In this document: piece by piece, positions 1 through 29,209 of the stretch
How the letters are laid out: the number at the start of each line of letters is the position of its first letter
How positions within the stretch are numbered: position 1 is the first letter of the stretch
Source of the DNA: Synechococcus sp.
GTDB lineage: Bacteria > Cyanobacteriota > Cyanobacteriia > Thermostichales > PCC-7336
Assembly: GCA_051439425.1 (NCBI GenBank)
Contig: JBFRWD010000108.1
Location: 1 to 29,209, forward strand
Reading direction: 5' to 3'
Length of the DNA: 29,209 nucleotides
The notes under the pieces: generated by a model
Told to the model about the DNA's origin: nothing
The model's database searches: none
The model's input: only the letters and a program-made list of their open reading frames with translations
Position numbers and translations under genes: made by a program

Positions 1-92
1 AAACTTCATCAATCAGCTCTTTGGGATTGCTGTATAAAAATGCAGGCAGCACTTAGACTATTTGTCTACTTTCAAGTTTTTGCAACAGTACC
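1..92 (+). mobile_element. 3' end of an IS6/IS26-family element (window edge)
   Basis: Encodes the transposase tail NFINQLFGIAV*. Ends in TTTGCAACAGTACC (79-92), the reverse complement of GGTACTGTTGCAAA (IS26 IR is GGCACTGTTGCAAA). Homologous to the element ends at 2404, 21053 and 25364. Confidence 0.85.
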
Positions 93-441
93 ATATTGAC
101 TGATGAGAGCTGGTAAAGACAAAGAAAGAAAACACGATTTTTGGGAACATACATGTTGTTTATGTTTGTTACTCAAGAATGGTTGCAAGAGTTTTACAAA
201 ACAGGCGTTATTGAGAAAATTCATTTATCTACTTTATATCATATAAATATAAGCCAGAATATTGAGGCTTGTTATTAGCAATTGATGGAATATACCCCAG
301 TCCAGAAGTGCCAATTAATATAGGATATGGCTTTGAAACTATAGTTTTTGGCTTGATTGGGTTTCATTGCTATATAGGCTTGTTCTTTCATCAGGCTAAT
401 ATCCAGCTATCTATACTTAGTTAGATATAAAGGAGGCAAAA
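93..441 (+). repeat. Duplicated upstream/promoter block, copy 1
   Basis: Aligns by eye with 2527-2874 over its full length, including the AAGGAGG RBS, and its first ~150 bp align with 5265-5415. Confidence 0.9.
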
Positions 442-1224
442 ATGGCTAACGTAATTAATGGCACTCCTGGAAATGATAATCTTTTTGGTACTCCCGAAAA
501 GGATCTCATTAGAGGTTTGGATGGAGATGATCATATTTTTGCAGGTTTTGGTGATGATATTTCTGTGGGGGGAGCAGGGAATGATTGGATTCAAGATGGT
601 TTTGGTTTAGATTTAGGTTCAGGAGATGATCTGATTCAGGCAGGATCGGGTAATGATACCGTTTTTGCAGGTATAGGAAATGATCTAATAGTAGGTGGTG
701 ATGGTGATGATTTCTTGCGAGACAATCCTTTTGGGAATGGGGGTGACGATCAAATAAATGGAGGAAGAGGTAATGATTCCTTACTTGGAGATGATGGTGA
801 CGATAAATTGATTGGAGGAAGAGGTAATGATTTTTTGTCTGGTGGTAGGGGAAATGACCGCTTGATTGGAGGAAAAGGCAATGATGTATATGAATTTCGT
901 AATGAGATTACAGCTAAATTTGATGAACTAGGAGTAGATCGAATCATAGGTTATAAGCCTCAAGAAGATACTATCAGACTGAGTTCGACCGGAGGTTTCT
1001 CTCGGCTTACACCTGGAGCTTTGTTTGCTAGTTCTTTCAGTATTGTTGATAATGATTCTATGGCGGATGTCGAGGACGCTTTTATTGTTTATAGTCTAGG
1101 CAGTAAGAAGGTGTTTTACAATGAAAACGGAAACTTAGACGGTTTTGGTTCAGGTGGTGCATTTATAAACCTCATAGGTTCGGGAGATCCAGCTCTCTCT
1201 GCCAATGATTTTATTGTGACTTAG
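442..1224 (+). CDS. Hemolysin-type Ca-binding (RTX) repeat protein, 260 aa
   Basis: Many GGxGxDxLx nonapeptides; C-terminal ...LSANDFIVT tail typical of cyanobacterial RTX proteins; RBS AAGGAGG upstream. Confidence 0.92.
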   Translation: MANVINGTPGNDNLFGTPEKDLIRGLDGDDHIFAGFGDDISVGGAGNDWIQDGFGLDLGSGDDLIQAGSGNDTVFAGIGNDLIVGGDGDDFLRDNPFGNGGDDQINGGRGNDSLLGDDGDDKLIGGRGNDFLSGGRGNDRLIGGKGNDVYEFRNEITAKFDELGVDRIIGYKPQEDTIRLSSTGGFSRLTPGALFASSFSIVDNDSMADVEDAFIVYSLGSKKVFYNENGNLDGFGSGGAFINLIGSGDPALSANDFIVT

Positions 1225-1257
1225 AACCGATAACCAATCCTAGCTAATTTAATAAGT

Positions 1258-1282
1258 GATAGAGGAGCTGGTCTCCTCTATC
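1258..1282. terminator. Stem-loop downstream of RTX gene 1 (possible terminator)
   Basis: Perfect 10-bp stem GATAGAGGAG-ctggt-CTCCTCTATC, 33 bp after the stop; no strong U tract. Confidence 0.5.
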
Positions 1283-1416
1283 GGAGTGGTTCAATTGCGG
1301 GTTACATTCCAAGCTATTTCTCTAGATGAAATCAGCAATCATACCGCCGAGTTTGCGATCGCATCAGTGTGAGTCTAGATACTAAGCGATGGTATCTCGC
1401 AACCCGAGCGCACCCT

Positions 1417-1490
1417 ATGCTCCAAGCTCCCTCAGCCGCAGCCAATCTCCCTCCCGAAGCCAGATAGGAATTAGCCCTCAAGGGTCTGCT
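1417..1490 (+). pseudogene. N-terminal remnant of a transposase related to the 10929-12146 element
   Basis: Reads MLQAPSAAANLPPEAR*ELALKGL, similar to MYSAPSVAASLCPEIRQEIAIQAL starting at 12048 (-). Both are preceded by a GATAC...GTATC hairpin. Confidence 0.5.
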
Positions 1491-1737
1491 TCAACTTCAT
1501 AGGCAGTAGGGTAACACTCTGAGCAAGGCTCGAATCTGACAAAGGCCTAGTTGGTATGGATTGAGGATTTGATGAGTAACTAAGATTGTTACCCTGGTTT
1601 GAACCGTGCCATTTTCAGAACTGCCATTGTGCATCCGAAATTGCGCTTGCCAATAAAAAAGCGTCCTGTTTTGAAGCGCAGGAGGCAAGTTAAGGAGAAA
1701 CCTTATCTATTTAGGAAGGGAGAATAATACGAGGGAT

Positions 1738-1961
1738 TTAGTACACACCAGGCTCGCTGCTGGTCGAAGCATCATTTACCTTTTGCAAAAACTCGGGACG
1801 GAAGTTCTTGTTGTAAACTCCGTTGTCACCACTGGCAGAGTTGGCTTCGACTTTTTGTAGGAAGTCAGGGCGGAAGTTTTTGCTGTGTATGCCGTTCTCG
1901 GTGCTGGAGCCTCGCTCTTCTAGACGATCTAAGGTTTCCAGAATCGATGTGTTAGCGGGAG
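1738..1961 (-). pseudogene. 5'-truncated ORF with 23-aa tandem repeats (xNG[IV][HY]xKNFRP[DE]FLQKV)
   Basis: Two full repeats plus a partial third (EPGVY). The ORF-track start at 1974 lies inside the IS6 left IR, so the true 5' end is lost. Confidence 0.55.
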
Positions 1962-2404
1962 GGTTGTGTTGCAAACCTCAGCATGAATCAAGCGAGATGC
2001 TAGTCTGGGCCCTTGTTCCTCCTCTGAGCAGCTAGCTAATGCCTGCAGATGCTCCGTTCAAATTCCGTCACTTCCCTCCGTCCATCATCATCATGGCGGT
2101 GAGGCAGTACTTGAGGTATCGACTGAGTTATCGAGACGTTCAGTAACTTTTGGCTGAACGTGGAGTCAACGTCAATCATTCAACGATCTATCGCTGAGTG
2201 CAACGCCCCGCTCCGGAAATGGATGAAAGATGCCGGCCTCGCTGGCAGCCATCGAATGACTCCTGGAGGGTAGATAAACAGCTTGATGGTTTGGCTAGGG
2301 GAGACGTTGTTGCTCAGATAAACTTCATCAATCAGCTCTTTGGAATTGCTGTATAAAAACACAGACAATACTTAGACCATTTAAGTCTTTGCAACAACAG
2401 TACC
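1962..2404 (+). mobile_element. Internally deleted IS6-family element (443 bp)
   Basis: Left IR GGTTGTGTTGCAAA (1962); right IR TTTGCAAC(AAC)AGTACC ending 2404. Transposase N-terminus MPADAPFKFRHFPPSIIIMAVR has stops and joins at SWRVD directly to the C-terminus KQLDGLARG, so the DDE core is absent. Confidence 0.88.
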
Positions 2405-2482
2405 GTCCTCCTTGGTTTCGCCACCACTATACAAGGGCGATCTCGATCCAGATAGAGAAACGAGAACGCAGCATTTCTCTAT

Positions 2483-2874
2483 AGATGCAACCGACACGAA
2501 ATACCTAGGGGAGGGGACAGAAGTGAATATTGACTGATGAGAGCTGGTAAAGACAAAGAGAAAGGACACGATCCTTGGGAACATACATGTTGTTTATGTT
2601 TGTTATTCAAGAATGGTTGCAAGAGTTTTACAAAATAGGCGTTATCGAGAAAATTCATTTGCCTATTTTATATCCTATAAATGTAAGCCAGAATATTGAG
2701 GCTTGTTATTAGCAATTGATGAAATCTGGTCCAGTCCAGAAGGGCCAATTAATATAGGTTATGGTTTTGAGTCTATAGCTTTTGGCTTGATTGGGCTCAA
2801 TTTCATAAAGGCTTGGTCTTTCATCAGGCTAATATCCAGCTATCTATACTTGATTAGATATAAAGGAGGCAAAA
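2483..2874 (+). repeat. Duplicated upstream/promoter block, copy 2
   Basis: 2527-2874 matches 93-441; 2483-2678 matches 5221-5416. Confidence 0.9.
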
Positions 2875-3639
2875 ATGGCTAACGTAATTAATGGTACTCC
2901 TGGAAATGATGAGATTCTTGGTAGCCCTGGGAATGATCTCATCAAAGGATTTGCTGGAAATGATGTTATTTTTCCAGGTTTTGGTGATGATATTACTGAA
3001 GGTGGACCAGGGAATGACTTTATTCAAGATGGTTTTGGTAAAGACCTAATCAAGGCAGGATCGGGTAATGATATTGTTTTTGCAGGAGAAGACAACGATC
3101 TGGTAATTGGTGGGGATGGGGATGATTTCTTACGAGATACTCCTTTTGGAAATGGTGGTGACGATCGATTAATTGGAGGAAGGGGCAATGATTCGTTAAT
3201 CGGAGATGATGGTGATGATAAATTGATTGGAGGAAGAGGTAATGATTTTTTGTCTGGTGGCAGGGGAAATGACCGCTTGATTGGAGGAAGAGGCAATGAT
3301 ATATTTGATTTCAATAATGAATTTACCTCTAAGTTTGATGAACTAGGAGTAGATCGAATCATAGGTTATAAGCCTCAAGAAGATACTATCTTTCTTAATT
3401 CGACCGGAGGTTTCTCTCAGCTTACACCTGGAGCTTTACCTGCTAGTTCTTTCAGTATTGTTGATAATGATTCTATGGCGGATATCGAGGACGCTTTTAT
3501 TGTTTATAGTCAAGGCAGTAAGAAGGTTTTTTATAATGAAAACGGAAACTTAGGCGGTTTTGGTTCAGGTGGTGCATTTATAAACTTCATAGGCTCGGGA
3601 GACCCAGCTCTCTCTGCAAATGATTTTGTCGTCACGTAA
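2875..3639 (+). CDS. Hemolysin-type Ca-binding (RTX) repeat protein, 254 aa, paralog of 442-1224
   Basis: Same MANVINGTPGND start, GGxGxD repeats and near-identical C-terminal domain; RBS AAGGAGG. Confidence 0.92.
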   Translation: MANVINGTPGNDEILGSPGNDLIKGFAGNDVIFPGFGDDITEGGPGNDFIQDGFGKDLIKAGSGNDIVFAGEDNDLVIGGDGDDFLRDTPFGNGGDDRLIGGRGNDSLIGDDGDDKLIGGRGNDFLSGGRGNDRLIGGRGNDIFDFNNEFTSKFDELGVDRIIGYKPQEDTIFLNSTGGFSQLTPGALPASSFSIVDNDSMADIEDAFIVYSQGSKKVFYNENGNLGGFGSGGAFINFIGSGDPALSANDFVVT

Positions 3640-3784
3640 AGATCATCCTAATCCTAGGCTTGATTCAAAACCGCGTAGTGTTAAAAACATTAGGGATCTG
3701 GGATGAGCTAATGATGAAGGCGTTGTTTAGTTTCTCCATCTAACGCTCAATGACTAAAATATCGCAACTGGTTGCGGGTTTTGG
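3640..3784 (+). repeat. Conserved 3' flank shared with 10630-10765
   Basis: Near-identical sequence ATCATC.TAATCCTAGGCTTGATTCAAAACCGCGTAGTG...CAACTGGTTGCGGGTTTTGG after both stops. Confidence 0.9.
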
Positions 3785-3974
3785 TCCCGTATGAATTTGC
3801 CTGAAAGCCTCTACTGACCAGAAACCCCATCGATTCAGCCTAAAGCGGCTACAGTCCTTTAGGTTGACGGTTGATTTCGCCCCCTAGCGATTGCAACAAT
3901 CGAACAATACAGGCGGCATCTCAACCGGGGTGCCGTTTGCTTTAGGCCGATCCACTACTGCCAATCCATTCCCA

Positions 3975-4262
3975 TCAATGAAGAACTGCGGGGTGCTTTC
4001 TGCCCGCCGATCGACTACGGGTTAATTGCAAAGCCAGTTTTCCGTTGAAAATTCGCTCGCCAGGACGGGGCTTGCAGTCAGACAAGCCTGGATTGACTTG
4101 ACGACCCATGAATTGGACTTGGTCCGGTAATTCAACTGGAGCTTTGACGGGACTTTGAACGTTTGCTTTACGGCCGAGAAAGGTTGCTTCGCAATCGGTC
4201 TCAACCACGTCGTTTACTTTCATGCACTAGGGGCGACCCAGAAAATTAAGTTGAGAGTTCAT
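3975..4262 (-). pseudogene. Small DUF4278-like repeat protein with in-frame TAG at codon 12
   Basis: ATG at 4262 gives MNSQLNFLGRP*CMKVNDVVETDCEATFLGRK...VQFMGRQ. The three F[LM]GR motifs align with the neighbouring gene; TAG at 4229-4227. Confidence 0.6.
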
Positions 4263-4322
4263 TGTGCTGAGCCTCATCTCGATTACGTTTTTGTCGTTAG
4301 TCAGTCCGTCAAGCTTTGGAGG

Positions 4323-4550
4323 TTACGCAGGGACCAATCCATCGCTGTTGATGACAACAGTCTGGGGAGCGATTGCCTTTGTAGTGTGGTGTCCTAAGAA
4401 TTGAATGTCTGCAGGCAGAGAGACGTGAGGCTTCATGGGACTGCTGATATAAGCTTTGCGGCCGAAGAACGTTGCTTGCTGTTTGGTCTCGACGGTTTCG
4501 AAGGATTGGGATTGGAAGGGAAGACCGCGGTAGGTAGCTTGGAAGGTCAT
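4323..4550 (-). CDS. Small DUF4278-like protein, 75 aa
   Basis: ATYRGLPF...ATFFGRK...IQFLGH: three spaced YRG-like motifs resembling cyanobacterial DUF4278 proteins; GGAG RBS upstream; tandem paralog downstream. Confidence 0.65.
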   Translation of the reverse strand: MTFQATYRGLPFQSQSFETVETKQQATFFGRKAYISSPMKPHVSLPADIQFLGHHTTKAIAPQTVVINSDGLVPA

Positions 4551-5220
4551 GATGTCTTGCTCCAGTAGCGTGTGGGCAGTGCCCTTTGCTTCGATGCACT
4601 TAGTATCCCGAAGCCGACCCGTTGATGAAATCCAGAAACCTTCAGGTTTGTTCAGAGGAATGTTCAGGTCTTGAAAGTGATGGTGAAAATGTCAGAACTG
4701 AGGTCTCAAGTTGGGCGTGTCAATTAAAGGTTTTCTACTCAAGCTGTCAGACACCGAGCAAGAACGATTGGCTGATGGGTTAGGGGGAACAATGGCGCTG
4801 GATGAGATGGCTTGGATAGCTAGTGAAGGCGATCTAGCGGAGGCACTAGGCCACGAATCAGAGGTTTCCTGTCAGTTGTCGCGATTGGAAGGAATCATCT
4901 GCAAGTTGACTTACGGCAAGTAGATCGAGTGGGCTGGGCATCTCGTCACCACTGCCCAATTTTCACTCACCGAGGTAGAGCAATGAGATCCCTAGATACT
5001 CAGTTTCCAGTCAATCTAGCCGTTGCCAGTTTGGTTAAGGACAATCTCCCAAGCGATACAGAACAGTGAATGCAGTTGATTTTTTAAGGTCGAGAACAAC
5101 ACGGGCATTGAACTTTCAAACGCTGCAGAAACGCCTATTGGGCCTAACACTTTGCTTGTGCCGCAGATGACAACTTAGCCGATTGAGAGCTGTCACCAAC
5201 CGAACAGCGGCAGTTTCTGG

Positions 5221-5426
5221 AGATGCAACCGACACCAAATACCTAGGGGAGGGGACAGAAGTGAATATTGACTGATGAGAGCTGGTTAAGACAAAGAGAA
5301 AGAGCACGAATCTTGGAAACATACATGTTGTTTATGTTTGTTATTCAAGAATGGTTGCAAGAGTTTTACAAAACAGGCGTTATTGAGCATATTCATTTGC
5401 CTATTCTATATCCTGTAGATGCAACC
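5221..5426 (+). repeat. Upstream block, partial copy 3
   Basis: Matches 2483-2688; bounded by the direct repeat AGATGCAACC at 5221 and 5417. Confidence 0.88.
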
Positions 5427-5464
5427 AAATAAGTTCATATGAACCCAAAAATGCTTTCAATCTA

Positions 5465-5493
5465 TTTGTAGGCAAAGTTCATTTGTCTACAAA
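5465..5493. promoter_or_regulatory. Palindromic candidate operator TTTGTAGGCAAA-N5-TTTGTCTACAAA
   Basis: 12-bp arms with one mismatch, ~140 bp upstream of the 5631 start; its TTCATTTRYCTA portion recurs at 220, 2654 and 5392. Confidence 0.45.
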
Positions 5494-5630
5494 AGAAATA
5501 TTGGTTGTCTTACGGTAGGCATTTTCTCGAATAGGAAAATGCCCTAATTCTTTCATTCGAAGAATATCTTTTGACTCCTCCTAGTTCAATTGGTGCTGAA
5601 CTGTAAATATTCGCCCAAAGAGGTTTGATT

Positions 5631-7259
5631 ATGGCTTTTGACTTAACCACATTTCCATTCACAAACGGCAATGATATCGTTGCCCCGAGAGAAGAAATTT
5701 TCAATAGTGGACTAGTGAATGCTTTAGATGGCAATGACAAGATACTGGTGTCATTAGAGATAGATGCATCTGACAATCATGGTAGAACTTTTGGGATTTT
5801 TAATGTAGTTGATTTTCAAGGTGAACCCCCGATTGAACCCATAATTGATACCGGAATGGGGAATGATATTGTAGAGGGAGTGGTTGAAATTTTAGGCGGA
5901 AATAGTATAAGTGGTGATGGCTTTGGTCATGTTGCGGGGATTGCTCAAACAATTGAGCAGGCTGACGCCTATATTCTAACTGGGCCAGGCCGAGATCGAG
6001 TTAAAGGAGCTACCAGAATACAGCTTGGTAGGGATGTTGGCGAAGATGTCCGTCTCTTCGCAACTGGGATTTCTGGAGGATCGATTGACACAGGACTTGA
6101 TAGAGATGTTGTAGAAGGTAGTGGCATAATTCAAGTCAAAGATGGGGGAGACGATCAATTTGCTAGAGGAATTTCGTACGCAGGTATTAGTACAGGAGAA
6201 GGAAACGATAAAGTCACTGGCAATGCTGCTATTAACCGGGGTGATACTCCGATTGGAGAATCTAGATTTACTAGTACGGCCGAAGCATTTTTGTTCTTCG
6301 ATATTAATTCTGGAGCTGGTAACGACGTCATTGAAGGAACTGCTGCTGTAAATGTTGGAAGTGGAACCGATTTCTCTGTGTTCTCCAATGGATTCCTTTT
6401 CGGTGGAATAGACACAGGAGAGGGGAATGATACTGTCAGAAGTACTGTTGAAGCTATCGCAGGTAACGTAACCGATGTTGATATAATAGCTGACGGATTT
6501 GGCGGGTTTGGGGGAAACCTCGAAATAGAGACTGGTGCAGGTAACGACAAGGTAATAGCAGATGTCTTCACTCAAGTAGGTGACGGTACGGGTGAAACAC
6601 CAATCTCTGACTCTTCTGACGGGTTTGATCAAGTTCAACTGAATACTGGTACGGGAAATGACGTGGTCACCGGCACTTCAGTTGTAAGATTCGGAAACAG
6701 AAACGGTGCAGTGGCAAGGGCCAATGGAATTACCCTTAGCACTATTGAGACTGAAGATGGCAGAGATCGGGTAATTGGGACTGCTAGAGCTGATGTAGGT
6801 TTAGGGACTACGGCAGAGGCAAAGGGAATCAACAGCAGCACTATTGAGACTGGCGATGACAGAGATGTTGTCACGGGTTTGGCTACTGCCTATGGCCCTG
6901 GCGCGTTCGCGATTGGCATCTCGGACAGTGATATTTTGTTGGGCGGCGGTAACGATCAGGTTAGTGCTAGAGCTGTTGGGGATGGCACCCTAATTGGCAT
7001 TCATAACACTACAATTAATGCCGAAGCTGGCAACGATGTCATCAAAATTTTAAATGGAAACGGGAATATTGACGGTGGTGAAGGTAGGGATATTTTAATT
7101 ATTCAGGAGGGATTTAGCGATGACTACACCTTTACAACAACTGGTGCATCAGCAGGAACTATTGAAAACGTTGCTAATTCGACTAATCTTGTCGTCAGTA
7201 ATGTAGAGAAATTCATTTTCAATGATGGAAGCTTTGAATTTGGAGAGCTGTTTGTTTAA
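5631..7259 (+). CDS. Secreted acidic, Gly-rich Ca-binding/RTX-like repeat protein (~542 aa)
   Basis: Repeated IxTGxGxDxVxG units separated by long inserts; GGGND/GGEGRD motifs; C-terminal NVEKFIFNDG motif. ATG at 5631 with AGAGG RBS preferred over TTG at 5625. Confidence 0.85.
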   Translation: MAFDLTTFPFTNGNDIVAPREEIFNSGLVNALDGNDKILVSLEIDASDNHGRTFGIFNVVDFQGEPPIEPIIDTGMGNDIVEGVVEILGGNSISGDGFGHVAGIAQTIEQADAYILTGPGRDRVKGATRIQLGRDVGEDVRLFATGISGGSIDTGLDRDVVEGSGIIQVKDGGDDQFARGISYAGISTGEGNDKVTGNAAINRGDTPIGESRFTSTAEAFLFFDINSGAGNDVIEGTAAVNVGSGTDFSVFSNGFLFGGIDTGEGNDTVRSTVEAIAGNVTDVDIIADGFGGFGGNLEIETGAGNDKVIADVFTQVGDGTGETPISDSSDGFDQVQLNTGTGNDVVTGTSVVRFGNRNGAVARANGITLSTIETEDGRDRVIGTARADVGLGTTAEAKGINSSTIETGDDRDVVTGLATAYGPGAFAIGISDSDILLGGGNDQVSARAVGDGTLIGIHNTTINAEAGNDVIKILNGNGNIDGGEGRDILIIQEGFSDDYTFTTTGASAGTIENVANSTNLVVSNVEKFIFNDGSFEFGELFV

Positions 7260-7456
7260 CTAGGGAGACCTACTTCCTTTCCCAACTCTTCTTTTATCGC
7301 TTTAAGGTAAGGTCCATAGTCATCAGTAACTACATGTTCGGGAGGCTCTTCGGCCACTTCTAATGCCTGCTGGAAGAAGGCTTTGGCTGCTTCCATATCC
7401 TGAGTCTGGCTCAGCCTGGAGTCCACTAGATTTCCGTCCGAATCAATTGCTCTCGA
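7256..7456 (-). pseudogene. IS6-family transposase core fragment (second subfamily)
   Basis: RAIDSDGNLVDSRLSQTQDMEAAKAFFQQAL...PEHVVTD motif of IS6/IS240 DDE transposases. Confidence 0.8.
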
Positions 7457-7513
7457 TTCTGTCAGAACTGGGATCTCAGCAAGGAGCGAACAGTCTGCTA
7501 GGCTATGCAACTC

Positions 7514-7725
7514 GGTATCGTCAAATTAACTGAGACGTAACGAAAATCGTCACTGTTTTTCTTGGTCAAGGCCATAGGTGATGACTTGAGCTACTGCATA
7601 CAGACATCTCACATCAAGCCAGCTCTCTAAGCGTTGACTCATTGTTTCCCAATATTCTGTTGCCGAGAGTTTGTGCGGATAGAGATGGAAATGCCCTTTA
7701 ATGGGTTCGAAAGCAGATGAAAGAT
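7514..7725 (-). mobile_element. 3' remnant of an IS6-family element
   Basis: LSSAFEPIKGHFHLYPHKLSATEYWETMSQRLESW matches the tail at 24272-24445; IR-like GGTATCGTCAAATTAAC at 7514. Confidence 0.65.
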
Positions 7726-8016
7726 GAAACCCTTTGCGCCTGGCAGAGGGATTTGAAGAGACCCATCCGTTTTCCACTTAATCTTGTTGGTAAATGGGAA
7801 TTTTCTGCCTATTTGTTTAGGCCAACATGCTGTCTATGGTCTACTCCTCTCAGTATCTTTTTCATGCCCACTGCATAGCCTCTCATTAGTCTAAATATGA
7901 GTTTCAGAGATATGAGCTTTTCCCGATTCTAAAAGATGTGGTGAGTGAACTCAGTACGGTTTGTGGCCGTAAACCAGCTTCAAAATTCACAAAATTGCTA
8001 AACAGGATGAATACCC

Positions 8017-10629
8017 ATGGCTGATTTTTTTGTAACCAATATTAGTGACAGCGGTGATGGCTCTTTGCGTCAGGCCATCCTGGATGCCAACTTAGCGGCT
8101 GGTGCTGACAAAATTACGTTTGACCCATTAATCGGCGGGCAGACCATTGGCCTGTTGGGGACCGAATTGTTGATTACAGACGATTTGGAAATTGATGGCG
8201 AGACTAACAACGTTACCGTGGATGCCAACCAGCAGTCCCGCGTTTTCAACGTTGATGACGGCACTAATGATTCGATTGAGGTCGCCATTGAGGGTCTGAC
8301 GATTAACGGTGGTTCGGCTGGAGTAGGACAGGATTTTATAGGGGGTGGAATCATCAACCGGGAGACCCTAACTCTGACCGATTCCACCATCTTGGGCAAT
8401 ACCACATCAGGAGAGGGCGGCGGGATTTACAACTTTGGCACGTTAACCCTGTCCAATTCCACCGTCTCAGACAACGCCGCAGATGACGATGGTGGTGGGA
8501 TTGCCAACAACTTTGGCAGCACCTTGACCCTGATCGACTCCATCGTCTTAAACAACACCGGAGATGAGGCCGGTGGGATTCAGAATGGTGGTACTGCGAC
8601 CCTGACCAACTCCATCGTCTCAGACAACACCGGAGAGCAGGGCGGCGGGATTTTCAACTATGGCACCCTAACTCTGACCGATTCGACCGTCTCGGGCAAT
8701 ACCTCAACCGGAGAAGAGGGTGGCGGCGGGATTCTCAACAGTGGCACCCTGACCCTGATCGATTCCAACGTCTCAGGTAACACCGCAGCAGAAGAAGACG
8801 GCGGCGGGATTTTCAACGAGGAGGGCACCCTGACCCTGATCGATTCCACCGTCTCAGATAACACAGCATCATACGATGGCGGCGGGATTTTCAATGACCG
8901 CGGAACCGTAACCCTGACCGATTCCACCATCTCGAGCAATTTCGTAAGATCCGATGGCGGCGGGATTCGCAATCATGACGGCAACGTGACTCTGATCAAT
9001 TCCACCGTCTCAGACAATACTTCAGGATCTATCACTGCCTCCGGCGGCGGAATTAGCAACACAGGAACTGTGACCCTGACTGATTCCACCGTATCGGGTA
9101 ATGGAACGCAGAATGCTGGTGCCGGGATTTACAACGATGGCACCGTGACCCTGACCAACTCCACCGTCTCGGGCAATAGCGTAAGCTATTTCGGCGGTGG
9201 GATTTTTAACAGAGGCACTGCGACGCTGATCGACTCCACCGTCTCGGACAATAGCGCAGGAAGGTTCGGTGGCGGTGGGATTGACAATAGAGAGACCCTG
9301 ACCCTGTCCAGTTCCAGCGTCTCAGGCAACCGCTCAGGGGACTATGGCGGCGGGATCGTCAATGGAGGCACTGCTACCTTGACCAATTCCACCGTCTCAG
9401 GCAACACCGCAGACAGATACGGCGGCGGGATTGACAATGGAGGCACAGTAACCTTAAACAACTCCACCGTCTCAGACAACGGTGCAGGCATTTACGGCGG
9501 CGGGATCTTAAATAGTAGCTCTGTGACCCTAACCAACAGCCTAGTTTCTGGCAATACGGCTAACCTCTATGGCTTTCCGTACGACAACCCTGGCAACGAG
9601 GTGTATAGCCGCAATGATGGCATCTCCGCCAATGCCAACAACCTGTTTGGCGACAGCAGCCAGACCGAAGCGGAGGCCTTTTTTGGCTTTACCCCAGGGG
9701 CCAACGATATTGTTGCGACCTCAGATAACACCAGCCCCGCTACCCACATCCCCACTGCCCTGAACAATATCCTGGCGCCCCTAGCGGATAATGGCGGTGC
9801 TACGGAAACCCATGCCCTGGTCGCCGGTAGCCCTGCACTGGATGCCGGAGATAATCCCGATGATTTGGACTTCGATCAAAGAGGAGCAGGATTCCCTCGC
9901 ATCGTTAACGACATAGTCGACATCGGTTCCTTCGAGGCTTCTTTCGACCCCAATCTGATTGTTGGTACACCAGAACGCGATGTTATTTCTGGGACCGATG
10001 GAATGGATATTATTTTAGGTTTGCAGGGGAACGACAGAATTTTTGGAAGAGGAGATGATGACGAAGTAGTTGCAGGAGCTGGAAACGATTTAGTCACTGG
10101 TGGTGATGGAGACGATCTTTTAAGAGACGATCCCAACGGCAATGGGGGTAACGATCAACTTAATGGAAACGATGGAAACGATCGCTTATTTGGAGATGAT
10201 GGAAATGACAAATTGATTGGTGGAAGAGGCAACGATCTATTGTCTGGCGGAAGAGGCAATGACCGTTTGATTGGTGGCAGGGATAATGATATCTATATAT
10301 TTAATAATGAGATTAACTCTCGATTTGATGAACTGGGAGTAGATCGAATTATCGGTTATAAGCCACAAGAAGATATTATCGAACTGAGTTCGACCGGAGG
10401 TTTCTCGCAACTTACACCTGGAGCCTTACCTGCCAATTCTTTCAGTATTGTTGACAATGATTCTATGGCGGATATCGAGGACGCTTTTATCGTTTACAGT
10501 CTAGGAAGTAAGAAGGTTTTTTATAATGAAAATGGAAATCTAGACGGTTTTGGTGGAGGGGGTGCATTTATAGACTTTACAGGCTCGGGAGACCCAGCTC
10601 TCTCTGCAAATGATTTTATCGTCACATAG
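8017..10629 (+). CDS. Large secreted adhesin-like protein: beta-helix repeats, choice-of-anchor-Q-like domain and RTX C-terminal module, 870 aa
   Basis: N-terminus VTNISDSGDGSLRQAI; 16 GGGIxN...TLTxSTVSxN repeats; LADNGGATETHAL...SPALDAG...DQRG...DIGSFE motif; then GGxGxD repeats and the same tail as the 442 and 2875 genes. Confidence 0.9.
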   Translation: MADFFVTNISDSGDGSLRQAILDANLAAGADKITFDPLIGGQTIGLLGTELLITDDLEIDGETNNVTVDANQQSRVFNVDDGTNDSIEVAIEGLTINGGSAGVGQDFIGGGIINRETLTLTDSTILGNTTSGEGGGIYNFGTLTLSNSTVSDNAADDDGGGIANNFGSTLTLIDSIVLNNTGDEAGGIQNGGTATLTNSIVSDNTGEQGGGIFNYGTLTLTDSTVSGNTSTGEEGGGGILNSGTLTLIDSNVSGNTAAEEDGGGIFNEEGTLTLIDSTVSDNTASYDGGGIFNDRGTVTLTDSTISSNFVRSDGGGIRNHDGNVTLINSTVSDNTSGSITASGGGISNTGTVTLTDSTVSGNGTQNAGAGIYNDGTVTLTNSTVSGNSVSYFGGGIFNRGTATLIDSTVSDNSAGRFGGGGIDNRETLTLSSSSVSGNRSGDYGGGIVNGGTATLTNSTVSGNTADRYGGGIDNGGTVTLNNSTVSDNGAGIYGGGILNSSSVTLTNSLVSGNTANLYGFPYDNPGNEVYSRNDGISANANNLFGDSSQTEAEAFFGFTPGANDIVATSDNTSPATHIPTALNNILAPLADNGGATETHALVAGSPALDAGDNPDDLDFDQRGAGFPRIVNDIVDIGSFEASFDPNLIVGTPERDVISGTDGMDIILGLQGNDRIFGRGDDDEVVAGAGNDLVTGGDGDDLLRDDPNGNGGNDQLNGNDGNDRLFGDDGNDKLIGGRGNDLLSGGRGNDRLIGGRDNDIYIFNNEINSRFDELGVDRIIGYKPQEDIIELSSTGGFSQLTPGALPANSFSIVDNDSMADIEDAFIVYSLGSKKVFYNENGNLDGFGGGGAFIDFTGSGDPALSANDFIVT

Positions 10630-10765
10630 AAATCATCTTAATCCTAGGCTTGATTCAAAACCGCGTAGTGTTAAAAATATCAGGGATCTGGGATGAGCTA
10701 ATGATAAGGGCGTTGTTTGGTTTCTCCATCTAACGCTCAATGACTCAACTGGTTGCGGGTTTTGG
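10630..10765 (+). repeat. Conserved 3' flank shared with 3640-3784
   Basis: Direct alignment, with a 9-bp deletion near the 3' end. Confidence 0.9.
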
Positions 10766-10928
10766 ATGTAACCAATCAGATCTGTCGACTTGCATAGCCA
10801 GCTTGTGAATTCAATCGGGTACAAACGAGCTGATTCGGAGTGCTTCAAAAAGTGGCCACTTTGGGTAACAGTCGCAGCAAAAAGTGGCCCAACTATTAGA
10901 TGGGCCAATCAGGCAAAAAGTAGAGAGC

Positions 10929-12146
10929 TCACGCCCTCTGGAAGCGCTGGAATCCCAACATCTCCAGCCAGTACGGATGGGTCTCACCAGTCATCAGTTC
11001 TCTGGGGCTTTCCTCCACTCGCTGTGCCACCTGGCTGCGGATGAAACAGCGGTGATTCAGGAAAAACTGCAACAGGCCCAGATAGGAATCATTCAAATTC
11101 CTGCGCAAGAAAAAATAGTGTTGCAGTCGGCAATTTAGATTCTCCACCAGTGAGCTGGCTCTCGGAGCCTGCTTGAGCGCCTCAGCTACAGCTTTCATCA
11201 CCCCATGAAACTGCCCGGAGAGCTGGGAATGCAACTGGTTCCAGCGCTCCCAGTAGGGATTTGATGTCGGTCGTTTGCGCTCGAGGATCCCAGCGAACGC
11301 TAATAAATCATCTCTCTGTCTACTCAACGCCTTGCGGAGTGTGCGAATCGCTGGGTGTTGCTTGCACTCTAGCTTCTGGAGTTCGATGACGATGAAATGG
11401 AACACATCTCCATGGCAGGGAGTCTCGGGTATCACTGCTTTCTGACCCGCCCTCAACCCTTACCCGCCATCCCCGATGGTGTAGTCGGGAGCAAACCCTT
11501 GCTCTATCTATTCGAGGAGATACCAACCCCAAGTATCCTCATCTTGCTACTCCACTCCTTGCAGCAAATAGCAATACGTCGATGCCACATCCACTCCAGC
11601 TAATACCGGTTGCGAGCGCTGGTAAATTTCGTCATGCAAGCCGACTTCGAACCCTGATAGGTCCCGGGATTCATTGACCTCAGTTGCGAGCGTTGATGCT
11701 AATTGGAGGCGATTGTGGACTGATATGCAGATCGAATAGATCGCGAAACAATTCGACCACACCTCGGTAGGAGCAGTGGCAAATCAGCACCCATGCCAGG
11801 ACCGATTGGAACAGTCAAGTCTTAGTGACCGGAAAATGGAACAGTACCTCTGATTCATCCGCTGTAGAACTGAAGGAATCCTCCAGGGCTTGCTGAGCTT
11901 TGTGAGCTTGCTGGTAAACGAACTTAAGACTCATCTGAAAGTCAGCTGCCAAGTGACTGATCGATTCTGATTAGGAAAGAGCCTGAATCGCGATCTCTTG
12001 ACGGATTTCTGGACACAAGCTGGCGGCGACTGACGGGGCTGAATACATCCGGGGTGGGAAATGGGATACGTCAAACATCGAGTATCCTGGCTCCCTTTCT
12101 ACTCGGACCAAAACCCATGCCAACACTACTGATTTGCACGAGAACC
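10929..12146 (-). mobile_element. Degenerate IS with fragmented DDE-type transposase (family not assigned)
   Basis: Fragments from ATG 12048: ...LICHCSYRGVVELFRDLFD..., LHDEIYQRSQPVLAGVDVASTYCYLL, RASSLVENLNCRLQHYFFLRR...SPRELMTGETHPYWLEMLG, with stops and frameshifts. End-like GGTTCTCGTGCAAATCAG at 12146. Confidence 0.7.
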
Positions 12147-12268
12147 TCGGCTTGAGTGTTACCCCGCATTGAACCTCGCCATATTTTGTATTTTGACCGG
12201 CCCGTCCCCCCCCCTGTATTCAGTAGGATCGGTCATAGTGAATTCGGAACTCAACTCGTTGCCGCGAG

Positions 12269-15200
12269 GTGCCTGTGCCAGTATCCCCAAACTCCTCTCA
12301 ACATTTATTTGCCCAGCTTCAATCCGCAAATGCCATCATCGAGCGACTAGGGGTTTGGCGAGATCCCGAATCAAGAGAGCTTCACCTGCAGGAAAACCCC
12401 GTTGAAGTGGCGCATCGACTGGCCACTGGGCTAGTGGAAAAGTTGAAGCTGGCATCTGCTTTTGTGTGGTTTTACGATGCAGCGAATGATGCCTTAACGA
12501 TTCAGGCCGCCGCCGGTTTGATTAGTCCGGCAATGGAACAGATTAGCCAGCTTGTGCCGGACGATAGTCCGATTGGTGCACTAGTGCGCAGCCGCGCCCC
12601 CAAGCTCAGCAACAATCTGAAGGATGAGCCTTGGATTCAGAGTCCACAATGGATCAAGCGCGAAAAATTAGTGGGCTTTGCGGGATATCCCATTACGTTG
12701 GGAACCGATCTAATGGGATGCGTGGCGGTATTCAGTCACTCCACACTGGAACCGGAATTTTTGGAGGTATTACAGTTCATTAGCACCCATACTGCCAGTG
12801 CGATCGCCACCGCCCGACAAGCGCAACAGTTGCGCCAACAAGCCAATCGCGATGCAATTCTGCGAGCCGTGGGCCAAAAACTGAGACAGGCCGTTGGGGT
12901 GGCTGAAGTATTGCACGCCACTGTGGAGTCAGTGGGGGAAGCCTTTCAGGCCGATCGCGTTCGGGTGACCTTGGGGTTGGTTGTGTCCTCGAAAGCTCGG
13001 CCCAAATTTTGCTTGCAGGCCTATTCATCCCCCGAAGTACGGTCTATTCCTGTCGATCCGCAGGGGTTAACAGCACTGCTAAAAACGTTTGCTCCCTCCC
13101 CTGCAATGCGGGACACTGCTTGGTTCGATCTCGCCGAGACTGGGCTAGTGGCACCCGGAGAGCACGAGCGTTTGCGCCACAACTTATTTCACGCGGGGTA
13201 TCGCACCCTAGTCACAGTCCCTATTGTGCTGATGGAGGCTGCCCGTGAAGAAGTCATGGCCCATCTCTATTTGGGGTGGAGAGGACACATTCCCCTTGAT
13301 TCCGAACATCGCGAGTTGCTGCAGGCGATCGCTGCCCAAGTGGCCGTGGCCCTCAACAAGGCTCGATTATTAGAGCAATTTCAACGGCAAGCAGAACGGC
13401 AGGCATTGCTGTATCGCATGACCGATCGGATTCGCTTCTCCCTCAACTTAGACGAGATCTTACAGGCGGCAGTTACCGAGGTGGGGGAAGCGTTGCATGC
13501 AAGCCGCGCTCAGTTTTTATTCGGGGATTCCAGCCTAGAGTCGGTCACCTACCGGTATGCCTATGCTCAACCTGGCATTGATTCCTGGCTGGATCGCGAT
13601 GTTTCCTTAAAAGGAAATGCATTGGCTATGAAACTGTTTCGGCCGGACGAAGCGATTGTGATTGAGGGGTGGTCATCCCTGTATGCGATCGAGCCGAGAA
13701 ATCAGCGTGCCCTCTACAATGCCGGCGTTCAGTCGTTGATTGTCGCCGGAATGAACTTGGGTCAAGATCATTACGGTATTTTGAGCGTCCATCGTTGCCG
13801 TCCCGACTATTACCAACTTCCCGAAGCGACGAGCGTGGCTGCAGGGCAAACAACTGGGTTTATTGCCAGCGCATCTACCTATGCCAGTACCCCGTTAGGG
13901 TGGACAGACGCCGATCGCAAATTACTCAAGGCGGTGGCGGAACAGTTGACCATTGCGATCAATCAATCTCGCCTTTACGAAAAAACTCAGCGACAGGCAA
14001 AGCGAGAATCCTTACTGAATGAGATTAGCGCTGACATTCGCAATTCTCTTGACCCCACCCAAGTGCTTGAGTCCATCGAACAATCGCTAGCCGCTGCATT
14101 GGAATTGGAGGACTGCAAAATTCAGCTGTATGACAACAGCATTGCCCCGCCGTTTACGGTGGTTGCCATAGATGAAAGCCCCGATATTCAACAGCTCGAT
14201 TTATATGAAACCCTAACCAATGGGTATCCACTGCAGTTAGTCTCTGAAGATTTTCAGTACATCTCCGAGGCCGAACGGGAGTTTTTCCAACTGACCAATA
14301 TCGGGTGCTGCGCGCTGCTGCCTTTGGTGCAGGCTGGGGAGCTGATGGGCACGATCTTAATGACGGTTCCCAGTGCCGAACCCATCTTTCCCCAGGAGAA
14401 ATTTTTGCTGGCGATCGCTGTAGCGGAGCAGGCCGGTATTGCTCTCAAGCAAGCTCAACTGTACGACCGTGCCCGCCGCCTCGCCCAACGAGAAACGCTG
14501 TTGCGCCAACTCGCCCAGTCTCTGACCGGCACCTCCACCGTAGGAGGCATTATTCAATTTGCGCTCAAGGGAATGGCAGATGCGTTGAGTGTCAGTCGCT
14601 GCGAATTTATTACGCTGTCATCACAGCACAGCCAGCACCAAGTGTTGTCTTCAGAAGACCTACAGCAGCAGATTGGCGAACAAATTCAGCGTAATATTGC
14701 TCAATCGACCAAGGTTGAGCCGGAGTCACAGCCAGCGCAATTCAAAGTGACCCAGCGATTTGAGCGTGAGGATACGGCCACTCAATCCGCGTTCTCTGAG
14801 GAGCCGATGGGGGCCAAAGTCTCCGAGGTAATCTCCGATCTGAGTTGGTTGTTGCTGATTACCTGCTACGGACAGCGGGACAGTCTGATGATTGAAGATG
14901 TGCGCACCTACCCAATTGCTCCACAGGCCCGTCAAAACTTAATCGATGCTGGGATTGCTGGGTTGGTAGCCGTGCCCATCACGATTGAAGCCGAGGTGTT
15001 GGGGGTGTTGTGTGCGACGGTTGCGGAGCACGAACAATTGGAGGGGAGCGAACTCCGCACGGTGACGGGATTTGCAACCGCCGAATTAGAGTTGTTGGAG
15101 GCAATTGCCGACATGACGGCTGTGGCGGTGCAGCGCACGCAGTTTTCCGAACAAGCCCGCATGCAAGATGCGATGGCGGCTGCCTTGCGCGGGTTATCGG

Positions 15201-15832
15201 AGGGACGCGAGGCAGAAAGTAAGCGGTTAGCAGCCGATTTGCACGATCAAACCATTGCGGATTTGGGGGCAATGTCTCGCAAGATGCGCCAATTGGCGGA
15301 CGATCCCGGAATGAATGCTGAGGAGCGTCAGCAGGAAATTACCAGTATCAGCCAGCAGTTGCAGGAAACCATTGCCGAATTGCGCTGCATTGTGGAAGAT
15401 CTACAGCCGACAGCCATGCGAGCGTTTAATTTAGGGTCGGCACTGCGCAGCTTGTTGGAACGGGCCGCTCAGCGATCGCACACATCCTTACTGACTCGGT
15501 TTGACGATCGCACCGATGGGGAACTGAATCGCCTTGAACCGTTGACCCAAAGTACGCTGTTTCGCATCGTGCAAGAGGCGCTCAACAATGTGGTTAAGCA
15601 TGCCGGGGCGACTCGTGTCGATTGTAGTATCCGGGCCATAGACAAGTATTTGGAAGTGAAGGTTATCGATAACGGTCGCGGTATGCCGGATAATCCCACG
15701 CGAGAAGGATCTCACGGTCTGCTGAATATGCGCTATCGAGCGGAGTTGATCGGTGGCGAGATTAGTTGGAATGCCCGCAAAACCGATACCGGCACAATTG
15801 CTCGTTTACTCGTTCCCTTACCCCGCGAGTAA
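12269..15832 (+). CDS. Cytoplasmic multi-GAF sensor histidine kinase (HisKA_3/HATPase_c), 1187 aa
   Basis: About five GAF-like units ending in (LL)xA[IV]AxQxx[IV]A; H-box ESKRLAADLHD; N-box LFRIVQEALNNVVKHA; DNGRG; GSHGLLNMRYRA; no obvious TM helices. Confidence 0.92.
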   Translation: MPVPVSPNSSQHLFAQLQSANAIIERLGVWRDPESRELHLQENPVEVAHRLATGLVEKLKLASAFVWFYDAANDALTIQAAAGLISPAMEQISQLVPDDSPIGALVRSRAPKLSNNLKDEPWIQSPQWIKREKLVGFAGYPITLGTDLMGCVAVFSHSTLEPEFLEVLQFISTHTASAIATARQAQQLRQQANRDAILRAVGQKLRQAVGVAEVLHATVESVGEAFQADRVRVTLGLVVSSKARPKFCLQAYSSPEVRSIPVDPQGLTALLKTFAPSPAMRDTAWFDLAETGLVAPGEHERLRHNLFHAGYRTLVTVPIVLMEAAREEVMAHLYLGWRGHIPLDSEHRELLQAIAAQVAVALNKARLLEQFQRQAERQALLYRMTDRIRFSLNLDEILQAAVTEVGEALHASRAQFLFGDSSLESVTYRYAYAQPGIDSWLDRDVSLKGNALAMKLFRPDEAIVIEGWSSLYAIEPRNQRALYNAGVQSLIVAGMNLGQDHYGILSVHRCRPDYYQLPEATSVAAGQTTGFIASASTYASTPLGWTDADRKLLKAVAEQLTIAINQSRLYEKTQRQAKRESLLNEISADIRNSLDPTQVLESIEQSLAAALELEDCKIQLYDNSIAPPFTVVAIDESPDIQQLDLYETLTNGYPLQLVSEDFQYISEAEREFFQLTNIGCCALLPLVQAGELMGTILMTVPSAEPIFPQEKFLLAIAVAEQAGIALKQAQLYDRARRLAQRETLLRQLAQSLTGTSTVGGIIQFALKGMADALSVSRCEFITLSSQHSQHQVLSSEDLQQQIGEQIQRNIAQSTKVEPESQPAQFKVTQRFEREDTATQSAFSEEPMGAKVSEVISDLSWLLLITCYGQRDSLMIEDVRTYPIAPQARQNLIDAGIAGLVAVPITIEAEVLGVLCATVAEHEQLEGSELRTVTGFATAELELLEAIADMTAVAVQRTQFSEQARMQDAMAAALRGLSEGREAESKRLAADLHDQTIADLGAMSRKMRQLADDPGMNAEERQQEITSISQQLQETIAELRCIVEDLQPTAMRAFNLGSALRSLLERAAQRSHTSLLTRFDDRTDGELNRLEPLTQSTLFRIVQEALNNVVKHAGATRVDCSIRAIDKYLEVKVIDNGRGMPDNPTREGSHGLLNMRYRAELIGGEISWNARKTDTGTIARLLVPLPRE

Positions 15833-15947
15833 TGTATCGGCGAAAGCGTGATGGGTGAATCGCCGCCTCCAAGCTTGCTGGAATGCATCGTTCTGCTGGA
15901 TAGCCCGATGCCAAGCCTGACAAAACAGTGGATTGAGTATCGCAGAC

Positions 15948-17135
15948 ATGAGCCGCACTAAGATTTTGTGGAAACCGGTGTTGGCTTTGGGGGGGGTGCA
16001 GGCCTCAATCACCCTCACTTGGGTGATTTACAACCTGTATCTGCCCAGTTTGCTCGGTCAATTTGGGTTTGGTGCGGGTGCCATATTCTGGGTGATTTTT
16101 GTAGAGGCCGCCTTAGCGATCGCGATGGAGCCGTTGATGGGCAATTTCTCCGATCGCTTGCAGCGAACGCTCACCACGAATTTTCCCTTCATCTTTGCCG
16201 GAATCGTACTGTCTTCCGGACTGTTTATTGCCATTCCCATCTTAGTCGTAGCAGGCCACACCCATAGGTTAGTGAGAGTACTGCTGCCGCTGCTGATGGT
16301 GGCGTGGGCATTAGCGATGAGCTGTTTTCGCAGTCCGGCTCTCTCGCTGTTAGGTCGCTACGCTATCCAAACCCAATGGGCGCCGGCCGCCGCTGTACTG
16401 ACCATGTTGGGGTCTCTAGCTAGCTCTGTAGGTGTGTTCACGAGAGGTTTTTTATTGAGTTTGGGGCCGGTTGTCACATTCGGAGTGGGATCGCTAGTTT
16501 TACTAGGGGCCGCATCGATGTTGCGTGCGTCATCTCCTCAACAATCCGTCCCTGAATGGCAGGAGAAATCGGTCGATCGGGACACCCTGTCGTGGCCAGC
16601 ATTAGGACTCGTATTTGTGGCAGGAGTGGGAATCGCGATCGGGGTTCAGCTAGCACTCACAACGTTTGCGGATGTGTTGAGCGATCGCATACCGAGCAGC
16701 GCTGCGGGACTAATTTTGGCGGGGATATTTTTAGCGCAAGCGTTCGCCGCTATTCCCGCCGGTCAGTTGGCAAGCAAATTGGGTCTTCAGCGGGCCATGC
16801 TTGCCGCATTGGCCGTGTTGGCAATCGTAAATTTGAATATTGTCTGGTTGACAAATGGAACGCTCACTGCGATCGCGATGCTGTTGTGGGGAGTAACAGC
16901 TAGTGTGGTGGCTACAAGTAGCGTTCCGTTTGCCCTAAGTTTGGTGCCGCCTCAGAAAGCCGGACTGGGTACGGGAATGTATTTTAGCGGCGGTGCGGCA
17001 GCCCTCAGCCTGTTAGCGATTCTGCGGCAGAACGTTGGTTGGTCGAACGGTATGTCTTTGGGGGTCGGGGCGATCGCCTTTGGTGTTGCGGCTTTGGGTA
17101 TTCAACTGAGCACGAATGTGAAACAGCAGCACTAG
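15948..17135 (+). CDS. MFS transporter
   Basis: About 12 hydrophobic segments; motif-A-like GNFSDRLQR and GQLASKLGLQR. ATG at 15948 preferred over TTG at 15933. Confidence 0.88.
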   Translation: MSRTKILWKPVLALGGVQASITLTWVIYNLYLPSLLGQFGFGAGAIFWVIFVEAALAIAMEPLMGNFSDRLQRTLTTNFPFIFAGIVLSSGLFIAIPILVVAGHTHRLVRVLLPLLMVAWALAMSCFRSPALSLLGRYAIQTQWAPAAAVLTMLGSLASSVGVFTRGFLLSLGPVVTFGVGSLVLLGAASMLRASSPQQSVPEWQEKSVDRDTLSWPALGLVFVAGVGIAIGVQLALTTFADVLSDRIPSSAAGLILAGIFLAQAFAAIPAGQLASKLGLQRAMLAALAVLAIVNLNIVWLTNGTLTAIAMLLWGVTASVVATSSVPFALSLVPPQKAGLGTGMYFSGGAAALSLLAILRQNVGWSNGMSLGVGAIAFGVAALGIQLSTNVKQQH

Positions 17136-17165
17136 TGCCCGAATTATCATGCTTGTTCTTCACCC

Positions 17166-17193
17166 AAAAACTGGGACGCAAAATGCATCCCAG
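17166..17193 (-). terminator. Intrinsic terminator of the fasciclin gene
   Basis: On the minus strand CTGGGATGCA-ttt-TGCGTCCCAG-TTTTT, between convergent genes. Confidence 0.65.
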
Positions 17194-17232
17194 CGAAGTT
17201 AGTTACACGTGCTTATTTAGTGAAGTGAATGC

Positions 17233-18153
17233 CTATTCGACTTCGGGAGCCAGTTCCTCAGTGTCAGGCGCTAACTCAGTCTCGGGAGTCGTGTCGACTT
17301 CGGGGGCCAAAGCAATAGGCTCGGGCAGGATGACCGAATCGACAACGTGAATGACACCGTTCGAGGCTTCAACATCAGGTTCAACTACGTTGGCTTCGTT
17401 AACGTTGACACCGTCTTCCAGAGAGATATCAACCGTATTGCCTTCAACCGTTTGCACTTCACCCTCTTGCAAATCGGTAGAAAGAACTTTGCCAGGGACA
17501 ACATGGTAAGTCAGCAGGGCAATCAGTTGCTCTTGGTTCTCGGGCTGCAACAGCGCTTCAAGCTGCCCCCCAGGCAGAGCGTAGAATGCATCATCAGTGG
17601 GGGCAAAGACCGTGAAGGGGCCGTCGCTTTCCAATAGCTCGGTCAAGCCAGCAGCTTCGAGGGCAGTTGCGAGCACTTCAAAGCTACCGGCACTTTCGGC
17701 CACGTCAATGATGGTGCCAGAGTCTTCCCGAGCAATCGACTCTTCGGAAAGAGAGTCCTCTTGAGCTAAGTCATCTGCAATGGGGTCTTTGGACGCAACG
17801 TCCTCAGTTAGTGCCTCATCCTGAGCAATGGGCTCTTCAACCATCGACTCATCGACAGCAATGTCTTCACCAGCAATGTCATCACTAGCAATATCTTTGC
17901 CGAGCGTCTCTTCTGTGGCCATAGGATCTTCCGCCAGTGTGTCTTCAGCGGGCTCTTCCAATTCACCAAGCGTAGGTGTGTCTTCAGATAGGGCCTCCGC
18001 ACCAAGAGTGTCGCCAGTTAAGGTGGAGTCTTCAGAAGCTTGCTCCTGCATGACTTCGCTGTCTAGGTCGGGTTCCTGAGCGATCGCGAAGCCCACAGAT
18101 CCGGCGCCAAAAAGCAGCAAAGCAGCGGCGAACTTGACTGTAGTACTTTTCAC
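17233..18153 (-). CDS. Secreted fasciclin (FAS1) domain protein with long acidic linker
   Basis: Signal peptide (...FAIA/Q); GPFTVFAPTDDAF, LLTYHVVPG and NGVIHVVDSVILP FAS1 motifs; D/E-rich short repeats. Confidence 0.93.
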   Translation of the reverse strand: MKSTTVKFAAALLLFGAGSVGFAIAQEPDLDSEVMQEQASEDSTLTGDTLGAEALSEDTPTLGELEEPAEDTLAEDPMATEETLGKDIASDDIAGEDIAVDESMVEEPIAQDEALTEDVASKDPIADDLAQEDSLSEESIAREDSGTIIDVAESAGSFEVLATALEAAGLTELLESDGPFTVFAPTDDAFYALPGGQLEALLQPENQEQLIALLTYHVVPGKVLSTDLQEGEVQTVEGNTVDISLEDGVNVNEANVVEPDVEASNGVIHVVDSVILPEPIALAPEVDTTPETELAPDTEELAPEVE

Positions 18154-18925
18154 AATTACGTCCTTTCCAAAACTAGGAGTTACGAGGTCTGCATGGGAAT
18201 AAATATGTTCCCGAAAATTACCAGTAAGCGAATATAAATTGTTGTCGCTAATCGACAGTCCTCGGTTGACTATTTCACGCTAAAAATGAAAGGTAAAGAA
18301 CTTGATAATGAATTTTATTTTCAATCGAAATAGATCTTCGTTTTGCAAAATCCAGAATCTTATATTTCCATCGAGCGCAATAGAAAAGCCTCAAAAGCCT
18401 GCTCCAGTATCTCAAAACATCCGATCAAATCTAGCCAATATAGGAACTACATTGCTTGCTATCCACAGGAAAAATTACCCTCGCACCCCATATATAGAAG
18501 CGATTCCTGAGGACTGGCCGACTGGAAACTCATCTGTTGCAGCAACAGGCTGTTACCACCCGATACGGTTTGAAGTAGATGAGGATTTAAACTAACGGAA
18601 GAATAGGTTGCGCGAAATGGAATAAAGGTATTTTGCAGGCAAAACTAGGATTTCCTTAAATCATTTCCCCCTTTTTGATGATTTTTTGTGTTATTCCTTT
18701 TTGGCTTTGTGTGGTTCCATTTTGACTATGTCTTATTGAGAGTTCTAAGGAAAGGTTGTTGGCAACTCTAGCTGCGTTTAAGCGTAATGGACGATCGATG
18801 TCTACAGGAGTTCTGTGGAAAAGTCTAGATCGCACTTACCCAGTCACTCGCTACCTCTGATTTCTTCCGATAACTGCAGAACTATTTAGCAGCCCGAAAG
18901 AGAGTGGCTTTGTATGCTTTAGTAA

Positions 18926-21043
18926 ATGGCACAAAATAGTCTGCCTGCACTTGGGAACGGGACCATGCAGCTCAAACCGCTAGAAGGACGTAGCTTTCCG
19001 CTGGGAGCTACCGTATATCCCACCGGGGTCAATTTTTGCGTGTTTTCCAAGAATGCGACGGCGGTTGAACTACTGCTCTTCGATACTCTAGCTTCCGACT
19101 GTCCCTCCTATACCCTGTCCCTCCTGCCTGATGAAAATCGCTCGTTCCACTACTGGCATATTTTTGTCCCCGACCTCAAACCCGGTCAGCTCTACGCCTA
19201 TCGCGCCCACGGCCCCTACGCTCCCGATCGCGGTCAGCGCTTCGATCGCACCAAAGTATTGCTCGACCCTTACACCAAAGCCATTGCCCGTACCGAACGC
19301 TACGATCGCGCGGCTGCCAGCACGCTAGCCCAAGAGAACTGCAGTCGTGCCCTGCGCAGCGTTGTTGTCGACCCCTCTGATTACGACTGGGAAGGCGATC
19401 GCTACCCCCGACATGCTTACTCCACCAGCGTGATCTACGAGATGCATGTGGGAGGATTTACTCGCCATCCCAATTCTCAACTTGCTCCTGAAAAACGGGG
19501 AACATTTGCTGGGCTGATTGAAAAGATCCCTTACCTCAAGAATCTCGGGATTACGGCGGTCGAACTGTTGCCCATCCACGCATTTGACATTTACGATGCC
19601 CGCCCCGGTCTTACAAACTATTGGGGCTACAGCACTCTGGCATTCTTTGCCCCTCACCCCCAATACAGCAGCGATCGCTCTCCTCTCGGCCCCGTCAACG
19701 AGTTTCGCAACATGGTCAAGGCTCTGCACCGGGCAGATATCGAAGTGATTTTGGATGTGGTGTTTAACCACACGGCTGAAGGGGGCGAACGTGGACCAAC
19801 CACTTCGTTTCGCGGACTAGACAACGAAACGTATTACATTCTGGATGCGGACGATCCGTCCAAGTACAGCGATTACAGCGGTTGTGGCAATACCTTCAAA
19901 GGTAATCATCCCATTGTGGGTCGTCTGATTCTAGATAGCTTGCGCTATTGGGTGTCGGAGATGCATGTTGATGGGTTTCGCTTCGATCTGGCGTCAGCCT
20001 TGGCACGAGATATTTACGGAGCACCTCTGACCAATAGGGGCACCAATACTATTTTGTGGGCGATTGAATCCGATCCAGTGTTGGCAGGCACCAAGCTGAT
20101 TGCAGAAGCATGGGATGCAGCCGGTCTCTACAATGTGGGTCAGTTTGTCGAGTTTGCCGACTGGTTTTCGGAATGGAACGGTCCATTTCGGGACGACCTG
20201 CGACAATTTGTGCGGGGGGATGAGGGGACTGTGCGCCGCTTGGCCGATCGCATCTTGGGCAGCCCCGATATCTATCCTCAAGACGATACGGACATTAACC
20301 GCACGATTAATTTCATTACGTGCCATGACGGCTTTACCCTGAACGATTTGGTGGCATTTAACGAAAAACACAACCATGCCAACGGCGAAGATAATCGCGA
20401 CGGGACCGATCAAAATTACAGTTGGAATTGCGGCATCGAGGGCAAAACCGAGGATGCCGAAGTGGAAGCCCTCCGCCTGCGCCAAATTAAAAATCTGCTA
20501 ACCATCCAGTTTTTCTGTCAGGGCACACCGATGGTGTTGATGGGGGATGAAGTGCGACGCACCCAATGCGGCAATAACAATGCCTATTGCCAGAACAACG
20601 AACTCAGTTGGTTTGACTGGAGTGCTGTCGATCGCGAATTCGAGCTGTGGTGTTTTTTCCGGCGGCTGATCGATTTCACCCAAAAACTCAAAATATTTGG
20701 CCGAGAAGATCGGCTTGAGGTGTCCTACGGCACCCACCGCCCCCATCTTAGTTGGCACGGTGTGAATCTATGTGCCCCCGATTGGGGAGACACCTCCCAT
20801 TCCCTCGCATTCTCCCTCCGTCACCCAGCTGCAGGCGAGTACTTGCATGTCATGCTCAATGCCTATTGGGAGCCGCTGGACTTTGAGCTGCCGGTGTTGG
20901 GAAGAGGGGAGCGATGGTTTCAGGCGATCGACACGCAATTGCCGTTGTCCGAGACGTTTTGCCAATTGGATGCTTCGTCAGAAGTTATGGGTGATTTTTA
21001 TCGGGTGGGGGAACGCTCTAGCGTAGTGCTGATGGTGAAATAG
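18926..21043 (+). CDS. glgX: Glycogen debranching enzyme/isoamylase (GH13)
   Basis: GVNFCVFS, YEMHVGGFT, NYWGYS, DVVFNHT; catalytic DGFRFDLAS, IAEAWD, FITCHDGFTL; TQCGNNNAYCQ. Start could be ATG 18965. Confidence 0.96.
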   Translation: MAQNSLPALGNGTMQLKPLEGRSFPLGATVYPTGVNFCVFSKNATAVELLLFDTLASDCPSYTLSLLPDENRSFHYWHIFVPDLKPGQLYAYRAHGPYAPDRGQRFDRTKVLLDPYTKAIARTERYDRAAASTLAQENCSRALRSVVVDPSDYDWEGDRYPRHAYSTSVIYEMHVGGFTRHPNSQLAPEKRGTFAGLIEKIPYLKNLGITAVELLPIHAFDIYDARPGLTNYWGYSTLAFFAPHPQYSSDRSPLGPVNEFRNMVKALHRADIEVILDVVFNHTAEGGERGPTTSFRGLDNETYYILDADDPSKYSDYSGCGNTFKGNHPIVGRLILDSLRYWVSEMHVDGFRFDLASALARDIYGAPLTNRGTNTILWAIESDPVLAGTKLIAEAWDAAGLYNVGQFVEFADWFSEWNGPFRDDLRQFVRGDEGTVRRLADRILGSPDIYPQDDTDINRTINFITCHDGFTLNDLVAFNEKHNHANGEDNRDGTDQNYSWNCGIEGKTEDAEVEALRLRQIKNLLTIQFFCQGTPMVLMGDEVRRTQCGNNNAYCQNNELSWFDWSAVDREFELWCFFRRLIDFTQKLKIFGREDRLEVSYGTHRPHLSWHGVNLCAPDWGDTSHSLAFSLRHPAAGEYLHVMLNAYWEPLDFELPVLGRGERWFQAIDTQLPLSETFCQLDASSEVMGDFYRVGERSSVVLMVK

Positions 21044-21052
21044 CGCCTGTTC

Positions 21053-21578
21053 GGTACTGTTGCAAAGACTTGAAAGCAGACAAATGGTCTAAGTGTTACC
21101 TGTATTTTTATGCAGCAATCCCAAAGAGCTGATTGATGAAGTTTGTCTGAACAACAACGTCTCCCCTAGCAAAACCATCAAGCTGTTCCTTGCGAATCAT
21201 GTTGATAGTTTCGTATCCCCTGAGAGTTCGTTGAGCACTCCAGAAGTTCTTGAAATACTGGCTAGCTTTGACTCTCCAGCGAACAAATCGGCGATCTTGC
21301 TCCACTATGCTTTCATCCATTTCCGGAGCGGAGCGTTGTACCCAGCGATAGATCGTTGAGTGATTGACGTTGGCTTCCACGTTCAGCCAACAGTTCCTGA
21401 ACGTCTCGATAACTCAGTTGATACCTCAAGTACCACCTCACCGCCATGATGATGATCGACGGAGGGAAGTGACGACACCTGAACGGAGTATCTGCTGGCA
21501 TCAATTAGCTAATTCGGCAGGGCAAAAGAGCCTAGACCAGCATCTCGCTTGAGTCACGCCGAATTTTGCAACACAACC
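21053..21578 (-). mobile_element. Internally deleted IS6-family element (526 bp)
   Basis: IRs GGTACTGTTGCAAA (21053) and TTTGCAACACAACC (21565-21578); frameshifted transposase with APEMDE joined to SIVEQDRRF (core deleted). Confidence 0.9.
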
Positions 21579-21718
21579 CTTTCCTCCTGCCACTGAAAGA
21601 ACTTAAGTAGCTATGAATAAGATCTTCAGTTCCTGAGCTCGTTGACAATTTTTTTTCATTGTCAGGTAAGCATACGGATTTTGTCATCCGCGTAGGTGAT
21701 TTCTAACTAAGTAGAATT

Positions 21719-22159
21719 TCATGCACTTGGGTAGAAGCCACATGTAATAAGCCAATAGCAAGCCAATGCAAAGATAGCTATTGACATCGAAGGAACTACT
21801 ATTCGAAACCATCGAGTTCCCTTAGATTTCAAAGGCAAAGATATCAGAGTTGAAAGTGTTACCAATCCTGCAATCCACATCCCTCCCAAGATTGCAAAAA
21901 ATGCCCATACTCTTGGGCCAGACATAAAATCGTGTGCAGCTTGGTCGCCGACCCAGTATTGGACAGGTCCGTAGGCTCCTGGAATCTTCAGCAGTAAGGA
22001 TACCTTAATCAGAACTACTACCCAGACTGATGTTCCCAGCAAAACTACACTAGCAATAGCACGAAAAACTGTTCTGCTTTTCAATACCTCCTGATCTAGT
22101 TTCCACGCACCATAAACTGTTAGCAGGGCCGTTATTGTTGCGATGAGTACTGCGTGCAT
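21719..22159 (-). CDS. Hypothetical membrane protein, about 4 TM segments, 146 aa
   Basis: ATG start, four hydrophobic stretches, no recognised family. Confidence 0.7.
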   Translation of the reverse strand: MHAVLIATITALLTVYGAWKLDQEVLKSRTVFRAIASVVLLGTSVWVVVLIKVSLLLKIPGAYGPVQYWVGDQAAHDFMSGPRVWAFFAILGGMWIAGLVTLSTLISLPLKSKGTRWFRIVVPSMSIAIFALACYWLITCGFYPSA

Positions 22160-22503
22160 CTTTCGGTATTAACTAATACATTGATGTGAATATTTCTAAA
22201 AGAGTCTGTTGGATTAGCCTACCTGTAATACATTCAAAAACGATCATATATCCATGGCCATATGAATTAGGGCGCAAGGCAAAGATCGAGCTAGAAAGCA
22301 TCGCGCTGTAATGTTGCAAAGATTTTTCAAAGAGCTATCCGGAGTGTCACAGCTGAAAAAAAGGGTCTACAAGTGGCGTCCCAGAAAATCTTTACAACAG
22401 TACCTCATACAGAGCAATGGGAAGTTTCGGTCATTATTAGTTCAGAGATTTTCCCTCTATCCTTTACTAATCAAGGATCGTGCAGATTTGTGCTGAGTCT
22501 CAG

Positions 22504-23268
22504 TCAATTTGGCAATGAGTTTATCATTCCTGCTTCATAGGGGGCGAAGCCCGCATCAAAGTGAGTGCTTTCGCTATACTTGGCTCCGCCTAACTTTGCT
22601 CCATCAAGGTTGGCTCCTCTCAGATCGGCTCCGACCAAATTAGCTTCTGCTAGATTGACATTTTTTAAGTTTGCTTCCTTTAGATTGGCAAACTTTAATT
22701 CAGCACTCCACAAATCTGCTTTAACGAGCAGACTTTTTCTTAAATCAGCACTTTGCAAGTCCACAGCTCTAAGATTAGCCTTCCAGAGAGATGCCTCTCG
22801 TAAGTCGGCACCATGCAGTTTGGCATGCCATAGCAAAGCCCGACTCAAATTGGCTCCCCTCATGTGCGCTCCACCCAAGTCAGCTGTTCTGAAGTCAACG
22901 TCTTCCAAGTTCGCTCGACTCAAATCCACTTGCCTGAGGTCGGCCTCTCTGACATCTGCTCCATGCAAATTAGCCGACCGTAGATCAGCGGCTCTCATGT
23001 CTGCCCCCCTAAATATTGCGCCTTCGAGCAGAGCTTCTCGCAGATCGGCATTCCTTAAGTCTGCTAGTTCAAGATTGGCCTCTTTGAGAACAACGTGGAA
23101 TAAATCGGTTCCTCTCAAATTAGATTTGTAGAACCCAGACTCGCTAAAGTTAGCTTTATTCAATATTGCCGAATGCAAATCAGCCTCTACCAGATTTGCT
23201 CCATGAAAATCTCGCTTACCAAAAGCATAAAGCTCCAGTACCTTTGATGCAGATGTGAGCTCGTACAC
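22504..23268 (-). CDS. Pentapeptide repeat protein, 254 aa
   Basis: N-terminus ELYAFGKRDF then continuous A[DN]Lxx repeats; typical tail GAKYSESTHFDAGFAP. Confidence 0.93.
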   Translation of the reverse strand: MYELTSASKVLELYAFGKRDFHGANLVEADLHSAILNKANFSESGFYKSNLRGTDLFHVVLKEANLELADLRNADLREALLEGAIFRGADMRAADLRSANLHGADVREADLRQVDLSRANLEDVDFRTADLGGAHMRGANLSRALLWHAKLHGADLREASLWKANLRAVDLQSADLRKSLLVKADLWSAELKFANLKEANLKNVNLAEANLVGADLRGANLDGAKLGGAKYSESTHFDAGFAPYEAGMINSLPN

Positions 23269-23599
23269 AAATCAACTCAGAATCACTACCTCAGCGACTC
23301 ACTCACTCCCTTGTCCGTAATTTTACGCAGACTGGCCGATTCATAATGCCACTGCACAACATATCTCAACACGGAAGTTGCAAACGAGACAAAGCTGTCA
23401 TTCCCTTACTGCCAGATACTCCACTAGGGATCCGTCACTTTCAAATACAGAAATCTTATGGAAAGCTGTTTGATACTTAAATGTATTATTTCGTGGATAT
23501 TGATGTAGTGAAGAGTGGACTCAACTCATAACATCTAGGTTAGTAGATGGTACGCGATGGAGAAACGGAACATGTATGGAGAGAGCAGTACACTAGTAA

Positions 23600-24251
23600 T
23601 TGGTTGGCTACGTCAGGGTCAGTTTTGAGGGTCAAGCCGACAACACCAGTCTCGACCAACAATAATCTCGAATCAAAAACTACTGTCATGCCTTCGGTCA
23701 CGAGTTGGTAAAGGTCTTTGTCGAGGTTGGCAGCGGTAAGGATACCGACAATCGTCCTCAGTTCCAGGCGGCCTTGGAGATGGTCCGAGAAGAGGCGGAT
23801 GGGATTATTGCCCTCAAGCTTGACCGGATTGCTCGCAACGCTCGATACGTGTTGGCCCTCGTTGAAGACTGTTTGCATCCTCCAAATAAGGCCTTGGTGT
23901 TGTTAGATCTGCAGGTCGATACATCTGCAGGAAAGATGATTCTGACTGTGATAGCTGCAGTCGCTGAGTTGGAGCGCAATACGATTGCTAAGCGAACTAA
24001 AGCGGGTAGAGCAGCAAAAGCAGCGAAGGGTGGTTTTGCCTATGGGAGCCCACACTTCGGAACCAAAGCAGTCGAAGGGAAGCTAGTTCCCATCGAGAAG
24101 GAGCAAGCTGATTCGCCGCCACCGCAAATCAGGGAAGTCTTATGCCAAGATCGCTGACTGGTTCAACGGTGAAGGATTCACTACTCAACGAGATAAGTCC
24201 TGAAATGCTACGTAGGTTCAGCGGGTGTATCGACGGCTGATGGATAGATAA
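23600..24251 (+). pseudogene. Serine recombinase (resolvase/invertase family) pseudogene
   Basis: In frame upstream of the ORF call: LVGYVRVSFEGQ (catalytic Ser), then TAA at 23663-23665. SGKDTDNRPQF, KLDRIAR and AELERNTI follow; frameshift near 24110 before SYAKIADWFNGEG, then further stops. Confidence 0.88.
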
Positions 24252-24271
24252 AAATACAGATAGTTTCCTCT

Positions 24272-24516
24272 GGGTCGCGCTTCAAATCCCCCGGTCAGGC
24301 GCAGCGGTTTTTAGCTGAAATGGAGCCGATATGAGATCGCTTTCACCCCCATCAACACAAACTCTCAGCAACAGAATATCGAGAAACAATGAATCAGCGC
24401 TTCAAGAGCTGGAGGGAAGTGGCGAGTCTGAATACAGCTGCGTAAATAAGTACATCATCCTTTGTTCAAAAAAACTGTGCATCGCTTTGAGGATTGGAAG
24501 TTAACGTATCAATCCC
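24272..24516 (+). mobile_element. 3' remnant of an IS6-family element
   Basis: FKSPGQAQRFLAEMEPI*DRFHPHQHKLSATEYRETMNQRFKSW; IR-like GTTAACGTATCAATCC at ~24500. Confidence 0.7.
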
Positions 24517-24734
24517 CTTCCGAAGCTAACTTTCACAACTGGTTGAAAATGCAAGGACTTTTAAAAGCAAAATCTCAGCAGGAGCCCGATCCATGAGCGA
24601 TCAATTTCAAATTCCTATGAGAGTATTCGTACCTTTGTTGGAGTGGAACCGTTTTCAGCGGTTTGTGCAAGGAGGACGAAGGCGTGTCTGACTGTCTGGT
24701 ATGGCTTTAAGGGCACAAAACATTCGGGCATAGT

Positions 24735-24765
24735 AAGAAAACGACCTGGGTGGTGGCCCAGGTCG
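24735..24765 (-). terminator. Intrinsic terminator-like hairpin
   Basis: Perfect 9-bp stem CGACCTGGG/CCCAGGTCG followed on the minus strand by TTTTCTT. Confidence 0.6.
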
Positions 24766-25363
24766 GGAACGTCGTGAAAGTAAGTGCGCAGCTCAGGTAC
24801 CATACTTGAACCCGCACTTACTCACACCTGGAGATACCTTATATCTCTACAAGAACAAAAAAAAGAGACTTAAGATACCACCCAAGTTGTCAAAAGTTGC
24901 TTATATGCAGCTTGTAACTCAGTTAGGTAAGACTTGAAAGTCTCGCTCTGTATAGATAAAAAGCTGAGCTAACTAAGCCGGGATGTCAAGAAAAAAAGAA
25001 GGGAAAACCTGGGCCAAAACGACCCAGGTGGCTTGTCCCCTCAAGACAGGGAGAAAACTTAACACCTAGCCGTAGAGTGAAAAGCTCGCCCTGCATCCGA
25101 TCTAGTTCTCCCACCCGCAAACAAACATTAGCCCCGTCACAACAACCGTTAGGACAAACGAAAAAAAAGACGGCCTAGAAAAACCACCTCAGGGCGCACA
25201 ACTTATTTACTTTGTGCGCTTTAAAGTAACCCATAAGAAAGACCTGGAAAGGCTCTCCAGGCCTGGAGCAAAGACGCAAAGACAACGTAGCAAGCGAGGC
25301 TAACGTTCTGCCCTACACCCCAGGCATACTCCACTAAAAGACGGCAAGCAAGCCACAGTAAAA

Positions 25364-26223
25364 GGTATTGTTTCAAAGACTTGAAAGCAGACAAAAGGTC
25401 TAAGTGTTGCCTGTATTCTTTATACAGCAATCCCAAAGAGCTGAGTGATGAAGTTTATCTGAGCAACAACGTCTCCCCTAGCAAAACTATCTGCCCTAGC
25501 AAAAACATCAAGCTGTTCCTTGCGAGTCATGTTGATAGTTTCGTATCCCCTGAGAGTTCGTTGAGCACTCCAGAAGTTCTTGAAATTCTGGCTGGATTTG
25601 ACTCTCCATCGGACAAATCGGTGATTTTGCTCCACTATATTTTGAAGGTACTTTACAAGGCGATGCTTGCAGCTCTCTGGCAGTTCACCCGACTGTTTCA
25701 GTTCTGCGATCACTTTGACGTAGCTACCATTCTTATCAGTGTTGATGACCTTCGGCATTTGAATTTGCTCTCTCTGCAAGACCTTACGCAGAAAACTTTT
25801 GGCAGCCTTGCCATCACGTTTAGCCGTTAGCAAAAAGTCTAGAGTGTTTCCGGCTGAGTCAACTGCGCGGTACAAGTATTTCCAAACGCCTCCGACTCGA
25901 ATATACGTTTCGTCAACTCTCCAGGAATCGTTGGTAGGCTGCCATCGAGACCGAAATCTTTAATCTATTTCCGGAGCCAAGCGCTCCCCCACCGATAGAT
26001 TTTTGAATGGTCGACATTGACTCCTCTTTCTGTCAGCATCTCCTGAACATCTCGATAGCTCAGTCGATATCTCAAATACCATCTCACTGCCATGATGATG
26101 ATCGATGGAGGGAAATGACGGCATTTGAACGGGGTATCTGCGGGCATCAGTTCGCTAGTCAGAGAAAGCAAAGGGGCTCACACTACCATGCCGCCTGAAT
26201 TACGCCGCGTTTGCAACAGAATC
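25364..26223 (-). mobile_element. Near full-length IS6-family element, transposase inactivated
   Basis: Degenerate IRs GGTATTGTTTCAAA (25364) and TTTGCAACAGAATC (26210-26223); MPADTPFKCRHFP...WRVDETY...YLYRAVD...INTDKN...NIVEQNHR; 1-nt frameshift near 25988, a TAA stop, and an 18-nt internal duplication near 25477. Confidence 0.9.
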
Positions 26224-26282
26224 GCATAGACTCAGGAGGAGTTTTTTTTGCTTTCAGGGGCTTGCTTCTGGGGATATGGCTC

Positions 26283-26821
26283 TAGAAACCAGCATTTGGT
26301 TTCTGGTATCCATATGTTGGTTTAAGGAACATGGATCATGGAAACTGGTTACTGGAATCTGGTTTCTGGAAAACGGCATCTAAACACCATTGACTGACTT
26401 CTGGCATCCTTAAATTAGCTTTAGGAACATGGATTCTGGAAACTGGTTACTGGAATATGGATGCCAGAAACCATTATCTGGAAACCAATACCTGGTTTCT
26501 GGCATCCATAAGTTGGTATCAAGAACATGGATTCTGGAAACTGGATTCAGCAATATGGAATTTGGAAACCAGTATTTGGAAACCAATACCTGGTTTCCAA
26601 ATACTGGTTTCCATAAGTTGGCATCAAGAACATGGATTCTGGAAACTGGTTGTTGGAATATGGATTTTAAAAACCATTATCTGGAAACCAATACCTGGTT
26701 TCTGGCATCCATAAGTTGGTATCAGGAACCTGGATTCTGGAAACCGGTTTTAGCAATATGGAATTTGGAAACCAGTATCCGGAAACCAATATCTGGTTTC
26801 TGGTATCCAGATACTGGTTTC
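26283..26821. repeat. Array of 77 in-phase degenerate heptamers (YRGWWWC) with 98/105-bp higher-order repeat; candidate partition centromere
   Basis: Parses without indels as TAGAAAC CAGCATT TGGTTTC TGGTATC ... CAGATAC TGGTTTC; landmark ARGAACM-TGGAT recurs at 26325, 26423, 26521, 26626 and 26724. Confidence 0.93.
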
Positions 26822-27051
26822 ATTGCTCTTTAATTTGTCTTCTGTAGTTGAGTGGATGGTGTCTGGATTGAGTGAAGATAACGATAGAGCTTGCGGTAAT
26901 CAAAATAAAGGTATGGATCGCCTCTGTCTGATTACCTTTGCCCACTCCGAAGATTTTAGAGATTGCTTGCTTGTCTGGTGAAGACTAGAGTCTTGATTTT
27001 CAGCTTGCACCTGTGGAAGCGGCTAAGTGCTCTTACTATAAGTTTCATGAG

Positions 27052-27417
27052 TCATAGGTCTTCTAGGCTGATGCCGGGGGGGAGTCCAAACTCGTTTGCC
27101 AAGATGCTCTTGAGCATCGGGCTAAGTTTCACTCGTTTCTTGCGGCACCCTTTCTTCCAATGTTCGCGAACAACATACGGAACTTTAAAACCAGCCACGT
27201 TAACTAGCTCCATATCCGAATCACTGTAAAGTGGCGACATCGAAACCGAGCCATTATCTTCTACGCCACTATCAAGAGACTCTTGCTCCGGCAAATCGTT
27301 TCTCGAAGTCTCAACGCCATCACTAGCACTGTGATTTCTGGTTTCCAGATTATGGTTATTGGTTTCTGTATTTACCTCCTCTATTCCTTTACTTACTTGA
27401 GTTCTAAAGCGAGCCAT
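27052..27417 (-). CDS. Small ParG/omega-like partition partner (disordered N-terminus, RHH-like C-terminus), 121 aa
   Basis: Starts 21 bp after the parA stop, with GAGGT RBS; C-terminus LVNVAGFKVPYVVREHWKK...LSPMLKSILANEFGLP fits a strand-helix-helix pattern. Confidence 0.7.
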   Translation of the reverse strand: MARFRTQVSKGIEEVNTETNNHNLETRNHSASDGVETSRNDLPEQESLDSGVEDNGSVSMSPLYSDSDMELVNVAGFKVPYVVREHWKKGCRKKRVKLSPMLKSILANEFGLPPGISLEDL

Positions 27418-27438
27418 CAGACATCTACCTCGTGGTTG

Positions 27439-28062
27439 TTAGTTAATCAGTGAATGAATTTCTTTGAATGCTTTTTGATAATCTAGCCAGGGCATTCGGT
27501 ATTTACCTGGCTGTTGGGCTAAAGTCGCTCCAGCTAAGCTAGCGTGACGAACTCCCTCGCCCCTCCGTATAGAGGCATTCAGTAACTGGTATCCCTCTTC
27601 CTGTAAATCTTCGGCTAACTCCGCGCCTGATTTACCAGAACTCAACACATCAGTGAGCAAAATACGATATGTGCCCTGGTTTCCAGCGATTGCCTTTGCT
27701 GTTTCAATCGCAGCACTAGCGCTATCTACGTCTACCTTTGTAGGAATGACAACCAGATCGCTATCTTCAGCCAAGTCTTTAAGGTCGTCATCGGAAATAC
27801 TAGCCTGCGTATCTAGAATGACGTACTCTGCACCATCAACAGCCTTCGCCATCTTCGCAAAAGAGGCTACTACAAAAGGAGGATCGAACTTTTGATTATC
27901 ACTTGCTCTGGCTTGCCACTTTAAAGCAGTTCGATTCGCATCGTCGTCAATCAACGCAACTCGATAACCTTCCTGAGTGAGCCAGTACGCAAAATGAATG
28001 GCACTCGTGCTTTTTGCAACTCCGCCTTTTTTGGAAACAAAACTGACGTATTTCATTGACAT
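27439..28062 (-). CDS. parA: ParA-family Walker ATPase, short type Ib form (no N-terminal HTH)
   Basis: Deviant Walker A SKKGGVAKST, VALIDDDAN, Walker B YVILDT, SDLVVIPT. ATG 28062 with AGGTGG RBS preferred over 28101. Confidence 0.92.
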   Translation of the reverse strand: MSMKYVSFVSKKGGVAKSTSAIHFAYWLTQEGYRVALIDDDANRTALKWQARASDNQKFDPPFVVASFAKMAKAVDGAEYVILDTQASISDDDLKDLAEDSDLVVIPTKVDVDSASAAIETAKAIAGNQGTYRILLTDVLSSGKSGAELAEDLQEEGYQLLNASIRRGEGVRHASLAGATLAQQPGKYRMPWLDYQKAFKEIHSLIN

Positions 28063-28090
28063 CACATAAAGCCACCTACGGATGTCGTCG

Positions 28091-28141
28091 ATAATATCCA
28101 AAAAAATGGTTTTTGGAAAACAAAAAATGGTTTTTGGAAAA
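28091..28141 (-). promoter_or_regulatory. Putative parA promoter overlapped by 20-bp direct repeats
   Basis: AAAAAATGGTTTTTGGAAAA at 28101 and 28122 (21-bp period); on the minus strand TTTCCA (28119-28114)-17 bp-TATTAT (28096-28091). Confidence 0.55.
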
Positions 28142-28280
28142 TGGTCCTTAATGTCCTGTTTAGCCTTGATATCTCCTTGTTGGGGTAATTGAAGCTCTGG
28201 TAGCGGAAATCTGGACAGACATTCCCGAACTAGTGCTCTGTCAGGGAAGAATTGAGGGATAAAGCCTCTTAAGCTTAATG

Positions 28281-28437
28281 GGCCTCATACCTACATAAGC
28301 GTAAAAAGTAGTCAAACGATGAGAAACAGCTTACAGGATAAGGGTCTGTTCCTTTTTGAGTCGGAAAATTAGAATCCTTGCTTGGTCTGACTTTTTATTC
28401 ATTTGAGTACTTTTTGTACGTATGTCGGCATGGGGTC
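28281..28437. repeat. Imperfect 39-bp inverted repeats flanking a 79-bp core
   Basis: 28281-28319 versus reverse complement of 28399-28437: 29/39 identical by manual alignment. Confidence 0.65.
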
Positions 28438-28643
28438 TAAATTTCATTCAGTACTCAAACACTCTTCAACAGAGTGAATAGCAGCTCATCGGCTAAAAGC
28501 CTAATAGACCATCTCAGTAAATGCCTCCTCAACCAAACCACGACGGACACTAAGCCCACCAATGCAGCTAGACACTCCACAACCTAACGCCAGCACCGAA
28601 AGAATCACTCGGCGATCGCGTACATTGAGAGAAGGAGAATATA

Positions 28644-28970
28644 ATGTCTGACCAAGCATTAGAACGCATAGAAAAAGCCTTGCAGAGCATTGGGGCTGAT
28701 GTCAGCACCTTGAAAGCTGATGTCAGTTCCCTGAAGGATGATGTCAATACGCTCAGAAACGACCTCAAAACCGTCGATCGAAACGTGGATGTGTTGGAAG
28801 CCGATGTTAGACGGTGGGACGAACGGTTTTTCCAATTGACCCGAGATAACGCAGCTACCGCCCGCAATATTATTGTGGCGGCGGCAAGCGTTGTGATTTT
28901 TGGGTCAGCCCTCAAAGCTTTACCCGATATTTTAGAGGCGATTGCTTTATTGAGGTCTGGAGCTCAATAG
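28644..28970 (+). CDS. Coiled-coil protein with C-terminal hydrophobic helix, 108 aa
   Basis: AAGGAG RBS; heptads DVSTLKA DVSSLKD DVNTLRN DLKTVDR NVDVLEA; hydrophobic IIVAAASVVIFGSAL. Confidence 0.85.
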   Translation: MSDQALERIEKALQSIGADVSTLKADVSSLKDDVNTLRNDLKTVDRNVDVLEADVRRWDERFFQLTRDNAATARNIIVAAASVVIFGSALKALPDILEAIALLRSGAQ

Positions 28971-28992
28971 CACTTGCTAAACCAGATTAGTC

Positions 28993-29024
28993 TTCGAGCG
29001 GCCCCTTCAAAAAGCCCGCTCGAA
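28993..29024. terminator. Hairpin between convergent genes
   Basis: 9-bp perfect stem TTCGAGCGG/CCGCTCGAA. Confidence 0.5.
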
Positions 29025-29068
29025 TTGCTTGCGTAGGCATTCCATCACTCACTATCAGCCCATCGTGT

Positions 29069-29209
29069 TTAATTCGCTGTGACCAGTTGCATAGATTTAG
29101 CTTGTCGTTTAGCCACCGCATAAACATCAGCCAACCGAATCGCCTGAGCCTCATCGCAGCCGAGTGCTGTCATGAGCTGATTGGCCAATGGAGTGGAAGG
29201 AATCAATTT
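29069..29209 (-). CDS. Probable 3' end of a gene running off the window
   Basis: Open frame KLIPSTPLANQLMTALGCDEAQAIRLADVYAVAKRQAKSMQLVTAN* pointing towards the 28993 hairpin. Confidence 0.4.
   Translation of the reverse strand, partial: KLIPSTPLANQLMTALGCDEAQAIRLADVYAVAKRQAKSMQLVTAN

Follow-up and report, generated by a model that had tools for sequence, protein, structure and literature searches.

Type Ib partition systems pair a short Walker-type ParA with a small partner protein that binds iterated short repeats. The omega protein of pSM19035 binds with one dimer per heptad in either orientation. Its sites comprise 7-10 heptads, at least four contiguous ones are needed, and stimulation of the ATPase does not differ among 5, 6 and 7 repeats (PMC9499535). 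ParG of TP228 uses one dimer per tetramer box, the boxes are separated by AT-rich spacers, and parH activity rises with box number (PMC3130281). The partner of pCXC100 is an RHH protein without sequence homology to known motifs that binds cooperatively to a set of nine 9-bp direct repeats that precede the operon (PMC3074162). RHH-type systems cannot spread, and the account of omega names as an open question how they load enough protein for a diffusion ratchet (PMC9499535). In the published descriptions compared here, type Ib centromeres comprise 7-10, 9 or 12+8 units; the locus described below has 77, with a higher-order structure.

The window, i.e. the entire stretch of DNA analysed (29,209 nucleotides, Synechococcus sp.), is the whole of contig C108 in a genome of 182 contigs and 4.8 Mb. 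At 26283-26821 (539 bp, no strand assigned) it carries 77 in-phase heptads, which we propose to be a centromere lattice of the parS/parH type. Column majorities over the 77 heptads (T/C, G/A, G, A/T, A/T, T/A, C) yield the consensus YRGWWWC. Each heptad is composed of a 4-bp box of the CCAG/CTGG type and three A/T bases (the 3-bp spacers are 89% A/T), and box orientation is mixed. Read as C-YR-G plus WWW, 63 of the 76 whole units contain a box from an eight-member set, both orientations included, and the other six phases of the array yield 0 matches. On the gene strand, CCAG prevails (26), followed by CCAA (9), CCAT (9), ATGG (7), CTGG (5), TTGG (5), CCGG (2) and others (13). The array autocorrelation is at least 0.42 at all multiples of 7, but 0.14-0.35 at other lags up to 30. 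It has maxima at 203 bp (0.68), 98 bp (0.68) and 14 bp (0.55), and TRF found the periods 98 and 203. Heptad lags 14 and 29 lie above all of 5000 heptad shuffles (p 2e-4).

With counting started at the A(A/G)GAAC heptads (26325, 26423, 26521, 26626 and 26724), the higher-order units comprise 14, 14, 15 and 14 heptads. Five such units, again without strand, were delimited: U1 (26297-26394), whose identity to the others is 0.69-0.73 in the identity matrix, U2 (26395-26492), U3 (26493-26597, 105 bp), U4 (26598-26695) and U5 (26696-26793), which is followed by a partial unit up to 26821. Since U3/U5 (0.89) and U2/U4 (0.82) are the closest pairs, a 203-bp period results; the 98 bases from 26493 and the 98 from 26696 differ at 8 positions. 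Hence, the single phase, the consensus, the grouping into units and the 203-bp super-period, all described in an earlier note on this DNA that had asked for autocorrelation and TRF, are confirmed. The extra heptad falls on the U3/U4 junction, at which the array contains a perfect palindrome with 23-bp arms and a 5-bp loop (26563-26613, no strand). In 60 heptad shuffles, arms reached 14 bp at most. The palindrome is probably a footprint of template-switch copying.

The array is separated by 230 bp from the stop codon of the partner gene, as the note had stated for the parA-partner operon. The parA gene (27439-28056, minus strand) encodes a 205-aa Walker-type ATPase with KKGGVAKST at residues 9-17. 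Walker A is at the extreme N-terminus, the signature lysine is present and an N-terminal HTH is absent, as in type Ib. ParA matches Pfam CbiA, VirC1 and AAA_31, and its match to NF041546 ParA_partition (E 7e-24) is under the family cut-off. The most likely start codon is the ATG at 28056 rather than that at 28101, in agreement with the 205 aa of annotated homologues. The partner gene (27052-27417, minus strand) is located directly downstream with a gap of 21 bp. It encodes a 121-aa protein predicted to have a flexible N-terminus and an RHH-like C-terminus, the proposed centromere-binding protein and autorepressor. Upstream of parA, six boxes with 7-bp spacing (28103-28144, minus strand) form a proposed operator, so that iterated short repeats near the operon extend, as in type Ib, to the promoter region. 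These boxes overlap a sigma70-like match at 28119-28091. However, two promoter-like sites were found and 5.0 are expected by chance, so the promoter call is weak by itself.

The partner has a basic/aromatic N-terminal motif with a conserved M-A-R-F start. Residues 11-54 and 56-59 (pLDDT <50) are predicted to be a disordered linker, and the C-terminal 61 residues are modelled as strands and two helices at pLDDT 94, with a strand-helix-helix domain at about residues 70-110. The monomer model displays a beta-hairpin instead of the single strand. Three lines, none of them significant alone, weakly suggest that the C-terminus is RHH-like. First, the top ESM Atlas clusters are hypothetical or RHH (0.89-0.91). 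Second, PDB profile matches of the partner family include AvtR, MazE7, ORF56 and VapB30 (E 0.13-0.5), which we take to be RHH proteins. Third, many RHH chains were matched in a structure comparison (VIA) at Z 2.1-3.4. Those at Z 2.3-3.4 include omega (2.3-2.4), pCXC100 ParB (3no7, 2.6), PutA RHH, Arc, NikR, DinJ and RelB. Foldseek with the domain model gave no match at E 0.001 or better; all E values were >3, with Arc MYL second at 3.9. Fold searches with the low-confidence full-length model were uninformative, and the predicted complex of two partner copies scored 0.30 against a mark of 0.42, which we count neither for nor against a dimer. Pfam and NCBIfam contain no family matched by the 121-aa protein and no RHH family for 22 alignment members and 5 eight-period partners (see below). 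Besides itself, 59 close homologues are available; the named ones are from Phormidesmis and Acaryochloris, and one is on pMB06. None was found in 6 genomes of the same family or in viral contigs.

Related par loci were collected from metagenomes, GTDB contigs and two 401-genome samples, of which 10 and 30 genomes matched, the own genome counted. Fifty loci have a full ParA (170 aligned residues), near-duplicate loci included. Self matches or duplicates (L018, L043-L049, L069-L072, L074), weak matches (L015-L017, L027) and loci with <170 aligned ParA residues (L002, L024, L035, L057, L065, L066, L068, L073, L075-L078) were left out. Box chains were scanned within 2.4 kb per locus, some loci being short, and periods 6-10 were scored with one matrix designed after the loci had been seen. 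In 49 of the 50 loci, chains of the same box are present, with period 7 in 21 and period 8 in 28 loci; none has both. Seven-period loci carry runs upstream of parA (21/21), in the partner linker (21/21) and downstream (17/21), eight-period loci upstream of parA (24/28) and in the linker (26/28). In most relatives a run has 4-19 boxes; the longest run does not exceed 13 boxes in 19 of 21 seven-period loci and 19 boxes in eight-period loci. The par family is found on 16 plasmid records, among them pAQ7 of PCC 7002 with an eight-period member. On the complete plasmids pMB06 (140.5 kb), pNPM7, UHCC 0302 unnamed8 and NIES-4106 plasmid4, we detected 8, 3, 4 and 3 chain runs, exclusively at or within ~3 kb of the par operon. 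The tie between repeats, par operon and a partner of predicted RHH type is thereby supported.

A quick ParA tree unites the seven-period loci in a single clade (SH-aLRT 88), and eight-period rows are both its sister and located on both deeper sides. This position makes one switch from 8 to 7 bp the simplest reading, according to which the period would have changed in a single event. The clades are separated by Y81, E85, K88, C91, R92, R95, S99 and K103 in helix A or the helix A-B turn; these residues are only candidates for setters of the spacing. The distant pair L076 and L078 has another box of the GACG type with period 8, which in L076 occurs upstream of parA and in the linker. This box change is as expected if protein and site changed together.

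Some boxes are written into coding DNA. Five boxes with 7-bp spacing (27335-27369, minus strand) lie in the DNA encoding the partner linker, where three heptads encode KPETRNQ. They are eroded compared to homologues, whose linker run has up to 13 boxes encoding KPETRNQ-type repeats. Of 55 full-length homologues, 34 contain ETRNQ or ETKNQ. Linker length was measured in 53 cases, of which 29 fit a single ladder with steps of 7 residues (34 to 69); eight-period partners have 8-residue-type repeats. Slippage of in-frame site triplets would be expected to alter the length of the tail. In four relatives (L003, L005, L008, L014), the box run just downstream of the partner gene codes for the N-terminus of the following gene product, in L005 that of a YhcG/DUF1016 nuclease. 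L005 has an extra box cluster ~150 bp upstream of a higBA-like pair, recalling the omega regulon. The pAQ7-type loci L019 and L020 contain a strong run of four 8-bp boxes inside parA, ~80 bp before its stop.

Compared to delta/omega/parS of pSM19035 as published, the locus has in common a 7-bp period, unspaced direct and inverted repeats, promoter-overlapping sites (PMC9499535, PMC5016525), a short ParA and a partner with a flexible N-terminus; an RHH fold in omega corresponds to an RHH-like prediction here. The comparison with omega drawn in the earlier note thus fits (PMC9499535). By contrast, the repeat is CYRG plus WWW (consensus YRGWWWC) instead of the WATCACW of the omega/parS family proper, 77 units replace 7-10, the array has a 98/203-bp hierarchy, and sites occur in the partner coding DNA, too. 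Profile searches did not find sequence homology of the partner to omega. ParF/ParG/parH-OF of TP228 resembles the locus in its degenerate tetramer boxes of mixed orientation, its AT-rich spacers and the use of such sites as operator and centromere, and the 4-bp spacers of OF correspond to the 8-bp period of the 28 relatives (PMC3130281). As described there, however, the box is ACTC, at an 8-bp period in the ParG/parH family proper, and 12+8 boxes are located upstream of the genes (PMC3130281). The array in the window, with CCAG-type boxes at period 7, has a 3-bp spacer, is located downstream and is six times longer; homology to ParG was not detected. With pCXC100 the locus shares the type Ib organisation, unspaced degenerate repeats and a partner outside known motifs, whereas the nine repeats reported there are direct, 9 bp long and upstream (PMC3074162). 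The McdAB system for carboxysome positioning likewise has a short ParA of cyanobacteria and, behind it, a small gene (PMC7182216). In contrast to McdB as characterised in that report, the partner lacks a Trp in its last four residues (it ends LEDL) and a coiled coil (PMC7182216), and has an RHH-like predicted domain and cognate DNA repeats. A 121-aa protein without Pfam match is not the large ParB with ParB_N and HTH of type Ia. Judged by sequence, the system appears to have the examined features of type Ib, the RHH fold weakly, and to fall outside the omega, ParG, type Ia, McdAB and STRR families. In searches of a library of open-licence papers, no account was found of this par family, the array, the switch from 8 to 7 bp or sites coding for the linker of their own binder.

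Long 14-box higher-order arrays are confined, among the related loci scanned, to the window and L028, which are sisters on the quick ParA tree (SH-aLRT 96). L028 has 35 in-phase heptads ~170 bp behind the stop codon with an own 14-heptad period (0.69, p 2e-4). Its best in-phase identity with the window array is 0.53, as in shuffles (p 0.41), so that common origin and convergence are not separable. Adjacent-box pairs 0-120 bp behind the stop number 0 in the window and in L028, versus 2-8 in 19 of 19 others. At 120-900 bp they number 43 and 18, respectively, versus 0-4 in 16 of 16. Furthermore, the linker runs of both loci are the weakest or near-weakest (3 and 4 pairs versus 4-8). We propose that in this lineage a downstream 14-box block was tandemly duplicated, first by 98 bp, then by 203 bp. 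Meanwhile, the gene-embedded and post-stop runs would have decayed, leaving docking capacity in one block with up to ~63 good boxes. This suggested redistribution of boxes is based on two loci and one event. Within the window array, the duplications appear to be layered, with U1 the oldest and U2/U4 and U3/U5 recent.

Between units, boxes outlast substitution more than in random-mutation simulations (P 0.03, 0.03, 0.0004), although the test is lenient, as the box set was defined from the same data. Raw substitutions are not rarer in boxes (30/168 positions) than in spacers (22/126). Strict phase conservation had been interpreted as a reflection of cooperative coating. In decayed repeats of the same genome, 0.031 gap openings per mismatch were counted, which predicts ~1.5 indels over the 47 between-unit substitutions. 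Therefore, the absence of phase-breaking indels (0 seen, P ~0.3) is unremarkable, phase selection is not significant, and the array alone is insufficient for that interpretation. The unusual array length that the earlier note had remarked on reflects an amplification specific to this lineage.

The reading that we favour, and which on sequence and analogy we regard as likely, is that the array acts in cis as the centromere of a type Ib cassette (ParA and RHH) of cyanobacterial plasmid origin, that it was amplified and that its length is relevant. Binding of the boxes by the 121-aa partner, which the parallels to related systems suggest, can be expected with considerable confidence. One partner dimer would contact each 4-bp box through a beta-ribbon. 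As the box is nearly two-fold symmetric, either orientation would keep the 7-bp spacing. Cooperativity between neighbouring dimers would yield a filament coating the DNA, as with omega and ParG. The N-terminal tails would touch nucleoid-bound ParA-ATP and trigger its release, whereupon the DNA cargo moves, and the boxes before parA (28103-28144) would repress the operon. We infer this omega-, ParG- and pCXC100 ParB-like mode of action by analogy.

The most serious alternative, which we judge clearly less probable but worth weighing, accepts the boxes as true partner sites and regards the long array as surplus: a neutral amplification or a relic on a piece of plasmid that is now part of the chromosome, at most a protein sink or a transcription roadblock. 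Since omega stimulates its ATPase equally with 5, 6 and 7 repeats and relatives apparently manage with short runs (at most 13 boxes in 19 of 21 seven-period loci), the extra length may indeed be dispensable, and the non-significant indel test agrees with this. On the other hand, the sister L028 keeps a long 14-box array despite a change at 45% of fourfold sites, ParA is 96% identical between the two loci, both lack the post-stop run, and box retention exceeds simulation. The surroundings also favour a surplus array. In its middle part, the contig contains glgX, sensor kinase and MFS genes of which the genome has no other full copy, and two of them (kinase and glgX) have 66-72% matches on the closed chromosome of the same-genus genome G004. 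The large plasmid assumed in the earlier note is therefore not supported; an island in the chromosome may be the place of the cassette. The part at 21-29 kb is rich in IS sequences and has 1 HIP1 octamer in 8.1 kb, compared to 11 in the 9.6 kb of the middle part; for HIP1, C108 takes the third-lowest place among 100 contigs. Such HIP1 poverty fits foreign DNA. The cassette may represent a plasmid fragment that has integrated; alternatively, IS copies may have served to join the contig. An IS6-family element (DDE_Tnp_IS240) with a split transposase (25393-26223) ends 60 bp from the array, a further point in favour of a surplus array, and may have truncated it. IS6 remnants are also located near 1960-2400 and 21050-21590. 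Additional partition genes (ParM, a second ParA) are frequent on complete plasmids with the par family, so the cassette is not necessarily essential.

A field of replication-origin iterons or a copy-number site bound by Rep or a CopG-like protein is improbable. A/T-rich repeat fields suit replication origins, and L076 weakly matches the ORF56 copy-control family (E 6e-7, under the cut-off). However, a CyRepA-like gene was not found on the contig, the boxes of complete plasmids are at par genes and far from CyRepA1 genes, and the partner directly follows parA in nearly all loci. Rep candidates seen in large ORFs in the vicinity of some relatives were rejected, as they have no Pfam/NCBIfam match.

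STRR heptamers are common in cyanobacteria and have a 7-bp period like the par array, and eukaryotic satellites form higher-order repeats, tandem units of units with turnover, over megabases. A neutral STRR-like satellite beside par genes by chance is nevertheless very improbable, and largely refuted by the genome, locus and plasmid scans. In contrast to both repeat classes, the par array is locus-specific, of mixed orientation, tied to par genes and 0.5 kb long. It is the sole long array of YRGWWWC in the 4.8-Mb genome, in which the runs of the motif that rank next lie within the partner gene and before parA. Of only four period-7 box chains scoring at least 6.5, three are at the par locus; weak period-8 chains number three. 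The scattering named in the earlier note as an argument against a centromere was thus not observed. Instead, the boxes accompany 49 of 50 par loci, with a period that depends on the clade. The genome does contain heptamer arrays at C111:32757 (CCAGTGA) and C178:56706, but these are uniform and one-directional, unlike the par lattice. The former has a CCAG box and the 7-bp period in common with it, so cross-binding is conceivable. A weak heptad signal at C76:21236 was dropped as ordinary coding region. Logan pieces from X1 match 26091-26649 and 26729-28132 with 0 differences; between a piece from X4 and 26676-26858 there is 1 difference. The assembly may derive from sample X1. As none of the Logan pieces listed spans the whole array, the exact unit count rests on the assembly. 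Among the matches listed, no RNA sample holds the array sequence.

That the array acts through secondary structure, as a cruciform, hairpin RNA or terminator, appears equally far-fetched. Its DNA fold is strong compared to dinucleotide shuffles (z = -11.7) and the 23-bp palindrome is perfect, but mixed-orientation boxes fold by construction, and the excess is small against heptad shuffles, of which 5 of 60 are as stable (2 of 150 for L028). L028 lacks a long palindrome, and Rfam gave only sub-threshold matches to miRNA-type hairpins. A coding function, for which only the listed 134-aa ORF at 26429-26833 speaks, is hardly credible in view of 2-7 stops in each of the six frames across the full array and likewise in L028, periods of 98 and 203 that are not multiples of 3, and the lack of a Pfam match for the ORF.

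The family provides a natural series from 4-13-box runs to a 77-unit block that makes the loading question directly testable. The 7- and 8-bp clades, which share one box, bridge omega-like and parH-like geometries, and swaps of arrays and proteins between them can map the residues that set dimer-dimer spacing. PCC 7002, the pAQ7 host, is genetically tractable, and vectors for cyanobacteria can profit from partition cassettes. More speculatively, and with clear reservations, one may see here a bacterial centromere with a satellite-like mode of evolution. Dispersed RHH sites would have been replaced by one array that retains its 14-box (98-bp) period despite sequence turnover, length would substitute for ParB spreading, and the lattice would have switched from 8 to 7 bp with the box unchanged. 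With sites of the binder in its own gene, slippage would change site number and tail length together.

Some relatives have peculiarities of their own. L021 (L043:6555-7100) is an eight-period member among IS genes on a chromosome-sized contig (G156 contig C1, 4.29 Mb); its upstream array of 8-bp boxes has a 61-bp higher-order period, which is not a multiple of 8, so that the phase is broken. On pAQ4 of PCC 7002 (NC_010478.1, L079:594-779), the partner gene looks frameshifted in the RHH part (tblastn yields two pieces and the product is annotated as short), whereas the copy on pAQ7 is intact. Runs of 8-bp boxes lie on either side of the pAQ4 gene and recur near 2088. The closest eight-period relative (L042:1476-3026) adjoins a telomere resolvase gene, which suggests a linear replicon. 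L031 and L034 are from bins labelled Bacteroidota, yet nest among cyanobacterial loci on the ParA tree and are probably misbinned plasmid contigs. Plasmid pMB06 carries a second parA with another small RHH-like partner (L081:17427-18326), by eye flanked by GCGAAAT/A-type repeats, and thus has two such cassettes plus ParM.

Elsewhere in the window, 28644-28970 encodes a 108-aa coiled-coil protein with a hydrophobic C-terminus that has a partial homologue on the relaxase-bearing contig C146. The last 127 bases (29083-29209) recur without a difference at the end of C176, a contig with a gene for a ParA-like ATPase and, downstream, a larger ORF. Four glycine/aspartate-rich repeat proteins of 260, 254, 544 and 870 aa, RTX-like by eye, are encoded at 442-10629. 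Three of them have a near-identical C-terminal domain in common, and DNA searches in three same-genus genomes gave no match to these genes. A pentapeptide-repeat gene and a serine resolvase form a block at 22395-24251 that has an 86% identical copy at C136:6180-8047.
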